In this document: positions 1-64,000 of the stretch, piece by piece
Layout of the letters: the number at the start of each line of letters is the position of its first letter
Numbering within the stretch: the first letter of the stretch is position 1
NCBI GenBank assembly: GCA_041633075.1
Contig: JBFKGZ010000001.1
Location: 854 to 64,853 of the forward strand
DNA: 64,000 bases
Direction of reading: 5' to 3'
Origin: Candidatus Deferrimicrobiaceae bacterium
GTDB lineage: Bacteria > Desulfobacterota > Deferrimicrobia > Deferrimicrobiales > Deferrimicrobiaceae
Position numbers and translations under genes: made by a program
The notes under the pieces: model-generated
Databases searched by the model: none
The model's input: only the letters and a program-made list of their open reading frames with translations
What the model was told of the DNA's origin: nothing

Positions 1-203
1 ACGACGTGGTGGAAATCGACATCGGTATCGCCCTTCGCTGTGACGGTCAGATCGAAGAATCCGTGCCGGGAGAACAGGGTGAGCATATGGTCGAAGAACG
101 GCACGGACGTGGCAATCCGCCCTTCCCCCTCCCCTTCCAGCCGGAGCGTCAACCTGACGTCGGTTTCCTTCGTCGTGCGATCGACCTGCGCTTCCCTCGC
201 CAT
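1..203 (-). CDS. hisB: imidazoleglycerol-phosphate dehydratase, 5' part (gene runs off window start)
   Basis: Reverse-strand translation from ATG at 203..201 gives [68 protein letters not shown], a typical IGPD N-terminus; lies immediately after hisD (4 nt gap). Confidence 0.8.
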
Positions 204-207
204 GGCC

Positions 208-1500
208 CTATGATGCCCCCTTTCCGATCCGTATCCGGACGGCCTGGGCATGGGCGAACAACCCTTCCTTTTCGGCAAGCCGCACGACGTGAGGCGCATC
301 GCCCGCAAGTGCCCGGAATTGATATGATACCACGTTCGTTCGCTTGAGGAAGGTGGCGACTCCCAGGGGGGAGGAAAACCGCGCTGCCCCGCCTGTGGGC
401 AGCGTATGGTTGATCCCGGCGAGGTAGTCCCCCACCGCGACCGGGCTGTGGTCCCCCAGAAACGCCGTCCCGGCGTTCCGGATCCTCTCGAAGGCTCTCC
501 ACGGGTCCTCGAGCATCAGGGCGAGGTGCTCGGGCGCCAGCCGGTTGACCACGTCGATCCCCTCGTCGAGTCCCTTGACGAGGAACCCCACGGCTCGGGA
601 GAGCGACCCTGCCAGGATCTTCTTTCGTGGCAGCTTTCCCCTCTGCCTCGCCAGTTCGATGTCCACCTTCCCGGCCAGCCGGGGGGAGTCGGTCACCACT
701 GCGACGAAGGCATCTTCGTCGTGCTCTGCCTGGGAGAGAATGTCCGCCGCAACGAAACGGGCTTTCGCCGTGTCGTCGGCCATCACCACCAGTTCGCTCG
801 GGCCGGCCAGCATGTCGAGCCCCACCCTGCCGTACACCTGCCGCTTCGCCTCCGTGACGTAGGCATTTCCCGGACCGACGATCACGTCCACCCGGGGGAC
901 CATTTCGGTCCCGTAGGCGAATGCAGCGATGGCCTGCGCGCCGCCGATGCGGAAGACCCCCTGGGTACCCACGATCCTCGCGGCGGCAAGAACGATGTCC
1001 GGCACTTTTCCCCCCGGTGCGGAGCAGGCGGCGTACACTTCCCGCACGCCGGCCACCTTCGCCGGAATCGTGTTCATGAGCAGGGTGGACGGATAGGCCG
1101 CCTTCCCGCCGGGGACATAGACGCCCGCGCGGGCAACCGGCAGCACCCGTTGCCCGAGAAGGGCGCCCGGAATCCCCGCGGGGAAACCGGATTCGTCCTG
1201 ATGGCGGTGGAACGACTCGATCCGGGAAGCCGCGAGAGACAGCGATGCACGGATTGCCTTCGGCGTGCGCCTCCACGCCGCATCGATTTCCTTCCGGGAA
1301 ACCGCGGCCCCTTGCCTCCGAAGGTCGAACCGGTCGAACCGCCCGGTGAATTCGACCAGTGCATCGTCGCCTTCCTCCCTTACCCGGGCCAGCACTTCGG
1401 CCACCACGGAATGCACCTTCGCCGAATCCGTATCCCCGCGCCGCTCCCCCTCGGCCAGAATCTTCCGGAACGCTGCGGTCCCCGATTTCACCCAGCGCAC
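208..1500 (-). CDS. hisD: histidinol dehydrogenase
   Basis: 430-aa ORF (GTG start) with HisD-like sequence throughout ([19 protein letters not shown]..., [20 protein letters not shown]...); part of hisD-hisB pair. Confidence 0.9.
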
Positions 1501-1509
1501 GCGACCTCC

Positions 1510-2781
1510 CTATTCCTCCACCCGGACGATGTCGGCGCCCAGGGAGGAAAGTTTTCGTTCCAGCATCTCGTACCCCCGGTCGAGGTGGTAGATGCGGAGG
1601 ATCTCGGTTGTCCCGTTCCCGGCCAGTCCCGCCAGAACGAGGGAGGCGGACGCCCGCAGGTCGGTAGCCATGCAGGGGGCGCCGGCAAGCCTGGGAACGC
1701 CCTTGACTGCGGCGGTGTTCCCCGAAATATCGATCTGGGCCCCCATCCGGCGGAGCTCCGCCACGTGCATGAACCGGTTTTCGAAAACCGTTTCCCGGAT
1801 GATGCTGAACCCCTCGCAGAGGCACATGTAGGCCATGAATTGCGCCTGCCCATCGGTCGGAAACCCCGGATGGGGAGAGGTTTTGATGTTGACCGACCGG
1901 ATCGTCCCGTTCCTCCGCACCCTCACCGCACCCGGCAGGAGGGATACGTCGGCACCGCTCTCGGAAAGCTTCTCGAGGATGGCGCCCATCGTCTCCGCAT
2001 CTGCCCCTTCGGCGGTCACGTCGCCGCCGGTGATCGCACCCGCCAGCAACAGCGTCGCTGCCTCGATCCTGTCGGGCATCACTTCGTGCCGGACCCCGGA
2101 CAGGGAGGAGACGCCACGAACGACGATTTCGTCCGTCCCTTCTCCCTCGATCTCCGCACCCATGCCGCGGAGCGCACGGGCGAGGTCGCATACCTCGGGC
2201 TCCTGGGCGGCGTTTTTCAGGACCGTGGTCCCCCGTGCCATCGTGGCGGCCATCATCAGGTTCTCGGTCCCGGTGACCGTTTTCACGTCGAAGTAGATCG
2301 TGGTCCCGGTAAGCCTGTCGGCCCGGGCCTCGATATACCCCTCCGCAAGCTTCGTCTCTGCTCCGAGAAGCGAAAGCCCCTTGAGGTGCTGATCGATCGG
2401 GCGGGCGCCGATGGCGCACCCGCCGGGGAGGGAAATCCTCGCCATGCCGAACCGGGCCACCAAGGGGCCGAGCACGAGGACGGAAGCGCGCATCCTCTTC
2501 ACCATGTCGTAGGGAGCTTCCGCTTTCCGGGCCTCCCGCGTGTCGATGCGGAGAACGGAAGAACCCGGCTCCCCGGTTTCCGCGCGCGTAACCGATGCGC
2601 CCATCAACTCCAGCAGCGTTCCGAAGGTATCAATGTCCCGCAGGCGGGGAACATTGGCAATCTCCACGGGCCCTTCCGCAAGCAGCGATGCCGCCATGAT
2701 CGGAAGAACGGCGTTTTTCGCCCCCGACACCCGGACAGCGCCCGAAAGCGGGTTTCCTCCATTGATGTGGAACGTGTCCAG
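1510..2781 (-). CDS. murA: UDP-N-acetylglucosamine 1-carboxyvinyltransferase
   Basis: MurA homology along full length. The conserved N-terminus (LDTFHINGGNPLSGAVRVSGAKNAVLPIMAA, cf. E. coli [31 protein letters not shown]) lies upstream of the first GTG (2730); the only in-frame initiator after the upstream TAG is CTG 2781..2779, preceded by AGGAGG at 5-nt spacing. Conservative alternative: GTG start at 2730. Confidence 0.85.
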   Translation of the reverse strand: MDTFHINGGNPLSGAVRVSGAKNAVLPIMAASLLAEGPVEIANVPRLRDIDTFGTLLELMGASVTRAETGEPGSSVLRIDTREARKAEAPYDMVKRMRASVLVLGPLVARFGMARISLPGGCAIGARPIDQHLKGLSLLGAETKLAEGYIEARADRLTGTTIYFDVKTVTGTENLMMAATMARGTTVLKNAAQEPEVCDLARALRGMGAEIEGEGTDEIVVRGVSSLSGVRHEVMPDRIEAATLLLAGAITGGDVTAEGADAETMGAILEKLSESGADVSLLPGAVRVRRNGTIRSVNIKTSPHPGFPTDGQAQFMAYMCLCEGFSIIRETVFENRFMHVAELRRMGAQIDISGNTAAVKGVPRLAGAPCMATDLRASASLVLAGLAGNGTTEILRIYHLDRGYEMLERKLSSLGADIVRVEE

Positions 2782-2790
2782 AAACTCCTC

Positions 2791-3657
2791 CTATCCGCCC
2801 CGCTCCCCCCCCACCGGGAGGATCCAGCGGCCCACGCGATCCCGCCCCGCCAGGTCCTTCTCTACGCCGACGAAGCGCAGGGGGCCGCAGGGGAGCTTTT
2901 GCACAGAAACGCCTTGCGACTCACCGATCTCCAGCCAGAGCGTCCCCCCCGGCTTCAAATATTCCCAGGCATCCGCCACGAGAGGACGAATCACCGACAT
3001 CCCGTCCGGACCGGCCAAAATGGCCCCCGCCGGCTCGAATCCCCGGACATCCCAGGGAAGCGAATCCCATTCCATTTCGGAAACGTACGGGGGGTTCGAA
3101 ACCACTACATCAAAACGGACCCCTCTTTTCAAGGCGGAATATTTATCCGCGCGGAGAAACCGGACCCGGCCGGCAACCCCGTGGCGGCGGGCGTTTTCCC
3201 GGGCGACGGCCAGACATTCACCGGACACGTCCGATGCGAGCACCTCCACCCCGGAGAGTTCCGCCGCGAGCGTCACGGCGATGGCCCCGCACCCCGTGCC
3301 GACGTCGAGCATTCTTCCCGTCCCCCCCCTCTCCCGCCGCCATTCCTCGACGATACGCTCGACCAGCCCCTCCGTCTCGGGTCTCGGAATGAGCGTGTCG
3401 CGCGTCAATTGGAATTCGCGCCCGTAGAAATCCCACGCTCCCAGAATGTACTGGACGGGTTCTCCGGAAAACCTGCGCCGGAGAAGGGAACGAAGGGCGG
3501 GAGCCGAATTGCCGACCTCCCTTTCCGCCTCCCGGGATATGCGGGAACGGGGGATTCCGGTCAGGTGGGAGACAAGGATCTCGGCTTCGGGCAAGGAGCG
3601 AAAACCCCTCTCCTCCATCTCCCTGCGGCAAAGCGCGAGGAGTTCGAAGAGTTGCAT
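2791..3657 (-). CDS. prmC: release factor glutamine N5-methyltransferase (HemK/PrmC)
   Basis: 288-aa ORF with SAM-MTase motifs (LDVGTGCGAIAV, NPPY) directly downstream of prfA. Confidence 0.85.
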   Translation of the reverse strand: MQLFELLALCRREMEERGFRSLPEAEILVSHLTGIPRSRISREAEREVGNSAPALRSLLRRRFSGEPVQYILGAWDFYGREFQLTRDTLIPRPETEGLVERIVEEWRRERGGTGRMLDVGTGCGAIAVTLAAELSGVEVLASDVSGECLAVARENARRHGVAGRVRFLRADKYSALKRGVRFDVVVSNPPYVSEMEWDSLPWDVRGFEPAGAILAGPDGMSVIRPLVADAWEYLKPGGTLWLEIGESQGVSVQKLPCGPLRFVGVEKDLAGRDRVGRWILPVGGERGG

Positions 3658-3674
3658 GCGGGGTCGGACGGCGT

Positions 3675-4741
3675 TCAGCCGGCGTGCTTGAGCGCTTCGG
3701 TCTGGGCGCGAGCGATCAGGGCATCCACGAACACGTCGATTCCCCCGTTCAACACCAGGGACAGCTGATGGACGGTCAACCCGATGCGGTGGTCGGTCAC
3801 CCGGCCCTGCGGGAAGTTGTACGTGCGGATCCGCTCGCTCCGGTCCCCCGTCCCCACCATTGCCTTGCGCATGCCCGCCCGCTCGGCGTTCTGTCGGGCC
3901 ATTTCCTGGTCGTACAGTCTCGACCGGAGGATCTTCAGCGCCTTGGACTTGTTCTTCAGCTGGGATTTCTCGTCCTGGCAGGAGACAACCAGCCCCGTCG
4001 GAATGTGCGTGATCCGGACCGCCGAGTCCGTCGTGTTCACGCTTTGTCCGCCGGGGCCCGAAGAGCGGAAGACGTCGATGCGAAGGTCGTCGGGGGCGAT
4101 CTGGATGTCTACCTCCTCGGCCTCCGGGATCACCGCCACCGTCACCGTGGAAGTGTGAATCCGCCCCCCCCCTCCGTGGCGGGCACCCGCTGGACCCGGT
4201 GAACGCCGCTTTCGAACTTCAGCCGGCTGTAGGCGCCCTTCCCCTCGATCATCGCGATGACCTCTTTGGTCCCCCCGAGGCCCGTCTCGCTGTGGGAGAG
4301 CATTTCCACCCTCCACTCCTTCGCCGCGGCGTACATCGTATAGGACCGGAACAGCTCGGAAGCGAACAGGGCGGCTTCCTCCCCGCCGGCCCCTGCACGG
4401 ATTTCGACGAGGATGTTCTTCTCGTCGTTCGGATCCTTCGGCAGAAGGAGAACGCGCATCTCCCCCTCGAGCCGCTCCCTCTCCTCCGTGAGTCTGGCGA
4501 CTTCCTCCCGGGCAAGCGCCCGCATCTCCGGATCCTTCTCCGACTGGGCAAGGGAAAGGTTTTCCTCCAACTCCCGGCTTATCTTCCGGTATTGGGCGTA
4601 CCCTTCGGCCAGGGGCCTCACCTCGGCCAGTTCCCGGCCCAGTCTCTGGAGCTCCCGCGGGTTGCCCGTCACGACGGGGTCCCCCATCAGGCGCGTGATC
4701 TCCTCGACGCGACCCTGGATCCCCTCGAGCTTATCCCACAT
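3675..4741 (-). pseudogene. prfA: peptide chain release factor 1, reading frame broken by 1-nt indel in a C9/G9 homopolymer (4164..4172)
   Basis: N-terminal part (ATG 4741, RBS GGAGGG; ...[13 protein letters not shown]) is in ORF 4142..4801. The C-terminal part with the GGQ motif ([12 protein letters not shown]...[23 protein letters not shown]) is in ORF 3675..4316, in another frame. The PAT tripeptide identifies RF1, not RF2. Confidence 0.8.
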
Positions 4742-4837
4742 GGAAACCCTCCGATCCTGCCTCTTGCATCCCGCGGGGAAAAGACGGGCCCTCGATGACA
4801 ACCCCCCCGGGGACGAACGCCTGTCGTTCCGCGGATC

Positions 4838-5584
4838 TCATCGGGCGCCCCCGCGCTGCGCCGCCAACTCCCGCTTCACCCCAGCGGCGTCCCCGCAGCT
4901 CATCTTCCCCTCGGGGCAGCGCCCCCGCAGACAACCCGGACCGGCGCTCTCGAAAAGGAGGGGTGCCTTCGCATATGCGATCGCAAGCATTCTCTTGCCC
5001 ATTTCCCGGATCTCCCATTGGGCGCGCCGGCACAGCCGCAAGGCGAAGAAGTGATGCAGCTCCCGGGCGTTCATGCTGATCAGGATCTTCGTCTCGGTAG
5101 CGTTGGGCAGAACAAATCGGGCGTCCTCTGCCGGGATGCCGCCCTTGAGCATCTCCTCGTAAAGCGCCGAGCACTTTCTCATGTGCTCCTCGAACTTATC
5201 ATACAGCGGATTGCCCTCCGGCGCCCCGGCGGGTTTCTTTCTTCCCCGATTCGTGCCGCCCCGCCGGACGAGGGACTTCGGCGTCACATACCCGAAGGTT
5301 GCGGCGACATACCGCTGGCTCTGCTGGGAATAGGAGGCGATTCGGTGGCGAACCAGCTGGTGCGAGGTCGCCCGGGAGATACCCTCGACGCCGTACGTGA
5401 GGGTCACATGCTCCAGCACCGAGGCGTGCCCCATCGACAGAACGCGGCGGACGAGATTGCGGACGTCTTTCCCGGAGATGTCCTCCCGCAGGTCATCGAT
5501 CGAGACGGGAGAGTAGCACAGGCGTGCAGCCAGCGCCACCAGCCTTTCGGGCTCCGGGGTGCACTGCAGGAGGATTACGTTCAC
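4838..5584 (-). CDS. thyX: flavin-dependent thymidylate synthase
   Basis: 248-aa ORF with ThyX signature RHRIASYSQQSQRY (RHRX7-8S motif). Confidence 0.85.
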   Translation of the reverse strand: MNVILLQCTPEPERLVALAARLCYSPVSIDDLREDISGKDVRNLVRRVLSMGHASVLEHVTLTYGVEGISRATSHQLVRHRIASYSQQSQRYVAATFGYVTPKSLVRRGGTNRGRKKPAGAPEGNPLYDKFEEHMRKCSALYEEMLKGGIPAEDARFVLPNATETKILISMNARELHHFFALRLCRRAQWEIREMGKRMLAIAYAKAPLLFESAGPGCLRGRCPEGKMSCGDAAGVKRELAAQRGGAR

Positions 5585-5608
5585 GGAAGGAGGGACGCCA
5601 AGCGTCCC

Positions 5609-5812
5609 TTATCGGGTCTTGTCGTACTTCTTGTGGAACTTCTCGATCCGGCCCGCGGTGTCGACCAGCTTCTGCTTACCGGTATAGAACGGGTGGCAGT
5701 TGGCGCAGATCGCCACCTTGATCTCATTGATCGCGGACAAGGTTTCGAAGGTGTTTCCGCATGCGCATTTGACCGTCGACTTCATGTATTTCGGGTGGAT
5801 GTCCGGCTTCAT
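5609..5812 (-). CDS. rpmE: 50S ribosomal protein L31
   Basis: 67-aa [12 protein letters not shown]...CACGNTFET...[13 protein letters not shown], classic L31 with Zn-binding cysteines. Confidence 0.9.
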
Positions 5813-5834
5813 CGGGTTGTCGCTTCCTCCCTGG

Positions 5835-7082
5835 TCACGTATTCATCGAGTCGAGAAAATCCTGGTTGGTCTTCGTCTTGGAAATCTTGTCGAGGAGGAA
5901 TTCCATGCTCTCCGCGGGAGACAGCGGGGAGAGGAATTTCCGCAGCACCCAGATCCGCTGGAGAACCGGCTTCTCGAGCAGGAGCTCTTCCTTTCTCGTC
6001 CCGGACTTGTTGATGTCGATGGCGGGAAAGATCCGCTTTTCGGAGATCTTCCGGTCGAGGACGAGTTCCATGTTCCCCGTACCCTTGAACTCCTCGAAGA
6101 TCACCTCGTCCATACGGCTTCCCGTCTCGATCAGCGCCGTGGCGATGATCGTCAGGGATCCGCCCTCCTCGATGTTCCGGGCGGCGCCGAAGAACCGTTT
6201 CGGTTTCTGCAGCGCGTTCGCGTCCACGCCGCCGGAGAGGACCTTCCCCGAAGGGGGAACCACCGCATTGTAGGCCCGCGCCAGGCGGGTGATGCTGTCG
6301 AGGAGGATCACCACGTCCTTCTTGTGTTCCACGAGGCGCTTGGCCTTCTCCAGAACCATCTCGGCCACCTGCACGTGCCGCTGCGCCGGTTCGTCGAACG
6401 TGGAGGAGATGACCTCTCCGTTCACGCTGCGCTGCATGTCGGTGACCTCTTCGGGGCGCTCATCGATGAGCAGGACGATGAGGACGACTTCCGCATGGTT
6501 CTTCGTGAGGCCGTTCGCGATGTTCTGGAGGATGATGGTCTTGCCGGCCCGGGGAGGGGAAGTGATCAGCGCTCGCTGCCCCTTTCCGATGGGAGCGACG
6601 AGGTCGATGATGCGCGTCGAGTAGTTGTCGTGCACATGCTCCATCGTGAACTTTTCCTGCGGATAGAGCGGGGTCAGATTGTCGAAGATGATCTTGTCCT
6701 TCGCTATCTCCGGGTCCTCGGTGTTGATCTTCTCCACCTTGAGGAGGGCGAAATACCGCTCGTCCCCCTTGGGCGCCCGGATCTGGCCCGTCACCGTGTC
6801 TCCGGTGCGCAGCCCGAAACGGCGGATCTGCGAGGGAGAGACGTAGATGTCGTCGGGCCCCGGCAGATAGTTGGAATCCGGGGAACGCAAAAAACCGTAG
6901 CCGTCAGGGAGAACCTCGAGAACGCCCTCTCCGGAGACAATGACCTCCTGGTCGGTCTGGGCCTGCAGGATGGCGAAAATGAGTTCCTGTTTCTTGAGGC
7001 CTGCGGCGCCGTCGACATGGAGGCTTTTCGCTATTTCCGTGAGATCCCCGATACGCATCGCTTTCAGTTCTTTCAGATTCAT
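5835..7082 (-). CDS. rho: transcription termination factor Rho
   Basis: Full-length Rho homology (MNLKELKAM...; Walker [11 protein letters not shown]; ...[10 protein letters not shown]). Start taken as the second ATG (7082), which matches the E. coli MNLTELK N-terminus and has better SD spacing; the track ORF begins 6 nt upstream at 7088. Confidence 0.9.
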
Positions 7083-7328
7083 GCACATTCCCCCGAAATT
7101 GTAAGCTGGTCGGATTTCCTGATGTGTTCGTATCTATCGTATAGATGGGTAGAAAGACTCCGGCAGGTTCTCCGGCTATTCGTACGATTCATTTTCCGCC
7201 GTGCGGTTTCCCGATGTCAAGGAAAATCGCCTGACGTTCCTCACGCGTCTACTCCCGGTGCATGGGGAAGGCGTTTCCGTCCTTCCGCAGCGATCGGCTC
7301 CTTCGGCATCCTGTTTCTTCGGAGAGAG

Positions 7329-8066
7329 CTATTGCGGGAACGCGTCCGTAATATAGATAAAACTCAGCTGTCGGCCGGTCAAGGATCTTTCGCGGCGATA
7401 CGAGTGGAACGAGCGGGAGCAGACCGTGCAGGGGCCAACTGCCTCGAGGTTTTCTCCGGGCACCCCCGCGGCGGCAAGGCCTTCCAGGGCAAGAGATGCA
7501 AGATCCGCCATCCATTTTCCCGCCGATTTTCCCCGGAACAGAAACCGCCCTCCCCCGGGAAGCGGCCGGAGAAGGTCCGCCACCTCCCCCCCGATTTCGT
7601 AGCAGCATCCTCGGGCCGAAGGCCCCACCGCAGCGACAAGTCCCCCGGAAGCGGCGATCCCGAAGCGCCCGCTCATCCGGCGAACGGTCTTTCCAACGAT
7701 CCCGGCGGCAAACCCCCTCCATCCGGCATGGACCGCGGCGCAGGCCCGCGCCTCCGGAACGGCGATCAGGATCGGAACGCAGTCGGCAGTGCGTATGCCG
7801 ACCCCCGTCCCCCGCACTGCGGTGAACAAGGCGTCTCCTTTCCGCTTCCCCTCCGCTCCCGGGACCGCGTCCCCTTCCGCCCATTCCAGAACGGTCGCGG
7901 AGTGGACCTGCCGCAGCGTTCCGACCCGGGACGGGGATATGGCGAACACGCTTTGCAGCCTGCCCGCATCCCCTCGTTCCGGCAGCGGGTCGACTCCCAA
8001 AAACGCGTGGTAGAACCCGGGCACGGACCGGAGCAGGGGAGACTGGACGAAGTGGGGAAGGATCAC
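7329..8066 (-). CDS. pgeF: YfiH/PgeF family (DUF152) purine-nucleoside phosphorylase / peptidoglycan-editing factor
   Basis: Conserved VHAGWRG and C-terminal SYRRERS..GRQLSFIYI motifs. Homology to YfiH begins near VILPHFVQ, so I propose GTG start at 8066 (AAGAGGG upstream) rather than the ORF-track start at 8231. Confidence 0.7.
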   Translation of the reverse strand: MILPHFVQSPLLRSVPGFYHAFLGVDPLPERGDAGRLQSVFAISPSRVGTLRQVHSATVLEWAEGDAVPGAEGKRKGDALFTAVRGTGVGIRTADCVPILIAVPEARACAAVHAGWRGFAAGIVGKTVRRMSGRFGIAASGGLVAAVGPSARGCCYEIGGEVADLLRPLPGGGRFLFRGKSAGKWMADLASLALEGLAAAGVPGENLEAVGPCTVCSRSFHSYRRERSLTGRQLSFIYITDAFPQ

Positions 8067-8233
8067 CTGCGCAGCCCTCTTGCCGCCGGATGGCGGGGCA
8101 ACGTCCCGGATGCAAAGCCGACGCAGGCGCTCCCGCAGCAGGGCGATGGCGACGGAGCAGCCGAGGAAGGGGGTTCCGAACGGAGCTTCTCGGGGAGGAA
8201 GGGCGAGCGCAGACTTGCGGGTGGTTCGCAAGT

Positions 8234-8276
8234 CGAGCGACGAAGCGAGGGGCCCCCTCCGAGGATGCGGAAGCGG
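8234..8276. repeat. partial copy (core only) of intergenic repeat family (see 35359, 38296, 63950)
   Basis: cgagcgacgaagcgaggggccccctccgaggatgcggaagcgg is ~85% identical to the ...cgagccacgaRcggagcccccctccgaggatgcggagccg core of the larger copies. Confidence 0.4.
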
Positions 8277-8352
8277 CTCATGGCGCGTCCACAGCCGACT
8301 CTCTCACCCTGGAACATTGTAATAACGTCCCGGAACTATACATGGAGGCCAT

Positions 8353-9375
8353 TTACCGCCCTGCCGCCAGGACCGCCGCCCGGAACTCCCCGAACTCCGG
8401 CGGGTCCGGCGCCGTGAACTCCATTTGTCGTCCCGTGTGAGGGTGCACAAACCCCAGACGGAACGCATGCAGCAGAAAGCGCGAAACCGTCACCGTTCCC
8501 GCTGTCTTGCCCCGGCCCAAAGCAACCTCCCGCGGTCTCCCGTACACGTCGTCGCCCACAATCGGACAGGAAAGGTGGGCGCAGTGAAGCCGCACCTGGT
8601 GCGTTCGGCCCGTCTCCAGATCGAACTCGAGAAGGGAGAATCCCCCGAATGACTCGAGAAAGCGGTATCGGGTAACCGCGATCCTCCTGCCGCGCAAGCC
8701 TCCGGGAGGAACGATTCCGGGCTTCGCTGCGGTCCCGCCACGGGTGACCCGCGGAAGCACGACGGGGAAAACCGCCATCTTCCTCCGGTGAACGGGGTGC
8801 CTCCCCACCCGCGTCCGGATCTCCCCCTCGTCCCGCGGAGGTCTTCCCCAGACGATACCCCGATATCGACGGACCATCTTGTGAGCAGCCAGCTGCGAGG
8901 AGAGGCCCGAATGGGAGGCATCATGTTTCGCGACCACGATGATACCGGAGGTGTCCCTGTCGAGCCGGTGGACAATTCCCGGCCGATCGACCCCGCCGAT
9001 TCCCGAGAGGCTGCCGGCGCGTGACAGAAGGGCGTGGACAAGCGTTCCGGCACGATGCCCGGGGGCCGGGTGTACCACCATCCCCGCCGGCTTTCCGACC
9101 ACCATCAGATGATCGTCCTCGAACAGCACGGCGACAGGGCGGTTTTCGGGGACGAGATCCAGAGGGCGGGGCGAAGGAATGGAAACCGTGATCCTTTCGT
9201 TTCCTTTGAGCTTTACCGACGGCCTTGCCTCCGCACCCCGCAGGGTCACCAGCCCCTCACTGATCAACTGCTGGATCCGGGACCGGGACAGGGTGGGCAG
9301 GGCACCGGAAAGATACCGGTCCAGCCGCTCCCCCGCATTTTCCGGGGGAACCGTGAGACGGTGGGTAACCGCCAC
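8353..9375 (-). CDS. rluD: 23S rRNA pseudouridine synthase, RluA/RluD family
   Basis: N-terminal S4-like domain plus catalytic motif HRLDRDTSGIIVVAKHD. Confidence 0.85.
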   Translation of the reverse strand: MAVTHRLTVPPENAGERLDRYLSGALPTLSRSRIQQLISEGLVTLRGAEARPSVKLKGNERITVSIPSPRPLDLVPENRPVAVLFEDDHLMVVGKPAGMVVHPAPGHRAGTLVHALLSRAGSLSGIGGVDRPGIVHRLDRDTSGIIVVAKHDASHSGLSSQLAAHKMVRRYRGIVWGRPPRDEGEIRTRVGRHPVHRRKMAVFPVVLPRVTRGGTAAKPGIVPPGGLRGRRIAVTRYRFLESFGGFSLLEFDLETGRTHQVRLHCAHLSCPIVGDDVYGRPREVALGRGKTAGTVTVSRFLLHAFRLGFVHPHTGRQMEFTAPDPPEFGEFRAAVLAAGR

Positions 9376-9385
9376 GGACCTTAAA

Positions 9386-9652
9386 CTACCAGGCCTTGGA
9401 GGGTACGTGGCCCCAGGGCTTCACCAGGAGATCGACCAGGGCCCGATTGAAGAAATTGGTGCTCTTGATGACTTCGGGGTCGACGCGGCTCAGATAATAG
9501 TTCCTCCCTTCCTCGATCTCGCCTTTCAGAAGGTCGAACAGGTTGTCCTTCGCGATCCCCTCCTCCACCTTCTTCGCGTTATACAGGGCAATGTCCGATA
9601 CGACCGCCCGGGCAACGCGCCGTGCCACGTCCGGATCCTTTACGACCCCCAT
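9386..9652 (-). CDS. hypothetical small acidic protein (88 aa)
   Basis: ATG 9652 preceded by strong RBS AAGGAGG at 6-nt spacing; exactly fills the gap between htrA stop (9687) and rluD start (9375); no family recognised by eye. Confidence 0.5.
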   Translation of the reverse strand: MGVVKDPDVARRVARAVVSDIALYNAKKVEEGIAKDNLFDLLKGEIEEGRNYYLSRVDPEVIKSTNFFNRALVDLLVKPWGHVPSKAW

Positions 9653-9686
9653 CTCTTCCTCCTTGCCCTCTGTTCGTTTCTCCTGA

Positions 9687-11087
9687 CTACCTGCTGCGGA
9701 ACGCCAGGTAGATCTGTCCTCCGTCCCGGTCGACCAGGACGGACACCATCTGCCCGCGCGGCGATTTCGCCAGCATCCTCCGGTAGGACTCCAGCCCTCC
9801 TATCGGCTCCCTGTTGATCCGGAGGAGAATGTCCCCCTCGCGTATTCCTCCCGTGCCGGCCGACCCCGACGGGTCCACGCGCTGGACCTCCACCCCCCCC
9901 TCGATCCCCAGGACGCGCTCCGACCCCTTCGGAAGAGCCTTCACATAGAGCCCCCAGGCGTCCCAGGGGGGTTTCCTGGGCACCGGATGCGGCGCCGGAC
10001 TATCCAACTCGGCCAGCTTTACGGTGACCCCCATCCGTTTCCCGCCGCGAAGGATCTCGATGACCACATCGCTGCCCGGGGCAATGCCTGCCACCATCTT
10101 CTGGAACTCCTTGACCCCGGTGATTCGTGTCCCTCCGAACGAGATCGCAATGTCTCCCCCGCGAAGACCCCCTGCGGCCGCGGGACTTTCGGGGACCACA
10201 CGATTGACCAACACGCCCTTTTCGCCCTTGACGCCGAACGACTCCGCCAGTTCGGGGGTCAGGAGCTGTATGCCGACGCCGAGCCACCCGCGCCGTATCG
10301 TCCCGGTATTCGCCAGCTCCCGTTCGATCTCGAGGACGGTGTTGATGGGGATCGCAAACCCGATCCCCTGTCCCCCGCTCACCATCGCGGTGTTGATGCC
10401 CACCACCTCCCCCCGGGTGTTCAACAGCGGGCCTCCGGAGTTGCCGGGATTGATGGATGCGTCGGTCTGGATCAGGTCTCCCGTCGGGTCGATCCCCAGG
10501 TCCATGCGTCCGGTGGCGCTGATCACTCCCAGGGTTACGGTGCTCTCGAGTCCGAACGGGTTCCCCACGGCGATCGCCCACTCTCCGACCTTTATCCGTG
10601 AGGAATCCCCGAGGACGGCAACAGGGAGCTTCCGCGACGGTTTGATCCTCAGAAGGGCGACATCGGTGCGCGGATCCGCCCCGACGATTTTCGCCCGGTA
10701 CTCGGTGCGGTCGGAAAGCCGGACGACGATCTCATCGGCGTCCCGGATGACGTGCTCGTTCGTGACGATGAGCCCGTCCTCGCCGACGATGACGCCGGAA
10801 CCGAGGGAGTCCTCCGGGAATCCGCCGTTATCCTCCAGCAGCTCCGCGAGGTAATCCTGCATCCTCTTGCCGCCCTCGGGGGTGCCCGCGGAGACTCCCC
10901 GGGAAAAGCGGGTGACCGTCCGGATGTTCACGACCGCGGGAACCGCCCTCTCCACGGCGGCGACAAACCCCTGCTGCATTCGGGCGACATCTTTCGTTCC
11001 CGGAGATGACTTGCCCCCGTCCCCGGAACACGCCGCCAGGAGTGGAACCAGGACGGTCACGATCGCCGCCGCGCGTCCCGCCTTCAT
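9687..11087 (-). CDS. htrA: periplasmic serine endoprotease, DegP/HtrA family with two PDZ domains
   Basis: Trypsin-like catalytic region (TNEHVI...GNSGGPLLN) followed by two PDZ-like regions; signal/lipobox-like N-terminus MKAGRAAAIVTVLVPLLAACS. ATG 11087 overlaps ribF stop (ATGA). Confidence 0.85.
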   Translation of the reverse strand: MKAGRAAAIVTVLVPLLAACSGDGGKSSPGTKDVARMQQGFVAAVERAVPAVVNIRTVTRFSRGVSAGTPEGGKRMQDYLAELLEDNGGFPEDSLGSGVIVGEDGLIVTNEHVIRDADEIVVRLSDRTEYRAKIVGADPRTDVALLRIKPSRKLPVAVLGDSSRIKVGEWAIAVGNPFGLESTVTLGVISATGRMDLGIDPTGDLIQTDASINPGNSGGPLLNTRGEVVGINTAMVSGGQGIGFAIPINTVLEIERELANTGTIRRGWLGVGIQLLTPELAESFGVKGEKGVLVNRVVPESPAAAGGLRGGDIAISFGGTRITGVKEFQKMVAGIAPGSDVVIEILRGGKRMGVTVKLAELDSPAPHPVPRKPPWDAWGLYVKALPKGSERVLGIEGGVEVQRVDPSGSAGTGGIREGDILLRINREPIGGLESYRRMLAKSPRGQMVSVLVDRDGGQIYLAFRSR

Positions 11088-12064
11088 GCCGTGGACCCCC
11101 CGGCAGCAGCAGGGTTCTGCCCCGTGCAGGCCTCCACCCTCCTCACGGGAAGCTTCGCCTCCCGGGCATACTGGACATCCTTCTCGATCTGACGCACCAG
11201 CTCCTCGACGCTCTTGAATTTTCTCTCGTCCCGGATCCGGTCCCGGAAATACACGGTTATTTTCTCTCCATAAATGTCCCGGTGGAAGTCCATCACGTGG
11301 ACCTCGAGGCCCAGGGAATTCTCGCCGAACGTCGGATTGAATCCCACACTGGCAACCGATCGGTGCCGGATACCCCCGACCTCCGCCTCCACAACATAAA
11401 CGCCGGGAAGAGGTACCAGCTCCTGGGAGAACCGTACATTCGCGGTCGGGAATCCCAAATCCTTTCCCCGTCCCGCCCCCGTCACCACCGGTCCCGACAT
11501 CCGGTAGGGGCGGCACAGAAGCTCTTCCGCTTCCCGAACCCGACCGGCCAGCAGAAGGCCCCGAATGCGGGTCGAGCTGACGATCAGGCCGCCCCGGAAG
11601 AGGGGAGGGACCACGTCCACCTCGAATCCGAGCTCCTGCCCGACCTCGGCGAGCATCGCGGGGGATCCGGTCCGGTTCCTTCCGAACGTGAAGTCAAAGC
11701 CGACCGTCACCCAGCGGGCCCGGAGCCTTCGCGCAAGAATCTGACGGGCGAATTCGTCCGGCCACATTTCCCCGATGGCGCTGTCGAAGGAATCGATCAC
11801 GAGCACGTCGATGCCCGACTGGGCGATGAGATCGGCCTTCTCCTCCTGCTCCGTGATTTCGTAGAACCTAGCGCCCGGGGAAAAGAAGCGGACGGGGTGC
11901 GGGATGAACGTGAGCGCTACGGCAATCGTTCCCGCCTCGCGCCCGCGGGCAATTGTCCGCCGCAGCAGTTCGCGGTGCCCCAGGTGCACTCCGTCGAAGT
12001 TGCCCACCGTGAGGGAGACGCCCGTTTCGGGGGTGAATTCGGAGGAACCGTGGACCACGATCAT
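11084..12064 (-). CDS. ribF: bifunctional riboflavin kinase / FMN adenylyltransferase
   Basis: 326-aa ORF; N-terminal FAD-synthetase region (NFDGVHLGHRELL) and C-terminal riboflavin-kinase region. Confidence 0.9.
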   Translation of the reverse strand: MIVVHGSSEFTPETGVSLTVGNFDGVHLGHRELLRRTIARGREAGTIAVALTFIPHPVRFFSPGARFYEITEQEEKADLIAQSGIDVLVIDSFDSAIGEMWPDEFARQILARRLRARWVTVGFDFTFGRNRTGSPAMLAEVGQELGFEVDVVPPLFRGGLIVSSTRIRGLLLAGRVREAEELLCRPYRMSGPVVTGAGRGKDLGFPTANVRFSQELVPLPGVYVVEAEVGGIRHRSVASVGFNPTFGENSLGLEVHVMDFHRDIYGEKITVYFRDRIRDERKFKSVEELVRQIEKDVQYAREAKLPVRRVEACTGQNPAAAGGSTA

Positions 12065-12276
12065 TTGTCGGTCTCCTTGCTCTTGGCCAACCTGCCCTCG
12101 CTTCCCGCGCCCGCAGGCAATAAAATCTCTTAATTATTATGATACTATACACAGATTCCACTGTTTTTCCCGATTTATCAAGACGTGGTTCCCGAAGGCC
12201 GTACCCGGCATCTGCGTACGACCGGTCAACCAGGGACGGAGACGGTTGGCGGGAGGAGGGGGCATAAGCCCAGGCG
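12065..12276. promoter_or_regulatory. AT-rich divergent intergenic region (ribF <- -> lptF), probable promoters
   Basis: Locally AT-rich (aataaaatctcttaattattatgatactatacacag) in a GC-rich genome, between divergently oriented genes; individual -35/-10 boxes not confidently assignable. Confidence 0.25.
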
Positions 12277-13413
12277 ATGAAAGTCATCCATCGGTACATC
12301 CTGTCCGAAATCGGGGGACCCTATCTCATCGCCCTGTTCACTTTTACGCTCTTGACATTGCTGCACCGTTTCTCCCGTCTCACCGATCTCGTGGTCGCCA
12401 AGGGCGTTCCCTCCCCGCTTGTGGGAAAGCTGCTGCTTTCGCTTCTTCCGCAGTTTCTCGCAATCACCCTCCCGGCCGCCCTCCTCCTTGCCATTCTCCT
12501 GGCCCTCGGAAGGCTCGGAGCCGACTCGGAAACGACCGCCCTGAGCACTGCAGGGGTGGGAATGCGCAGCCTGGTTCTCCCGGTTTTCCTGCTCAGCACG
12601 GCGACGTTTCTGGCGAGTCTCTTCATCGGATGGGTCGGAATTCCCTGGGGGCAGCGGAATCTCACGGAGTCGATCGCCCGCATCGTCTCGGTCCGTGCCG
12701 GCGCGGGGGTCGAAGAACACGTCTTCCGGGATGTGGCCCCCGATGTCCTGCTGTTCCCCGACCGGGTATCGACCGACGGCACCGGGATGACCGGAATCAT
12801 GCTCTCCCAGCGGGTGGAAGGGCAAGACCCCCTGCTCGTCTTTGCAAAGGAGGGAACGTTTCTGCCGGAAAGCGTCGACCGGGCCGCCGGGCTTCTCCTC
12901 CTGGACGGTACCATCCACCACAACGACAGGGGGGCGGATGCGTACCGGATCGCCTCGTTCCGGGAGATGGAATTCTACCTCCCCAGGAGGAACGTCGGTA
13001 CCGACGGCGACCGGGCCAGTCCCAAGCACCTCACCCTGCCGGAGCTGGCACGAAAGATTTCCGAAACGGAAGGAACAGGATCCTCTGCCAACTATCGGTA
13101 CCACTTTCACCGACGTCTCTCGCTTGCGGTCTCCTGCCTGGCGTTCGGCCTCCTCGCGATACCGCTGGGGCATTCGCAGCGCGTCCGCGGGAAATCCCCC
13201 GCGCTCGCCCTTACCCTTGCCATCATTCTCTTCTATTATCTTTTCCTCGCCGCCGCGGGGACACTCGAGCCGTTCTCCCCCGCACTCATGACGCTGCTTC
13301 TCTGGGTCCCCAATTCCGCAGGGCTCGCCGCGGCATGCTGGCTGATCTGGCGATCCGAGTCCCGCCTGGTTTTCCTCCCTGACCTGTTCGGGCGCTTCGA
13401 ACGGAAAAAATGA
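12277..13413 (+). CDS. lptF: LPS export ABC permease, LptF/LptG (YjgP/YjgQ) family
   Basis: 378-aa multi-TM protein, N-terminus MKVIHRYILSEIGGPY typical of the family; 4-nt overlap with next gene. Confidence 0.8.
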   Translation: MKVIHRYILSEIGGPYLIALFTFTLLTLLHRFSRLTDLVVAKGVPSPLVGKLLLSLLPQFLAITLPAALLLAILLALGRLGADSETTALSTAGVGMRSLVLPVFLLSTATFLASLFIGWVGIPWGQRNLTESIARIVSVRAGAGVEEHVFRDVAPDVLLFPDRVSTDGTGMTGIMLSQRVEGQDPLLVFAKEGTFLPESVDRAAGLLLLDGTIHHNDRGADAYRIASFREMEFYLPRRNVGTDGDRASPKHLTLPELARKISETEGTGSSANYRYHFHRRLSLAVSCLAFGLLAIPLGHSQRVRGKSPALALTLAIILFYYLFLAAAGTLEPFSPALMTLLLWVPNSAGLAAACWLIWRSESRLVFLPDLFGRFERKK

Positions 13414-14486
13414 CGATCATCACCCGCTACCTTCTCCGGGAATTCTCCAAGATCGCCGTGGCGGCGACTGCGGGATTCCTCCTCCTTTTCATCGTGATCG
13501 ACTTCGTCGAACAGGCCGATGAATTTCTGAAATACCGGACCTCCGTGGAAGAGGTGCTCCTATACTACCTGTACAGCGCGCCGAACATCTTCCTCCTGAC
13601 GTCCCCCGTGGCGGTTCTCCTTGCCGTGCTGATCACCGTCTCCCTGCGGGCGAGAGCCAACGAGTTCACCGCCATCTTCTCCGGCGGCATAAGCATCTGG
13701 AGGGCCTGCGCTCCCATTCTCGCGGGATGCGCGGTCTTTTCCGCCCTCTCCCTTGCGAGCTCGGAAACCCTCGTCCCCCGGATGACCCGCAAGGCAAGAG
13801 AAATCGTACAGTTCACGGCGCGGAACGGGAAAGTCGCCGCCCAGTTCTCGCTGAACCGGTACTGGATTCGCGGTGAGAAAGGAATCCTTTCCGCCCAGGT
13901 GGTCTATCCCGACAGGCAGGAATTGTTCGGGTTCCAGTACCTCGAGCTGGATGAGGAGTTCCGGCTCGTCCGGCGCATCGACGCCCGATCGGCAACGTAT
14001 AGGAAGGAAGGGGTCTGGGTGCTGCGTCAGGGTACCGAACGGGATTTTTCCGGCAATCCCGAGGTCGCACGTTTCACCGAGAAGGAGTTCGGTTTTCCGG
14101 AATCCTTCCTCCCGTTCCTGGTGGGGGAAACGCCGCCGGAAGAGATGACCTATGCCCAGCTATCCGGCTACATCCGCGACTCCGTCGCCCGCGGGTACGA
14201 TGTGCGCCGATACGAGGTGGACCTGCACGCCAAGCTTTCCTACCCGCTGCTCAACATGGTCATCAGCCTGGTCGCCATCCCCTTCGCTCTCCGCTCCCCC
14301 CGGTCGGGAGGAGTGTGGAGAAGCATCGGAGCGGGATTGTTCATCGGCTTCGTATGCTGGATGCTGCTTTCGTTATCCCTTTCGCTGGGGAAAAAAGGAC
14401 TTCTCCCGCCGGTTCTGGCGGCCTGGCTCCCGGATCTGGCGATCGCCTCCGCAGGAGTGTACCTGTTCCGGGGGGCAAGACGGTAG
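13410..14486 (+). CDS. lptG: LPS export ABC permease, LptF/LptG family
   Basis: 358-aa multi-TM protein, MTIITRYLLREF... N-terminus; paired with lptF. Confidence 0.8.
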   Translation: MTIITRYLLREFSKIAVAATAGFLLLFIVIDFVEQADEFLKYRTSVEEVLLYYLYSAPNIFLLTSPVAVLLAVLITVSLRARANEFTAIFSGGISIWRACAPILAGCAVFSALSLASSETLVPRMTRKAREIVQFTARNGKVAAQFSLNRYWIRGEKGILSAQVVYPDRQELFGFQYLELDEEFRLVRRIDARSATYRKEGVWVLRQGTERDFSGNPEVARFTEKEFGFPESFLPFLVGETPPEEMTYAQLSGYIRDSVARGYDVRRYEVDLHAKLSYPLLNMVISLVAIPFALRSPRSGGVWRSIGAGLFIGFVCWMLLSLSLSLGKKGLLPPVLAAWLPDLAIASAGVYLFRGARR

Positions 14487-14496
14487 AGAGTGACCC

Positions 14497-16957
<2,461 letters not shown>

Positions 16958-16989
16958 GCCGAAGGACTCCTGTAGAGAAAAGTGGAAAA

Positions 16990-17030
16990 CGGGCGAATTA
17001 TACTTCAGAACCGTTCTTCCGGGAATAACT
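16990..17030 (-). promoter_or_regulatory. candidate sigma70 promoter for metK (perfect -10 TATAAT)
   Basis: Minus strand reads TGAagTATAATtcgcc... with TATAAT at 17002..16997, ~40 nt upstream of metK ATG (RBS AGGAG); -35 is weak (ttcccg). Confidence 0.35.
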
Positions 17031-18768
17031 CTACCAGCCTTTTCATCAAATTCCCGGCGATATCGGCCGCTGTGGTATGGGCAAGAAGTTCTCCCACGAA
17101 TTCCCGCGCCTCGTATGCCACCGATTTCCGGAGGATTCGCTTTACGCGCGGGATGGAGGTCGCGCTCATGCTCAACTCGTCAATCCCCAGGCCGAGAAGG
17201 ACGTAGGAATAGAGTGGCTCGCCCGCCATCTCGCCGCACATGGCCACCGGGATCCCCGCATCATGCCCCCCGTCGACGATCCGGCGGACCAGCCGCAGGA
17301 TCGCCGGGTGCAACGGCTCGTAGAGGTACGAGACATGCTCGTTCACCCGGTCGATGGCGAGAACATACTGGATGAGGTCGTTCGTTCCGATGCTGAAGAA
17401 GTCCACCTCTCTCGCCAGTTGGTCTGCGACAATCGCCGCCGAAGGAATCTCCACCATGATTCCCACGCGCAGTTTACGGTCGTACGAAATACGTTTCCTC
17501 CTCAGCTCCGACCGCGCGTCATCGACTACCGTGAGAGCCGCGCGCAATTCGCCGACCCCGGAGATCATGGGGAACATCATCTGGACCTGGCCATACGAAG
17601 AGGCGCGCAGGATGGCCCGAATCTGCTGCTTGAAGATCTCCCGCTCCCGAAGGCAGAACCGGATCGCCCGCAGCCCCAGCGCGGGGTTCATCTCCTCGGC
17701 CAGTTCGAGCTGCGACACGAATTTGTCCCCCCCCAGGTCGATGGTCCGGATCGTGACGGGATGGCGGCCGAACTTCTCCGCGACGCGGCGGTAGGTCTGG
17801 AAGTGTTCCTCCTCCGATGGCAGATCCCTGCGGTTGAGGTACAGAAATTCGGTCCGGTACAATCCCACACCGTCCGCTCCGCTTCGCAACGCCACGTCGG
17901 CCTCCTCGGAAAACTCGATGTTCGCGAGAAGCTTGAGCGTCTTCCCGTCCCTGGTGACGGCGGGGAGCTTGGCGAACTTCGCAAGGTCCCGGATGCGGAG
18001 GGCATATGCCTTCTGTTTATCCGTGTATTCCTTTACCGTCTCGGGGGTGGGCCGGAAGATCACGACGCCCTCCTCCCCGTCGACAATGACCTCCTCGTTT
18101 TCCGCGAATTCCACTGTCACGCGCTCCAACCCCACGACGGCGGGGATGCCAAGAGAGCGGGCGGTGATCGCTGTGTGCGAGGTCTTGCTTCCCACGTCGG
18201 TCGCGAAGCCCAGAACCGGGCTTTTCAATATCTGCGCCGTATCGGCCGGGGAGAGGTCGTGCGCAATCACCACCACCGGATCCTTGATGGACGCGACCGA
18301 TTCCATGGGCCGGCCGGCCAGGTTCTCGAGTACCCGGTGGCCGATCTGGCGGAGGTCCTGTCCCCGCTCCCGCAGGTATTTGTCCTCGATGCGGTGGAAT
18401 GTCTCGAGCAGGTTCTGCAATACCTTGTTGAACGCCCAGTCCGCCTTGAACCGGTTTTCGCGTATGAGGCGGACCGTCTGGTCGATCAACATCGAGTCCT
18501 CGAGAAGGGCAAGGTGGACGGAGAGGATCTGGTAATGTTCCGTGGACTGGTCCTTCACGCCGTCCCGGATCGATTGAATCTGCTCCTTGGAACGGGCCAC
18601 GGCCCGGAAAAACGCGGCGACCTCCTCGTCTGTTTTGTCCTTGGATACCGTCGAGTGGACGGACCGCGAGAGCGCGCGGTTGACAAAGAACGCCTTTCCG
18701 ATGGCAACGCCGGGGGAGGCGGGAATTCCCTTAAGCATCTTCATCCGGGGGCGCGCTCTGTCGGGCAA
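17005..18768 (-). CDS. ptsI: phosphoenolpyruvate-protein phosphotransferase (PTS enzyme I)
   Basis: N-terminus [17 protein letters not shown]... and PEP-utilising domains. Track start 18768 is TTG with GGAGGAG 8 nt upstream; in-frame ATGs at 18744/18738 are alternatives. Confidence 0.85.
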
Positions 18769-18773
18769 GGGTC

Positions 18774-19091
18774 CTACTCCTCCTCCTCGAATTTCTCCGC
18801 GATCAATCCTCCGATGGCATCCACGGCCTCGTTGGCGTCCGGCCCCTTGGCGGACACCGATATGAGGGACTCCCGGTGTGCCGCAAGCATCAGAACCCCC
18901 ATGATGCTCTTGCCGTTCACCTCCAATCCCTCCCTTTCCAGCAGGATCTCCGAGGAGAAGCGGTTGGCAAGACGGACAAGCTTCGCCGCGGCCCGGGCAT
19001 GCAGCCCCAGCTTGTTCACGATCTCAAACCGGCGTTCGACCTTCTGCGATTCCACAGCCATATCGTTTTTCCCGTCTCCCTCCATCGTCAT
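18774..19091 (-). CDS. ptsH: phosphocarrier protein HPr
   Basis: 105-aa ORF containing NKLGLHARAAAKLV (His15 region) and SIMGV (Ser46 region). Confidence 0.8.
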   Translation of the reverse strand: MTMEGDGKNDMAVESQKVERRFEIVNKLGLHARAAAKLVRLANRFSSEILLEREGLEVNGKSIMGVLMLAAHRESLISVSAKGPDANEAVDAIGGLIAEKFEEEE

Positions 19092-19846
19092 TGCCAGAGA
19101 ATCAGCGTCCCGATGAGGAGAAGCAGGACGAGAAGTTCCGAAGGCGACACCGCCTTCCGGAAAAAGACCGTGAACAGATGAATGGCCAGGGCGGCAAGGA
19201 GAAAGACCCCCAGCTCCATCCAGGCTCCGCCGAACTGATGGGCCGTGTGGCTGGCCACTACTCCGCCATACGCTCCTCCCAGAATGGCGGCGATCATCTT
19301 CCTGTCCTCCGTTTTTCCCGTGAACCCCGCTTCCTTCAGGAACCGGACCGCGCTCTCCTCGCCTCCCATGCCTGCGGCGAACCCCCGGAACCGCAGCACC
19401 AGATGCGAACTATTGTAAAGAAACAGGAGCATCGCGATTCCCAGGAGAGGATGGACGAATGCCAGTATCGCGCCCGCCACGGAGGCCATCGGCTTCAGTG
19501 ACCCCCAGAAGTACGAGTCCCCGATCGCCCCGAGGGAACCCATCAGCCCCACCTTGAACGTCCCGACCGCCCTCGCATCCACCTTCCCCTCCGCCACGCG
19601 CTCCTCGAGCCGGATCGCCGCCCCCAGGATCACCGTCGCCATCGACGGATGTGTGTTGAAGAACTCGAGGTGGCGCTTCAGCGCCCGGGAGAACTCTTCC
19701 GGCCGGCCCTCGTAGCGGTCGCGGAGCGCCGGGAGAATGCTGTAGGCAAATCCCACGTTCTGCATTCCCTCGTAGTTCCAGCAGGCCTGCAGGAGAAACT
19801 GGCGGAACCAGACCCTCCGGCGAACACGCAACGGGATATCGCTCAT
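19088..19846 (-). CDS. PTS mannose/fructose/sorbose family IID component
   Basis: MSDIPLRVRRRVWFRQFLLQACWNYEGMQNVGFAYSILPAL... typical ManZ-type IID; ATG 19846 overlaps IIC stop (TGATG). Confidence 0.8.
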   Translation of the reverse strand: MSDIPLRVRRRVWFRQFLLQACWNYEGMQNVGFAYSILPALRDRYEGRPEEFSRALKRHLEFFNTHPSMATVILGAAIRLEERVAEGKVDARAVGTFKVGLMGSLGAIGDSYFWGSLKPMASVAGAILAFVHPLLGIAMLLFLYNSSHLVLRFRGFAAGMGGEESAVRFLKEAGFTGKTEDRKMIAAILGGAYGGVVASHTAHQFGGAWMELGVFLLAALAIHLFTVFFRKAVSPSELLVLLLLIGTLILWQ

Positions 19847-20544
19847 CAGACCAACCACCGAAAGAAGAAGATCGCGGAAAAAACGCACCCCATCGTCAGA
19901 TAGAACACGGGCGAGGTCCGGTCCGTCCTGCTGCAGGAAAAGACCGCCGCTGCCCCGAGAAGAGGGATCGCGGGCAGGAGGATGCCGAACTGGTAGTGGC
20001 TCTCCGGACCGAACCGGGGGAGGAGAAATCTCGCCAGGAAGACGCCGAGACCGGAGAACATGAGTGTAAGCGCCACTCCGAAAACTCCGAAGAGGACGAG
20101 ACCGGCCACCAGGCCGTTCTCCACCGACAGGGAATCCCCCTCCTCCAGCCGTTCGACGGTGAGGTGGGCGATTCTTCCGTTCAGCCGCCGCACGAGGCGG
20201 TCTGCGTACTTCCCGAGTTCGGCACATAACACCGATAGCAGGAGAATCGCAGCGAAACTCCCCGGTCCGAGCCCGATCGAGGAAGATGCCGCAGCCGCGG
20301 CTGCTCCGCCGAACACGGCGGCACCGGTGTCGTCGGGGGGTATCGAAGCCCCGACGGGGAGGCGCACGATGTAGAGAAGTTCCAGCACCGCCCCCACCTG
20401 CGCCCCCGCGGCGAAGTTTCCGAAAATCGCCCCCATGACGGGCGCCACGACGAGGGGCCGGTGCAGCATCACCTGGAACGCGGCGGTCCGATCGAGATAG
20501 CAGATCCCCCCCCACGCAGCGGCTATAAGGAAACTCCACGCCAT
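19846..20544 (-). CDS. PTS mannose-family IIC component
   Basis: Multi-TM protein MAWSFLIAAAWGGICYLDRTAAFQ...; ATG at 20544, 5 nt after IIB stop. Confidence 0.75.
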   Translation of the reverse strand: MAWSFLIAAAWGGICYLDRTAAFQVMLHRPLVVAPVMGAIFGNFAAGAQVGAVLELLYIVRLPVGASIPPDDTGAAVFGGAAAAAASSSIGLGPGSFAAILLLSVLCAELGKYADRLVRRLNGRIAHLTVERLEEGDSLSVENGLVAGLVLFGVFGVALTLMFSGLGVFLARFLLPRFGPESHYQFGILLPAIPLLGAAAVFSCSRTDRTSPVFYLTMGCVFSAIFFFRWLV

Positions 20545-20549
20545 CGCCG

Positions 20550-21023
20550 TTACCTTTCGGGTCCGAACGAGGTGCCGGCTTCGAACGGAGTCGCCTTGAC
20601 GGTTACGGCCACGCCCTGGAGGGAAAGGCACTGAACGGCCTCGAAGTCCTCCCGGGTGAAATACACCGAGGGGGCAATCTCCACCTTCCCCTCCGCGTAA
20701 TGCAGGTTGCCGATGTTCAGGGTGGAAAAACGGACACCGCGACGGAATATGTCGAGAGCGTCGCCAAACGTCGAGCAGAGAAGAATCGCCTTCTCTCCCA
20801 GCCGATCGACCTCGGAAAGGACGGGTCCGACCTCTTCCACACGACAGAAGACGGCGTGGATGTCCGGCGGCACGGCGATCTCCATGACCGACCTCAAAAA
20901 CGGGTTGCCGACGAGGTCGTCGTTGGCCACGACGAGACAGTTGGCACCCGTGTGGGGAACCCAGGTCTCCACCACCTGTCCGTGGATCAGCCGGCAGTCT
21001 ACCCGCACCAGAACGAGGGACAT
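20550..21023 (-). CDS. PTS mannose-family IIB component
   Basis: 157-aa ORF, N-terminal VRVDCRLIHGQV (phospho-His region of IIB-Man/Sor). Confidence 0.8.
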   Translation of the reverse strand: MSLVLVRVDCRLIHGQVVETWVPHTGANCLVVANDDLVGNPFLRSVMEIAVPPDIHAVFCRVEEVGPVLSEVDRLGEKAILLCSTFGDALDIFRRGVRFSTLNIGNLHYAEGKVEIAPSVYFTREDFEAVQCLSLQGVAVTVKATPFEAGTSFGPER

Positions 21024-21028
21024 CGCTT

Positions 21029-21439
21029 CTATTTTTCCGCCTTCTTCTTGAGCATGTCGCCCGGTATCGTGATGTTGCGTTTGCCGTATTCGAGAAGATG
21101 CTTCGCCAGCTCGGGAAGGGACATCGACGGCCGCGCCATCGGAAGCTTCACCATCATCGGCAGGTTCACGCCCGTCACCACTTCCACCTGATGGGTTGCG
21201 AGAAACGACAGGCCGATATTGGAGGGTGTGCCGCCGAACATATCGATGAGGAGGAGAACGCCCTTTCCCGCATCGACCGTCCGGATAGCCGCCTCCAACG
21301 TCTTGTGGATCTCCTCCATCCCCATCTTCGGGTGGATGTCCACCGTCACGATGTTCTCGATCTTCCCGACGATGATTTCTGCAGCGCGCAGGATCTCGGA
21401 AGCAAGCTGTCCATGGGAAATCAGTACGACGCCGATCAT
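21029..21439 (-). CDS. PTS mannose-family IIA component
   Basis: MIGVVLISHGQLASEIL... (His10 phosphorylation site of EIIA-Man); ATG 21439 overlaps rapZ stop (ATGA). Confidence 0.8.
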   Translation of the reverse strand: MIGVVLISHGQLASEILRAAEIIVGKIENIVTVDIHPKMGMEEIHKTLEAAIRTVDAGKGVLLLIDMFGGTPSNIGLSFLATHQVEVVTGVNLPMMVKLPMARPSMSLPELAKHLLEYGKRNITIPGDMLKKKAEK

Positions 21440-22335
21440 AGGGCTCTCCTGGTATCGGAAGGTGACCTGCCGATGTCGCGATGGACCACGATCGGAGCCA
21501 CCGGTTTGGGGAGAAAGCGCTTCACCTCCTCCGCCACGACCACCGAGCGATGTCTCCCCCCCGTACATCCCACGCCCAACGTGAAATAGGCCTTCCCTTC
21601 CCTTGTATAAAGCGGGAGGAGGAACTGCAAGAAAGAGGTCAGTTTCCCGAAAAACGTCCGGGCGGACCGGCTCTTCATGACGTAATTCCGGACCTTGCGG
21701 TCCAAACCGGTCAATTGTTTCAGATCGGAGACGAAATTGGGGTTGGGAAGGAACCGCACGTCCACCACCATATCGGCCTCGAGGGGAATCCCGTACTTGT
21801 ATCCAAAGGATATGATTCCCACCTGGAGGCCCGACTTCTCGCTCGGCCGAAATCTCCGGCCGATGGTGTCCCTCAGCTGGTGGACCGTGTACTGGGAGGT
21901 GTTGAGGACGGTGTCGGCCATCTCCCGGAGGGGGGAGAGCATCTCCCGTTCCCTTCGTATCGCCTCCTTCGCCCCGCCCCGCGCAGCGAGCGGGTGCTTT
22001 CTCCTCGTCTCGCTGAACCTGCGGAGAAGGACGTCGTCTTCTGCATCGAGAAACAGGACACGGACGTCGTGCCGCCCGCGCCGCAGTTCCTCGATAACCC
22101 GCGCGAAATCGGGCAGGAATTTCCGTCCCCGCACGTCCGCCACGAGCGCGATTCGGGCCGTGTCATCCCGTGCTTCGGAGACAAGGTCCACGATCTTCGG
22201 AAGAAGCACCGGCGGAAGGTTGTCGACGCAGAAATAGTCCAGATCCTCGAACACCTTTATCGCCGTGCTTTTTCCCGATCCGGACAGGCCGGTCACGACG
22301 ACGATGCGGGCGCGGGGTCTTCGGTGCGCCGTCAT
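21436..22335 (-). CDS. rapZ: RNase adapter protein RapZ (YhbJ), P-loop NTPase
   Basis: Walker A GLSGSGKST and conserved C-terminal region; canonical position between hprK and PTS genes. Confidence 0.85.
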   Translation of the reverse strand: MTAHRRPRARIVVVTGLSGSGKSTAIKVFEDLDYFCVDNLPPVLLPKIVDLVSEARDDTARIALVADVRGRKFLPDFARVIEELRRGRHDVRVLFLDAEDDVLLRRFSETRRKHPLAARGGAKEAIRREREMLSPLREMADTVLNTSQYTVHQLRDTIGRRFRPSEKSGLQVGIISFGYKYGIPLEADMVVDVRFLPNPNFVSDLKQLTGLDRKVRNYVMKSRSARTFFGKLTSFLQFLLPLYTREGKAYFTLGVGCTGGRHRSVVVAEEVKRFLPKPVAPIVVHRDIGRSPSDTRRAL

Positions 22336-23270
22336 TCCGGTTCCCTCCCTCTCACCAGCTTCCCCTGGCGCTCCACCAGATCCGCAGCGGAGAAGACTCC
22401 CCGCCTCTTCAGCAGGTAGTTCCGGACCGCCACTTCCACGATTGTAGCGAGATTCCGGCCAGGAGAGACGGGGATAAGGAACGTCGGCAGGCTCACCGCG
22501 AGGAAATCCGTGCGCCGGTCCTCCAGCCCGATGCGGTCGTATTCCTTACCGGCGTCCCATTCCTCGATCTGGATGACCATTTCCACCTTCTTCCGGTCCA
22601 CGATCGCCGTGGGGCCAAACAGGTCCCGGATATTGATGATCCCGAGGCCGCGAATCTCCATGTGGTACCTGGTCATGTCGTCCCCGGCCCCCAGGATGGT
22701 CTCCGGCCCCCGTTTCTCCAGGTGAATGACGTCGTCGGATACGAACCGGTGGCCCCGAAGGATGAGGTCCAGCGCGCACTCGCTCTTTCCGACTCCGCTC
22801 TTCCCCAGGAGGGCTACTCCCACCCCGAGGATTTCCATCAGTACCCCGTAAACCGTACCGGTCTCGGCAAACAACCGCTCGAGGGCCCGCAGCACCTCGT
22901 GTATGAGATCCGAGGTGGAGAGATCGGATACGAGCAGCGGAACCCCACGGCGTTCTGCTGTCTCCACCAATGGGGCGGGAAGAGGGAGCGAAGCGCCCGC
23001 GATGGCGCACGCCATCGGCCGGGAGAAAAAGAGATCGGCGATCCGGGTCTGCCGGTCGGGGGACTGGTTCCGGAAATAAATGACCTCGGTCTTCCCCAGA
23101 ATCTGGATCTTTCCCGGGTGTGTGGAGTCGACCTCCCCCGTGATCCCGAGCCCGGTCTTCTGCACTCTTCTGTCGGAGATCTCGCGGGACAGACCGCTCG
23201 CCCCCGAGGCCAGCCGCAGGCGGAGGAGACCGGCACAGGACTTGAGGAAACGGCCTACCGTAACCGGCAC
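22332..23270 (-). CDS. hprK: HPr kinase/phosphorylase
   Basis: P-loop GKSGVGKSE and HprK C-terminal domain signature. Confidence 0.85.
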   Translation of the reverse strand: MPVTVGRFLKSCAGLLRLRLASGASGLSREISDRRVQKTGLGITGEVDSTHPGKIQILGKTEVIYFRNQSPDRQTRIADLFFSRPMACAIAGASLPLPAPLVETAERRGVPLLVSDLSTSDLIHEVLRALERLFAETGTVYGVLMEILGVGVALLGKSGVGKSECALDLILRGHRFVSDDVIHLEKRGPETILGAGDDMTRYHMEIRGLGIINIRDLFGPTAIVDRKKVEMVIQIEEWDAGKEYDRIGLEDRRTDFLAVSLPTFLIPVSPGRNLATIVEVAVRNYLLKRRGVFSAADLVERQGKLVRGREPE

Positions 23271-23301
23271 GTCATGTGCCTCCTTTGCCGGAGCAACCTC
23301 T

Positions 23302-23763
23302 TTACGAACCGTCGTCCTCCTCGATGAGGAGATTTCGCAGTTCGTCGACGTCCGCCGCCTCGAGGAGCAATCGCCGGAACCGATCGTTCTTGAGGAGACG
23401 GGAAATGCGCGCGAGCGCCTTCAGATGCATACCGGCCGAATTTTCAGGGGCCATAATCAGAAAGAACAGATGCGCCGGTTTGCCGTCCAGGGAGTGAAAC
23501 TGGACGCCGTTGCGGCTCCTGCCGAACGCGGCGACCAGGTTCTCGATTCCGGCCACCTTGCCGTGCGGAATGGCCACCCCGTCCCCAATGCCCGTGCTGC
23601 CCAGGTTTTCCCGTTCCATCAGGATGGCGGCCAGGGAGTTCGTCGAAAGCTTCGGAATGGACTTCGCAATCACCTCGGACAGTTCCCGGAGGACGCCCTC
23701 CTTCGTATCCGCCCGAAGATTGTCTACGATCGCCTCGGGAGAGACGATATCCTGGATCTTCAT
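23302..23763 (-). CDS. ptsN: PTS IIA-Ntr nitrogen regulatory protein
   Basis: 153-aa EIIA-Fru/Ntr fold, active-site His region GIGDGVAIPHGK; located downstream of rpoN-hpf. Confidence 0.85.
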   Translation of the reverse strand: MKIQDIVSPEAIVDNLRADTKEGVLRELSEVIAKSIPKLSTNSLAAILMERENLGSTGIGDGVAIPHGKVAGIENLVAAFGRSRNGVQFHSLDGKPAHLFFLIMAPENSAGMHLKALARISRLLKNDRFRRLLLEAADVDELRNLLIEEDDGS

Positions 23764-24320
23764 CGGGCCATGGGCTCCGTGAACCCGATGTTCCCGTCCT
23801 GCTGCCGGAATACGACGCTTGGCTGGTTGGTCTCCTGGTTGACGAACATGAACACGTCTACCTTCATAATGTCGAGGTAATGCGCCGCGTCCTCCACGCT
23901 CATCGGCTTCGGGATGAAGTTGTCGTGGCGTATGATGCGGGGACCCACATCGCTTTCGCTGATCGTGAGGGAGGACCCGGAAACGATCGGCTCCACCGAG
24001 AGGCCCGTATTCTTATCCTTTCTCTTCTCCCGGTACTTCTTCGTCTGCCGCTCCACCTTGTCGCAGACAAGGTCGATGGCGGAATACAGGTTGTCGGTGG
24101 ATTCGAACGCCTTGATCGTGATGCCCCGTGACGTCAAAAAGACCTCCGCGATGTGGCGGTATTTTTCCACGGAAAGCGTCACGTTCGCCTCGAAGGTATC
24201 GTCCAGGATCTTCTGGACCTTTCCCAGCTTTTCGGAAACATAGTCCTTGAGGGGCTGGCTCGGGTTGATATGACGGAATGTCACGGAGATGTTGGACACG
24301 CAATTTCCTCCTTTGTTCAA
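23760..24320 (-). CDS. hpf: ribosome hibernation promoting factor (long form, sigma-54 modulation protein family)
   Basis: NISVTFRHINPSQPLKDYVSEKL... N-terminal RaiA domain plus C-terminal extension; directly downstream of rpoN. Confidence 0.85.
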   Translation of the reverse strand: MNKGGNCVSNISVTFRHINPSQPLKDYVSEKLGKVQKILDDTFEANVTLSVEKYRHIAEVFLTSRGITIKAFESTDNLYSAIDLVCDKVERQTKKYREKRKDKNTGLSVEPIVSGSSLTISESDVGPRIIRHDNFIPKPMSVEDAAHYLDIMKVDVFMFVNQETNQPSVVFRQQDGNIGFTEPMAR

Positions 24321-24336
24321 TGCGTTTCGCTTCTGC

Positions 24337-25809
24337 CTAAAACAGCTTCTTTCTCTTGGACGACGGCAGCACTCCCATCGCCTGACGGTACTTGGTGACC
24401 GTGCGGCGGGCTATCCGGATTCCCTGATTGCGGAGGATCCGTACGAGGTCCTGGTCGCTCAACGGTTTCTCCTCCCCCTCGCTTTTTATGATCTCCAGGA
24501 TCTCCTCCTTCACCGACTTGGAAGCGATATTCTCCTCGCCCCCGTCCCGGTTCAGGCCGGAATTGAAGAAAAACTTCAGTTCGAAGATCCCGTGGGGCGT
24601 GTATACGTACTTGTTGTTCGTCACCCGGGACACCGTCGATTCGTGCATGGAGATGTCCTCCGCGACGTCCCGGAGCGTCAGGGGTACCAGGTTCTTCGGC
24701 CCGGTCTCGAGAAATTCCCGTTGCAGCTTCATGATGCTTTCCACAACCTTGTAGATGGTCCGCTGGCGCTGATGGATGCTCTTGATGAACCAGAGAGCCG
24801 AGTTGATTTTCTGCTTCAGGAATTCCTTGTCCTCCTTGCCAAGCCGGTCCCCGGCGGAAAGGAGATCCCGGTAGTACGAACTGAGCCGAAGACGCGGCTG
24901 GCCGTCCTCGTTCAGCGTGACCACCCACTCATTGTCTCTCTTGATCACATAGGCATCCGGGGTGATGTAGTGCACGTCGTCCCCCAGAAACGCCCTGCCG
25001 GGCTTCGGCCACAGCGTCACCAGCTTCTGGAAGGCATCCCGTACGACCTCCCGGGAGAGTTTGAGCCTCCTCGCGACGCCGGCCACATCCCCGCGGGTGA
25101 AGAGATCGAAGTGCTCGGTGAGGATCCTCAAGGGGAGGGTGAATTCCTCGCCCTTCTCCCGGGCCTGGATCATCAGGCACTCGCGGAGGTCGCGGGCCCC
25201 CACGCCGGCCGGGTCCAGCGTCTGGATCTTCGCGATCGCCCGCTCCACGTCCTCGAGCGTCTTTCCAAGGGCGCTTGCGGTCTCCTCGGCGGATACCTTG
25301 AGATACCCGTTGTCATCGATGTTGCCGATCAGGTAGGGAGCGATCTCCGCCACCGTATCGTCCGTGGGGGACAGGTTGATCTGCATTTCGAGGTATTCCG
25401 CGAGGGAGGGCTTCCGGGTAAGAAGGTTCTCGTAGTAGGGCCGGCCGTCCTCCTCCTCGCGATCACGCTCCCCGCGGGTTCCGGACACCGTGGCGTTATC
25501 CCCGAAATAGTAGTCCCAGTCGACGCGGTCGATCAGCTCCTTGGCTGCCGGAGCCTCGGAAGCCTCGGTACCGTCCGACCCGGCTTCCGGGGGAGACACC
25601 TCCATCGCCCCCTCTCCTTCCGATCCTTCCTGACCTTCCGGGGACTCCTCCGCATCCTCCTCCAGGGCGGGATTCACCTCGAGCTCCTCCCGTACCGCCT
25701 GCTGCAGTTCCAGGCGCGACAATTGCAGCAGCTTGATTGCCTGCTGCAGCTGCGGGGTCATCACCAGCTGCTGGCTGAGCTTCAGGGACTGTCGTAGTTC
25801 CAAGGCCAT
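24337..25809 (-). CDS. rpoN: RNA polymerase sigma-54 factor
   Basis: N-terminal Gln/Leu-rich region LKLSQQLVMTPQLQQAIKLLQLSRLEL, acidic region, C-terminal RpoN box. Confidence 0.9.
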   Translation of the reverse strand: MALELRQSLKLSQQLVMTPQLQQAIKLLQLSRLELQQAVREELEVNPALEEDAEESPEGQEGSEGEGAMEVSPPEAGSDGTEASEAPAAKELIDRVDWDYYFGDNATVSGTRGERDREEEDGRPYYENLLTRKPSLAEYLEMQINLSPTDDTVAEIAPYLIGNIDDNGYLKVSAEETASALGKTLEDVERAIAKIQTLDPAGVGARDLRECLMIQAREKGEEFTLPLRILTEHFDLFTRGDVAGVARRLKLSREVVRDAFQKLVTLWPKPGRAFLGDDVHYITPDAYVIKRDNEWVVTLNEDGQPRLRLSSYYRDLLSAGDRLGKEDKEFLKQKINSALWFIKSIHQRQRTIYKVVESIMKLQREFLETGPKNLVPLTLRDVAEDISMHESTVSRVTNNKYVYTPHGIFELKFFFNSGLNRDGGEENIASKSVKEEILEIIKSEGEEKPLSDQDLVRILRNQGIRIARRTVTKYRQAMGVLPSSKRKKLF

Positions 25810-25824
25810 AATGTTCCCGGCTGC

Positions 25825-26547
25825 CTACAGGGAGAACTGCTCTCCCAGGTATATTTCCCGCACACGCGGGGAGGATGCGATCTCCTCGGGATTTCCTTCG
25901 AGAAGGATCTCCCCTTCGGATATGATGTACGCCCGGTCGCACACCGTGAGGGTGTCGCGCACGTTATGATCCGTTATTATAACCCCGATTCCCTTCTCTT
26001 TTAAGCCAAGTATCACCTGCTGCAGATCCGCGACCGAAATGGGGTCGATCCCGGCGAACGGTTCGTCGAGGAGCAGAAACACCGGGGAGATCACCAGGGA
26101 GCGGGCGATCTCCACGCGCCGCCGCTCCCCTCCCGACAGGGAATACGCCATCGTCTCCTTCACGTGGGATATCCGCATCTCCGCGAGAAGATCGGAGAGC
26201 CGCTTTTCCCGTTCTCCCTTCGGCAGGGATGTCTCTTCCAGAAAGACCAGAATGTTCTCCCGGACCGTCAGTTTGCGGAAGACCGACGGTTCCTGCGGGA
26301 GGTAGCCGAGCCCCATCCTGGCCCGCCGGTGCATCGGAAGGCGGGTGATATCCTGTCCGTTGAGAAGGACCGTGCCGTTGTCCGGCCGAACCAGCCCCAC
26401 GATCATATAGAAGATCGTGGTTTTCCCCGCGCCGTTCGGACCCAGGAGACCCACGACCTCCCCGGGGGCAATCTGGATCGAAACACCCTTGACGGCCTCA
26501 CGTTCCCGATATCGCTTTCTCAGGTCGCGTACGGCCAGTGATTTCAA
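25825..26547 (-). CDS. lptB: LPS export ABC transporter ATP-binding protein
   Basis: ABC ATPase with Walker A GPNGAGKTT, signature LSGGERRRVEIAR, Walker B LLLDEP; conserved position upstream of rpoN. Confidence 0.9.
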   Translation of the reverse strand: MKSLAVRDLRKRYREREAVKGVSIQIAPGEVVGLLGPNGAGKTTIFYMIVGLVRPDNGTVLLNGQDITRLPMHRRARMGLGYLPQEPSVFRKLTVRENILVFLEETSLPKGEREKRLSDLLAEMRISHVKETMAYSLSGGERRRVEIARSLVISPVFLLLDEPFAGIDPISVADLQQVILGLKEKGIGVIITDHNVRDTLTVCDRAYIISEGEILLEGNPEEIASSPRVREIYLGEQFSL

Positions 26548-27107
26548 CGGATTTCCTTTTCCTTGCCCTGAAGAAGGCCTTGGGGGTGGAGGACCGCACG
26601 GACGCGCCCGCTCTTCCCGCCCGTCACCACGGACCGGTTTTCCCGCAGGTAGATCGTCACCGTATCGCCTTTCAGGGTGTTCTCCCCCTGTTTCAGGTCG
26701 GCTCCCCCCGAGAGGACGATCCGCTGCTCCAGGTTGTAGAACACGGCCTTCGCGGCACGTGCCTCCCTCCCCCCCTGCACCACCCGGACGTTACCCTCCG
26801 CCGTGATCTTCTCGATGGCATTCTGCCCCCGGGAATATTCCGCGAACAACCGGTCGGCATGAAGCGTCACGTCCGCCTGCATCGCCATGACATTCCCTTC
26901 GAAGGTCACCGATTCCGTGCCGCTGTCGGCATTCAGGCGGTCAGCGGTAATCTCGATGGGCTGACGGCCCGCCTCGTCCGAACGCCATGCTCCCGGTTTC
27001 TCCTCACCCCCGGCCGGAACCGCCATGACCAGAAAGAATAGAAGAAAAACCGCTCCCCTCGCCGCAAAACGCGCGAAATTTCCCAGGCGGGTCGTTTTTC
27101 CGTTCAC
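26544..27107 (-). CDS. lptA: LPS transport periplasmic protein LptA (OstA-like)
   Basis: 187-aa secreted protein with OstA-like region; context lptC-lptA-lptB. Confidence 0.7.
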   Translation of the reverse strand: MNGKTTRLGNFARFAARGAVFLLFFLVMAVPAGGEEKPGAWRSDEAGRQPIEITADRLNADSGTESVTFEGNVMAMQADVTLHADRLFAEYSRGQNAIEKITAEGNVRVVQGGREARAAKAVFYNLEQRIVLSGGADLKQGENTLKGDTVTIYLRENRSVVTGGKSGRVRAVLHPQGLLQGKEKEIR

Positions 27108-27111
27108 GTTC

Positions 27112-27684
27112 TCATCCTTTCTTTCCCGGAGCCAGAACGTTCCCCGGAAGGAACCTGCTCCGGGGGGAATCGAGCGCCACCGTGCTGTCGTGCCACCGCC
27201 AGCGCAGGTTTTTTCCCTCCATTGAAAAGCCGGGGCCGGCGAGGCTGGCTTCCTCCGCCATGACCACCTCCGAAATCAGGTCGATGCTTGCCCGGGGGGC
27301 GGTCGCGGTCCAGCCCGTACCGTTTTCCACGGCGGCCCCTTTTGCCAGTTCGATCCGGCCGTTGTTCAGGTCCCAGGATGCTGATGGGGCGCTCGCCACG
27401 ACGTTTTCTCCCCGCTCCCGCAGCAAGAGTCTCACACCCGACGCCACCACCCTTCCCAGCGAGATCGAGTAGGAGGCGTTATCCGAAGCGAGCCGGTAGA
27501 TCTGCCCCTCCGGGTGCACCTCGACGATCTCGACAACGCGCAGAATAATTTTCGGGCCACCGCCGTTCCCGCCGTTCCTCTCTTCGGGGAGGGGGCGCGG
27601 AATCCCTGACAGGTTCTGAACCAGCAGATAGGCCCCGGCGATGAGCGCCGCCGCCGCCAGCCCCGACAACAGCTTTCCGATCAC
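27112..27684 (-). CDS. lptC: LPS export system protein LptC
   Basis: 190-aa protein with N-terminal TM anchor; position between kdsC and lptA. Confidence 0.65.
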   Translation of the reverse strand: MIGKLLSGLAAAALIAGAYLLVQNLSGIPRPLPEERNGGNGGGPKIILRVVEIVEVHPEGQIYRLASDNASYSISLGRVVASGVRLLLRERGENVVASAPSASWDLNNGRIELAKGAAVENGTGWTATAPRASIDLISEVVMAEEASLAGPGFSMEGKNLRWRWHDSTVALDSPRSRFLPGNVLAPGKKG

Positions 27685-28238
27685 CCTTCCTCTCCTTTAT
27701 CGGAGTATTTCCCCCAGATCTTGCCCCACGCCCCGCCGGATTTCAGCACGAATTCGATGATCTCCCGCACGGCACCTTGCCCTCCCCGCCGGGAGGAGAC
27801 GTAGTCGGCCTCGGAAAGGACGTACTCTTCGGCGTCGGCCACCGCCGCAGCGAACCCGACCTGCCGCAGGAGGGAAACGTCCACGATGTCGTCCCCCACG
27901 TAAGCGCTTTCCTCCGGGGCGATCCCCTTCTCCCCCAGGATTTCCCGCCACATGGCCACCTTGTCCCATACCCCCTGCCGGACAAGGGATATCCCCAGTT
28001 CCTCCGCACGGATCCGCACCGCCTCCGACGTCCTTCCCGTGATGATCCCGACCTCGATTCCCGCCCGCTGCATCATCTTGATCCCATGCCCGTCCCGCAC
28101 GTGGAACCGCTTCGTCTCCACCCCGTTGCCGTCGAAGATAATTCCCCCGTCGGTCAGCACCCCGTCCACGTCGACCAGGAACAGGCGCACCGCGGCCGCC
28201 TTCGCTTCGGCACCCTGCCTCACCAGAGGCCCGCTCAT
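27681..28238 (-). CDS. kdsC: 3-deoxy-D-manno-octulosonate 8-phosphate phosphatase
   Basis: HAD-family motif LFLVDVDGVLTDG and KdsC-type sequence; in kds cluster. Confidence 0.8.
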   Translation of the reverse strand: MSGPLVRQGAEAKAAAVRLFLVDVDGVLTDGGIIFDGNGVETKRFHVRDGHGIKMMQRAGIEVGIITGRTSEAVRIRAEELGISLVRQGVWDKVAMWREILGEKGIAPEESAYVGDDIVDVSLLRQVGFAAAVADAEEYVLSEADYVSSRRGGQGAVREIIEFVLKSGGAWGKIWGKYSDKGEEG

Positions 28239-29216
28239 CGGATGCCTGCCTTCAGGAGGTCGTGGATGTGGACGATTCCCACCAGGGCCTCCGGGGCTTT
28301 CTCGTCGAAGACGAACAGGCTCGTGATCGAAAACTCCTCCATCTTCCGAAGGGCGGATGCGGCCAACTCCGACGATGTCAGTCTCTTCGGACCCCGGGTC
28401 ATGATCTCTCCCGCCTTCGCCGTGAACAGGTCGATCCCCCGGGCCATCGCCCTTCGGACGTCTCCGTCGGTGATCACCCCCACGAGGGCCCCTTTCTCGC
28501 TCACGACTCCCGTAACCCCGAGCCGCTTGGAACTGATCACGAAGAGGGCGTCCTTGAGCGGGGTCTCCGGATGGACCAGCGGGATCTCCTCTCCGCGGTG
28601 CATGACGTCCTCCACTTTCTGCAGCCGGTGCCCCAGCGCTCCTCCGGGATGGAGCATGGCGAAGTCCTGCAAGGAAAATCCCTTTTCTTCGAACAGGACG
28701 ACGGCAAGCGCGTCGCCGAGCGCCAGCATGGCGGTCGTGGACGCGGTGGGCGCAAGGCCCAACGGACAGGCCTCTTCCCGCACTCCGGCGTCCAGCGTCA
28801 CGTCGGCGTGTCGCGCCAGGATGGAGTCCGGATTCCCGGTCAGTGCGATGAGAGAGAGTCCCAGCCGCTTGAAGATGGGCAGGAGCCGAACGATTTCCTC
28901 GGTGTCCCCCGAGTTCGAAAGGGCGATGACGACGTCTCCCGTGCGGACCATCCCGATGTCGCCGTGCATTCCCTCGGCCGGGTGGAGGAAGAACGCGGGG
29001 GTTCCGGTGGAGGCGAACGTCGCGGCGATCTTCCTGCCGATAAGACCGGACTTTCCCACCCCGGTCAGGACAAGCTTCCCCGGCGCCTCCAGGAGAATGT
29101 CGATGGCCCGGGAGAAATTCTCGTTGATTCTCTCCCGCAATCCGGTGATGCCCTCCGCCTCGATCGAGAGGATGCGGGAGGCTCGCCGGACGAGCGCTTC
29201 CGACCGGCCGCGCGGA

Positions 29217-29227
<11 letters not shown>
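28235..29227 (-). CDS. kdsD: arabinose-5-phosphate isomerase (KpsF/GutQ family)
   Basis: SIS domain (LTGVGKSGLIGRKIAATFASTGTPAFF) followed by tandem CBS domains. Confidence 0.85.
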
Positions 29228-32483
<3,256 letters not shown>

Positions 32484-32487
<4 letters not shown>

Positions 32488-33524
32488 GGAAACACGGGGA
32501 GCCCCCGGAGACCCTCGTCCTCCGGAAAGCCCATCATGAGGTTGAAGCACTGGACGGCGGCGCCGGAGGCGCCCTTCCCCAGGTTGTCGATCGCGGAAAC
32601 AGCGATCACCCGGCGGCTTTTCTCGTCGAACCGGACGGCGATGTCGCAGAAGTTGCTCCCGGAAACATCCTTCGTCGAGGGAAGGACATCCGGCGGACAG
32701 AGACGCACGAACGGCTCCTTCCCGTAATGCTTCCGGTAGGCCTTTTCCACGTCCTTCGTCACGACCTTCCTTCGCGCCATCGCAAAGCACGTCGCGAGAA
32801 TTCCCCGCCCCATGGGAAGGAGGTGCGGGACGAAGGTCACAGCCACGTTTCTCCCGGCGGCAAGCGAAAGTTCCTGGTCCATCTCCGGGTTGTGGCGGTG
32901 CGTGGGAAGTCCGTACGGGCGCACCCCTCCCTCTACCTCCGGATAGTGGAAGCCGAGATTCGGTCCCCTTCCTCCCCCTGACACGCCGGTCTTGCAGTCC
33001 GCCACGATCCCCTCCGCATCGACCAGACCTTCCGCAAGCAGCGGGTAAAGGGCCAGGATCACGGCCGTGGGAAAGCAGCCGGGAATGGCCGCCAGCCGGG
33101 TCTTCCGGAGAGCGTCCCGGTAGATTTCGGGGAGCCCGTATACCGCCTGTTTGCAAAGGCCCGGAAAATTGTGCCGGACCCCGTAGACGGACTCGTACAG
33201 CGGGATGCTTCGGAAACGGAAATCGGCCGACAGGTCGATGACCCGGGCTTCCCGCGGGAGAATCTTTGCGGCCACGGGGGCGGAAACGGTGTGCGGCAGG
33301 GCCAGAAATACCGCATCCACGTCTTCCGTGCGCACCTGCCCCATCTTTCCGAAGGCGACCTTCGGCAGCCTGCCGCGGAAAGGAGCGAACGCCTGGTCCA
33401 CCGGAAGATCCGAATATTGCTCGGAGGTAAGGACCGTGATCTTCGTCCCGGGGTGTGAGAGCAGCAGACGGATGAGTTCGAACCCGGTGTATCCCGTCGC
33501 CCCGTATATGGCCACCCTGGTCAT
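32484..33524 (-). CDS. argC: N-acetyl-gamma-glutamyl-phosphate reductase
   Basis: MTRVAIYGATGYTGFELIRLL... NAD-binding N-terminus and ArgC active-site Cys region (GCFPTA). Confidence 0.9.
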
Positions 33525-33539
33525 TTACCAACCTCCTCG

Positions 33540-33571
33540 AAAAAAAAAGGGAAGGCGCCACCGGCCTTCCC
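33540..33571 (-). terminator. intrinsic terminator downstream of rpsI
   Basis: Minus-strand RNA: GGGAAGGC-cggugcg-GCCUUCCC (perfect 8-bp stem, 7-nt loop) immediately followed by U9 (A9 on plus strand, 33540..33548). Confidence 0.7.
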
Positions 33572-33609
33572 CTTCCGAAACCGTTCGCTGGGCGAGAAGC
33601 CCTTCGCGC

Positions 33610-34002
33610 TCACCGCTTGGAGAACTGGAACCGTTTCCGCGCCCCCGGCCGTCCGTACTTCTTCCGTTCCTTGACGCGCGCGTCCCTCGTCAGATAGCCC
33701 GCTCGCTTCAGCATGGACCGAAGCTCGGGATTGTCGATCTGCAGCGCCTTGGCGATCCCGTACTTGAGCGAGTCGGCCTGGGATGCAGGCCCGCCACCCG
33801 TGACGTTGACTTCCACGTCCACGCTCTGCCGCTTCCCCGTGAGGACCAGCGGCTGCACCGCCGCGGCCCGAAGGGCCAGCACGGGGAAGTACTCCTCGAA
33901 CTCGCGACCGTTCACAAGGATGCGTCCGGTGCCCGGTCTGATGTAGACCCGCGAGATGGAAGTTTTCCGCTTGCCGGTTGCATAGATCTTTGCCTGTGCC
34001 AT
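33610..34002 (-). CDS. rpsI: 30S ribosomal protein S9
   Basis: 130-aa ORF ending ...GARKRFQFSKR, canonical S9. Confidence 0.9.
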   Translation of the reverse strand: MAQAKIYATGKRKTSISRVYIRPGTGRILVNGREFEEYFPVLALRAAAVQPLVLTGKRQSVDVEVNVTGGGPASQADSLKYGIAKALQIDNPELRSMLKRAGYLTRDARVKERKKYGRPGARKRFQFSKR

Positions 34003-34006
34003 ACGT

Positions 34007-34459
34007 TTACGCCCTCTCCTTTCCGTTCACGACCAGCGGCCTCGGCTGCTGGGCCTGGTGGGGATGGTCAGGGCCGGCGTAGACCTTGAGCTTCGTGAAC
34101 AACCGGTCCCCCAGCCGGGATTTGGGAAGCATTCCGCGCACCGCCCACTCGACAATACGTTCGGGGCGGTTCGAGGCAATGACCTTTTCCGGGGTGGTTT
34201 CCTTCAGGCCCCCGATGTACCCCGAGTGCCGGTAATACGACTTGTCGGTCATCTTCTTGCCGGTGAGCTTCACCTTCTCCGCGTTGATGACGATAACAAA
34301 ATCGCCGATGTCCGCGTTGGGCGTATAGGTGGGCTTGTGCTTCCCCCGCAACACCGCGGCCACCCGCGTGGCGAGCCGGCCGAGCACCTGATTCTGCGCG
34401 TCCACCACGTGCCAATTCTGGTTCGCGGCCTCTCTGGTAAAAAAAACCGTCGGTTTCAT
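34007..34459 (-). CDS. rplM: 50S ribosomal protein L13
   Basis: 150-aa L13 homolog, conserved rplM-rpsI pair. Confidence 0.9.
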
Positions 34460-34493
34460 CCTGGCAGACCTTTCTCTTAAAAATCAAAGAGGT

Positions 34494-34522
34494 ATTAGAC
34501 CTCAGCCAACCTCCAACGTCAA
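34494..34522 (-). promoter_or_regulatory. candidate sigma70 promoter for rplM-rpsI
   Basis: Minus strand: TTGACG (34522..34517) - 17 nt - TCTAAT (34499..34494), ~35 nt upstream of rplM ATG; the -35 overlaps the truA stop codon. Confidence 0.45.
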
Positions 34523-35316
34523 GAGGAAAAACCGTTTTCCCGCTTCCCCCCGGCCGGGCGGGAGGACGGGCTTTTCCCGTACACCACCTCCCACAGGAAC
34601 AGTCCGTGGGGCGGAGCGGTGGGCCCGGCAAGCGTCCGGTCCCGCCGCCCGAGCAGTTCGCGGACCCAGTCCGGCAGGTTCTTTCCCCTGCCGATGTCAA
34701 CGAGTGTCCCCGCGACGTTTCGCACCATGTGCCTGAGGAAACCGCTGCCGGCAATGCGGACGGAGACCAGACCCGGAACGCCTTCCTCCTCGATGCCGGC
34801 GCGAAAAATTTCCCGGATCGTGGTCCTTGCGGCGCATCCCTGTCCCCGAAAGGAGGAAAAATCGTGCTTTCCCACGATATGTGCGAGACCTTGCCGCATC
34901 GCGTCGATGTCGACAAGTTTTCCCAGGTGCCACGAGTAGCGCGCCAGAAACGGGGAGGCGGCGGAATCAAGGTAGAAAAAGTACCGGTATTCCTTGCTTT
35001 TTGCGTCACGTCGCGCGTTGAAGGACGGAGATGCCTCCTTCGCGGAAAGGATCCGGATATCCGGCGGGAGAAGAGCGTTTCCCCCCCGGACGACTGTACC
35101 CAAAGAACGTCTCCCGGAGTCGGCGAAATCGACCACCTGTTCCCGGGCATGCACCCCCGCATCGGTGCGGCCGGCCGGCCGGAGACGGACCGGCTCCTGG
35201 AGGAGCCGGGAAAGGGCATCCTCCGCCACCGACTGGATGGTGACCCCGTTCGCCTGGCGCTGGAACCCGCTGTACGCCATCCCGTCGTACGCAATCGTCA
35301 GTTTTACGCGGCGCAT
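34519..35316 (-). CDS. truA: tRNA pseudouridine(38-40) synthase
   Basis: MRRVKLTIAYDGMAYSGFQRQ... with catalytic RTDAGVHA motif; 266 aa from ATG 35316 (track ORF extends upstream into the repeat, rejected). Confidence 0.85.
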   Translation of the reverse strand: MRRVKLTIAYDGMAYSGFQRQANGVTIQSVAEDALSRLLQEPVRLRPAGRTDAGVHAREQVVDFADSGRRSLGTVVRGGNALLPPDIRILSAKEASPSFNARRDAKSKEYRYFFYLDSAASPFLARYSWHLGKLVDIDAMRQGLAHIVGKHDFSSFRGQGCAARTTIREIFRAGIEEEGVPGLVSVRIAGSGFLRHMVRNVAGTLVDIGRGKNLPDWVRELLGRRDRTLAGPTAPPHGLFLWEVVYGKSPSSRPAGGKRENGFSS

Positions 35317-35358
35317 CGTTCCGGAAATTCTCCCTGTCGCCTCACCCCCGCCGAGGAA

Positions 35359-35571
35359 GGACCCTGGCTCGCGGGGGATTCCCCTCCGCATCGCCACGGG
35401 TCCCCGTTCATCGGCGCAGCAGCCGCAGGAGGCGGGGCGCAGTGAGGTAAAGCGCAGCCGTGCGGGTTCATCGCACGGCGAGCCACGAACGGAGCCCCCC
35501 TCCGAGGATGCGGAGCCGAGCCCGGGGATCGAAACGCCACCGGGAGCGGGGGAACCCTCCGCTCCCGGTGG
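35359..35571. repeat. intergenic repeat family copy A (asd-truA spacer)
   Basis: ~160-bp core (35359..35517) nearly identical to 38296..38542 apart from a ~90-bp indel; contains conserved hairpin ccgtgcg-N7-cgcacgg and, 3' of the core, a perfect 13-bp hairpin ccaccgggagcgg-N9-ccgctcccggtgg (35537..35571). Confidence 0.6.
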
Positions 35572-35601
35572 CACTGCATCGATCCGTACCGTCTTCGGCG
35601 C

Positions 35602-36639
35602 TTACGCGTGGGCGGGATGCAGGTGCTTCTGGACGAGCACCTCGGCGATCTGGATCGCATTCAGGGCCGCCCCCTTCCGCAGCTGGTCCCCGCACACCCA
35701 GAAGTTCAGGGCGTTCTCCGCGCTCTCATCCTCGCGGATGCGCCCGACGTAGCAATCGTCCTTTCCCGCGCAGAAAAGAGGCATCGGGTACACGCTGCCC
35801 GCCGGGTCGTCCATCACCTGGCAGCCGGGAAACGCCGCGATCAGCTCCCGCGCCTTTTCGCGGGAGATTTTCCTCTCGAACTGTGCGTTGACCGAGATCG
35901 AGTGGGCGGTCAGGACCGGTACGCGGACCGTGGTGCAGGTGATGCGCAGGTCAGGAATCCCCATGATCTTGCGCCCCTCGTTCGTCATCTTCATCTCTTC
36001 CCTCGTGTATCCGTTCTCGAGGAAGGCGTCGATATGCGGAATCACGTTGAAGGCGATCTGGTGCGGGAACGCCGCCACTTCCAGTTTCTCGTTGCTGGCG
36101 AACGCCTTCGTCTGCGCGATGAGCTCGGCCATCGCCTTGGCCCCCGCTCCGGAGGTCGCCTGATAGGAGGAAGCCACGACCCGCCGCAGCGTTCCGAAGT
36201 CGTGCAGGGGCTTGAGCGGCATGACCGCGACGATTGTGGTACAGTTCGGGTTCGCGATGATCCCCCGATTCCGGTATTGGACGATCGCGTCGCCGTTGAT
36301 CTCGGGCACCACCAACGGGATGTCGGGCTCCATCCGGAAGGCCGACGAGTTGTCGACGACCACCGCTCCGGACTCCCCGGCCGCCGGGGCGAACTCCCTG
36401 CTCCGGGACGCCCCCGCCGAGAACAGGGCGATGTCGATACCCCGGAAAGCGCCTTTCTGGAGGAGTTCGACGGGAACCTCTTCCCCCCGGAACCGGACCC
36501 TTTTCCCGACCGACCTTTCGGAGGCAAGCAGCCGGATGTTCCGAATGGGAAACTTCCTCTCCTCCAGGATCCGCAGCATCACGTTCCCGACCGCTCCCGT
36601 CGCACCCGCAACGGCGACGTTAACGTTTTTCGTGGCCAT
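35602..36639 (-). CDS. asd: aspartate-semialdehyde dehydrogenase
   Basis: N-terminal NAD(P)-binding VAVAGATGAVG and full-length Asd similarity (active-site Cys region NPNCTT). Confidence 0.9.
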   Translation of the reverse strand: MATKNVNVAVAGATGAVGNVMLRILEERKFPIRNIRLLASERSVGKRVRFRGEEVPVELLQKGAFRGIDIALFSAGASRSREFAPAAGESGAVVVDNSSAFRMEPDIPLVVPEINGDAIVQYRNRGIIANPNCTTIVAVMPLKPLHDFGTLRRVVASSYQATSGAGAKAMAELIAQTKAFASNEKLEVAAFPHQIAFNVIPHIDAFLENGYTREEMKMTNEGRKIMGIPDLRITCTTVRVPVLTAHSISVNAQFERKISREKARELIAAFPGCQVMDDPAGSVYPMPLFCAGKDDCYVGRIREDESAENALNFWVCGDQLRKGAALNAIQIAEVLVQKHLHPAHA

Positions 36640-36654
36640 TTCCCTCGCTCCTTA

Positions 36655-37743
36655 TCACGAGTTGTCCATAATGGTTTGCCGTACCCTGTCACCCATTTCC
36701 GAGGTTCCTACCCGCCGAATCCCGGGGCCATCGCGATAGATGTCGCCCGTGCGGTAGCCGTCCGCGAGCGCCTTTCCCACCGCGTCCTCGATCAGAACGG
36801 ACTCCCTGGCCATGGCAAAGGAGTAGTTTAGCATCATCGCAGCGGAAAGTATCATGGCCAGAGGGTTGGCCAGCCCTTTCCCCGCGATGTCCGGGGCGCT
36901 CCCGTGGATCGGCTCGAACAGTCCCACGTTTCCCCCCAGCGAGGCAGAAGGCAGCATCCCGATCGAGCCCGTGACCATCGACGCCTCGTCCGTCAGGATG
37001 TCGCCGAAGAGGTTCGTCGTGACGATCACGTCGAACTGCTTCGGGTTGCGGACAAGCTGCATGGCGCAGTTGTCGACGAGCATGTGGGAAAGGACAACGT
37101 CCGGAAACTCCGCCGCGCCCACCTCCGTGACGACCTTTCTCCACAGCACGGACGCCTCCAGGACGTTTGCCTTGTCCACGGAGGTTACGCTTCCCGTCCG
37201 TTTCCGGCCGAGTTCGAAGGCGACCCGGGCGACCCGCTCGATCTCCGGGCGGCAGTACACCTCCGTGTTGATACCCGTCTCGACGCCGTCGATCATCTTG
37301 ATCCCGCGGGGCTCGCCGAAGTAGATCCCCCCGGTGAGCTCCCGGACGACCAGGAGATCGATTCCTTCCACGAGCTCCCTTCTCAGGGGCGAGGCATCGA
37401 GAAGGGGCCCGTACACCTTCGCGGGCCTCAAATTCGCGAAAAGCCCGAGGGTTTTCCGCAACTCCAGCAGTCCACGCTCCGGCCTGACCTCGAAGGGGAG
37501 CTGGTCCCACTTCGGCCCGCCGACGGCTCCCAGGAGAATGGCGTCCGACGACCGGGCCAGGGACAACGCCCTGTCGGTCATCGGAATGCCGTGGACGTCG
37601 CAGGACGCCCCGCCCAGCAGTTCCTCCTCGGTCTCGAACAGTTTTTTCCCCGAGACCTCCTCCACCGTCCGGAGGACAAACAGCGCCTCCCGGATCACCT
37701 CGGGCCCGATCCCGTCGCCGGGAAACACGCAGATCTTGGGCAT
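36655..37743 (-). CDS. leuB: 3-isopropylmalate dehydrogenase
   Basis: 362-aa [19 protein letters not shown]... and conserved [13 protein letters not shown] motif. Confidence 0.9.
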
Positions 37744-37748
37744 GGCCG

Positions 37749-38246
37749 CTACGTTCCTTTCCGCCGGGACGCCATGTAGTTCAGCAATCCGCCTGCAGCG
37801 ACAAGTTCCTGCATGAACGGCGGTACCGCGGCAATGGCGTACTGACGCCCCTTCGTCTCGTTTCGCAGCATTCCCTGCCGCATGTCCAGCACAAGAACGT
37901 CCCCCGCATCGATCTCGTCAATCGCCTGGGGCACCTCGAAGATGGGAAGACCCATGTTGAACGCGTTCCGGTAGAAGATCCGCGCAAACGAGCGGGCGAT
38001 CACGGCGGAGGCTCCGGACGCCTTGATGGCGATGGGAGCGTGCTCTCGGGAGGAGCCGCACCCGAAGTTCTTCCCTGCCACGAGAAAATCCCCTGTGGAG
38101 ACCTTCGCCGCATACTCCTTGTCGATGTCCTCCATGCAGTGGCGGGCCAGTTCCGCCGGGTTTGAGGTGTTCAGGTATCGTGCGGGGATGATGACGTCGG
38201 TGTCGACATCATTCCCGAATTTCCAGGCCCGTCCTTTCAGCGCCAT
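37749..38246 (-). CDS. leuD: 3-isopropylmalate dehydratase small subunit
   Basis: 165 aa from ATG 38246 ([25 protein letters not shown]...); the track ORF's extra N-terminal extension runs into the repeat and is rejected. Confidence 0.85.
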
Positions 38247-38295
38247 GCTGTCTGTCCCCCCTCTCATCCACAGGTGACCGCGGCAACCAGGTCGG

Positions 38296-38680
38296 GGACC
38301 CTGGCTCGCGGGGGATTCCTCTCCGCTACGCTCGCGACCTTCGCCCGCTCGCTGCCGGTTCCGCTCGCGAAAGCAGGGAACTCTCTCCACAGGCCGCTCC
38401 GCGGAACCCCCCGCATCGCCCCGGGTCCCCGTTCATCGGCGCAGCAGCCGCAGGAGGCGGGGCGCAGTGAGGTAATGCGCAGCCGTGCAGGTTTACCGCA
38501 CGGCGAGCCACGAGCGGAGCCCCCCTCCGAGGATGCGGAGCCGGTCCCGCCATCGGCCTGCCAAGTCCTGCCCCAGGGAACAAGCAGGGACGGTCCTGTC
38601 ATCCCTTCCTGGTTTCTCCAACCTTCGTCGTGAACCGCGGGCCCGCTGTAGGCCCACCAAGTCCTGCCCCAGGACCGTCC
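38296..38680. repeat. intergenic repeat family copy B (inserted between leuC and leuD), composite
   Basis: Core 38296..38542 matches copy A plus a ~90-bp extra segment (tacgctcgcgacctt...ggaaccccccgc) that copy D also starts. The 3' extension holds a 17-bp direct repeat ccaagtcctgccccagg (38561 and 38657) and a 12-bp inverted repeat agggacggtcct / aggaccgtccct (38586 / 38671). Confidence 0.6.
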
Positions 38681-39943
38681 CTACAGTTCGTCGGGGCCGC
38701 CGATGCGGCCGAGTACCGCGGAGGCTGCCGCCACCGCGGGGTTGGAGAGGTAGACCTCACTCTCGGGATGCCCCATCCGGCCCACGAAATTGCGGTTCGT
38801 GGTGGCGACGGCCTTCTCCCCCTTTGCCAGAATTCCCATGTGCCCGCCCAGGCACGGCCCGCAGGTCGGCGTGGAAAAGGCCGCTCCCGCGGTCACGAAG
38901 GTCTCCATCAGCCCCTCCCGCATCGCCTGGAGGTATATCTCCTGCGTGGCGGGGAACACGATCATCCGGACGCCATCGTGGATTTTCCGGCCGCGCAGGA
39001 CCTCGCACGCGCTCCGGAGATCCTCGATGCGTCCGTTGGTGCACGAGCCCACCACGACCTGGTCGATGGGGACGTTCCCCACCCGGGAAAGGGACCGGGT
39101 GTTTTCCGGCATGTGCGGGAACGCCACCTGCGGCTCGAGAGCACCCAGGTCGATCCCCATCTCCGCCGCGTACCGGGCATCGCGGTCCGCCTCGACCACC
39201 GTGTATTTCCGGGAGGCCCGCTCGTCCGCGTAGGCCTTCGTGATCCCGTCGAAGGGAAAGATGCCGTTTTTCGCGCCGGCCTCGATCGCCATGTTGGAAA
39301 TCGTAAACCGCCAAGCCATCGGGAGAGCCGCGAGGCCGTCCCCGGCATACTCCATCGCCTGGTAGAGTGCTCCGTCCCCGCCGATCTCCCCGATGATGTG
39401 GAGGATGACGTCCTTGCCCTCGACCCACTTCCGTGGCTTGCCGGAAAGCACGATCCGGATCGACTTGGGCACCTTGAGCCACACCTCCCCGGAGATCATC
39501 GCCGCGGCCAGGTCGGTACTGCCGACTCCGGTCGAGAAGGCGCACAGCGCACCGTAGGTGCAGGTGTGGCTGTCCGCTCCGATCACGAGATCGCCGGGAA
39601 CGACGAGCCCCTCGTCGGGCAAGAGCACGTGCTCGATCCCCATCCGCCCTACCTCGAAGTAGTTCACGATCCCGTATTCGCGGGCGAAGTCGCGCATTAT
39701 CCTGGCCTGTTCCGCCGAGGCGATGTCCTTGTTCGGCGTGAAGTGGTCCGGGACGAGCGCAATCCGCTCCCGGTCGAATACCTCCCGGACTCCCAGGTTC
39801 CGGACCGCCTGGATGGCGATCGGGCTTGTCACATCATTGCCGAGCGCGAGGTCGACCCTCGCCAGGATCAGTTCCCCCGGCTCAACCGTCTCTTTCCCCG
39901 CGTGCCTCGCGAGGATCTTCTCTGTGAGCGTCATGCCCGCCAA
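38681..39943 (-). CDS. leuC: 3-isopropylmalate dehydratase large subunit (aconitase family)
   Basis: 420-aa [19 protein letters not shown]... with aconitase-family Cys ligand motifs. Confidence 0.9.
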
Positions 39944-40703
39944 CGTGTTTCTCGCTTTCCAAGGTTTTCTTTCGCTGACCGCTCACCAAGCGCACCAGTT
40001 CCCCCAGCGGCCCGGAGACGATGTACGCCGAGACGAACAGGAAGATCATCACCTGGGGTTCCGCGACCAACAGGAGGGAAAGGAAGATAAACACCACCAG
40101 GGTGTTGAACGGCCGGCGCCGGAACGGCTCCAAATCCTTGAAGTTGTTGTACCGGACGGTGCTGACCATGAGAAAGGCCAGTACGTAGATGGAGAGAAGC
40201 ACGGAGATATGCCGGAAATTGCCGGCCCCCCCCAGGTAATAGAAGAGCATGATCAGGGATGCCACGAACGTGGCGGCTGCGGGAATCGGCAGCCCGTTGA
40301 ATTTTCCCCTCTCGATCGTATTGATCTGGACGTTGAACCGGGCAAGACGGAGGGCCCCGCAGATCAGATAGAGGAAGGCGGCCAACCAGCCCCACCGCCC
40401 GAAGCGCGAAAGCGCCCAGCCGTAAACGAGGAACGCCGGCGCCACGCCGCAGGCTACGATGTCGGCCAGGGAATCGTACTCCACCCCGAATTGCGTGGTC
40501 GTCCTGGTCATCCGTGCGACCCGGCCGTCCAGGCCGTCCAGCACCACCGCCACGATGATGGCCACGGCCGCCCTCTCGAACTGGCCGGTGTACGTCGCGG
40601 CAATCGAGTAGAACCCGGCGAACAGCGATCCGGACGTGATCAGGTTGGGCAACACATAGATCCCCCTGCTTATCCCGTCCTCCCGCTTCATCCTCTTCCT
40701 CAT
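39882..40703 (-). CDS. pssA: CDP-diacylglycerol--serine O-phosphatidyltransferase
   Basis: CDP-alcohol phosphatidyltransferase motif DGLDGRVAR...G...D within a multi-TM protein. ATG 40703 overlaps psd stop (ATGA); C-terminus overlaps leuC start by ~60 nt. Confidence 0.75.
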
Positions 40704-41365
40704 TTCACCACTCCCACGATGCTCTCTCCCGCCCGAACCCGGTCCCCCACCCGCACGTTCAGGGAGGCGGAGGCGGGAAGCAAGATGTCCACCCGCGATC
40801 CAAAACAGATGATGCCCACCCGCTGGCCCGCCCGAACGGTGTCCCCCGGGGACAGGTCGCACACGATGCGCCGTGCGATGAACCCGGCGATCTGCACAAA
40901 GGCGACCCGTTGGCCGTCCGTCGTTTCGAGGAGCACGCCGTTCTGCTCGTTGGCAAGCGACGCTTTCTCGACATTCGCCGCCAGGAACCTTCCCGGGTGG
41001 TATTGGACCGACAAGACCCGGCCGGAGACCGGAGCCCGGTTCACATGCACATCCAAGGGCGACATGAAGACGCTCACCCGCTTCCCCGGTTCCCCGAAAT
41101 ACCTTCCCGGCGGGTTGTCGCCTGCGTACACTATTTTACCATCCGCGGGGGATATTACCGCTCCGGGGAGAGCGGGGGGAAACCTGTCAGGGTTCCGGAA
41201 GAACCAGCCGATAAAAACGGTGAGGAGAATCCCGAAGGCCGATGCAGGCAACGTCCTTGGCCACACGAGGGAGAGCACAGCAGCAAGAGCAACCCCGCCC
41301 AGAAGAAACAGGATCCCTTCGGGGGCGATCACCCCACCCTCCCGACCCTTCTCCCCCGGATCCAT
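40700..41365 (-). CDS. psd: phosphatidylserine decarboxylase proenzyme (short/archaeal-type)
   Basis: 221-aa protein with N-terminal TM segments and conserved FxxG...GS processing region (FGSRV); paired with pssA. Confidence 0.8.
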   Translation of the reverse strand: MDPGEKGREGGVIAPEGILFLLGGVALAAVLSLVWPRTLPASAFGILLTVFIGWFFRNPDRFPPALPGAVISPADGKIVYAGDNPPGRYFGEPGKRVSVFMSPLDVHVNRAPVSGRVLSVQYHPGRFLAANVEKASLANEQNGVLLETTDGQRVAFVQIAGFIARRIVCDLSPGDTVRAGQRVGIICFGSRVDILLPASASLNVRVGDRVRAGESIVGVVK

Positions 41366-41375
41366 CGCTTCCGGG

Positions 41376-42401
41376 TCAGTTCTTCGTCCTGTCGACCAGC
41401 CGCCCTTTCGCGATCCACGGCATCATCGCCCGGAGGCGGCGGCCCACCTCCTCGATCGGGTGCTCCTCGCCACGCCTTGTGAGGGCGTTGAAGACAGGTC
41501 GGTTGGCCCGGTTCTCCAGGATCCACTCCCGGGCGAAGGATCCGTTCTGGACCTCCTCGAGCATCCGCTTCATCTCTGCTTTCGTCTCGGCGTTGACGAC
41601 CCGCGGTCCCCGCGTCAGGTCGCCGAATTGCGCGGTATTGCTCACGGAGTACCGCATCGTGGAGATTCCGCCCTCGTAGATGAGGTCCACGATGAGCTTC
41701 AGTTCGTGCAGACACTCGAAGTACGCCATCTCGGGCGCGTATCCCGCCTCGACAAGCGTCTCGTATCCCGCGAGGATCAGCGCGGTCACGCCGCCGCAGA
41801 GGACCGCCTGCTCGCCGAAGAGGTCGGTCTCCGTCTCTTCGCGGAAGGAGGTCTCGATCACCCCCGCGCGGGCGGAGCCGATCGCGCTCGCGTATGCGAG
41901 GGCCATGTCCCGGCTGTCCTTCGCAGGATCCTGGTGGACGGCGATGAGAGCGGGAACGCCCTCGCCCTTCTCGTATTGCGCCCGCACGAGATGGCCGGGG
42001 CCTTTCGGTGCCACCATGAACACGTTCAGGTCGGCCCGGGGCATGATCTGGCCGTAGTGGATGTTGAATCCGTGGGCGAACATGAGGTACGCCCCTTTCT
42101 TGATGTTCGGCCCGACGGCGTTCCGGTAGATGTCCCCCTGCAGTTCGTCGGGAAGGAGCATGACGACCACGTCCGCCTTGCCCGTCGCGGCAGCGGCATC
42201 TGCGACCTCGAACCCGGCCTTCTTCGCCTTTGCCGCGTTCTCGGACCCCGGGAGCTCGCCCACGACAACGTCCATCCCGCTTTCCCGCAGGTTGTTCGCG
42301 TGCGCATGTCCCTGGCTTCCGTACCCCAAAATCGCGATCTTCTTCTTCTTCAGAAACGATTGCCTGGCATCTTTCTCGCGGTAGATCCGGACCATGATCA
42401 A
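41376..42401 (-). CDS. ilvC: ketol-acid reductoisomerase
   Basis: 341-aa ORF with Rossmann motif [15 protein letters not shown] and full IlvC similarity. Confidence 0.9.
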
Positions 42402-42446
42402 CCCCTCCCCGGGTATAGTGGAACCAGCCGACCCTTCGCCCCCCCG

Positions 42447-42923
42447 CTACATCCCCCGCGCAATGGCCACACGCCCCGTCCGCACGATTTCGCGGATCCC
42501 GATCGGCTTCAGCAGCTGGAGCAATGCGTTGATCTTCTCCTCGTCGCCCGTCATCTCGATCGTGTAGCACCGGGATGCCACGTCGACGATCTTCGCGCGG
42601 AAGATATCCACCAGGCGCAGAACCTCGGGCTTCGTTTCCGGTTCCGCATTCACCTTGATCAGAACGAGTTCGCGATCGACGGTCTCCGCCCCCGTCAGGT
42701 CGACCACCTTGATGACCGAGACAAGCTTGTTCAGATGCTTCAGGATCTGCTCGAGGATCTGGTCGTTCCCGGAGGTCACGATCGTCATGCGGGAGATCGT
42801 CGGGTCCAGCGTCTCCGCCACCGTCAGCGATTCGATGTTGAACCCCCTCCCGGAAAACAGACCGGAGACGCGGCTCAAGACCCCGAACTCGTTCTCCACC
42901 ATCACGGAAATGGTATGGCGCAT
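42447..42923 (-). CDS. ilvN: acetolactate synthase small (regulatory) subunit
   Basis: 158-aa ACT-domain protein MRHTISVMVENEFGVLSRVSGLFSGRGFNIESL. Confidence 0.85.
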   Translation of the reverse strand: MRHTISVMVENEFGVLSRVSGLFSGRGFNIESLTVAETLDPTISRMTIVTSGNDQILEQILKHLNKLVSVIKVVDLTGAETVDRELVLIKVNAEPETKPEVLRLVDIFRAKIVDVASRCYTIEMTGDEEKINALLQLLKPIGIREIVRTGRVAIARGM

Positions 42924-42942
42924 AGGCTTGTCCCCTCCAACG

Positions 42943-44637
42943 TCATACGAGCAGCATCTTCGTAAGAGGCGCCCCCGCGGGCACCATCGGGTAGACCATC
43001 TCGTTGGGATCCGTCACGATGTCGATCATGGCCGGTCCGGGCGCGGCGAACCCCTTCCGGAGCACCTCCGGCACCTCCGCGGGCTTCGTCGCACGATACC
43101 CGACCGCCCCGTATGCCGCGGCCAGGCGCACAAAATCCGGGATCTGGGGGAGGCATGTCTGGGAAAGCTTCCCCTGGAAGAACAGTTCCTGCCACTGCCG
43201 CACCATGCCGAGCGACCCGTTGTTCAGGATCACCACCTTGACGGGGAGGCGATACTGCACCGCGGTCGCAAGCTCCTGGATGTTCATCTGGATGCTGCCG
43301 TCGCCCGCGATGTCGACCACCAGCTTGTCCGGCATCGCCACCTGGGCCCCGATCGCCGCCGGAAGTCCGTACCCCATCGTCCCCAGCCCCCCGGAGGAGA
43401 GGAACGTCCGCGGTTTGTCGAACAGGTAATACTGCGCGGCGAACATCTGGTTCTGCCCCACCTCCGTGGTGATGATCGCATCCCCCTTGGTGAGCGAGTA
43501 GATCTGCTCGACCACGTACTGGGGCTTTATCTTTCCCTTCCCCTGCTTGTACGCAAGCGGGTAGGTCGATTTCCACTCCTCGATCTGCTTCCGCCACGGA
43601 CCGATCTTCTTCCGGTACTGCGCGGCCTCCTTCGTCCCCTTGACGAGCTTGATCATCTTCTTGAGCACATCCTTCAGGTCCCCCACGATCGGGATGTTCA
43701 CGGGGACGTTCTTCTGAATCGATGTCGGGTCGATATCCACGTGGATGATCTTCGCCCCGGGTGCGAATTCGTCGATCTTCCCGGTGACCCGGTCGTCAAA
43801 TCTCGCCCCGACGCCGAGGATCACGTCGCAGTTCGATATTGCCATGTTCGCCCGGAAGGTGCCGTGCATCCCGAGCATCCCCAGGGAGAGGCGGTCGGTT
43901 CCCGGGAAGCCGCCCAGGCCCATGAGCGTGTTCGTGACGGGAATTCCGAGAATGTGGGCGAACTCGGTGAGCAGCAGGGACGAATCGGCGAGGATGACCC
44001 CTCCTCCGGCATAGATGACGGGCCGCTCCTTCTCGAGCAGCATGCGGATGGCGTTCTCCACCTGCCTCTGGTGTCCTTCGTCGGTGGGGTGGTAGCCGCG
44101 CAGCTTCACCTCTTTCGGGATATGGTACTCGGCGGTTCCGGTCAGGACGTCCTTCGGGATATCGACCAGCACGGGTCCCGGGCGGCCGGTGGAAGCGATA
44201 TAAAACGCCTCCTTGATGATTCGGGGCATGTCCTTCGTGTTCTTGACCAGATAGTTGTGCTTGGTGCAGGGCCGGGTGATCCCGACGATGTCGGCCTCCT
44301 GGAACGCATCGTTGCCGATCATGAGGGTCGGGACCTGTCCGGAGAAGACCACCATGGGGATCGAGTCCATGTACGCCGTGGCGATCCCCGTTACGGTGTT
44401 GGTCGCCCCCGGACCCGAGGTCACCAGGCACACGCCGGTCTTTCCGGAGGCACGGGCATAACCGTCGGCCATGTGCACTCCCCCCTGTTCATGACGAACA
44501 AGCAGGTGCCGGACCCTCGTGTTCTGGAACAGGGCATCGTAGATGTTCAGCACCGCTCCCCCGGGGTAGCCAAATACCACGTCCACCCCGAGGTCCTCGA
44601 GCGCCTTGACGAACATTTCCGCTCCGGTCATCTTCAC
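42943..44637 (-). CDS. ilvB: acetolactate synthase large subunit
   Basis: 564-aa ThDP enzyme, full-length AHAS similarity. Confidence 0.9.
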   Translation of the reverse strand: MKMTGAEMFVKALEDLGVDVVFGYPGGAVLNIYDALFQNTRVRHLLVRHEQGGVHMADGYARASGKTGVCLVTSGPGATNTVTGIATAYMDSIPMVVFSGQVPTLMIGNDAFQEADIVGITRPCTKHNYLVKNTKDMPRIIKEAFYIASTGRPGPVLVDIPKDVLTGTAEYHIPKEVKLRGYHPTDEGHQRQVENAIRMLLEKERPVIYAGGGVILADSSLLLTEFAHILGIPVTNTLMGLGGFPGTDRLSLGMLGMHGTFRANMAISNCDVILGVGARFDDRVTGKIDEFAPGAKIIHVDIDPTSIQKNVPVNIPIVGDLKDVLKKMIKLVKGTKEAAQYRKKIGPWRKQIEEWKSTYPLAYKQGKGKIKPQYVVEQIYSLTKGDAIITTEVGQNQMFAAQYYLFDKPRTFLSSGGLGTMGYGLPAAIGAQVAMPDKLVVDIAGDGSIQMNIQELATAVQYRLPVKVVILNNGSLGMVRQWQELFFQGKLSQTCLPQIPDFVRLAAAYGAVGYRATKPAEVPEVLRKGFAAPGPAMIDIVTDPNEMVYPMVPAGAPLTKMLLV

Positions 44638-44647
44638 GTCATCCCCC

Positions 44648-46300
44648 CTACCGGATCACCGCGCCGGTTCCCGCCGAGCCAACCAGCTTGGCGTACCGGG
44701 CCAGATACCCCGTGCGAACCTTCGGCGACGGGGCTTTCCACGATTTTTTCCGGCGGCCGAGCTCGGCCGCCGGCACGTTCAGCGTAAGCTTCCTTTTCGG
44801 AATGTCCAGAACGATCTCGTCCCCGTCCCTCACGAGGGCGATCGCCCCTCCCTCCATCGCCTCGGGGGACACGTGGCCGATGCACGGTCCGTGGGTCCCC
44901 CCGGAGAACCGCCCATCGGTGATCAAAGCCACCTTGGTCCCCATTCCCATCCCCATGATCGCCGAGGTGGGGGAGAGCATCTCACGCATCCCCGGCCCCC
45001 CCTTCGGGCCCTCGTACCGGATGACCAGAACCGTGCCCGGCCGGATCTTCCCCCCCATGATAGCCGCCATGGCGGCTTCCTCGGAGCCAAAAACGCGGGC
45101 CTTCCCCCGAAAGGTGAACATCGAGGGGTCGACCCCCGACTGCTTGACCACCGCGCCTCCCGGCGCAAGGTTCCCGGTGAGAATCGCGATCCCCCCCTCG
45201 GGCCGCACGGGGGCGGAAACTTTTCGGATGATCTCGTCGTTCACGACACGCGCCTTCCTCGCGATCGCGGTGATGTCCTCGCCGGACACCGTCGGACTCT
45301 TCTTGAGCCGGGGCAGCAGCCGGTTGAGGATTGCCGGGATCCCGCCGGAGAACTCCACATCCTCCATCATGTGCGGGCCGGCCGGCGTGACCGTGGTGAG
45401 CTGGGGCGTCTCCCGGGACAGCCGGTCGAACGCTGCCAGGGGAAGCGCAATCCCCGCTTCGTGGGCGATGGCCAGCAGGTGCAGCACCGAGTTGGAGGAG
45501 CCCCCGAGTGCGAGGTCGACGCGGATGGCGTTCTCGAAGGCGGCGCGCGTCAGGATCTTGCGCGGAGTGATCCCCTTTCGTACCAGCTCCACGATGCGCT
45601 TCCCCGTCGCATACCCGATGTGGCGCTTTTTCGACATGCCGGCCAGAGCGGTGGCGCACCCGGGCAGGGACATCCCGAGAGTCTCCGTCAGGCACGCCAT
45701 CGTGTTGGCGGTGTAGAGTCCCTGGCACGACCCCTCCCCCGGGCACGCCTCGGCCTCGAGATGACGCAGCATCTTCGCGTCGATCTCCCCCCGCTGGTAG
45801 CGGCCGACCGCCTCGAAGGTATCCGTCACGAGCGAAAGCCGCCTGTCCCCCATCCTGCCCGAGAGCATCGGGCCGGCGGTCAGGACGATGGAGGGGACGG
45901 AAATCCGCGCGGCGGCCATGAGCATCCCGGGCGTGATCTTGTCGCAATTGGTCAGCAGGACGAGACCGTCGAGCGCGTGGGCCTCGGCCACCGACTCGAT
46001 CATGTCGGCGATCAGTTCGCGCAGGGGGAGGGAGTAGTGCATCCCCCGATGTCCCATCGCGATCCCGTCGCAGACCGCCGGCACCCCGAAGAGGAACGGG
46101 TAGCCGCCCGAGGCGTGCACGCCGCTTTCCACAACGCGCTCCAGCGCCCGCATCCCGACATGGCCGGGAACCAGGTCGGTAAAGGAGGTCGCTACGCCGA
46201 TGAAAGGCTTTCCCATCGCCGCCTGCGGAACCCCGGCGGCGCAGTAGAGCGCCCGGTGGGGCATCCTCTCCAATCCTTTTTTCGTCCTGTCACTTCGCAT
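44648..46300 (-). CDS. ilvD: dihydroxy-acid dehydratase
   Basis: 550-aa ORF, ILVD/EDD family with Fe-S Cys ligands (CDKITPG, CPGEGSC). Confidence 0.9.
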
Positions 46301-46330
46301 CGCCTACATTCCTCTCGCTCCTTCGGAAAT

Positions 46331-46360
46331 AAAAAAAACCCCCGCGGGGATGGAATCCCC
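46331..46360 (-). terminator. intrinsic terminator-like element between DUF465 gene and ilvD
   Basis: Minus-strand RNA ...GGGGAuuccaUCCCCGCGGGGG followed by U8 (A8 on plus 46331..46338); GC-only short stems (self-complementary ccccgcgggg). T-tract ends ~30 nt before the ilvD ATG. Confidence 0.45.
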
Positions 46361-46454
46361 CTAAGGGATTTCGCCCGCCGGGATCTTCCCCCGGCCCGAA
46401 CGCGCATTCGGTCCGTGCCCGCACCCCGTGGAGGAGGGTTCTCCCTTCCTCTCG

Positions 46455-46673
46455 CTATTGTCCGGAAAGCTTCAGTGCGATCTTGTCCTTCTTCGCCAGT
46501 TTGAGTTTTTGAAGCCGCTTCCGCTCCATCTCCTCATCGGGGGAAAGATACACTTTCCTTTCGAACTCCTTCAGTTTCCCGTCCAGCATGCGGTGTTCCT
46601 GCACCAGGGTTTTGAACTCCGGATCCTTCTCGACAAGCGCAGCGATTTTCTCTTCCTGGTTCCGCGCCCCCAT
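46455..46673 (-). CDS. DUF465 (YdcH-like) small protein
   Basis: 72 aa MGARNQEEKIAALVEKDPEFKTLVQEHRMLDGKLKEFERKVYLSPDEEMERKRL..., charged coiled-coil-like; ATG 46673 with GGAGG RBS at 5-nt spacing; own promoter upstream. Confidence 0.55.
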   Translation of the reverse strand: MGARNQEEKIAALVEKDPEFKTLVQEHRMLDGKLKEFERKVYLSPDEEMERKRLQKLKLAKKDKIALKLSGQ

Positions 46674-46702
46674 CGGCACCTCCGGATTCGGGATGATATC
46701 TG

Positions 46703-46730
46703 AGTGTAGCAGAGGAGGGTCAATTGTCAA
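46703..46730 (-). promoter_or_regulatory. candidate sigma70 promoter for DUF465 gene (and possibly readthrough into ilv)
   Basis: Minus strand: TTGACA (46730..46725) - 16 nt - TACACT (46708..46703), ~30 nt upstream of the DUF465 ATG, immediately after the tsaB stop. Confidence 0.4.
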
Positions 46731-46731
46731 T

Positions 46732-47433
46732 TTACGGGTCGGGGGGACCTCCCCGACGCCGGCGGGTTTCCGCCTCCGAGAAGCGCAGATACGCGGGCAC
46801 GACCGTTCGGGCCTCCCCCGTCTCCCCCCGCAGGACCATGCGCTCCGCCAGCAGGCCGACGGCGGAAGCCCTCGGCAACCCCTCGCCCGGAGGGGGGAAG
46901 AGGGCGCGCTCGCCCAACCGGGCCCGGAACAACTCTCCGTACGGAACGGTTCCGTCCCCGCAGAAAACGACCTTCCCTTCCGGAAACCAGTCCGGGAGCA
47001 CGTCCGGGGGCACGGCGGCGTCGGGGGCGGCGCGGAGGCACTCTCCCCCCTGCCAGCGGAAGACACCCGCGTAGACCTCCTTCTTCTTCGCGTCGAGCAC
47101 AGGGCACACCGGCACCTCTTTCGCAAGAACGCGCGATGCCAGTGCGTGCAGCGTCGGGACGGGAACGATGGGCAGGCCCCACCCGAAGCAGAATCCCTTC
47201 GCGGCGGCCATCCCGACACGAAGACCGGTGAACGATCCGGGGCCCGCCGAAACCGCCACGTGCGTGACTCCGCTCGTCTCCCCGCCCGCCTCTTCGAAAA
47301 GACGGTCGATGGCGGCGAGAAACGTCCCGGATACCTGCTTCTCCCGGGGGAGCACCGTCTCCCCCAGAACGCGTCCCCCGGAGACGAGTGCGACGCTTCC
47401 GCAGGGCGTCGCCGATTCGATGGCCAGGATCAA
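46732..47433 (-). CDS. tsaB: tRNA threonylcarbamoyladenosine biosynthesis protein TsaB (YeaZ)
   Basis: MILAIESATPCGSVALV... Kae1/TsaD-like inactive paralog family. Confidence 0.8.
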   Translation of the reverse strand: MILAIESATPCGSVALVSGGRVLGETVLPREKQVSGTFLAAIDRLFEEAGGETSGVTHVAVSAGPGSFTGLRVGMAAAKGFCFGWGLPIVPVPTLHALASRVLAKEVPVCPVLDAKKKEVYAGVFRWQGGECLRAAPDAAVPPDVLPDWFPEGKVVFCGDGTVPYGELFRARLGERALFPPPGEGLPRASAVGLLAERMVLRGETGEARTVVPAYLRFSEAETRRRRGGPPDP

Positions 47434-47437
47434 GCAG

Positions 47438-48502
47438 CTACCCGGCGATCAGGCGGGCGATGTCGTTGTAGAAAACGAGCGCGGTGAGCATGAGAATCAC
47501 GGCCAGGCCAACCTGTTGCGCCATCATCCTCGCTTGGGGGGTAAGGGGTTTCCGCCGCAGCGCCTCGATCGAGAAGAAGAGGAGGTGACCTCCATCGAGG
47601 ATCGGGATGGGAAGAAGGTTCAGGATCCCCAGATTCACGCTCAGCAATCCAAGGAAGTAGATGAACGGGGAAATCCCCTGTCTGGCCTGGTCTCCCGCAA
47701 TCTGCGCGATCAGAAGGGGTCCCCCGAGAGTATTGGAGGGGATAACCCGCATGATGAGTTTCACCACGGTGAGCACGGTCAGCTTAACGATCCTCCCCGT
47801 CTCCTCGGCGGCGCGGCCGATGGCGGCCACGGGGTTGATCTTTTGCTGGAACACCTCATTGCTGGCCACCACGCCGATCTTGGGACCGTCGACCTTCTCC
47901 CCGAAAATGGTCCGTCCTTCCCGGATTTCCGGCAGGACGGTCACCCGGACCTCTTCCTTTCCGCGGCGGACGGTGAGAGGCAGTTCGTTGCCGGCCCCCG
48001 ATGCCCGGATCCCGGCGGCGAGTTCCTCCCACGTGGCGATTTCCTTCTCTCCCACCCGGACGACGAGGTCGCCGGCCTGAAGCCCCGCCCGCGCCGCGGG
48101 GGTATCCGGCATGACGTCCCCGATTTTCGGAGTCAGTGTGGGAATACCGCCCAGAAAGACTGCCCAGAACACGAGAAACGCAAACAGAAGGTTCGCGATG
48201 GGGCCGGCGGCCACAACCGCCATCTTCACCCAGACCGGCTTGTTGTAAAACGCCTTCTCCTGCTCCTCGGGAGAAACCTCGTCCGCGTCGTTTTCGCCGA
48301 CGAGCTTGACGTACCCTCCAAGCGGTATGGCGGAAATCAGGTACTCGGTTTCCCCTCTCTGGATCCCCGCGAGTTTCGGCCCGAACCCGAATGAGAATTT
48401 CGTGACCCCCACACCGAGCCGACGGGCAACGATGAAGTGTCCGAATTCATGCACAAAGATGAGAATGCCCAGAACGCCGAGAAAGGACAGGAAATAGATC
48501 AC
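47438..48502 (-). CDS. rseP: RIP metalloprotease RseP (site-2 protease)
   Basis: HExxH motif (VHEFGHF) in first TM, PDZ domain, C-terminal LDG motif. Proposed GTG start 48502 overlapping dxr stop (GTGA); the track ORF extends far upstream in-frame across dxr, which I reject. Confidence 0.8.
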   Translation of the reverse strand: MIYFLSFLGVLGILIFVHEFGHFIVARRLGVGVTKFSFGFGPKLAGIQRGETEYLISAIPLGGYVKLVGENDADEVSPEEQEKAFYNKPVWVKMAVVAAGPIANLLFAFLVFWAVFLGGIPTLTPKIGDVMPDTPAARAGLQAGDLVVRVGEKEIATWEELAAGIRASGAGNELPLTVRRGKEEVRVTVLPEIREGRTIFGEKVDGPKIGVVASNEVFQQKINPVAAIGRAAEETGRIVKLTVLTVVKLIMRVIPSNTLGGPLLIAQIAGDQARQGISPFIYFLGLLSVNLGILNLLPIPILDGGHLLFFSIEALRRKPLTPQARMMAQQVGLAVILMLTALVFYNDIARLIAG

Positions 48503-49677
48503 GGTCTGCTTGGTCTCCTGATTTGGGATATGATGCGGGACGCCTCTTCCCTTGCCTCTTCGTCCACGCGGAGAACATTCTTTAGGGTAACAGGCCTTTC
48601 CTCCCTGCGCCATGCCCCCATCATGGCCTCTCCTACCCTCACGATGTCCGTGAAGCGGATTCGCCCCTTGAGAAACGCATCGACCGCGACCTCGTTCGCC
48701 GCGTTGAGCAGTGCGGGTGCGCTTCCCCCGCATGCGGCAGCAGCGTACGCCAACGGAAGGGCCGGAAATCTCTTCCTGTCCGGAGGCTCGAAGTCCCAGC
48801 CATCCATTCGATGCGGAAGCAGCCGGGGCAGTTCCATCGGGAGCCGCTCGGGATACGACAGGGCGTATCCGACGGGGATCCGCATGTCGGGGACGCCCAA
48901 TTGCGCGATCAGGCTGCCGTCCCGGTACTCCACCATCGCGTGCACGATCGACTGGGGATGGATGAGGACGTCGATCTTGTCCGGGGGAAGATCGAAGAGC
49001 CACGTGCCCTCTATTACCTCGAATCCCTTGTTCATCAGGGTGGCGGAGTCGATCGAGATCTTCGCACCCATCCGCCATACGGGGTGCCCGAGCGCCTCCT
49101 CCACCGTCGCGCGGCGCATCTGCCGGAGGGTATGGTTGCGGAAAGGTCCCCCCGAGGCCGTGAGAATGATCCGGGAGATGTCCTCCTTCCTGTGCCCCTC
49201 GATCGCCTGGAATACCGCGGAGTGCTCGCTGTCGACGGGAAGGATTTCGCCTCCTCCCCTCCTGGCGGCTTCCACGAGAAACTTCCCCGCCATCACGAGC
49301 AATTCCTTGTTCGCCAGGGCAATCCGTTTTCCCATCCGGGCGGCCTCGATAACGGGACGGATGGACGTCACGCCGGCGGCGGCGGCCAGGACGATATCGG
49401 TCCCCTCGGCGCAGGCCACCTCAAACATCCCCTCCTCCCCGAACAGGACGCGCGTCCCGGCGGGGAGGCGCCCCAGTCGGGAGACGGGCACCTCTTCGGA
49501 AAGACACACGACGGGAGGACGGAAACGGCATGCCTGCCGGGTGAGCTCCGCTACGTTCTTTCCCGCGCAAAGCGCGGTCACCCGGAACCTCTTCGGAAAT
49601 TTCGCGATCACATCGAGGGCGTTCCGGCCCACCGAGCCGGTGGAACCCAGGACGGCTACTCCTCTGGCCGTTCTCAT
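48499..49677 (-). CDS. dxr: 1-deoxy-D-xylulose 5-phosphate reductoisomerase
   Basis: N-terminal NADPH motif LGSTGSVG and full-length Dxr similarity; conserved dxr-rseP adjacency. Confidence 0.9.
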   Translation of the reverse strand: MRTARGVAVLGSTGSVGRNALDVIAKFPKRFRVTALCAGKNVAELTRQACRFRPPVVCLSEEVPVSRLGRLPAGTRVLFGEEGMFEVACAEGTDIVLAAAAGVTSIRPVIEAARMGKRIALANKELLVMAGKFLVEAARRGGGEILPVDSEHSAVFQAIEGHRKEDISRIILTASGGPFRNHTLRQMRRATVEEALGHPVWRMGAKISIDSATLMNKGFEVIEGTWLFDLPPDKIDVLIHPQSIVHAMVEYRDGSLIAQLGVPDMRIPVGYALSYPERLPMELPRLLPHRMDGWDFEPPDRKRFPALPLAYAAAACGGSAPALLNAANEVAVDAFLKGRIRFTDIVRVGEAMMGAWRREERPVTLKNVLRVDEEAREEASRIISQIRRPSRP

Positions 49678-50489
49678 CCCGTCCCTCCCGCGAGCGGTGC
49701 GAGCAGCGCGAGCAGGTACAGCACCGGCCCTGCAGAGATGACTGCGTCCGCCCGGTCGAACATCCCCCCGTGTCCCGGCAGGAGCGTGCCGCTGTCCTTC
49801 ACCCCCGCGGCGCGCTTGAGAAGCGATTCAAAGAGATCTCCGGCCTGCCCCGCGATCCCCGCCACCGCAGCGACGAGAGAAACAAACCAGGAGGGAATCT
49901 GGGGGAGGAACAGCGCTCCGTAGACAGTCCCCAGAATGATGCTCGCCGCCAGCCCCCCGAGGGCACCCTCAACCGTCTTGTTGGGGGAGATGCCCGGCGA
50001 AAGACGGCGCTTCCCGATCCCCTTTCCGACAAAATAGGCGAAGATATCCCCCACGAAGACCACCAGGAGACCCAGGAAGACCCAGCGCTCCCCGGCCGGG
50101 AGCGCGATGGTACGGGGATAGGTGGACAGGAATCCTCCGATGTAGATCGCGCCGAGCGTCGCAAGGGCGATTCTCCGCGCCATCTCTGCGTGGGACTTCT
50201 CGCCTGCCGGGAAAAGAAACGCTCCCAGCGAGACGCAGCACAGCACGGCCGCCACCGTCGCCTGAAACGGCAGCAGAATGCCGCAGAGATAGACCAGAAA
50301 AGACATCACCACGCCGGACCACCTGTCCCGGGCGGAAGAGAAGAAGAACCGGAAATACTCTCGGGAGCAGAGAACGGTTACCGCTCCCACCAGCAGCGCG
50401 AAGGGCCAACCCTTTCCGAACATCACTACCCCCACGAGGGGGGGAAGCAGCAAGACTGCGGTGAGAATCCGTTTCCCGAGCACGGTCAC
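49674..50489 (-). CDS. cdsA: phosphatidate cytidylyltransferase
   Basis: Multi-TM protein with C-terminal CTP-transferase signature (SxxKRxxGxKDxGxxxPGHGGxxDRxD = SLLKRAAGVKDSGTLLPGHGGMFDRAD); GTG start 50489 overlaps uppS stop (GTGA). Confidence 0.8.
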   Translation of the reverse strand: MTVLGKRILTAVLLLPPLVGVVMFGKGWPFALLVGAVTVLCSREYFRFFFSSARDRWSGVVMSFLVYLCGILLPFQATVAAVLCCVSLGAFLFPAGEKSHAEMARRIALATLGAIYIGGFLSTYPRTIALPAGERWVFLGLLVVFVGDIFAYFVGKGIGKRRLSPGISPNKTVEGALGGLAASIILGTVYGALFLPQIPSWFVSLVAAVAGIAGQAGDLFESLLKRAAGVKDSGTLLPGHGGMFDRADAVISAGPVLYLLALLAPLAGGTG

Positions 50490-51241
50490 AAGTCGTTCGG
50501 GGAACGTTTCCCCTCTTCCGCCGTCAGTCCGAAGCGGCGATCGCGGTGCGAATACTCCTCGAGGGCGGCGAGAAACTCCGGCTTCCCGAAATCGGGCCAA
50601 AGGACGTCGGTGAACACGAACTCCGCGTAAGCCGCCTGCCAAAGGAGGAAGTTGCTGATTCGGACCTCCCCGCTGGTCCGAATCACCAAGTCGGGATCGG
50701 GAATCCCGGCCGTGTCCAGCCTTCCGGCGAAATCCTCGTCCGTAATCGACCCGGGAACGATCTTCCCCGCCGCCGCGTCCTCGGCCAGCATTCGGGCCGC
50801 CCGAACGATCTCGTGCCTCCCGGCATAGGACAGCGCCAGGGTGAGCGTCATGTCGCGGTTCTTCGCGGTGGCCGCCAGCGTCCGGTCGAGTACCCCGCGG
50901 ACGTGGGAAGGAAGCTGCCCGATCTCTCCGATGACGTTCAGCCGGATCCCTTGCCGGTTGAGGTCGGGAAGCTCTTTGATCAGAAACTCCCGGAGAAGCC
51001 CCATCAGGGTGGCCACCTCGGGCCGGGGACGCCCCCAGTTTTCCGAGGAGAACGCGTACAGGGTAATGAAGGAGATGCCGATTTCCCGGGCGCACTCCAC
51101 TACTGCCCTGACGGAGCGGATTCCCATCCGGTGCCCTTCCACACGAGGCAGCCCGCGAAGACTGGCCCACCGTCCGTTTCCATCCATGATGATGGCCACG
51201 TGCCGCGGAAGGGCGGATGCAGGGGGTCCGCCGCTTTTCAT
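50486..51241 (-). CDS. uppS: ditrans,polycis-undecaprenyl-diphosphate synthase
   Basis: HVAIIMDGNGRWA motif and full UPPS similarity. Confidence 0.9.
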   Translation of the reverse strand: MKSGGPPASALPRHVAIIMDGNGRWASLRGLPRVEGHRMGIRSVRAVVECAREIGISFITLYAFSSENWGRPRPEVATLMGLLREFLIKELPDLNRQGIRLNVIGEIGQLPSHVRGVLDRTLAATAKNRDMTLTLALSYAGRHEIVRAARMLAEDAAAGKIVPGSITDEDFAGRLDTAGIPDPDLVIRTSGEVRISNFLLWQAAYAEFVFTDVLWPDFGKPEFLAALEEYSHRDRRFGLTAEEGKRSPNDL

Positions 51242-51274
51242 GTAGGCTTGTCTTCGAGTCCCGGCGGAAGCGTC

Positions 51275-51439
51275 CTAGACCCGGACGATGGCCCCGGTCG
51301 GGCAGGTCTCGACGCAGGCAAGACACTCGGTGCATTCATCGGTCACCTTGTACTTCTCGCCCTCGACGATCGCTCCGGCCGGGCAGCCGTCCAGACAGAC
51401 TCCGCAGGCGGTGCACTCGTCGTTGATGATGATGGCCAT
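51275..51439 (-). CDS. 2x[4Fe-4S] ferredoxin (54 aa)
   Basis: MAIIINDECTACGVCLDGCPAGAIVEGEKYKVTDECTECLACVETCPTGAIVRV: two CxxCxxCxxxCP motifs; ATG 51439 with GGAGG RBS. Confidence 0.7.
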   Translation of the reverse strand: MAIIINDECTACGVCLDGCPAGAIVEGEKYKVTDECTECLACVETCPTGAIVRV

Positions 51440-51495
51440 GCTGTGTTTCCTCCTCTGCTGTTTCCGTATGACGGAAGTGGCCCGACGCGTGGCGT

Positions 51496-52050
51496 TCAGA
51501 CCTCCATGATCTCCTGTTCCTTCGTCTTCAGGATCTCGTCGATCTTCTTGACGTAGCTGTCCGTCTCCTTCTGGATCCGGTCCTGCCACCGCTTCATCTC
51601 ATCCTCCGAGATCTCCTTCTTTTTTTCGCTCTCTTTGATCCGGTCGATCGAATCGCGCCGGATGTTCCGGATCGCGATCCGCGCTTCTTCCGCCATCTTT
51701 TTCACCACCTTGACGAGGTCCTTGCGCCGCTCCTCGGTCAGGGGGGGGATGGGAATGCGGACGATTTTCCCGTCGTTTGACGGGTTGAGTCCCAGGCCGC
51801 TCGCCTGGATTGCCCTCTCGATCGGACTGACCATCTTGGCGTCCCAGGGGGTGATCGTGATCAGCCTGCTCTCCGGGACGGAGAGGGTGCCGACCTGCGC
51901 CAGCGGAGTGAGGGTCCCGTAATAGTCCACCTTGATCCCGTCCAGGAGAGAAAATGACGCTCTCCCCGTCCGGATCTTCCCCAGTTCCTTCCGGAAGGCG
52001 TCGATGGATCTCGCCATCTTCCCGCCCGTGTCCTTGAAAAGCGCTTCCAC
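51496..52050 (-). CDS. frr: ribosome recycling factor
   Basis: 184 aa aligning with E. coli Frr from [12 protein letters not shown] (GTG start 52050 overlapping pyrH TAG by 1 nt; GGAGG RBS). Confidence 0.85.
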   Translation of the reverse strand: MEALFKDTGGKMARSIDAFRKELGKIRTGRASFSLLDGIKVDYYGTLTPLAQVGTLSVPESRLITITPWDAKMVSPIERAIQASGLGLNPSNDGKIVRIPIPPLTEERRKDLVKVVKKMAEEARIAIRNIRRDSIDRIKESEKKKEISEDEMKRWQDRIQKETDSYVKKIDEILKTKEQEIMEV

Positions 52051-52790
52051 TAGTGACCTCCCCGGACCACGGTGCCGATCTTCTCCCCCATGACCACCCT
52101 CCGGATGTTCCCCCTCTTCGTCAGATTGAATACGACGATCGGAAGGTCGTTGTCCATGCACAGGGATATCGCCGTGGCGTCCATCACCTTGAGGTTTCTG
52201 TTCAAAGCATCGATGTAGGTAAGCTCCTTGAACTTTTTCGCTTTCTTATGGAGCAGCGGGTCCTTGTCATACACCCCGTCGACCCGGGTGGCCTTCAGAA
52301 TGGCGTCCGAGTTGATCTCCATCGCGCGGAGGGCGGCGGCAGTGTCCGTCGTGAAGTACGGGTTGCCGGTGCCCGCAGCGAAAATGACCACTCTTCCTTT
52401 TTCCAGGTGCCGCAGGGCGCGTCGCCGGATGTAGGGCTCGGCGATCGCCCGCATCTCGATCGCGGAGAGGACACGCGTCATCACCCCGTCGCGTTCCAAT
52501 CTCTCCTGCAGCGCCAGGCTGTTGATGACGGTCGCAAGCATCCCCATGTAGTCGGCGGAGGCGCGGTCGATGCCGTACTCGCGGCTCATCTGGATCCCCC
52601 GGAAGATGTTCCCGCCTCCCATCACCAGGGCGACCTGGACGCCCAGGGAGGTGATTTCCCGGATCTCCTCCGACAGGCCCGCGAGGATGCCGTCATCGAT
52701 CCCGTACGGATGTTTGCCCAAGAGGGCCTCGCCCGACAGCTTCAGCAGGATGCGTCGGTACACCGGTTTTCCCACGGGCCCTCCGGGCAC
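52050..52790 (-). CDS. pyrH: UMP kinase
   Basis: [13 protein letters not shown]... amino-acid-kinase fold; conserved tsf-pyrH-frr order. Confidence 0.9.
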
Positions 52791-52797
52791 GGGGGGA

Positions 52798-53721
52798 TTA
52801 CCCCCGGTTCAGCTGCTTCGCCACTTCCGCGGCCAGATCGTCGGAACGCTTCGTGAGCCCCTCCCCCACCTGGAAACGGGCGAACCGGCCGACGCGCACG
52901 TCGACTCCCCGCTTCGCGGCCATCTCCTTCAGCAGGTCGTTCACGGTGCGATCGGGATCCTTGATGAAGGATTGCTCCAGCAGGCAGAAGTCGCCGAAGT
53001 ACTTCTCGAGTTTTCCCTCGGCGATACGATCCAGGATCTTCTCCGGCTTCCCCGCAGCGAGCGCCTGCTCGCGGTAGATCGCCTTCTCCCGCTCGACCAC
53101 CGCCGCCGGGACATCCTCCCGGGAAACGTACAGGGGGTTCGCTGCGGCGACCTGCATCGCCATGTCCTTGCCGAGCGCAACGAACTCCGCGTCGTCCGGC
53201 CCTGCGCCGAGGAGTTCCACCAGAACCCCGATCTTCCCCCCCGCGTGGATATAGGGAACGGTCACCCCGTTGGCTCCCGCCGGCAAGGCAAAGCGCGCGA
53301 AGCGGCGGAACGAGATCTTCTCCCCGATCTTCGCCACCTTCTCGTTGAGCATGGTTCCCAGGGGAACTCCCCCTTCTCCCGGGAGGAGCAGCGATTCCTC
53401 GACGCCCTTCGGTCCCTTCGTGTTCACCGTCGCGGCCACGTGCCTCGCAAGCTCCTGGAACTCGTCGGTCTTGGCGACAAAGTCGGTCTCGCAGTTTATC
53501 TCGACAAGCGTCGCGGACTCCGCGGCGACGTAGGCGGTGACGGTCCCTTCGGAAGCGATCCTCGACGCCTTCTTGGCCGCTGCGGCCAGCCCTTTCTTCC
53601 GGAGCACATCGACAGCGGCCTCCGTGTCCCCTCCCGATTCGGCGAGTGCTTTCTTGCAATCCATCATCCCCGCGCCGGTCTTCTCGCGCAACTCGCGTAC
53701 CATTTCCGCGGTTATCTGCAT
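52798..53721 (-). CDS. tsf: translation elongation factor Ts
   Basis: [26 protein letters not shown] canonical EF-Ts N-terminus. Confidence 0.9.
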
Positions 53722-53760
53722 CTTTCGTCCTCTCCTGGTCGAATGTCGGTCTTGCGGAGG

Positions 53761-54591
53761 TTATTCCTCCGCGGCGGCGGGAACCGTTCCGGCTGCGCTT
53801 TCCTCCGTGGTCTCTTCCTCCGTGGAGATAAGCGCCATCGTGATTTCCGGCGCTTCGGCTTCCTTGTCCGCCGCCGACGCCGTCATCTCCTCGTACGCCG
53901 CCTTCCCCTCGATAATCGCGTCCGCGACCTTTCCCAGAAACAGCTTGATCGCCCGGATGGCGTCGTCATTTCCCGGGATGATGTAATCCACGAGGTCCGG
54001 GTCGCAGTTGGTGTCGACGATGGCGATGATCGGTATGGAAAGCCTCCTCGCCTCCAGGACCGCGATCTCCTCCCGCGAGGGATCGACGACGAAGATGGCG
54101 TCGGGAACGCGCCGCAGATCCTTGATGCCGCCCAGCACCTTCTCCAGCTTGGCGCGCTCCTTGGCGAGCTTGAGTACTTCCTTCTTGGGGAGTTTGTCGG
54201 CCGTGCCGTCCATGGTCATGTCCGTAAGCTTCTGGAGCCGATCGAGGCTCTTGCGGATCGTCTGGAAGTTGGTGAGCATGCCTCCCAGCCACCGGACATT
54301 CACGTACGGAGTGACCGCGCGCTTCGCCTCCTCCTCGACGGCCTCCTGGGCCTGCTTCTTGGTTCCCACGAACAGAACCGTCTTCCCCTCCGCCGCCAGG
54401 TCCCGGACGAAATCGTACGCGGTGCGAAACATCTTCACCGTCTGCTGGAGATCGATGATGTAGATCCCGTTGCGGGCGGTGAAGATGTACCTTTTCATTT
54501 TCGGGTTCCACCTCTTCGTCTGGTGACCGAAGTGGACCCCTGCCTCCAGCAGCTGCTTCATCGTGATAACCGAACCTTGCCCGTTTGCCAT
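53761..54591 (-). CDS. rpsB: 30S ribosomal protein S2
   Basis: [32 protein letters not shown] from ATG 54591 (GGAGG RBS); the track ORF's upstream extension is rejected. Confidence 0.9.
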
Positions 54592-54763
54592 GTCTTCCCT
54601 TCCTCCTCGTTTCGGGGTTGTTCCTCCGGGCGTTCCGCCCTTCCCCATCCACCCCGGTCGAACCGGGGCACCCCGGGGAAAGTCCCGCCCGTGGGAGATA
54701 ATCGCCTAACCTGTCATATGTATCATAAATGATTCGGGATTCTCAAGAAGTAATGGTCGCCCC

Positions 54764-55957
54764 TCACGTCCGGTAACCGGCGTTGATCCGGATGTAGTCG
54801 TGCCCCAGGTCCGAGAAGAAAACGAAATAGCTGCCCTTGCCCAGCCCCAGGTCCACGTCGATCGCATACGCCTGTTTCCGGATCCTCGGGACCGCCCGGC
54901 GCACTGCCCGGGGGTCGATCTCCATGCCCCGGCGCATCACCTTCTCCCCCGTGAAGGACACTTCGGCACGGCCCGGGTCGATGTCGGCCCCGGACCGCCC
55001 GACGGCGGCGATCACGCGGCCCCAGTTGAGGTCCGCTCCGAACACCGCGGTCTTTACCAGCGGGGACGTCGCCACGGCGCGGGCGGCCGATTCGGCGTCC
55101 CTGTCGCTCCTTGCCCCTTTCACCGATATCCGCACGACACGCGTCGCCCCCTCCCCGTCGCGGACGATCATCAGCGCCAGATCGAGCAGCAACTCCCGAA
55201 GCGCCCCGGCGAAACGGTCGAGATCCTTCCCCTCGAGCCGCGGGAGCGCGCAGGCACCGTTGGCGAAAATCGCCGCCGTGTCGTTGGTGCTCATGTCGCC
55301 GTCCACCACAATCCGGTTGAACGACAGATCCACGGCCTCACGGAAGACCTTCCGGAGGGCGGCGGCACGGACAGCGGCGTCCGTAAACACGTAGGCAAGC
55401 ATCGTGCCCATGCCGGGGGCGATCATGCCGGCTCCCTTCGCAATCCCCCCCAGAGTGACGGTTCCTCCGCAAACCCGGAGCTTCCGCACCACGCGCTTCG
55501 GGTACGCATCGGTCGTGAGAATCGCATCGTTCGCCCGGGGAATCCCCGCGGGCGAAAGAGAGGCGCACAGCGGGGGGACCGCCACCAGGATTTTTTCCAC
55601 GGGAAGGGGCACGCCGATCACTCCCGTGGAGGATACGAGAAGGGAACCGTCCGGGAGCCCGAGCGTGCTGCATGCTTTTGCGGAGATCCTGCGGACCGCC
55701 GACAGCCCCGCCCTGCCCGTGCACGCGTTGGCGTTGCCGCTGTTGGCGATCACGCCGCGCAAGGCCGACCGGGAGGCAAGGCCCCTGCCCCATACGACCG
55801 GCGCCGCGGCGACCTTGTTCCGTGTGAAGAGAACGGCGGAAGTGCACGTCCGGTCGCTCACCACGATCGCGAGATCGGGCTTTCTGCTCTTCCCGATCCC
55901 GCACCAGAGCCCGCCCCCCCGGAAACCGGGCACAGCGATCTTCCCCGCGACGGGCAT
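54764..55957 (-). CDS. argJ: bifunctional glutamate N-acetyltransferase / amino-acid acetyltransferase
   Basis: 397-aa ArgJ/OAT family with autoproteolytic ATML-type site region (GMGTMLAYV). Confidence 0.85.
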
Positions 55958-55961
55958 CCCG

Positions 55962-58505
<2,544 letters not shown>

Positions 58506-58536
58506 CGAGGAGATCCTTCTGTTGGCTGCCGGCTCC

Positions 58537-58573
58537 AAAAAAAAACGCTCCGACGGGGAGGCGCCCCGGGAGC
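58537..58573 (-). terminator. intrinsic terminator downstream of M23 peptidase gene / in secA leader
   Basis: Minus-strand RNA GCUCCcGGGG-cgccu-CCCCguCGGAGC (≈9 bp GC stem with small internal loop) followed by G + U9 (A9 on plus 58537..58545), ending ~30 nt before the secA ATG. Confidence 0.55.
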
Positions 58574-58576
58574 ACT

Positions 58577-58613
58577 AAGTACTCCGTTTCCCGATCTGTG
58601 AAGGGGAGTACTT
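58577..58613. repeat. perfect 9-bp inverted repeat with 19-nt spacer (aagtactcc-N19-ggagtactt)
   Basis: Seen directly: 58577..58585 and 58605..58613 are exact reverse complements. It sits between the M23 peptidase stop and the terminator above, and could be an RNA hairpin or a protein-binding palindrome. Confidence 0.4.
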
Positions 58614-58634
58614 GGCGACTGCGCCGTTTCCCTC

Positions 58635-59555
58635 CTAATTCAGGAAGCGGATCGGGTTCACGGGGAGGCCGTTCACGTGGACCTCGTAGTGAAGATGCGG
58701 GCCGGTTGTCCGTCCCGTGTCGCCCACCTTCCCGATCAGATCCCCTCTCAGCACGGTTTCGCCCTCCTCGACCAGCCGCTCCGAAAGGTGTGCATAGACC
58801 GTACGATAGCCGTTCCCGTGGTCGATGACGACGAGGTTTCCGTACCGCGACTCGAAACCGCACCGTACCACCCTGCCTCCCCCCGCCGCCTTGATCGGAC
58901 TCCCCTTCGGGGCATCGATATCCAGGCCGCGATGGAATACCTTGGTGTCCGTGAAGGGGGAAACACGGACGCCGAACCCCGACACAACCAATCCACGGGA
59001 CGGCCAAATGGAAGGCAGGCTTTCCAGGTAGGTCCTTCGGACGTCAAGCCGTTCGACTATCACCTCGAGGTTTTTCCCATCGACCAGGAGGCTTTCCTTC
59101 AACTGGTCGCTCCGAAGATCGAGGAGGCTGTCCAGGCGGTTTGTCGCCGAGGTCTCGGGCGTTTCCGCTCCGCCGATTCCCATCTTCGCCGCGGTTTTTC
59201 CCTTGCCGGGCGCCAGCGCCTCGTTGATGTTGACGAGGGCCCGGACGCGGGCGTCCAGCGTTCGGATCCGCTCCACCTCGGTCTCCAGGCTCTCGAATTT
59301 TGCATAGAGGTTGTAGAGCGTCAGGTTCTGCTCGCTGACCCGGTGCCGAAGACCCGCAAGCTCCCTCACCTTCGCCAGGTTCTCCCGGTAGTCATAGATA
59401 AACTGTGTCGCCAGGACGAAAAGAAAGGCGAGCACCCCCGTGGCCACGGCCACTCCGGTCCTGCCGATCCGGAATTCCCGGGACTGCCCGTTGGCACTGA
59501 ACCTGATGGAATATGGAAATCGATCCCCCACCTTTTCCCCGGCCCCCCAACCCAA
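58635..59555 (-). CDS. M23 family metallopeptidase (murein endopeptidase-like) with N-terminal TM and coiled-coil region
   Basis: C-terminal LytM/M23 domain (HRGLDIDAPKGSPIKAAGGGRVV...GNLVVIDHGNGYRTVYAHL...GDTGRTTGPHLHYEV). Track start 59555 is TTG; an in-frame GTG at 59531 (MGDRFPYS..., RBS gggga) is an alternative. Confidence 0.75.
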   Translation of the reverse strand: MGWGAGEKVGDRFPYSIRFSANGQSREFRIGRTGVAVATGVLAFLFVLATQFIYDYRENLAKVRELAGLRHRVSEQNLTLYNLYAKFESLETEVERIRTLDARVRALVNINEALAPGKGKTAAKMGIGGAETPETSATNRLDSLLDLRSDQLKESLLVDGKNLEVIVERLDVRRTYLESLPSIWPSRGLVVSGFGVRVSPFTDTKVFHRGLDIDAPKGSPIKAAGGGRVVRCGFESRYGNLVVIDHGNGYRTVYAHLSERLVEEGETVLRGDLIGKVGDTGRTTGPHLHYEVHVNGLPVNPIRFLN

Positions 59556-59600
59556 AAAAAACCAAGGGGTACCGTACCATAGGTATGGTTACGGTGTCAA
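59554..59600 (-). terminator. weak terminator-like hairpin plus U8 downstream of Zn-ribbon gene
   Basis: Minus-strand RNA ccguaaccaua..uaugguacgg imperfect hairpin (also a near-palindrome in DNA, accgtaccatagg/tatggttacggt), then 10 nt, then U8 (A8 on plus 59554..59561). Spacing is non-canonical. Confidence 0.3.
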
Positions 59601-59650
59601 CGAGGGGCCCGCCCTGTCAAGAGTCAATCCTGCTTTGCGCAGGGGGAATC

Positions 59651-59833
59651 CTACCCCGCGGCCCTTTTCTTGAATTTCTTTTCCGGCTCCCGGTTCCGCG
59701 CCACAACCGGGTCGACGATTTCGCCGCAGTTGAGGCACCTCCAGGCGTAAAAGAGGTCCAGCAAGTCCTGGAACCGCTCGTATACCATCGCCCCGTTGCA
59801 ACGGGGGCACCGATTAATGTGTCGTCGCGCCAT
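59651..59833 (-). CDS. small zinc-ribbon protein (60 aa), uncharacterised
   Basis: MARRHINRCPRCNGAMVYERFQDLLDLFYAWRCLNCGEIVDPV... with CPRC...CLNC pairs; ATG 59833 with GGGAGG RBS at 6-nt spacing; divergent from the PilB-like gene. Confidence 0.5.
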   Translation of the reverse strand: MARRHINRCPRCNGAMVYERFQDLLDLFYAWRCLNCGEIVDPVVARNREPEKKFKKRAAG

Positions 59834-59923
59834 TTCCTACCTCCCTACAACATATTGATGCCCCGGCGAGAACCCGGTTTCACACGCAAGTTTCTCCCGA
59901 AATTGCCGAAATAGTCTGGGAGG

Positions 59924-61855
59924 ATGCCCTCATCGCGCCCGGGAGGAGAATTGTTGGCAGCCGCAAGGAAGCGTATCGGCGAACTGCTCGTGGAGACCGG
60001 ACTGCTGTCCGAGGAGAACCTGACCCGCGCCCTTTCCGAACAGCGGACGCAGCGCGGAAAACTCGGCGACGTCATCGTCGCCCTGGGGATGGCCACCGAG
60101 GACGAGATCGCGCAGGCCCTCTCCCTGCAACTCGGGATCCCGCTGATCGACCTGACCAACACGCCCGTCGAGCCCCCGGCGATCGAGCTGATCCCCGAGA
60201 AGGTCGCACGGAAGCACCTGATCGTGCCGATCTCGATCGAGGAGAGGGACCTCCACATCGCCATGGCCGACCCCTTGAGCTTCGAGGCATTCGAGGACGT
60301 CCGGTTTGCCTCCGGCTACACGATCAAGCCCGCGATCGCCACCCGTTCGGGGATTCTCTGGGCGATCGACCAGCACTACCACCTGGGGTCGTCCTTGAGC
60401 ACGATCGTCAAGGATATCGCCGACGAGCGGCTGGTGGAGATCGTGCAGGACAACGGGGAGGCCGACAAGCGCGACACCGAGGACCTGCGAAAGAAGAGCG
60501 AGGCAGCCCCCATCATCCGGATGGTGAACCTTTTCGTCGCGGAGGCGGCCGACCAGGGGGCCTCGGACATCCACGTGGAACCCTTGAAAACCATCCTGCA
60601 GATCCGAAACCGGGTCGACGGAGTCCTCCGGAAATCCCTCGACTTGCCGAAGTGGGTGCAGGGAGCGGTCATCTCCCGGATCAAGATCATGGCCAAGATG
60701 GACATCGCGGAGAAACGGCTTCCCCAGGACGGCCGGATCGGGGTCCGGGTCGGCACAAAGTCGCTCGACCTCCGGGTGTCCACGATGCCCGCGTCATACG
60801 GAGAAAAGGTGGTTATCCGGATCCTCGACTCGATCAATGCCCAGATCCCGCTCGATTCGATGGGGATGTCCGAAACCGATCTCCAGCAACTGGAGACGCT
60901 GATCCGCCGGCCGCAGGGAATCCTGCTCGTCACCGGCCCCACCGGATCCGGAAAGACGACCACTCTCTACGGAGCGCTCCACAAGATCAAGTCCGTGGAG
61001 CGGAATATCACGACGATCGAGGACCCCATCGAATACGAGATCCCCGGCGTCAACCAGGTGGCGGTGCAGGAGAAGATCGGGCTCTCCTTCGCGTCGACCC
61101 TGCGTGCGATGCTCCGCCAGGACCCCGATGTGATCATGCTGGGGGAGATGCGCGACCTCGAAACGACCACGATCGCAATGCAGGCGTCGCTTACGGGCCA
61201 CCTGGTCCTCTCGACGATGCACACCAACAGCTCGGTGGCAACCGTCACCCGGCTTCGCAACCTCGGGATCCCTTCCTATCTCATCGCCTCCACCCTGATC
61301 GGCATCGTGTCCCAGCGGCTGGTGCGGGTCATCTGTCCGAAGTGCCGGGTCAAGGCCGAGCCGTCCGATATCGACCTCGCTCGTATCGGGCTGGGGAAGA
61401 CGAAAAAAGGAGAGGTCACGTTCTACGAGGGGGAGGGGTGCCCGTCGTGCGCGGGGACGGGATACCGCGGCCGGACCGGGATTTTCGAGATTCTGTCGTT
61501 CCACCAGCAGATGCGCGACCTCATGATGAGCAAGGGCTCCGAGACCGACATCCGCCAGCTCGCGGTGGCCAAGGGAATGACGACGCTCGGCCAGTCGGCG
61601 CTGACCAAGCTGAAGGCCGGCGTGACGACGCTTTCGGAGCTGTACCGGGTCGTGGAGACGGAGGAGGAATTCGGCGCCGGCTGCCCGCGCTGCGGCACGT
61701 CCCTCGGGGCCGACTTCGAGATCTGCCCGGGGTGCGGCCACGCCCTCGTATCGAGCTGCCCGTCGTGCCGGAAGATGGTCTCCCCGCACTGGAAGTTCTG
61801 TCCTTATTGCCGCAACAGCTTTGCGGAAGAGATCCGGAACCGCTCGTTCGCCTAG
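59924..61855 (+). CDS. GspE/PilB/MshE-family secretion ATPase with N-terminal MshEN (T2SSE_N) domain and C-terminal double zinc-ribbon extension
   Basis: Walker A GPTGSGKTT, Asp box, Walker B DPDVIMLGEMRD, His box GHLVLSTMHTN, tetracysteine CPKC..CPSC; N-terminal RIGELLVETGLLSEENLTRALSEQ plus second KLGDVIVALG... repeat; extra C-terminal CPRC..CPGC..CPSC..CPYC. The real start may be TTG 59954 (AGGAG at 5-nt spacing) rather than ATG 59924 (SD abuts the ATG). Confidence 0.85.
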   Translation: MPSSRPGGELLAAARKRIGELLVETGLLSEENLTRALSEQRTQRGKLGDVIVALGMATEDEIAQALSLQLGIPLIDLTNTPVEPPAIELIPEKVARKHLIVPISIEERDLHIAMADPLSFEAFEDVRFASGYTIKPAIATRSGILWAIDQHYHLGSSLSTIVKDIADERLVEIVQDNGEADKRDTEDLRKKSEAAPIIRMVNLFVAEAADQGASDIHVEPLKTILQIRNRVDGVLRKSLDLPKWVQGAVISRIKIMAKMDIAEKRLPQDGRIGVRVGTKSLDLRVSTMPASYGEKVVIRILDSINAQIPLDSMGMSETDLQQLETLIRRPQGILLVTGPTGSGKTTTLYGALHKIKSVERNITTIEDPIEYEIPGVNQVAVQEKIGLSFASTLRAMLRQDPDVIMLGEMRDLETTTIAMQASLTGHLVLSTMHTNSSVATVTRLRNLGIPSYLIASTLIGIVSQRLVRVICPKCRVKAEPSDIDLARIGLGKTKKGEVTFYEGEGCPSCAGTGYRGRTGIFEILSFHQQMRDLMMSKGSETDIRQLAVAKGMTTLGQSALTKLKAGVTTLSELYRVVETEEEFGAGCPRCGTSLGADFEICPGCGHALVSSCPSCRKMVSPHWKFCPYCRNSFAEEIRNRSFA

Positions 61856-61898
61856 CCGAACGTTGTCGGCTGCCGAATTTTCGGAGGGCAGGCGGCGG

Positions 61899-62870
61899 CT
61901 ACACGAAGTGGCAGGCGGCGTGACGTCCCGGCGCGACCTCGCGCAGCAGGGGACAGACCTCTTCGCATAGTTTCTGCGCCATGAAACAGCGGGTGTGGAA
62001 ACGGCACCCGGGGGGGATGTGAATGGGGCTCGGAATCTCTCCTGCCAGCACGATCGTTTCCCTGGCCGCGCCGCCGGGAACCGGCAGCGCCGAGAGGAGG
62101 CTCCTCGAGTAGGGGTGGAGCGGTTCATGGAACAGGTCGGCGGCCGCGGAGACCTCCATCAGTTTTCCCAGGTACATCACGGCGACAGTGTCGCTCATGT
62201 GGCGGATCACCCGCAGGTCATGCGAGACGAACAGGTAAGCCATCCCGTATTCCTCCTGGATGTCACGCAGGAGGTTCAGAATCTGCGCCTGCACGGATAC
62301 GTCGAGGGCCGACACCGGCTCGTCCGCCACGATAAGCCGGGGGGAGAGTGCGATCGCCCGGGCGATTCCGATCCGCTGTCGCTGTCCGCCCGAGAATTCG
62401 TGCGGATACTTGTCGGCGGCATCCGCGGACAGTCCCACGCGCAGGAGGAGCCGCTCGGCGTTCTCCCTGACCTCGCCGCCGCGGGCGATTCCGTGGACCC
62501 GCCACCCTTCCCCCACGATGTCGCGGACTCGCATGCGCGGATTCAAGGACGAGTAGGGATCCTGAAAGATGATCTGCATCTTCCTTCGGGTCCGCCGGAG
62601 CTCCTCGCCGGACAGCGACGTAATGTCAAGGCCCTCGAAGATGACCCTGCCCGCATCGGGCGGGAGCAGGCGGATCGCCACCCGGCCGAGCGTCGTTTTT
62701 CCGCACCCCGACTCTCCCACGAGTCCGACCGTCTTTCCCGGGGGGACGTCGATCGACACGCTGTCGACCGCATGCACCCGCTGCGTCTCGGAGGAGAAGA
62801 ACGATTTCCGGACCGGGAAGTACTTGTAGATGTTCCTCAGGGAGAGGAGAGCGCCGTCTGGCCGGTTCAT
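61899..62870 (-). CDS. oppF: oligopeptide/dipeptide ABC transporter ATP-binding protein (OppF/DppF-like)
   Basis: Walker A GESGCGKTT, signature FSGGQRQRIGIARA, Walker B LIVADEP, C-terminal oligopeptide-ABC TOBE region. ATG 62870 (MNRPDG...) overlaps oppD stop (ATGA); the track ORF extends upstream. Confidence 0.8.
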   Translation of the reverse strand: MNRPDGALLSLRNIYKYFPVRKSFFSSETQRVHAVDSVSIDVPPGKTVGLVGESGCGKTTLGRVAIRLLPPDAGRVIFEGLDITSLSGEELRRTRRKMQIIFQDPYSSLNPRMRVRDIVGEGWRVHGIARGGEVRENAERLLLRVGLSADAADKYPHEFSGGQRQRIGIARAIALSPRLIVADEPVSALDVSVQAQILNLLRDIQEEYGMAYLFVSHDLRVIRHMSDTVAVMYLGKLMEVSAAADLFHEPLHPYSRSLLSALPVPGGAARETIVLAGEIPSPIHIPPGCRFHTRCFMAQKLCEEVCPLLREVAPGRHAACHFV

Positions 62871-63907
62871 CCTTTCTCCCCCTTCCAACGCTTTCTCCGG
62901 TAGTGGCACGCCGCCAGGTGGCCCGGGGCATATTCCTCCAGGGGAGGGTCCACCTGGTCGCAGACCGCCAGTTCGTCCCGTTCCGTTTCCCCGGCGCGGA
63001 ACCGGATCCGCGCATCCTGCCGGAACGGACACCGGTCGGCGAAGGGGCATCCCGGCGGAATGGCGTCGAGGCCGGGAACCGTCCCGGGGATGGAGGGAAG
63101 CCTTCGGTCCCCCGTCCTTTGTCCGGGCAGGGAGCGGAGCAACCCCTCCGTGTAGGGGTGGATCGGGCGCGCGAAGAGGTCACCCGTTTTCGCGATCTCG
63201 ACGATACGGCCCAGATACATGATCGCCACCCGGTCGGCGACCTCCGAAACCACCCCGAGGTCGTGGGTGATAAGGAGAATCGCCATCCCCTGCCGCTCGC
63301 GCATCTCCTTGAGCAGGGAGAGGATCTGCGCCTGGATGGTGACGTCTAACGCCGTTGTCGGCTCGTCGGCGATGAGAATCGCCGGCTCGAGGGCGAGCGC
63401 CATCGCGATCATCGCCCGCTGCCGCATCCCCCCGCTCATCTGGTGCGGATATTCCCGCACCCTCCTCTCGGCGTCGGGCATGTGTACCCGCCGGAGCCAT
63501 TCCACCGCCCGCTCCATGGCCTCCGCCTTTCCGCAGGCCCGGTGGGCGGTGAAGACCTCGGCTACCTGGACTCCTATGGTAAGAACGGGATTGAGCGACG
63601 TCATCGGCTCCTGGAAAATCATCGAGATCTCTTTTCCGCGCACCGAGCACATCTCCGCATCGGACAGCGGCGCCAGATCTCTGCCACGAAACAGGATCCT
63701 CGCCCCTTCCCTGACGGCCGGCGGTGAGGGCAGGAGGTTCAGGATGGACAGCGCCGTGATGGTCTTGCCGCATCCGGATTCCCCCACCAGCCCGAGCGTC
63801 TCCCCGGGGGACAGGGAGAAGGAGACGCCGAAGAGGGCGCGCACCGTCCCCGCCTCCGTCCGGAAGGAGACGGAGAGATCGCGGACAGCGAGAAGGTCAG
63901 CGCTCAC
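62867..63907 (-). CDS. oppD: oligopeptide/dipeptide ABC transporter ATP-binding protein (OppD/DppD-like)
   Basis: Walker A GESGCGKT, signature MSGGMRQRAMIAMA, Walker B LIADEP; GTG start with GGAGGG RBS. Confidence 0.8.
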   Translation of the reverse strand: MSADLLAVRDLSVSFRTEAGTVRALFGVSFSLSPGETLGLVGESGCGKTITALSILNLLPSPPAVREGARILFRGRDLAPLSDAEMCSVRGKEISMIFQEPMTSLNPVLTIGVQVAEVFTAHRACGKAEAMERAVEWLRRVHMPDAERRVREYPHQMSGGMRQRAMIAMALALEPAILIADEPTTALDVTIQAQILSLLKEMRERQGMAILLITHDLGVVSEVADRVAIMYLGRIVEIAKTGDLFARPIHPYTEGLLRSLPGQRTGDRRLPSIPGTVPGLDAIPPGCPFADRCPFRQDARIRFRAGETERDELAVCDQVDPPLEEYAPGHLAACHYRRKRWKGEKG

Positions 63908-63949
63908 GGCGATACCCTCCGTAGCTCCGGAGTGCTGCTTCCGGTGGGA

Positions 63950-64000
63950 GGACCCGGGCTCGCGGGGGGCTTCCGCATCCGCTACGCTCGCGACCTTGCG
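63950..64000. repeat. 5' end of another copy (D) of the intergenic repeat family, truncated by window end
   Basis: ggacccgggctcgcggggggcttccgcatccgctacgctcgcgaccttgcg matches the start of copy B (ggaccctggctcgcgggggattcctctccgctacgctcgcgaccttcgc), including the segment that copy A lacks. Confidence 0.5.

Follow-up and report, generated by a model that had tools for sequence, protein, structure and literature searches.

A modular, hairpin-forming intergenic repeat family of Deferrimicrobiaceae-type genomes with REPIN-, BIME- and ERIC-like features

What is the G+C-rich sequence that recurs in short spacers of this Deferrimicrobiaceae genome, and does it spread for itself or serve the genes around it? 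The question was raised by an initial annotation of a 64,000-nt stretch of DNA (hereafter the window), in which a repeat of about 160 bp was noted between asd and truA and at three further places. The four copies were found at those places with a similarity far beyond chance, and they form one family. Copy A (35359-35517, minus strand) lies between asd (35602-36639, minus) and truA (34519-35316, minus). Copy B (38296-38542, minus) lies between leuC (38681-39943, minus) and leuD (37749-38246, minus). Copy C (8151-8274, minus) occupies the spacer between an rluD-like gene and a Cu-oxidase_4 (yfiH-like) gene. Copy D (63950-64000, minus) is found upstream of an oppD-like ATPase gene and consists of the last 51 nt of its second module, since the window edge cuts the rest. 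A repeat search of the window paired copies A and B over 143 nt with 94% identity (35382-35524 with 38407-38549) and over 36 nt with 92% identity (35359-35394 with 38296-38331). BLASTN inside the window gave E=4e-59 for A against B, E=2e-11 for A against the copy near 8234, and E=1e-10 for B against 63950-63997.

The anatomy of the family was described on the sense strand, defined as the window's minus strand. The full element measures 247-301 nt, and 14 full-length copies could be aligned from sharp end to sharp end. In sense order it consists of module I, a short linker, and module II. Module I has about 105 nt and opens with a 20-nt motif, GGCTCCGCATCCTCGGAGGGGGG; in a subfamily that has an additional hairpin, its length is about 124 nt. 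Module II has about 135-190 nt and is closed by a stem in which GGGGACCC..GCGGGGGG pairs with CCCCCCGC..GGGTCC. Its interior is almost invariant: a near-invariant core of about 60 nt is accompanied by variable flanking stems and by optional hairpins at helix tips, and length variation is found mainly at these tips. The 14 aligned copies end in ...GCGAGCCAGGGTCC with no inverted motif, and unrelated sequence follows this sharp 3' boundary. The modules were found alone, joined as I-II, in tandem, or broken by other small repeats; forms with only module I, forms with only module II, and mini forms exist, and module II is often deleted or interrupted in copies that are themselves retained. At the collected loci L066, L137 (three units, period 135) and L143, the units form tandem arrays whose period is about 135-155 nt. 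A coding sequence was rejected because the indels between copies are not multiples of three and Pfam gave no hit for the sole ORF called over a copy.

Copy B is a full element, with a whole-copy family profile match of E=1.5e-65. It comprises module I (38438-38542, minus), a linker (38431-38437, minus) and module II (38296-38430, minus), the latter with the closing stem given above and the near-invariant core GCGGCCTGTGGAGCGAG ... CGAGCGGAACCGGCAGCGAGCGGGCG.AAGGTCGCGAGCGTAGC. In copy A, module I (35413-35517, minus; about 105 nt, profile E=4e-34) is a long imperfect hairpin that starts with the 20-nt motif and contains a tip hairpin (35457-35479, minus). It is followed by a 7-nt linker (35406-35412, minus) and by a remnant of module II (35359-35405, minus), in which the basal stem alone is left and the interior is lost. 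The orthologous asd-truA spacer of a sister genome (L010; flanks 95-96% identical) has a full 249-nt element, which identifies copy A as a deletion derivative; the deletion end points, as read from the sequence, fall within GCGGRG direct repeats. Module I of copy A is 99% identical to that of the orthologous L010 copy and 95% identical to that of copy B. A form smaller than copy A was found at L037. The core of about 160 bp in the initial annotation does recur, but it consists of module I together with a collapsed module II, and it is copy B that has the form of the full element.

Copy C had been described as a partial copy near 8234. The whole feature at 8151-8274 is instead a complete module I of another subfamily (subfamily b), with an extra internal hairpin, CCCCGAGAAGCTCCGTTCGG, and a profile match of E=1e-16. 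Copies A and B have CGCCGTGCG/CGCACGGCG where its tip hairpin has CGACTTGCG/CGCAAGTCG, a covarying difference. The sequence after copy C (8102-8150, minus) holds a small hairpin and a degenerate second motif, GGCTTTGCATCCGGGACG; by eye, with no scored match, it appears to resemble the tandem-array junctions of L066 and L115.

Copy D matched the family profile with E=6e-07, and its full form was seen in contig L189 (GCA_041577195.1, JBFGJK010000001.1), which is 99.9% identical to the window. There it is a 464-nt element (L189 2494-2957) in the oppC-oppD spacer with two other repeats nested inside, at L189 2560-2739 and about 2815-2870, just past the window's right edge. The nested repeats belong to family X (about 180 nt, containing AACGAAGCCGGAGCGGATGCAGCGG..CTCGAATGCCGGGATCT) and family Y (a palindrome with the ends GGGGACAYTCC...GGARTGTCCCC). 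Both are nested at fixed points inside copies, also in L005, L077, L109, L159, L186, L100, L143 and others, and neither occurs inside the 64-kb window. A 191-aa gene without a Pfam hit is annotated across the oppC-oppD spacer of the same genome (L189 2436-3011, GCA_041577195.1). Since the 464-nt repeat fills this spacer, the annotated gene is in all likelihood a spurious ORF.

The distribution of the family was investigated by scanning one genome per species for the most conserved 18-mer, which returned 67 loci. About 35 of the 67 were true copies, all in Deferrimicrobiaceae-type MAGs, and the rest were single chance matches in unrelated taxa. The family was present in at least eight Deferrimicrobiaceae-type genomes, with about 5-10 exact-motif sites per representative genome, not hundreds; single representative genomes had the motif 7-8 times, and 'Deltaproteobacteria bacterium CSP1-8' had 8 motif sites. 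A metagenome scan with a slightly degenerate motif returned at least 120 contigs, and 64 of the 120 contigs listed carry at least 95 further copies. At least eight metagenome contigs end inside a copy, as is expected when assemblies break at repeats. With dozens of copies in many genomes, an origin of the window copies by local duplication only does not hold. All copies, at least 138, lie between called genes, and the ORFs that overlap copies were attributed to over-extended ORF starts. One MAG with copies, 'Candidatus Limnocylindria bacterium SMAG_U16032' (Chloroflexota; L010 and L038; DATHRT010000109.1), matches two 8-kb stretches of the window at 95-96% identity. Other relatives, just as close, carry the label Deferrimicrobiaceae, and the label or the binning of SMAG_U16032 looks wrong.

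The initial annotation could match the sequence to no family, and database searches agreed. Rfam 15 gave 0 hits at the gathering score in the window, and for five full-length loci and the copy B spacer it gave chance-level hits only (E≥0.75). A known RNA family, whether riboswitch, leader, sRNA, ribozyme or transposon-associated RNA, was rejected on these empty scans. A phage or plasmid origin was also rejected, with no match in viral contigs, a phage collection or a plasmid collection. By these Rfam, plasmid, phage and viral-contig searches the family is previously uncatalogued. The repeats are not mentioned in the lineage's one genome paper, which notes just five mobile-element genes.

Selection on structure had been proposed from a hairpin whose stem was kept while its loop differed. 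The hairpin is present (35457-35479 in copy A), but the supposed loop difference of copy B is a C-to-U change, which keeps a G.U pair only on the minus strand. The retention of the stem agreed with the alignments. Module I is predicted to fold on either strand into one long imperfect hairpin, in which the 5' motif and its imperfect inverted counterpart near the 3' end are paired. Among 32 distinct aligned copies, 96.9% of the module I cells were paired, and the tip hairpin had three covarying pairs (CG/AU/GC, GC/UA and UA/CG) with both sides changed; its stem is thus kept by compensatory changes. The observed pairing and covariation of module I were reached by no shuffle and no slid register. 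In module II, 98% of cells were paired among 48 distinct copies, with only 4 covarying pairs; covariation is nearly uninformative there because the module hardly varies.

The strand that folds was considered from wobble pairs and predicted energies. The ratio of G.U to A.C cells was 62:8 in module II and 28:6 in module I, counts that derive from few independent substitutions. Where stems vary, G.U pairs on the sense strand reach high frequency, and the A.C cells that G.U pairs on the other strand would produce occur as rare singletons. This asymmetry hints that the sense strand folds, and the sense strand is the probable folding strand. Predicted energy was rejected as a means of picking the strand because the results contradict each other: in full-length copies the minus-strand fold is 7.8 kcal/mol more stable, and in module I alone the plus-strand fold is more stable by 7.4 kcal/mol. 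The wobble counts were the only consistent hint.

The behaviour of the element over time was followed at orthologous spacers. In close relatives these spacers differ and are empty, hold a single module, or hold a full element. At one convergent site, L044 has an empty spacer, L053 has module I and L015 has a full element. Five genomes carry a copy in the leuC-leuD spacer, arranged in three ways: the window, L061 and L104 have a full element that points the same way as the genes; in L150 the full element points the other way; and in L038 module I stands alone, likewise reversed. The L038 copy and module I of copy B are 98.1% identical, and the two have in common a unique loop variant, GGTAAACCT; copy B and its co-oriented orthologue in L061 are 90.5% identical. 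The shared variant and the 98.1% identity indicate that L038 carries an in-place inversion, not a new insertion. Another spacer gave a further series, with a junction remnant only in L115, the A-type form in L036/L054/L079, one tandem unit in L066 and a complex mosaic in L148. Copies persist at orthologous spacers across species while they are remodelled by deletion, inversion, change in unit number and nesting.

The leuC-leuD spacer of the window also has an extra segment of about 135 nt adjoining copy B (38543-38680), with a long predicted stem and a local direct repeat (38542-38577 and 38638-38673, 83% identical). L061, L104 and L038 lack this segment in their orthologous spacers, and it had no match in the other collected loci.

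Copies A-D are all on one strand, and their flanking genes are all on the minus strand. The uniform orientation in co-directional spacers noted initially is correct for the window (4/4) but not elsewhere in the family. Orientation was counted for 86 copies with both neighbours called. Fifty of the 86 were in co-directional spacers (30 co-oriented, 20 anti-oriented), 20 in convergent spacers and 16 in divergent spacers. The profile score per position was equal for co-oriented and anti-oriented copies (p=0.48). In view of the mixed orientations and the equal conservation, the 4/4 orientation of the window is not a family property, and a transcription-coupled element was rejected on the same statistics. 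Orientation agreed with local GC skew in 53/107 cases and with gene strand in 58/107; no replication-strand bias was seen against either, the loci being short and the replication proxy weak. As a separate observation on the window (1-64000), 49 of 55 ORFs from an ad hoc gene caller are on the minus strand and the plus-strand GC skew is -0.07. These two features suggest that the window belongs to a single replichore whose leading-strand sequence is the minus strand.

The results bear on a host-selected, cis-acting mRNA element, such as an intercistronic stabiliser, a processing site or 'operon punctuation' tuning the flanking genes. Consistent with such a role, the four window copies are co-oriented with the genes inside operon-like arrays, the same spacers are occupied across species (as leuC-leuD in its five genomes), and the stems tolerate G.U on the gene-sense strand of the window. 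The structures are also very stable, with z=-5.2 for the predicted fold of the asd-truA spacer minus-strand transcript. However, orientation is near random across the family, convergent and divergent spacers are used too, anti-oriented copies are equally conserved, and close relatives have an empty or single-module spacer. The neighbouring genes share no common feature. Operon punctuation, as the initial annotation put it, would keep the element co-directional with the genes, yet all spacer types are used and the orientation flips at the orthologous leuC-leuD spacer. A host mRNA element is an unlikely explanation of the family.

The neighbours were examined further. They are unrelated housekeeping genes, including leuC/D, asd, truA, opp, UbiA/UbiD, Fur, CysS, UvrB, NrfD, TsaD and PhoH. 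Clustering of 172 adjacent ORFs gave orthologous housekeeping sets only, which implies that about 45-50 distinct spacers are recurrently occupied across genomes. A cis-regulatory leader or riboswitch was rejected on account of both orientations and no coherent downstream gene set. No transposase was found among the neighbours (Pfam on 29 neighbours and the clustering of 172 ORFs), no nuclease or recombinase gene was adjacent at about 50 distinct sites, and a crude motif screen detected no HUH-Y motif ORF in about 1.3 Mb of collected loci. No promoter-like or terminator-like sites were found in the asd-truA and leuC-leuD spacers, and no result favours an sRNA gene, another possibility raised initially.

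A MITE had also been suggested, with target-site duplications as a possible sign of such an origin. No duplication was found: the longest k-mer shared by the two flanks was 3.97 on average, versus 3.84 +/- 0.30 after shuffling (34 full-length copies). The flanks had no conserved target sequence, with upstream positions at no more than about 0.6 bits. A classical MITE would be a deletion derivative of an IS with a DDE transposase, moved by cut-and-paste through terminal inverted repeats. The size range of 100-300 nt, the presence/absence differences between relatives and the nested insertions would fit this explanation, as would the few copies bracketed by an inverted 20-nt motif (L053, L064). 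That inverted motif lies beyond the 3' end only in these few; it is missing from most full-length copies, and terminal inverted repeats are thus not general. No motif pair brackets a transposase in the collected loci. Since there is no target-site duplication above chance, a classic MITE is not supported, and this origin is very unlikely.

The constancy of module II raises the possibility of a stand-alone structured ncRNA or a mobile-element RNA, such as an omega- or bridge-type scaffold or guide, with module II as its functional core. A near-invariant core of about 60 nt with variable stems and helix-tip indels is a pattern typical of functional RNAs, and the sharp 3' boundary with unrelated sequence beyond it and the strand-specific wobble tolerance agree with it. 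However, Rfam gave no match, transposon-associated RNAs included, and the distinct sites, about 50, have no adjacent nuclease or recombinase gene. Covariation is almost absent from module II, which hardly varies, promoter-like and terminator-like signals are missing from the two window spacers, and copies are often retained although their module II is deleted or interrupted. Such an RNA seems a most improbable explanation of the family.

The nearest known analogues are REP/BIME-type repeats, as the initial annotation proposed. A REPIN is defined by inverted conserved arms around a less conserved spacer, which form a hairpin in single-stranded DNA or mRNA and show compensatory changes (PMC3116915). 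Module I fits this definition closely. As in REPINs, the units are extragenic, interspersed and numerous in a genome; module I has two conserved inverted arms and a less conserved spacer in a hairpin of about 100 nt with compensatory changes; singlets, doublets and clusters occur; and copies persist vertically at the same sites with no target-site duplication. The family differs from REPINs in several respects. The decisive feature of the REPIN-RAYT system is a cognate single-copy RAYT (Y1/HUH transposase) gene with the same REPs on its flanks, and none was found in the crude HUH screen of about 1.3 Mb of loci. The head is not GTAG/GTGG but the motif (G)GCTCCGCATCCTCGGAGGGGG, and the similarity between the arms is imperfect. 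Module I is usually joined to module II, which is not REP-like and has an invariant core, the copies per genome apparently number tens, not hundreds, and the lineage is unrelated, with no sequence similarity.

Other repeats show part of the same behaviour. The BIMEs of Escherichia coli combine a palindromic unit with other motifs in mosaics whose unit order, orientation and number vary between sites and strains. They occur between operon genes and at gene ends and bind IHF, gyrase or Pol I. The present family has the same mosaics of palindromic units in variable order, orientation and number and the same operon and gene-end location, but its units are three to eight times longer. ERIC/IRU sequences of Enterobacteria and Vibrio are imperfect palindromes of about 100-130 nt in transcribed intergenic regions, in either orientation, with internal deletions that give short forms and fixed-site insertions that give long forms; we know of no mechanism established for their mobilisation. 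The likeness to them is one of behaviour only: an imperfect intergenic palindrome of about 100-130 nt in either orientation, with variants by internal deletion and insertion. There is no sequence similarity, the phylum is another, and the two-module composite and the tandem arrays are particular to the present family.

Clear terminal inverted repeats and a target-site duplication characterise the Correia elements of Neisseria and other MITEs. Such elements are likewise small, non-autonomous, intergenic, co-transcribed with neighbours and nestable, but in the present family neither the inverted repeats nor the duplication is general. PATEs derived from IS200/IS605 have hairpin-rich ends with neither terminal inverted repeats nor target-site duplication. 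The present family shares these properties, and here too one strand is apparently folded. Unlike PATEs, it has no conserved 4-5-nt target beside the 5' end, no strand bias against the weak gene-strand proxy, no TnpA/TnpB nearby and no match to the IS605-associated RNAs of Rfam. An IS200/IS605-derived element was set aside on the missing target motif and the missing strand bias, the latter being indicative because the proxy is weak. The two-module build and the size of the family are unusual among interspersed palindromic intergenic repeats.

Together, the intergenic location, the indifference to orientation and neighbours, the mosaics, the polymorphism combined with site persistence, and the compensatory changes in hairpins match a selfish palindromic repeat. 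The family is probably a lineage-specific, non-coding, modular and non-autonomous repeat of MBNT15/Deferrimicrobiaceae, of REPIN/BIME/ERIC-like character, that spreads selfishly and is likely to be mobilised in trans as a folded single strand. According to this proposal, the family would spread and be homogenised as selfish DNA, and the folded single strand would be recognised by a hairpin-specific enzyme encoded elsewhere, of the HUH/RAYT or IS200/IS605 type. Mobilisation of a folded single strand is suggested by the missing duplications and inverted termini, the strand-specific wobble tolerance and the independence from transcription. Copies that lie in operon transcripts (leuC-leuD, asd-truA and oppC-oppD) may incidentally affect mRNA decay or processing through their hairpins, and such an effect in the leuCD, asd-truA and opp transcripts is plausible.

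Several results run against the selfish-repeat explanation. The crude HUH-motif screen of the collected loci was negative, there is no GTAG-like 5' tetranucleotide, and the number of copies per genome looks modest. Classical REPs/REPINs are smaller and simpler than this element, which measures 105-300 nt and has an invariant core that is not palindromic. Long persistence at the same spacers in several species could reflect a host function. The absence of gene-strand bias (58/107) also counts against it, as single-strand transposition of the IS200/IS605 type would predict a bias, although the proxy is weak. A more doubtful alternative is that module II, and perhaps the whole element, serves as the recognition or scaffold nucleic acid of an undescribed MBNT15 mobilisation system. 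This might be a new hairpin-specific single-strand transposase with a large two-module substrate, or an RNA-guided element whose RNA has been dispersed from the protein gene. Such a system would explain why the core of about 60 nt is invariant, why the 3' boundary is sharp, why wobble tolerance depends on the strand and why the element is indifferent to transcription direction, and it is considered quite unlikely.

If the selfish-repeat explanation is correct, the range of REPIN/BIME-like selfish palindromes is extended to a candidate phylum in which very few mobile-element genes are annotated. The series found at single spacers (empty, single module, full, inverted and tandem) provides natural material for the study of element turnover. 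The repeats break MAG assemblies, create spurious ORF calls and probably produce foldback contigs, so knowledge of the family should improve the assembly and annotation of MBNT15/Deferrimicrobiaceae genomes. The copies could also be used as hypervariable strain-typing markers, as ERIC and REP are elsewhere. In a 1.6-kb metagenome contig (L098, 330-990), a full element is flanked on each side by the asd 3' end and its hairpin, the two flanks being inverted relative to each other. A duplicated flank around the copy was considered and rejected, since the contig is palindromic; it is most likely a foldback assembly artefact arising from a palindromic repeat.

The hairpin beside copy A was examined separately. 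The perfect 13-bp G+C hairpin noted initially (35537-35571, minus) is present 31 nt downstream of the asd stop, without a real U-tract, and the terminator scan skips it because it has no T-run. It is conserved in the orthologous L010 locus with a different loop, and among the collected loci its other matches were only on L098, the probable artefact contig. The hairpin adjoins the repeat family without belonging to it and may be the native 3' hairpin of asd, beside which the element sits. In many other copies, an unrelated G+C hairpin is likewise found just upstream of the motif.

Follow-up and report, generated by a model that had tools for sequence, protein, structure and literature searches.

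The genes encoding the large and small subunits of 3-isopropylmalate dehydratase, leuC and leuD, are separated by 434 bp in the stretch of Candidatus Deferrimicrobiaceae DNA analyzed here (64,000 nt in length, hereafter referred to as the window), and we found that this gap probably holds a copy of a lineage-specific, hairpin-forming, non-coding intergenic repeat that is dispersed in Candidatus Deferrimicrobiaceae, a reading to which we assign a probability of about three in four. The family was shown to be a mosaic of two modules, here named M1 and M2, that is intergenic and can face either way with respect to the genes around it. The insertion of a repeat copy between leuC and leuD is derived, and the site has been repeatedly reshuffled since. 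The family is new; it works like the ERIC, BOX, and BIME repeats, and is a member of none of them.

The genes of this region were identified by their Pfam matches, i.e., Aconitase for leuC, Aconitase_C for leuD, Iso_dh for leuB, Semialdhyde_dh for asd, and PseudoU_synth_1 for truA, and the minus strand is the sense strand for every gene flanking the leuC-leuD spacer. The stop codon of leuC, TAG, is located at 38683-38681 and the start codon of leuD, ATG, at 38246-38244, both on the minus strand, and these positions reproduced exactly the 434-bp split that had been reported in the first-pass annotation of this DNA. In addition, leuD has a purine-rich Shine-Dalgarno region of its own, GAGAGGGGGG, at about 38253-38268. 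The background for the spacer length was taken from a metagenome scan with LeuD, in which 56 distantly related leuCD loci with LeuC/LeuD of the same type, only from relatives with 67% identity or less and not representing orthologous sites, had spacers with a median length of 21 nt, the longest one having 224 nt. The 434-bp gap is, by this measure, unusually long. It had been proposed that the spacer is occupied entirely by one copy of the repeat, copy B, and this was correct for about 250 bp of it (38293-38541), while the remainder corresponded to an extension on the leuC side (38542-38680) and to a native leuD leader of about 46 bp (38247-38292). The order on the minus strand is therefore an extension of 130-140 nt, M1, M2, and the leader of about 46 nt. 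The coordinates of all these features are listed in Table 1.

Table 1. Features of the leuC-leuD region and copies of the M1-M2 repeat within the window.
Feature	Position	Strand	Remarks
leuC, 3-isopropylmalate dehydratase large subunit	38681..39943	minus	ORF and Pfam Aconitase, E = 6.7e-98
leuC-leuD spacer	38247..38680	minus	434 bp, leuC stop to leuD ATG
Strain-specific extension, leuC side	38542..38680	minus	130-140 bp; direct and inverted repeats
M1 subfamily a, copy B	38439..38541	minus	nhmmer E = 1.7e-24
M2 long form, copy B	38293..38429	minus	nhmmer E = 1.1e-33; alignment and fold
87-nt distal M2 part	38320..38406	minus	In copy B, begins in copy D, deleted in copy A
leuD, 3-isopropylmalate dehydratase small subunit	37749..38246	minus	Translation, Pfam Aconitase_C, and homologue names
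M1 subfamily a, copy A, asd-truA spacer	35414..35516	minus	nhmmer E = 1.5e-26
M2 short form, copy A	35359..35403	minus	Outer hairpin (45 nt) only
M1 subfamily b, copy C	8152..8273	minus	122 nt, diverged, extra internal hairpin
M2 3' part, copy D	63948..64000	minus	53 nt, ends at window edge

A total of three M1 and three M2 copies were found in the 64 kb of the window, a density of about one copy per 20 kb. The comparison of copies B and A showed 93.7% identity over 143 nt (38406-38548 against 35381-35524) and 96.8% identity between positions 38295-38325 and 35358-35388, and revealed that copy A has an internal deletion of 87 nt in M2, relative to copy B. This missing part is the extra segment of about 90 bp that had previously been noticed in copy B, and copy D, at the end of the window, does share it, as had also been observed (M2 profile E = 5e-8). 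Copy D is placed 42 nt upstream of a gene for an ABC-transporter ATPase, and the tip stem of copy C showed compensatory changes. The scan for tRNA and tmRNA gave no hits, the three ORFs of the spacer had no match in Pfam, and the gene callers used on independent assemblies called nothing between leuC and leuD. Searches against Rfam gave no matches at gathering scores when the whole window was analyzed, and nothing relevant at E ≤ 10 for the region 35250-38750.

The extension next to leuC had been regarded as a 3' part of copy B, and this did not hold: it is a strain-specific local rearrangement, absent from all the other repeat copies and present only in this strain and near-identical assemblies. 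In agreement, it was missing in the relatives L041, L024, L130, and L132. Within the extension, the direct repeat of 17 bp previously described at 38561 and 38657 is an exact one, ccaagtcctgccccagg, and forms the core of a longer direct repeat of 36 nt with 83% identity (38542-38577 and 38638-38673). Exact direct repeats of at least 17 nt were generated in 0 of 1000 dinucleotide shuffles of the spacer. An inverted repeat was also present and overlapped the leuC stop codon, as earlier reported; its length was however 13 nt and not 12, with the arms at 38586-38598 and at 38670-38682, the latter starting one position before the 38671 originally given. Inverted repeats of at least 12 nt appeared in 1.2% of the shuffled spacers. 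Neither kind of repeat in the extension is due to chance. When the sense RNA was folded, both the MFE and the centroid structures contained a stem-loop of about 93 nt that is closed by the inverted repeat and runs from the leuC stop codon, so that the stem-loop suggested from the letters of the repeat is indeed part of the predicted fold. In the relative L041, only 35 nt separate the leuC stop codon from M1, and they open with the same GGGACGG. Since M1 is reached in 35 nt in this relative, the extension has the appearance of a 36-nt local duplication combined with an inverted copy of the 13 nt that follow the stop codon, and we infer that it was generated by an event of the replication template-switch type, outside the repeat family.

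Next, the structure of each module was analyzed. The M1 module of copy B, which starts with GCTCCGCATCCTCGGAGGGGGG and ends with GGCTGCTGCGCC, was predicted to fold as a single long imperfect hairpin of about 104 nt, with a tip formed by CCGTGCG-loop-CGCACGG. The sequences on both sides of the module are mutually complementary (CCCGGG.ATCG and G.TGAACGGGG) and extend the full hairpin to about 130 nt. Across the copies, the hairpin had a size of 103-125 nt, or about 130 nt when the flanks were included, and its termini were GCTCCGCA... and ...CTGCTGCGCC. In the consensus hairpin, 98% of the cells were paired, compared with 42-57% in the slid controls. Changes on both sides of the stem were observed in 30 cells, distributed in three pairs, and the three tip pairs that change between subfamilies did so as CG/AU/GC, GC/UA, and UA/CG. 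The covariation score was 0.156 vs. 0.084, and none of 500 shuffles attained it. Compensatory changes preserve the M1 hairpin. On one of the M1 strands, G·U pairs were much more abundant than A·C mismatches; most of this excess is inherited within subfamilies and does not represent independent events.

The M2 module was found in two sizes, a short form of 45 nt and a long form of 130-160 nt. The latter is a branched hairpin with an outer stem, GGACCC...GGGTCC, that is followed by a G/C stem and a branched interior. The core of the module, GCGGCCTGTGGAGCGAG ... CGAGCGGAACCGGCAGCGAGCGGGCG.AAGGTCGCGAGCGTAGC, is nearly invariant, with about 60 nt showing no variation in 15 copies from several species, and is surrounded by outer stems with compensatory changes; one of the internal hairpins is optional and variable. 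The tetranucleotide GTAG was located inside the conserved core in 13 of the 15 copies, and not at the base of a terminal hairpin. The conservation of the M2 core across species is higher than a passive repeat would need, and hints at a recognized or functional motif. Taken as a whole, the M1-M2 sequence is non-coding, and its transcript is predicted to fold as a long stem-loop.

To extend the analysis beyond the window, a 19-mer from the M1 core was used to scan one genome per species. The scan retrieved 43 loci, about 30 of which were true copies, nearly all of them in MAGs of Candidatus Deferrimicrobiaceae or in 'Deltaproteobacteria bacterium CSP1-8'. Profile searches of the retrieved loci raised the numbers to about 37 copies of M1 and about 20 of M2. 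The conservation of the 19-mer motif is partly built in by this search strategy, as the copies were recovered with it, and those copies detected only with the profiles had at least one mismatch in the motif, ranging from CTCCGCAGCCTCGGAGG to more diverged forms. All of the approximately 37 M1 copies were intergenic, and about 15 of the approximately 20 M2 copies were located after M1 and in the same orientation, the usual composite being about 250-280 nt long. The variants observed comprised short and long M2, two subfamilies of M1 (M1a and M1b), and, in the loci L130 and L044, an additional GGGGACACTCC module. Many of the copies were truncated, internally deleted, or mosaic, such as copy A and those in L024, L023, L044, and L130. 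Neighboring genes were unrelated to each other and included truA, leuD, a gene for an oligopeptide-type ABC ATPase, a RluD-like gene, and uvrB, among others. When located between co-directional genes, 10 copies were in the sense and 8 in the antisense orientation, and another 5 and 3 copies were placed between divergent and convergent genes, respectively. This census was based on gene calls from a crude, GC3-based caller, and despite this, the absence of an orientation bias is clear. Moreover, the local GC skew gave no replication-strand bias of the type associated with single-stranded-DNA transposition (14 vs. 14 copies), and the scans of viral contigs with the M1 core and the M2 core gave 0 matches each.

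Some of these traits would also be expected if M1-M2 were a multicopy structured RNA gene or module, i.e., a small RNA or a protein-binding or catalytic RNA, with the M2 core as its functional site. The hairpins are conserved with compensatory changes, the M2 core is invariant in 15 copies whose stems and one internal hairpin are variable, G·U pairs prevail over A·C mismatches on one M1 strand, and the orientation is independent of the flanking genes, as it is for stand-alone genes. We nevertheless consider this explanation unlikely, because neither promoter-like nor terminator-like signals were found at the copies examined, many of the copies are truncated, deleted, or mosaic, and Rfam has no matching family, ribozymes included. 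In addition, the G·U excess is largely inherited within subfamilies, and the density in the window, with a copy every 20 kb or so, is the one typically shown by REP-like repeats rather than by RNA genes.

The history of the leuC-leuD site was assessed in relatives with the gene order pssA-leuC-leuD-leuB-asd-truA, where the first gene is pssA-like. Contigs of Deferrimicrobiaceae-type MAGs shared 94-96% identity with the window over 7-8 kb, and an identical LeuD was found in three NCBI assemblies. Two relatives at a greater distance lack the element, L135 (82% LeuD identity) with a spacer of 36 nt and L137 (78%) with one of 87 nt. In L024 (94% identity, 212 nt), M1 is inverted and accompanied by the 3' end of M2 only, and in L041 (90%, 392 nt), a forward M1 is found together with a long M2 that has an extra hairpin. 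The spacer of L130 (90%, also 392 nt) contains a 5' piece of M2, the different GGGGACACTCC module, and a forward M1, and in L132 (87%, 563 nt), the whole composite is inverted and its M1 belongs to subfamily b. Thus, five architectures were observed at this site among relatives with 87-100% LeuD identity. Similar changes were found in the asd-truA spacer, where M2 is long in L007 and short in the window, the indel being the one that also distinguishes copies A and B and being bounded by GGGG, and where L010 has an inverted M1 and lacks M2. A spacer of 17 nt in L003 was discarded as a further empty site, as its contig just starts inside the repeat.

The empty sites of L135 and L137, along with the varied architectures in close relatives, indicate that the leuC-leuD insertion is derived and that the site turns over. 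The types of reshuffling are inversion, of either the composite or M1, replacement by another subfamily, internal deletion, the addition of other modules, and, in this strain, a local duplication with an inverted segment beside the leuC stop codon. The possibility, raised in the first-pass annotation, that the spacer is a footprint of element mobility was therefore borne out as element turnover, given the empty spacers and the differing modules and orientations in the five close relatives, and the relatives did not show the alternative arrangement of a conserved spacer with no repeat elsewhere.

The same comparisons bear on whether the spacer contains a cis-regulator dedicated to leuD or to the leu operon as a whole, for instance an attenuator, a leader of the riboswitch type, or a translational operator. 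The element is found inside the operon and immediately upstream of leuD, the folds of the sense RNA are stable (z = -2.0 for copy B and -4.6 for the spacer of copy A), and the MFE structure has the Shine-Dalgarno region of leuD paired with a C/U-rich stretch from the strain-specific extension. However, the same modules adjoin unrelated genes (truA, the ABC ATPase, rluD-like, and uvrB, among others), the element is inverted within this very spacer in L024 and L132, and L135 and L137 keep the operon without it, making such a regulator very unlikely. The predicted probability of the leuD Shine-Dalgarno region being unpaired was 0.49, which is within the range of 0.41-0.78 of the relatives with and without the element; the predicted accessibility was thus not informative with regard to a sequestration of this region by the element. 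A riboswitch, leader, or attenuator class was also rejected, given the 10 sense and 8 antisense copies, the unrelated neighbors, and the lack of a match in Rfam.

The inversions could alternatively be the work of a site-specific recombinase, with M1 being an invertible DNA switch, or inverton. At leuC-leuD, the window and L024 have M1 in opposite orientations, and at asd-truA the same is true of the window or L007 when compared with L010, with a flanking DNA that is 94-96% identical in these comparisons. This explanation is nonetheless highly improbable: the spacers from four independent samples of one population (L128-L131) were 100% identical, and those of L132 and L133 were 99.8% identical; moreover, inversion comes along with the loss of M2 or with a different subfamily, no promoter-like hexamers were found in the element, and no recombinase gene was seen nearby. 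Lastly, an assembly artefact was considered, with a repeat collapsed or mis-joined between leuC and leuD. In its favor, the contigs of related assemblies are often interrupted within the element (L003, L004, and L010), and L004 joins an M1 of another subtype to an identical M2. This artefact can nevertheless be practically dismissed, because the identical 434-bp spacer joins both genes in two other assemblies (L001 and L002) and comparable long spacers were assembled in many independent metagenomes, with 24 contigs each for P0004 and P0016.

For the dispersed hairpin-forming repeat that we favor, the most likely way of spreading, by analogy with REP/BIME, ERIC, and BOX, would be that of a non-autonomous element mobilized in trans by a hairpin-recognizing enzyme, and its copies would then be homogenized and rearranged by recombination or gene conversion between them. 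The search for a transposase or RAYT-like gene in the 8-kb MAG slices and between inverted pairs found none. In L019, L009, and L031, the stretches bounded by two inverted copies of the element were considered as places for a mobilizing gene and rejected, as they contained housekeeping genes only, e.g., murJ, a gene for a PerM-like transporter, and uvrB/uvrC. The target-site duplication that the first-pass annotation had proposed to look for was not visible in the 16-nt flanks of 22 copies, where no TA duplication was found either; the M1 flanks in these 22 pairs are mutually complementary and not direct repeats. The empty sites of L135 and L137 are too diverged to be aligned with the occupied spacer. 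As neither a transposase nor a target-site duplication was found, the case for mobility comes from the distribution and polymorphism of the copies and not from a mechanism. In every close relative, the element is present at both leuC-leuD and asd-truA, a pattern explained by rearrangement in situ or gene conversion at least as well as by repeated transposition.

We then compared M1-M2 with known families of bacterial repeats. As in BIME and BOX elements, distinct modules are arranged in a fixed order and some of them are optional. The BOX elements of Streptococcus pneumoniae are made of boxA, boxB, and boxC modules in fixed order, with internal modules that are optional or repeated, and form stable stem-loops; they are not known to have a dedicated transposase. 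They are thus modular intergenic stem-loop repeats like M1-M2, but are unrelated in sequence, richer in AT, found in Firmicutes, and built from modules of other sizes.

M1-M2 is also a non-coding palindrome within the 50-300 bp of MITE/ERIC-like elements, with polymorphism in presence or absence and in orientation at orthologous sites. The ERIC/IRU (RU-1) elements of enterobacteria are, like M1-M2, imperfect palindromes of about 100-130 bp that are intergenic and transcribed, found also inside operons, inserted in either orientation, and present as size variants caused by internal indels at fixed positions (PMC2229807). ERIC elements nevertheless have no sequence relationship with M1-M2 and belong to a different phylum; they have short terminal inverted repeats with TA target duplications, which were not seen at the 22 copies compared, where the ends are complementary as part of the hairpin. 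M1-M2, in turn, is a two-module mosaic whose second module is branched. The Correia/NEMIS elements of Neisseria share with M1-M2 the intergenic location, a size of 100-155 bp, and long and short forms produced by internal deletion, and they are co-transcribed with their neighbors as hairpins that are substrates of RNase III (PMC2229807). Their terminal inverted repeats of 24 bp, TA duplications, and IHF site are not evident in M1-M2.

REP, BIME, and REPIN sequences are, as M1-M2, GC-rich extragenic palindromes with high copy numbers that form mosaics with other motifs, and REP/BIME occupy conserved sites in related genomes, with variable content and orientation (PMC3733652). The roles proposed for REP include mRNA stabilization, and a mobilization of their single-stranded hairpins by a Y1 transposase has also been proposed (PMC3733652). 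A REP is, however, 20-40 nt long and carries an unpaired GTAG/CGTC tag at one end (PMC3733652), whereas M1 and M2 are long hairpins of 104-160 nt without a terminal tag; M1-M2 thus departs from the REP definition in size and terminal tag and agrees with it in being extragenic and of high copy number. REP/REPIN also have RAYT transposases, and for M1-M2 no RAYT gene was found in the 8-kb MAG slices. A full-text literature search gave no paper containing the M1 or M2 core sequences, and the papers on Deferrimicrobiaceae that it found were ecological or nomenclatural.

As for the expression of the operon, the scan of the region 35000-39000 found neither a sigma-70-like promoter nor an intrinsic terminator, i.e., a GC-rich hairpin followed by a T-run, on the sense strand, and the simplest reading of this result is read-through of leuC-leuD-leuB-asd. 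The repeat would then be co-transcribed within the leuCDB-asd message, where it would form very stable stem-loops. These may uncouple the translation of leuC from that of leuD, which its own Shine-Dalgarno region would allow leuD to tolerate, and they could possibly act as a barrier to 3'-exonucleases or as a site for RNase processing. Any effect on the leuC:leuD ratio would in that case be a by-product and not the action of a dedicated regulator. The change in the leuC:leuD expression ratio contemplated in the first-pass annotation is kept here as a conjecture. In Yersinia, co-transcribed copies of ERIC change the stability of the flanking mRNA segments in an orientation-dependent manner (PMC2229807), and by analogy, this would be the closest functional precedent for the idea.

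Collectively, this is the first description of a dispersed repeat family, with its boundaries, consensus structures, and profiles, in Candidatus Deferrimicrobiota, an uncultured lineage of phylum rank. It leaves the knowledge of leucine biosynthesis and of mobile DNA unchanged and should not surprise a specialist. The M1-M2 repeats break short-read assemblies, and several MAG contigs end inside the element; they also give rise to spurious ORFs, and are usable as strain markers. It is conceivable, though improbable in our opinion, that M1-M2 is more than a passive REP-like repeat and that its nearly invariant M2 core (about 60 nt, within covarying stems) serves as the recognition site, or as an active RNA or single-stranded-DNA fold, of a novel mobilization or RNA-processing system specific to Candidatus Deferrimicrobiota; if true, this would account for the conservation of the core in different species as well as for the same intergenic sites being targeted again and again. 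Finally, the presence of the element in an essential biosynthetic operon, in either orientation or absent, represents a natural experiment on the influence of hairpin repeats on the stoichiometry of a two-subunit enzyme.

The spacing between M2, one of the two modules of the hairpin-forming intergenic repeat family, and the following gene was measured, and the M2 3' end was found 42-49 nt upstream of the next start codon in all three window copies (Table). At one locus from another assembly (L041), this distance was about 90-100 nt, and thus the constant spacing in the window may be a coincidence. The orientation of the elements was also analyzed. All four window copies were in the minus-strand orientation, and this strand bears the great majority of the genes in the stretch. 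When positions 1-64000 were divided into 64 1-kb windows, 61 of these showed a negative GC skew on the plus strand. The stretch probably belongs to a single replichore throughout, in which the leading strand would be the minus strand. When M1 copies were compared with flanking genes and local GC skew in the wider census of collected loci, no orientation bias of the kind seen in these four copies was detected.

Table. Coordinates of repeat modules and of the stem-loop downstream of asd
Feature	Location	Strand	Details
M2 3' end	window 35359		before truA
M2 3' end	window 38296		before leuD
M2 3' end	window 63950		before ABC ATPase
Stem-loop	window 35536-35572	minus	near-perfect 14-bp arms, GCCACCGGGAGCGG...CCGCTCCCGGTGGC, then GTTTCG
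Third repeat module	L130:1650-1760		GGGGACACTCC / GGAGTGTCCCC
Third repeat module	L044 about 5700-5860		GGGGACACTCC / GGAGTGTCCCC

Two further features lay outside the M1/M2 family. The stem-loop found directly after the asd stop (35602), ahead of the asd-truA copy, does not belong to this family; it was kept in the relative L007 with altered loop and stem bases, and it may serve asd either as a weak terminator or as an RNA-stability hairpin. The intergenic region at 33524-33543 contained only a run of A in the window, in place of 72-87 extra nt in the close relatives L007 (3750-3841) and L010 that hold a GGACC...GGTCC-type hairpin. This is a further small indel polymorphism in which M1 and M2 are not involved.

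Contigs of the MAG DATHRT01 (L007, L015, L024, and L045) matched both the window and Deferrimicrobiaceae MAGs at 95-96% identity across 7-8 kb. This MAG carries the label Candidatus Limnocylindria, and it is either a contaminated bin or taxonomically mislabeled. In L004:1-100 (GCA_041566755.1), LeuD and M2 were identical to those of the window, and M1 was of another subtype, with a CCTTGCG...GCAAGC tip, indicating either M1 replacement at strain level or an assembly chimera at the repeat.

Additional modules were observed in the relatives. A third one, with inverted motifs, adjoined M1 and M2 there, and no copy of it was found in the window. Moreover, copies of the M1b subfamily usually had a conserved stretch of about 40 nt upstream, …GCGC.CCC..TGCGG.GC.TCATGGCCGG (L009, L018, L019, L042, and L046), and the family is therefore a mosaic with modules beyond the M1 and M2 of the leuC-leuD copy.

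Follow-up and report, generated by a model that had tools for sequence, protein, structure and literature searches.

Type IV pili and type II secretion are driven by PilB-type ATPases, and how c-di-GMP controls these enzymes is under active study. The question raised by the locus described here is what such an ATPase may do when it is encoded among housekeeping genes, is prolonged at its C-terminus by additional cysteine pairs and has a small zinc-ribbon gene as its divergent neighbor. The window, that is, the whole stretch of DNA analyzed, comprises 64,000 nucleotides of a Candidatus Deferrimicrobiaceae bacterium, and all coordinates refer to it. The ATPase and its catalytic core are located as follows.

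59954..61855, + strand: PilB/MshE-class ATPase gene with a C-terminal double zinc ribbon (DZR), likely 633 aa from TTG 59954
60497..61648, + strand: T2SSE ATPase core (N2 + CTD), PF00437, E 1.3e-133
61334..61450, + strand: canonical tetracysteine zinc site of the CTD, C471, C474, C506 and C509 in the 643-aa numbering

The longest ORF (59924..61855, + strand, from ATG 59924) encodes the 643-aa protein with the full GspE/PilB motif set that an earlier, sequence-only reading of this DNA had described, and this motif set was found again. In particular, Walker A (GPTGSGKT at 338) and Walker B (DPDVIMLGEMRD, VIMLGEMRD at 403) were located by regular expression, the Asp box TIEDPIEYE and the His box TGHLVLSTMHTN were read off the translation, and the Pfam model PF00437 is matched over its full length (positions 3-370 of 370) by aa 192-575 of the 643-aa protein. 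The true start is probably further downstream. A homologue search gave more than 120 orthologue clusters, with 70-92% identity and mostly 633 aa long, whose starts lie about 10 codons downstream of ATG 59924; this ATG is part of a -10-like element that is conserved and reads TATGATGG in relatives, and GGAGGAG precedes TTG 59954. On account of the intergenic alignment and of this GGAGGAG site, the start was moved to TTG 59954, giving a protein of 633 aa. The AlphaFold2 model has a mean pLDDT of 88.5, exceeding 90 in the core, and Foldseek aligned it to PilB of G. metallireducens and PilF of T. thermophilus with TM-scores of 0.93-0.95 and with an rmsd of 1.7-2.2 Å over about 381 columns (5tsh, 5tsg, 5oiu, 5it5). 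Judged from sequence and predicted structure, the product is a complete PilB/MshE-class T2SSE ATPase with the N2 + CTD fold. It contains 12 cysteines arranged in six CxxC pairs. The canonical tetracysteine site lies within the region that aligns to the solved PilB/GspE chains and is invariant in a 61-sequence alignment (A2; C461/464/496/499 in the 633-aa numbering).

The other four pairs form the most distinctive part of the protein.

61682..61810, + strand: DZR, CxxC-x10-CPxC-x7-CxxC-x7-W-xx-CPYC, PF12773, 41.3 bits against a gathering cut-off of 27.3

It had been claimed that these pairs lie past the canonical C-terminus and outside the GspE tetracysteine region, and both the PF12773 match and the solved homologues, which end earlier, bear this out: the extra pairs are a separate, predicted double zinc ribbon, distinct from the tetracysteine site. 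The DZR spans 43 aa (aa 587-629 of the 643-aa protein, with Cys 587/590, 601/604, 612/615 and 626/629) and has behind it a tail of 14 aa that ends in RSFA; the C-terminal extension as a whole measures 66 aa. Across 40 diverse sequences of 30-44% identity (alignment A1) its eight Cys never vary, nor do one Trp and one Pro, and the eight Cys are also invariant in alignment A2; this conservation across very distant members suggests that the DZR is under selection as a module. In the AlphaFold2 model the region is folded in beta-hairpins with a pLDDT of 64-84, and the module is expected to bind zinc. The DZR was not found in any solved T2SSE chain, every solved homologue terminating before it, and its comparison with PDB sequences returned, at E ~1e-3, only ribosome-bound zinc ribbons of archaea, a similarity probably due to the Cys pattern. 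Literature searches on PilB and zinc ribbons, on T2SSE and receiver domains and on DZR function gave nothing relevant. The extension had also been described as unusual, which holds in comparison with characterized proteins but not overall, since it marks a large multi-phylum subfamily, discussed below.

The opposite end of the protein carries a putative sensory region.

59972..60130, + strand: MshEN_N-type putative c-di-GMP-binding module, NF053729, 58.7 bits, cut-off 38
60131..60388, + strand: MshEN/T2SSE_N (N1-type) domain, PF05157, aa 70-155, E 2.8e-23

NF053729, the NCBIfam model of the MshE-related c-di-GMP motif domain, is matched over all its positions (1-53 of 53) by aa 17-69, and within this module two 24-residue motifs, RIGELLVETGLLSEENLTRALSEQ and KLGDVIVALGMATEDEIAQALSLQ, are separated by the 5-residue spacer RTQRG. 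Strict and relaxed forms of the MshEN motif have been derived from a crystal structure (Wang et al. 2016, PMC5013675). When both were applied as regular expressions, the two motifs of the ATPase matched the relaxed pattern and neither matched the strict one, the deviations being RIG in place of RLG in motif 1 (position 2) and K (KLG), M-A and I in motif 2. The two tandem repeats proposed from the sequence thus fit in the relaxed form and lie within the NF053729 match, but the strict fit of motif 1 at every position does not hold, as it reads RIG and not RLG. The tandem relaxed motif is retained in 101 of 120 ATPase orthologues, and the c-di-GMP module was found at E <= 1e-9 in 35 of the 61 members of the wider subfamily. 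An N-terminal module of this kind is typical of MshE and PilB-type proteins, and in PilB of C. thermophilum allostery between MshEN and the ATPase domain has been described (PMC6957770). We expect that the N-terminal module binds c-di-GMP.

The ATPase gene lies between genes for an M23 peptidase and SecA, on one side, and genes for OppF/OppD-type ATPases, in agreement with the housekeeping flanks (M23 peptidase and opp ATPases) reported earlier; likewise, the reported lack of pilC, pilT, gspF and pilin genes nearby extends to the whole 64-kb window, in which no PilC, PilT, secretin, T2SSF or prepilin-like ORF was detected. The ATPase is distant from pilus and secretion genes here and in five related loci; in three relatives (L001, L002 and L128) no pilus gene occurs within 10 kb of it, and no gsp or msh genes are present at the Deferrimicrobia loci examined. 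Furthermore, a published genome of the Ca. Deferrimicrobiaceae family has a canonical PilB annotated beside PilT, and for this reason the ATPase of the window is probably an extra paralogue beside the canonical PilB of the lineage, a conclusion that for the window's own genome is carried over from its relative. The PilB equivalog score, given below, and the name that NCBI assigns to the orthologues, 'ATPase, T2SS/T4P/T4SS family' apart from one record, point the same way.

The same data bear on the possibility that the gene encodes an ordinary extension motor PilB of a type IVa pilus, displaced from the other pil genes, in which the DZR is a tolerated decoration with no separate role. The protein aligns with the PilB equivalog model (TIGR02538) along its full length (positions 2-562 of 564), scores best with PilF and PilB among the solved structures, and has a DZR-bearing homologue in another lineage (L079) that lies within a pilB-pilT-pilC operon; moreover, it is common for the pil genes of a genome to be dispersed. 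However, its score of 611 bits falls under the equivalog cut-off of 675.65, a separate PilB adjoins PilT in the genome of the family member, even very distant members keep the Cys, Trp and Pro of the DZR without exception, and the DZR recurs in fusions with receiver (REC) and HD-GYP domains. We consequently regard a displaced ordinary PilB as quite unlikely. Even less probable, in our opinion, is a GspE-type ATPase serving a type II secretion or MSHA-like system that is encoded elsewhere in a cluster without its own ATPase. The score against the GspE equivalog TIGR02533 (600.2 bits) is near the cut-off of 630.25 and almost equal to the PilB score, but remains under that cut-off; in one NCBI record an orthologue bears the name GspE; and at locus L004 the order secretin, TPR gene, ATPase resembles the msh order mshL-mshN-mshE. 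Against such an assignment, the N-terminal c-di-GMP module is of the MshE/PilB type and the Deferrimicrobia loci examined are devoid of gsp and msh genes.

The small gene transcribed divergently from the ATPase is described here together with the regions on its two sides.

59651..59833, - strand: 60-aa protein with one C4 zinc ribbon (CPRC...CLNC) and a basic tail, KKxKKRA, from ORF, RBS and homologues
59834..59953, no strand assigned: divergent intergenic region between the ATPase and the small gene, from a five-locus alignment
59571..59600, - strand: sigma-70-like promoter, TTGACA-N18-TACGGT with TG in the spacer, conserved in four relatives

That this ORF has a good RBS was confirmed (GGGAGG, 6 nt upstream of the ATG), and its conservation in relatives is extensive, with homologues in 73 clusters at 58-92% identity and 21 invariant columns. 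The intergenic region shared with the ATPase contains the -10-like element mentioned above, which here reads GAGGATGC, and a conserved GGTTTC(A/G)C box. The small gene is adjacent and divergent to the ATPase in all five loci of the lineage (L001, L002/L003, L055 and L128 among them), and neither the absence of the M23 gene nor a different flank on the other side of the ATPase breaks this pairing. AlphaFold2 predicts a zinc-ribbon hairpin and a disordered tail, and the fold search returned only generic zinc ribbons at non-significant scores, the best being the MqsA N-domain (E 0.13). The idea that the small protein is one half of the DZR, encoded separately, was rejected because its Cys knuckles are spaced by 20 residues as compared with 10 in the DZR.

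Downstream of the small gene, a hairpin followed by U8 had been noted as an accompanying feature, and its interpretation as a terminator did not survive closer analysis: its folding is indistinguishable from that of shuffled sequences (z = -0.88), the terminator scan did not call it, and its overlap with the conserved promoter-like element makes this reading doubtful. The distance from TTGACA to the stop codon of the small gene is 41 nt in four relatives and 53 nt here, and the element continues with TGnTAnnnT. This promoter at 59571..59600 probably drives the M23/secA genes and, since the genes that follow have a conserved promoter of their own, the small gene is probably a separate transcription unit.

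A further possibility is that the 60-aa protein acts specifically on the ATPase as its partner or regulator, for example by binding to the DZR or by controlling a shared divergent promoter. The constant adjacency despite changed flanks, the 21 invariant columns, the RBS of its own and the probable independence of its transcription all speak for it, but the small gene was absent beside every distant DZR-ATPase examined, its family being confined to the Ca. Deferrimicrobiaceae lineage; it is an equally constant neighbor of secA/M23; its fold search gave only generic zinc ribbons and its Cys spacing is not that of a DZR half, as described above; and synteny inside one family-level clade is weak evidence. 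Therefore, the co-occurrence of the C-terminal zinc ribbon and the small neighbor applies within the lineage loci and breaks down beside the distant DZR-ATPases, while the description of the small gene as the only partner of the ATPase is correct as regards its position, always adjacent in the lineage, and goes no further than that, given the equal tie to secA. A dedicated partnership appears to us rather unlikely.

More information on the possible role of the extension came from proteins of the wider subfamily. The same DZR directly follows the ATPase in at least 141 of the 150 best clusters at 50% identity. A receiver domain is found after the DZR in about one third of this subfamily, and GAF and HD-GYP domains follow it in one sampled member. 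ATPase-DZR fusions occur in Acidobacteriota, Nitrospirota, Zixibacteria, Eisenbacteria and metagenome-assembled genomes labelled Deltaproteobacteria and Cyanobacteria. A DNA-pattern scan of genome contigs for the Cys spacing of the DZR gave at least 120 matches, from which phylum names can be taken but not a census; about nine tenths of the matches listed are small non-ATPase DZR proteins and at least nine are ATPase-DZR fusion loci, examined over 8 kb (L034, L041, L055, L057, L061, L064, L065, L079 and L118). None of the sequences recovered by a homologue search with the A1 profile was a usable full-length protein, all 11 being short fragments. Some members of the subfamily have two to four MshEN copies (L061, L065, P0212). 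The ATPase core is 48% identical (median) to the distant DZR members and 40-48% identical to characterized PilB, PilF and GspE, and, as the former value is not above the latter, core identities alone cannot set the DZR subfamily apart. On the basis of domain order and Cys pattern, the DZR-ATPases are a large, multi-phylum and uncharacterized subfamily, often linked to signalling proteins.

This link is evident in the gene neighborhoods which, outside Ca. Deferrimicrobiaceae, consist mostly of signalling genes and only sometimes of pilus genes. In fact, a histidine kinase, a REC and two HD-GYP genes accompany the DZR-ATPase at L034; CheX, HD-GYP and the gene for a Wzt polysaccharide-export ABC ATPase at L061; HDOD at L057; PilZ and GT4 at L041; GT22 at L129; and PAS-HK-REC, an NtrC-type regulator and REC on the contig of P0203. 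Pilus-like contexts are represented by the operon of L079 already mentioned and by L004, in which the DZR-bearing homologue is downstream of a secretin and a TPR gene. The neighborhoods of P0198, P0201, P0220 and P0257 are contigs of 2-6 kb that offer little context, and that of P0223 covers the upstream side only. On the whole, the gene neighborhoods in other phyla favor a connection with regulation, and the extension of this evidence to the window depends on the monophyly of the DZR subfamily.

From this evidence it could also be argued that this ATPase serves signalling instead of driving a filament, reading c-di-GMP to regulate polysaccharide or biofilm formation through contacts of the DZR with a downstream regulator. 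A precedent for PilB signalling to exopolysaccharide (EPS) has been published for M. xanthus (PMC5544727; discussed in PMC6957770). Most contexts outside the lineage, with signalling, glycosyltransferase or Wzt genes and without pilus genes, agree with this role, as does the orphan position of the gene in Ca. Deferrimicrobiaceae. On the other hand, the catalytic motifs are all intact, so that there is no sign of a lost motor function; pilus parts are present in two contexts (L079 and L004); and the sugar-related neighbors are few and possibly due to chance. A role limited to signalling seems to us unlikely.

The explanation that we favor, with about even confidence, covers both a motor and a signalling role: the protein would be a c-di-GMP-gated motor or signalling ATPase, an additional PilB paralogue whose DZR is a regulatory docking module. 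The 53-residue MshEN_N module would bind c-di-GMP and communicate this binding allosterically to the ATPase ring, as in C. thermophilum PilB, and the hexameric ring, built from N2 and the CTD with its normal zinc site, would hydrolyze ATP. The DZR, carried on the last helix of the CTD, would fold around two zinc ions and provide regulatory partners with a docking site or adaptor. In roughly one third of the subfamily such a partner would follow the DZR in cis, within the same polypeptide, as a receiver domain or, in the single case, as GAF + HD-GYP; elsewhere the partners would be REC, HD-GYP, PilZ, HDOD or CheX proteins encoded next door. The adaptor role is suggested by fusions and neighbors in other phyla, whereas in the organism's own lineage the neighbors are housekeeping genes. 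Here the ATPase would presumably act in trans, on a pilus-like platform whose genes lie elsewhere or as a c-di-GMP-dependent signalling ATPase. For the DZR-ATPases in general, motor use is possible in view of the pilB-pilT-pilC operon of L079 and the secretin-TPR context of L004. A broader and more speculative proposal, which we consider improbable as a whole, is that proteins of the type MshEN-T2SSE-DZR, with or without REC or HD-GYP, form a distinct and widespread PilB-like class that combines an N-terminal c-di-GMP input with a phosphorelay or partner input at the DZR, mostly detached from pilus operons and working as signalling hubs or as motors of unrecognized machines, and that the 60-aa protein of Deferrimicrobia docks on the DZR in trans.

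To our knowledge, the biochemistry and the structures of PilB-type ATPases available to date all come from proteins ending at the CTD. If the DZR is a regulatory docking site, it would constitute a second, C-terminal control input to PilB-type motors and would offer a handle on the roles of many 'orphan' PilB paralogues in environmental bacteria. For the window alone this means little more than that neither pilus PilB nor GspE is a suitable annotation for the gene.

The comparison with known systems helps to place the protein. The PilBs with MshEN from M. xanthus, C. thermophilum and G. metallireducens/G. sulfurreducens (5tsg, 5tsh, 5zfr, 3jc8) have the same order of MshEN_N, MshEN_C, N2 and CTD with tetracysteine, share the c-di-GMP motif at the extreme N-terminus and are 44-45% identical to the ATPase of the window over about 381 core columns (TM 0.93-0.95); the latter differs from them in the 66 extra C-terminal residues of the DZR extension, in the PilB score under the cut-off and in having no adjoining pilT or pilC. 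GspE/EpsE (4pht, 4ksr, 1p9r) has a common ATPase core and tetracysteine, with 40-48% identity, but is partnered by GspL and GspF, belongs to a gsp cluster and is without a DZR, whereas the ATPase of the window has no gsp genes around it. MshE is encoded in the msh operon (mshL, mshM, mshN, mshE, mshG) and, as far as we know, has no DZR. Like the protein described here, MshE of V. cholerae has two 24-residue motifs with a 5-residue spacer followed by the T2SSE ATPase (PMC5013675), but in the window the motifs (RIG and KLG) match the relaxed pattern only, and msh genes are absent. The top sequence match among solved structures is PilF of T. thermophilus (6f8l, 5it5, 5oiu; 540 bits), whose GSPII/MshEN domains bind c-di-GMP (PMC11731258); it has three GSPII domains where the ATPase of the window has one MshEN unit, and it lacks a C-terminal zinc ribbon. 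The identical Cys spacing is also seen in other PF12773 proteins from Coriobacteriia, Actinomycetota and Chloroflexota, at the C-terminus of polypeptides of 150-250 aa in which the DZR follows a short hydrophobic PLDc_N-like region and not an ATPase. Finally, the uncharacterized metagenomic MshEN-T2SSE-DZR-REC and MshEN-T2SSE-DZR-GAF-HD-GYP proteins (such as P0202, P0203 and P0257) have an identical architecture as far as the DZR, whose Cys spacing, Trp and Pro also agree; beyond it they possess either a Pro/Ala-rich linker followed by a canonical receiver domain or GAF and HD-GYP, whereas the ATPase of the window stops 14 residues past the DZR.

The core of the window ATPase is that of an ordinary member of the PilB/MshE class of the T2SSE superfamily, of the MshEN-bearing type. 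The features of the locus, with residues numbered on the 643-aa ORF, are:

59924..61855, plus strand: ATPase ORF, 643 aa (ORF call)
residues 17-69, plus strand: MshE-related c-di-GMP motif domain NF053729 (NCBIfam, 58.7 bits against a cut-off of 38)
residues 70-155, plus strand: MshEN domain (Pfam)
residues 192-575, plus strand: T2SSE domain (Pfam, E 1e-133, whole model)
residues 587-629, plus strand: double zinc ribbon (DZR), PF12773 (Pfam, 41.3 bits against a gathering score of 27.3)
59651..59833, minus strand: small zinc-ribbon ORF, 60 aa (ORF call)
59600..59571, minus strand: sigma-70-like promoter-like element TTGACA-N18-TACGGT, between the small gene and M23/secA

The sequence-only reading had claimed a complete set of GspE/PilB ATPase motifs and, in fact, the translated ORF contains each of them (Walker A, Asp box, Walker B, His box) and the T2SSE model is matched as a whole. 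The AF2 model, computed from a 61-sequence alignment of the wider DZR-ATPase subfamily (A2), has a mean pLDDT of 88.5, and superposition of its core with PilB of G. metallireducens and PilF of T. thermophilus gives TM scores of 0.93-0.95, about 2 Å rmsd and 44-45% identity, the identity to GspE in the fold comparison being 40-48%. The best solved relatives by sequence are PilF and the Geobacter and Myxococcus PilB, followed by GspE. The protein remains below both the PilB (611 against 675.65) and the GspE (600 against 630.25) equivalog cut-offs and is therefore neither by NCBI criteria; its orthologues bear the generic name ‘ATPase, T2SS/T4P/T4SS family’. That it is a GspE or MshE working for a distant cluster, a reading disfavoured by the GspE score, is very unlikely.

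The ORF is probably shorter than called. Its ATG (59924) abuts GGGAGG with zero spacing and lies inside a –10-like TATGATGG element conserved in an alignment of five loci, while a TTG at 59954, five bases past GGAGGAG, yields 633 aa, the typical length of the orthologues, whose N-termini lie about ten codons downstream of the ATG. Since the –10-like box, the proper GGAGGAG site and the orthologue N-termini agree, translation probably starts at this TTG, leaving the first ten codons (59924..59953) untranslated.

The published MshEN motif, RLGxx(L/V/I)(L/V/I)xxG(L/V/I)(L/V/I)xxxxLxxxLxxQ, occurs twice with a 5-residue spacer, and the two motifs bind one c-di-GMP per chain (PMC5013675). In the window protein, motif 1 reads RIG..., motif 2 reads KLG...MA...I... 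and RTQRG separates them; both motifs match the authors' own relaxed pattern and neither the strict one. Hence, the fit at every constrained position claimed for motif 1 fails at RIG versus RLG, and motif 2, described as a partial fit, matches in the relaxed form. Strict motif 1 is found in 97 of 120 close orthologues and the tandem relaxed pair in 101, and 35 of the 61 A2 members have the motif domain at E <= 1e-9. In C. thermophilum PilB, there is mutual influence between N-terminal c-di-GMP and ADP at the ATPase domain, and removal of the N-terminus leads to higher ATPase activity (PMC6957770).

Six CxxC pairs are present in the window ATPase. C471/474 and C506/509 are the usual PilB/GspE tetracysteine site, whereas the additional pairs (C587/590, 601/604, 612/615 and 626/629), already noticed beyond the canonical C-terminus, constitute a separate DZR, modelled at pLDDT 64-84. 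They thus fall outside the standard tetracysteine region, contrary to the case that would have refuted the sequence-only reading. When the last 164 residues were searched with phmmer against 1.84 billion representative proteins, nearly all of the best 150 matches spanned the end of the C-terminal domain (CTD) and the DZR, and 141 had the same spacing, CxxC-x10-CxxC-x7/8-CxxC-x10-CxxC; across 40 diverse members (30-44% identity to the window protein), the eight Cys, one Trp and one Pro do not vary. The extension is thus unusual, as described, only relative to characterised proteins, and a literature search on such C-terminal DZR extensions found no paper. Scanning species genomes with a DNA pattern also recovered fusions, among the matches listed, in MAGs of Acidobacteriota, Nitrospirota (including Ca. 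Magnetominusculus), Zixibacteria and Eisenbacteria and in others labelled Deltaproteobacteria and Cyanobacteria. Judged by sequence, DZR-bearing ATPases are a large, widespread and uncharacterised subfamily.

Most matches listed in that scan were small non-ATPase proteins. Proteins of 150-250 aa with a C-terminal DZR of the same Cys/Trp/Pro spacing occur in Coriobacteriia, Actinomycetota, Chloroflexota and some Bacillota (loci L008-L127), and those checked with Pfam have a weak PLDc_N-like hydrophobic region before the DZR. Examples are:

L032 5629..6096: Collinsella stercoris
L018 4343..4930: Clostridium malenominatum
L027 4569..5237: Thermogemmatispora

Many members continue past the DZR: 49 of the 141 run on for at least 90 residues, and of ten scanned with Pfam six have a receiver domain there and one GAF plus HD-GYP, with response-regulator models matched by 18 of the 61 A2 members. 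The lineage ends differently. In 111 of 120 orthologues (P0001-P0120) the chain stops 14 residues past the last Cys (window 61811..61852), with a nearly fixed terminal [RH]-S-F-A, which may be a short linear motif, instead of the ...RTYG[ILF] of the receiver-fused relatives.

More than 120 orthologue clusters (70-92% identity), all with the DZR, belong, where named, to Ca. Deferrimicrobiaceae or ‘Deltaproteobacteria’ MAGs. The flanks are housekeeping genes, as first described: on the minus strand, upstream of the small gene in window coordinates, M23 peptidase, SecA, ArgJ, ribosomal protein S2, EF-Ts, UMP kinase, RRF and UppS, and, after the ATPase ORF, two OppF/OppD-type ABC ATPase genes. In the lineage loci, given below with the common layout first, the far side of the ATPase varies, marking a synteny break:

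L001, L002/L003: ArgJ, SecA, M23 and small gene on one strand, ATPase divergent
L055, L128: same layout without M23, secA directly after the small gene
far side in the window, L055 and L128 (L128 1..7955): opp operon
far side in L001 (12000..19929): toxin-antitoxin genes and a 1948-aa RHS/teneurin-like protein
far side in L002 (11897..21884): glyoxalase and a type I-C CRISPR-Cas locus

Elsewhere in the window, a 434-aa ORF without Pfam match (48437..49741, plus strand) overlaps a 392-aa antisense ORF (48499..49677, minus strand) of similar GC3.

The reported lack of pilus genes nearby extends to the whole 64-kb window, where no PilC, PilT, secretin or prepilin-like ORF was found, nor any within 10 kb in the relatives. 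In the genome paper on a member of the family, the annotated PilB adjoins pilT, not secA. Since the PilB name needs an equivalog cut-off above the score of the DZR type, the annotation of that genome makes the DZR-ATPase most likely an additional paralogue beside a canonical PilB; an ordinary displaced PilB, to which the fold of the core would correspond, is improbable.

The small ORF, with 73 homologue clusters (58-92% identity), is conserved in relatives as the partner proposal demanded. Its core CPRCNGAMVYERFQDMLDLFYAWRCLNCGEIVDPVVARNR has 21 invariant columns, variation is confined to the ends and the basic KKxKKRA tail and occurs in whole codons, and the ribosome-binding site is as good as claimed; this pattern marks it as a real gene. 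AF2 models the protein as a zinc-ribbon hairpin plus a disordered tail, and a fold search returned generic zinc ribbons only (best the MqsA N-domain, E 0.13). In all lineage loci the gene lies beside the ATPase and is transcribed divergently from it, which agrees with a partnership; however, M23 or secA likewise always follows it directly, all its homologues are within this lineage, and a local phmmer search of the loci of distant DZR-ATPases found none beside them. That the small protein is the ATPase's partner is therefore doubtful.

The hairpin and U8 3' of the small gene, initially read as a terminator, fold no better than shuffles (z = –0.88) and overlap the promoter-like element, which is fixed 41 nt past the stop in four relatives (L001, L002, L055, L128) as TTGACA, a 17-18 nt spacer with TG, and TAnnnT. 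Such conservation suggests an own promoter for M23-secA-argJ, and the element is a likelier start for the M23/secA transcript than an end for that of the small gene; the U8 (59554..59561) would then lie in a 5' leader and not in a terminator tail. With a promoter region common to small gene and ATPase and a separate promoter for the downstream genes, a functional tie to the ATPase appears somewhat more likely than membership in the secA operon.

Outside the lineage, the neighbourhoods of DZR-ATPases are:

L034: HD-GYP, Ras-like GTPase, histidine kinase, ATPase, REC, HD-GYP, HEAT
L061: Wzt-type ABC ATPase, ATPase, CheX, CxxCxxCC, transporter, DUF3391-HD-GYP
L057: HDOD, ATPase
L041: GT4 glycosyltransferase, ATPase, PilZ
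contig of homologue P0203: PAS-kinase-REC, NtrC-type activator, REC, ATPase-DZR-REC, DnaJ
L004: secretin, TPR, ATPase-DZR-REC; second T2SSE and pilins a few kb off
L079: ATPase-DZR, PilT, PilC
L007, L129: nothing telling

The commonest neighbours are signalling genes, c-di-GMP-related above all, and pilus parts appear in two of about ten contexts, a small and non-random sample. In L034 (3..7981, a ‘Deltaproteobacteria’ MAG), a DZR-ATPase with a long N-terminal extension, a Ras/Arf-like GTPase, a stand-alone receiver and two HD-GYP proteins occur together in what looks like a dedicated signalling module. The core of the window protein is 48% identical (median; range 34-63%) to distant DZR members, not above its identity to characterised PilB, PilF and GspE (40-48%). 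Since core identities do not set these members apart and the DZR fusion may have arisen more than once, context from other phyla can be transferred only with caution.

The window protein would be a c-di-GMP-gated hexameric ATPase in which the DZR, stabilised by two further zinc ions, may serve as docking module for regulators, a role suggested by the signalling domains fused past the DZR, or signalling proteins encoded beside it, in many relatives. In this lineage it could serve, in trans, a pilus-type platform whose genes lie elsewhere, or else be a signalling ATPase like M. xanthus PilB, proposed for EPS control. We give this joint reading an even chance. A purely signalling ATPase, in keeping with the signalling neighbours and less so with the two pilus contexts, is unlikely.

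The original observation is real and its main points were rightly described, and it would matter more if the DZR proves a general regulatory input to these motors. Compared with known systems, PDB sequences of solved homologues contain no DZR, and alignments to them all stop at or before residue 577 (633-aa numbering), so the window ATPase differs from solved PilB, PilF and GspE in its C-terminal DZR. The multi-GSPII N-terminus of Thermus PilF has counterparts in DZR-ATPases with two MshEN units (L061, L065; Nitrospirota) and in P0212, with four MshEN copies (one of the ten scanned), indicating that the two decorations can be combined in one protein.
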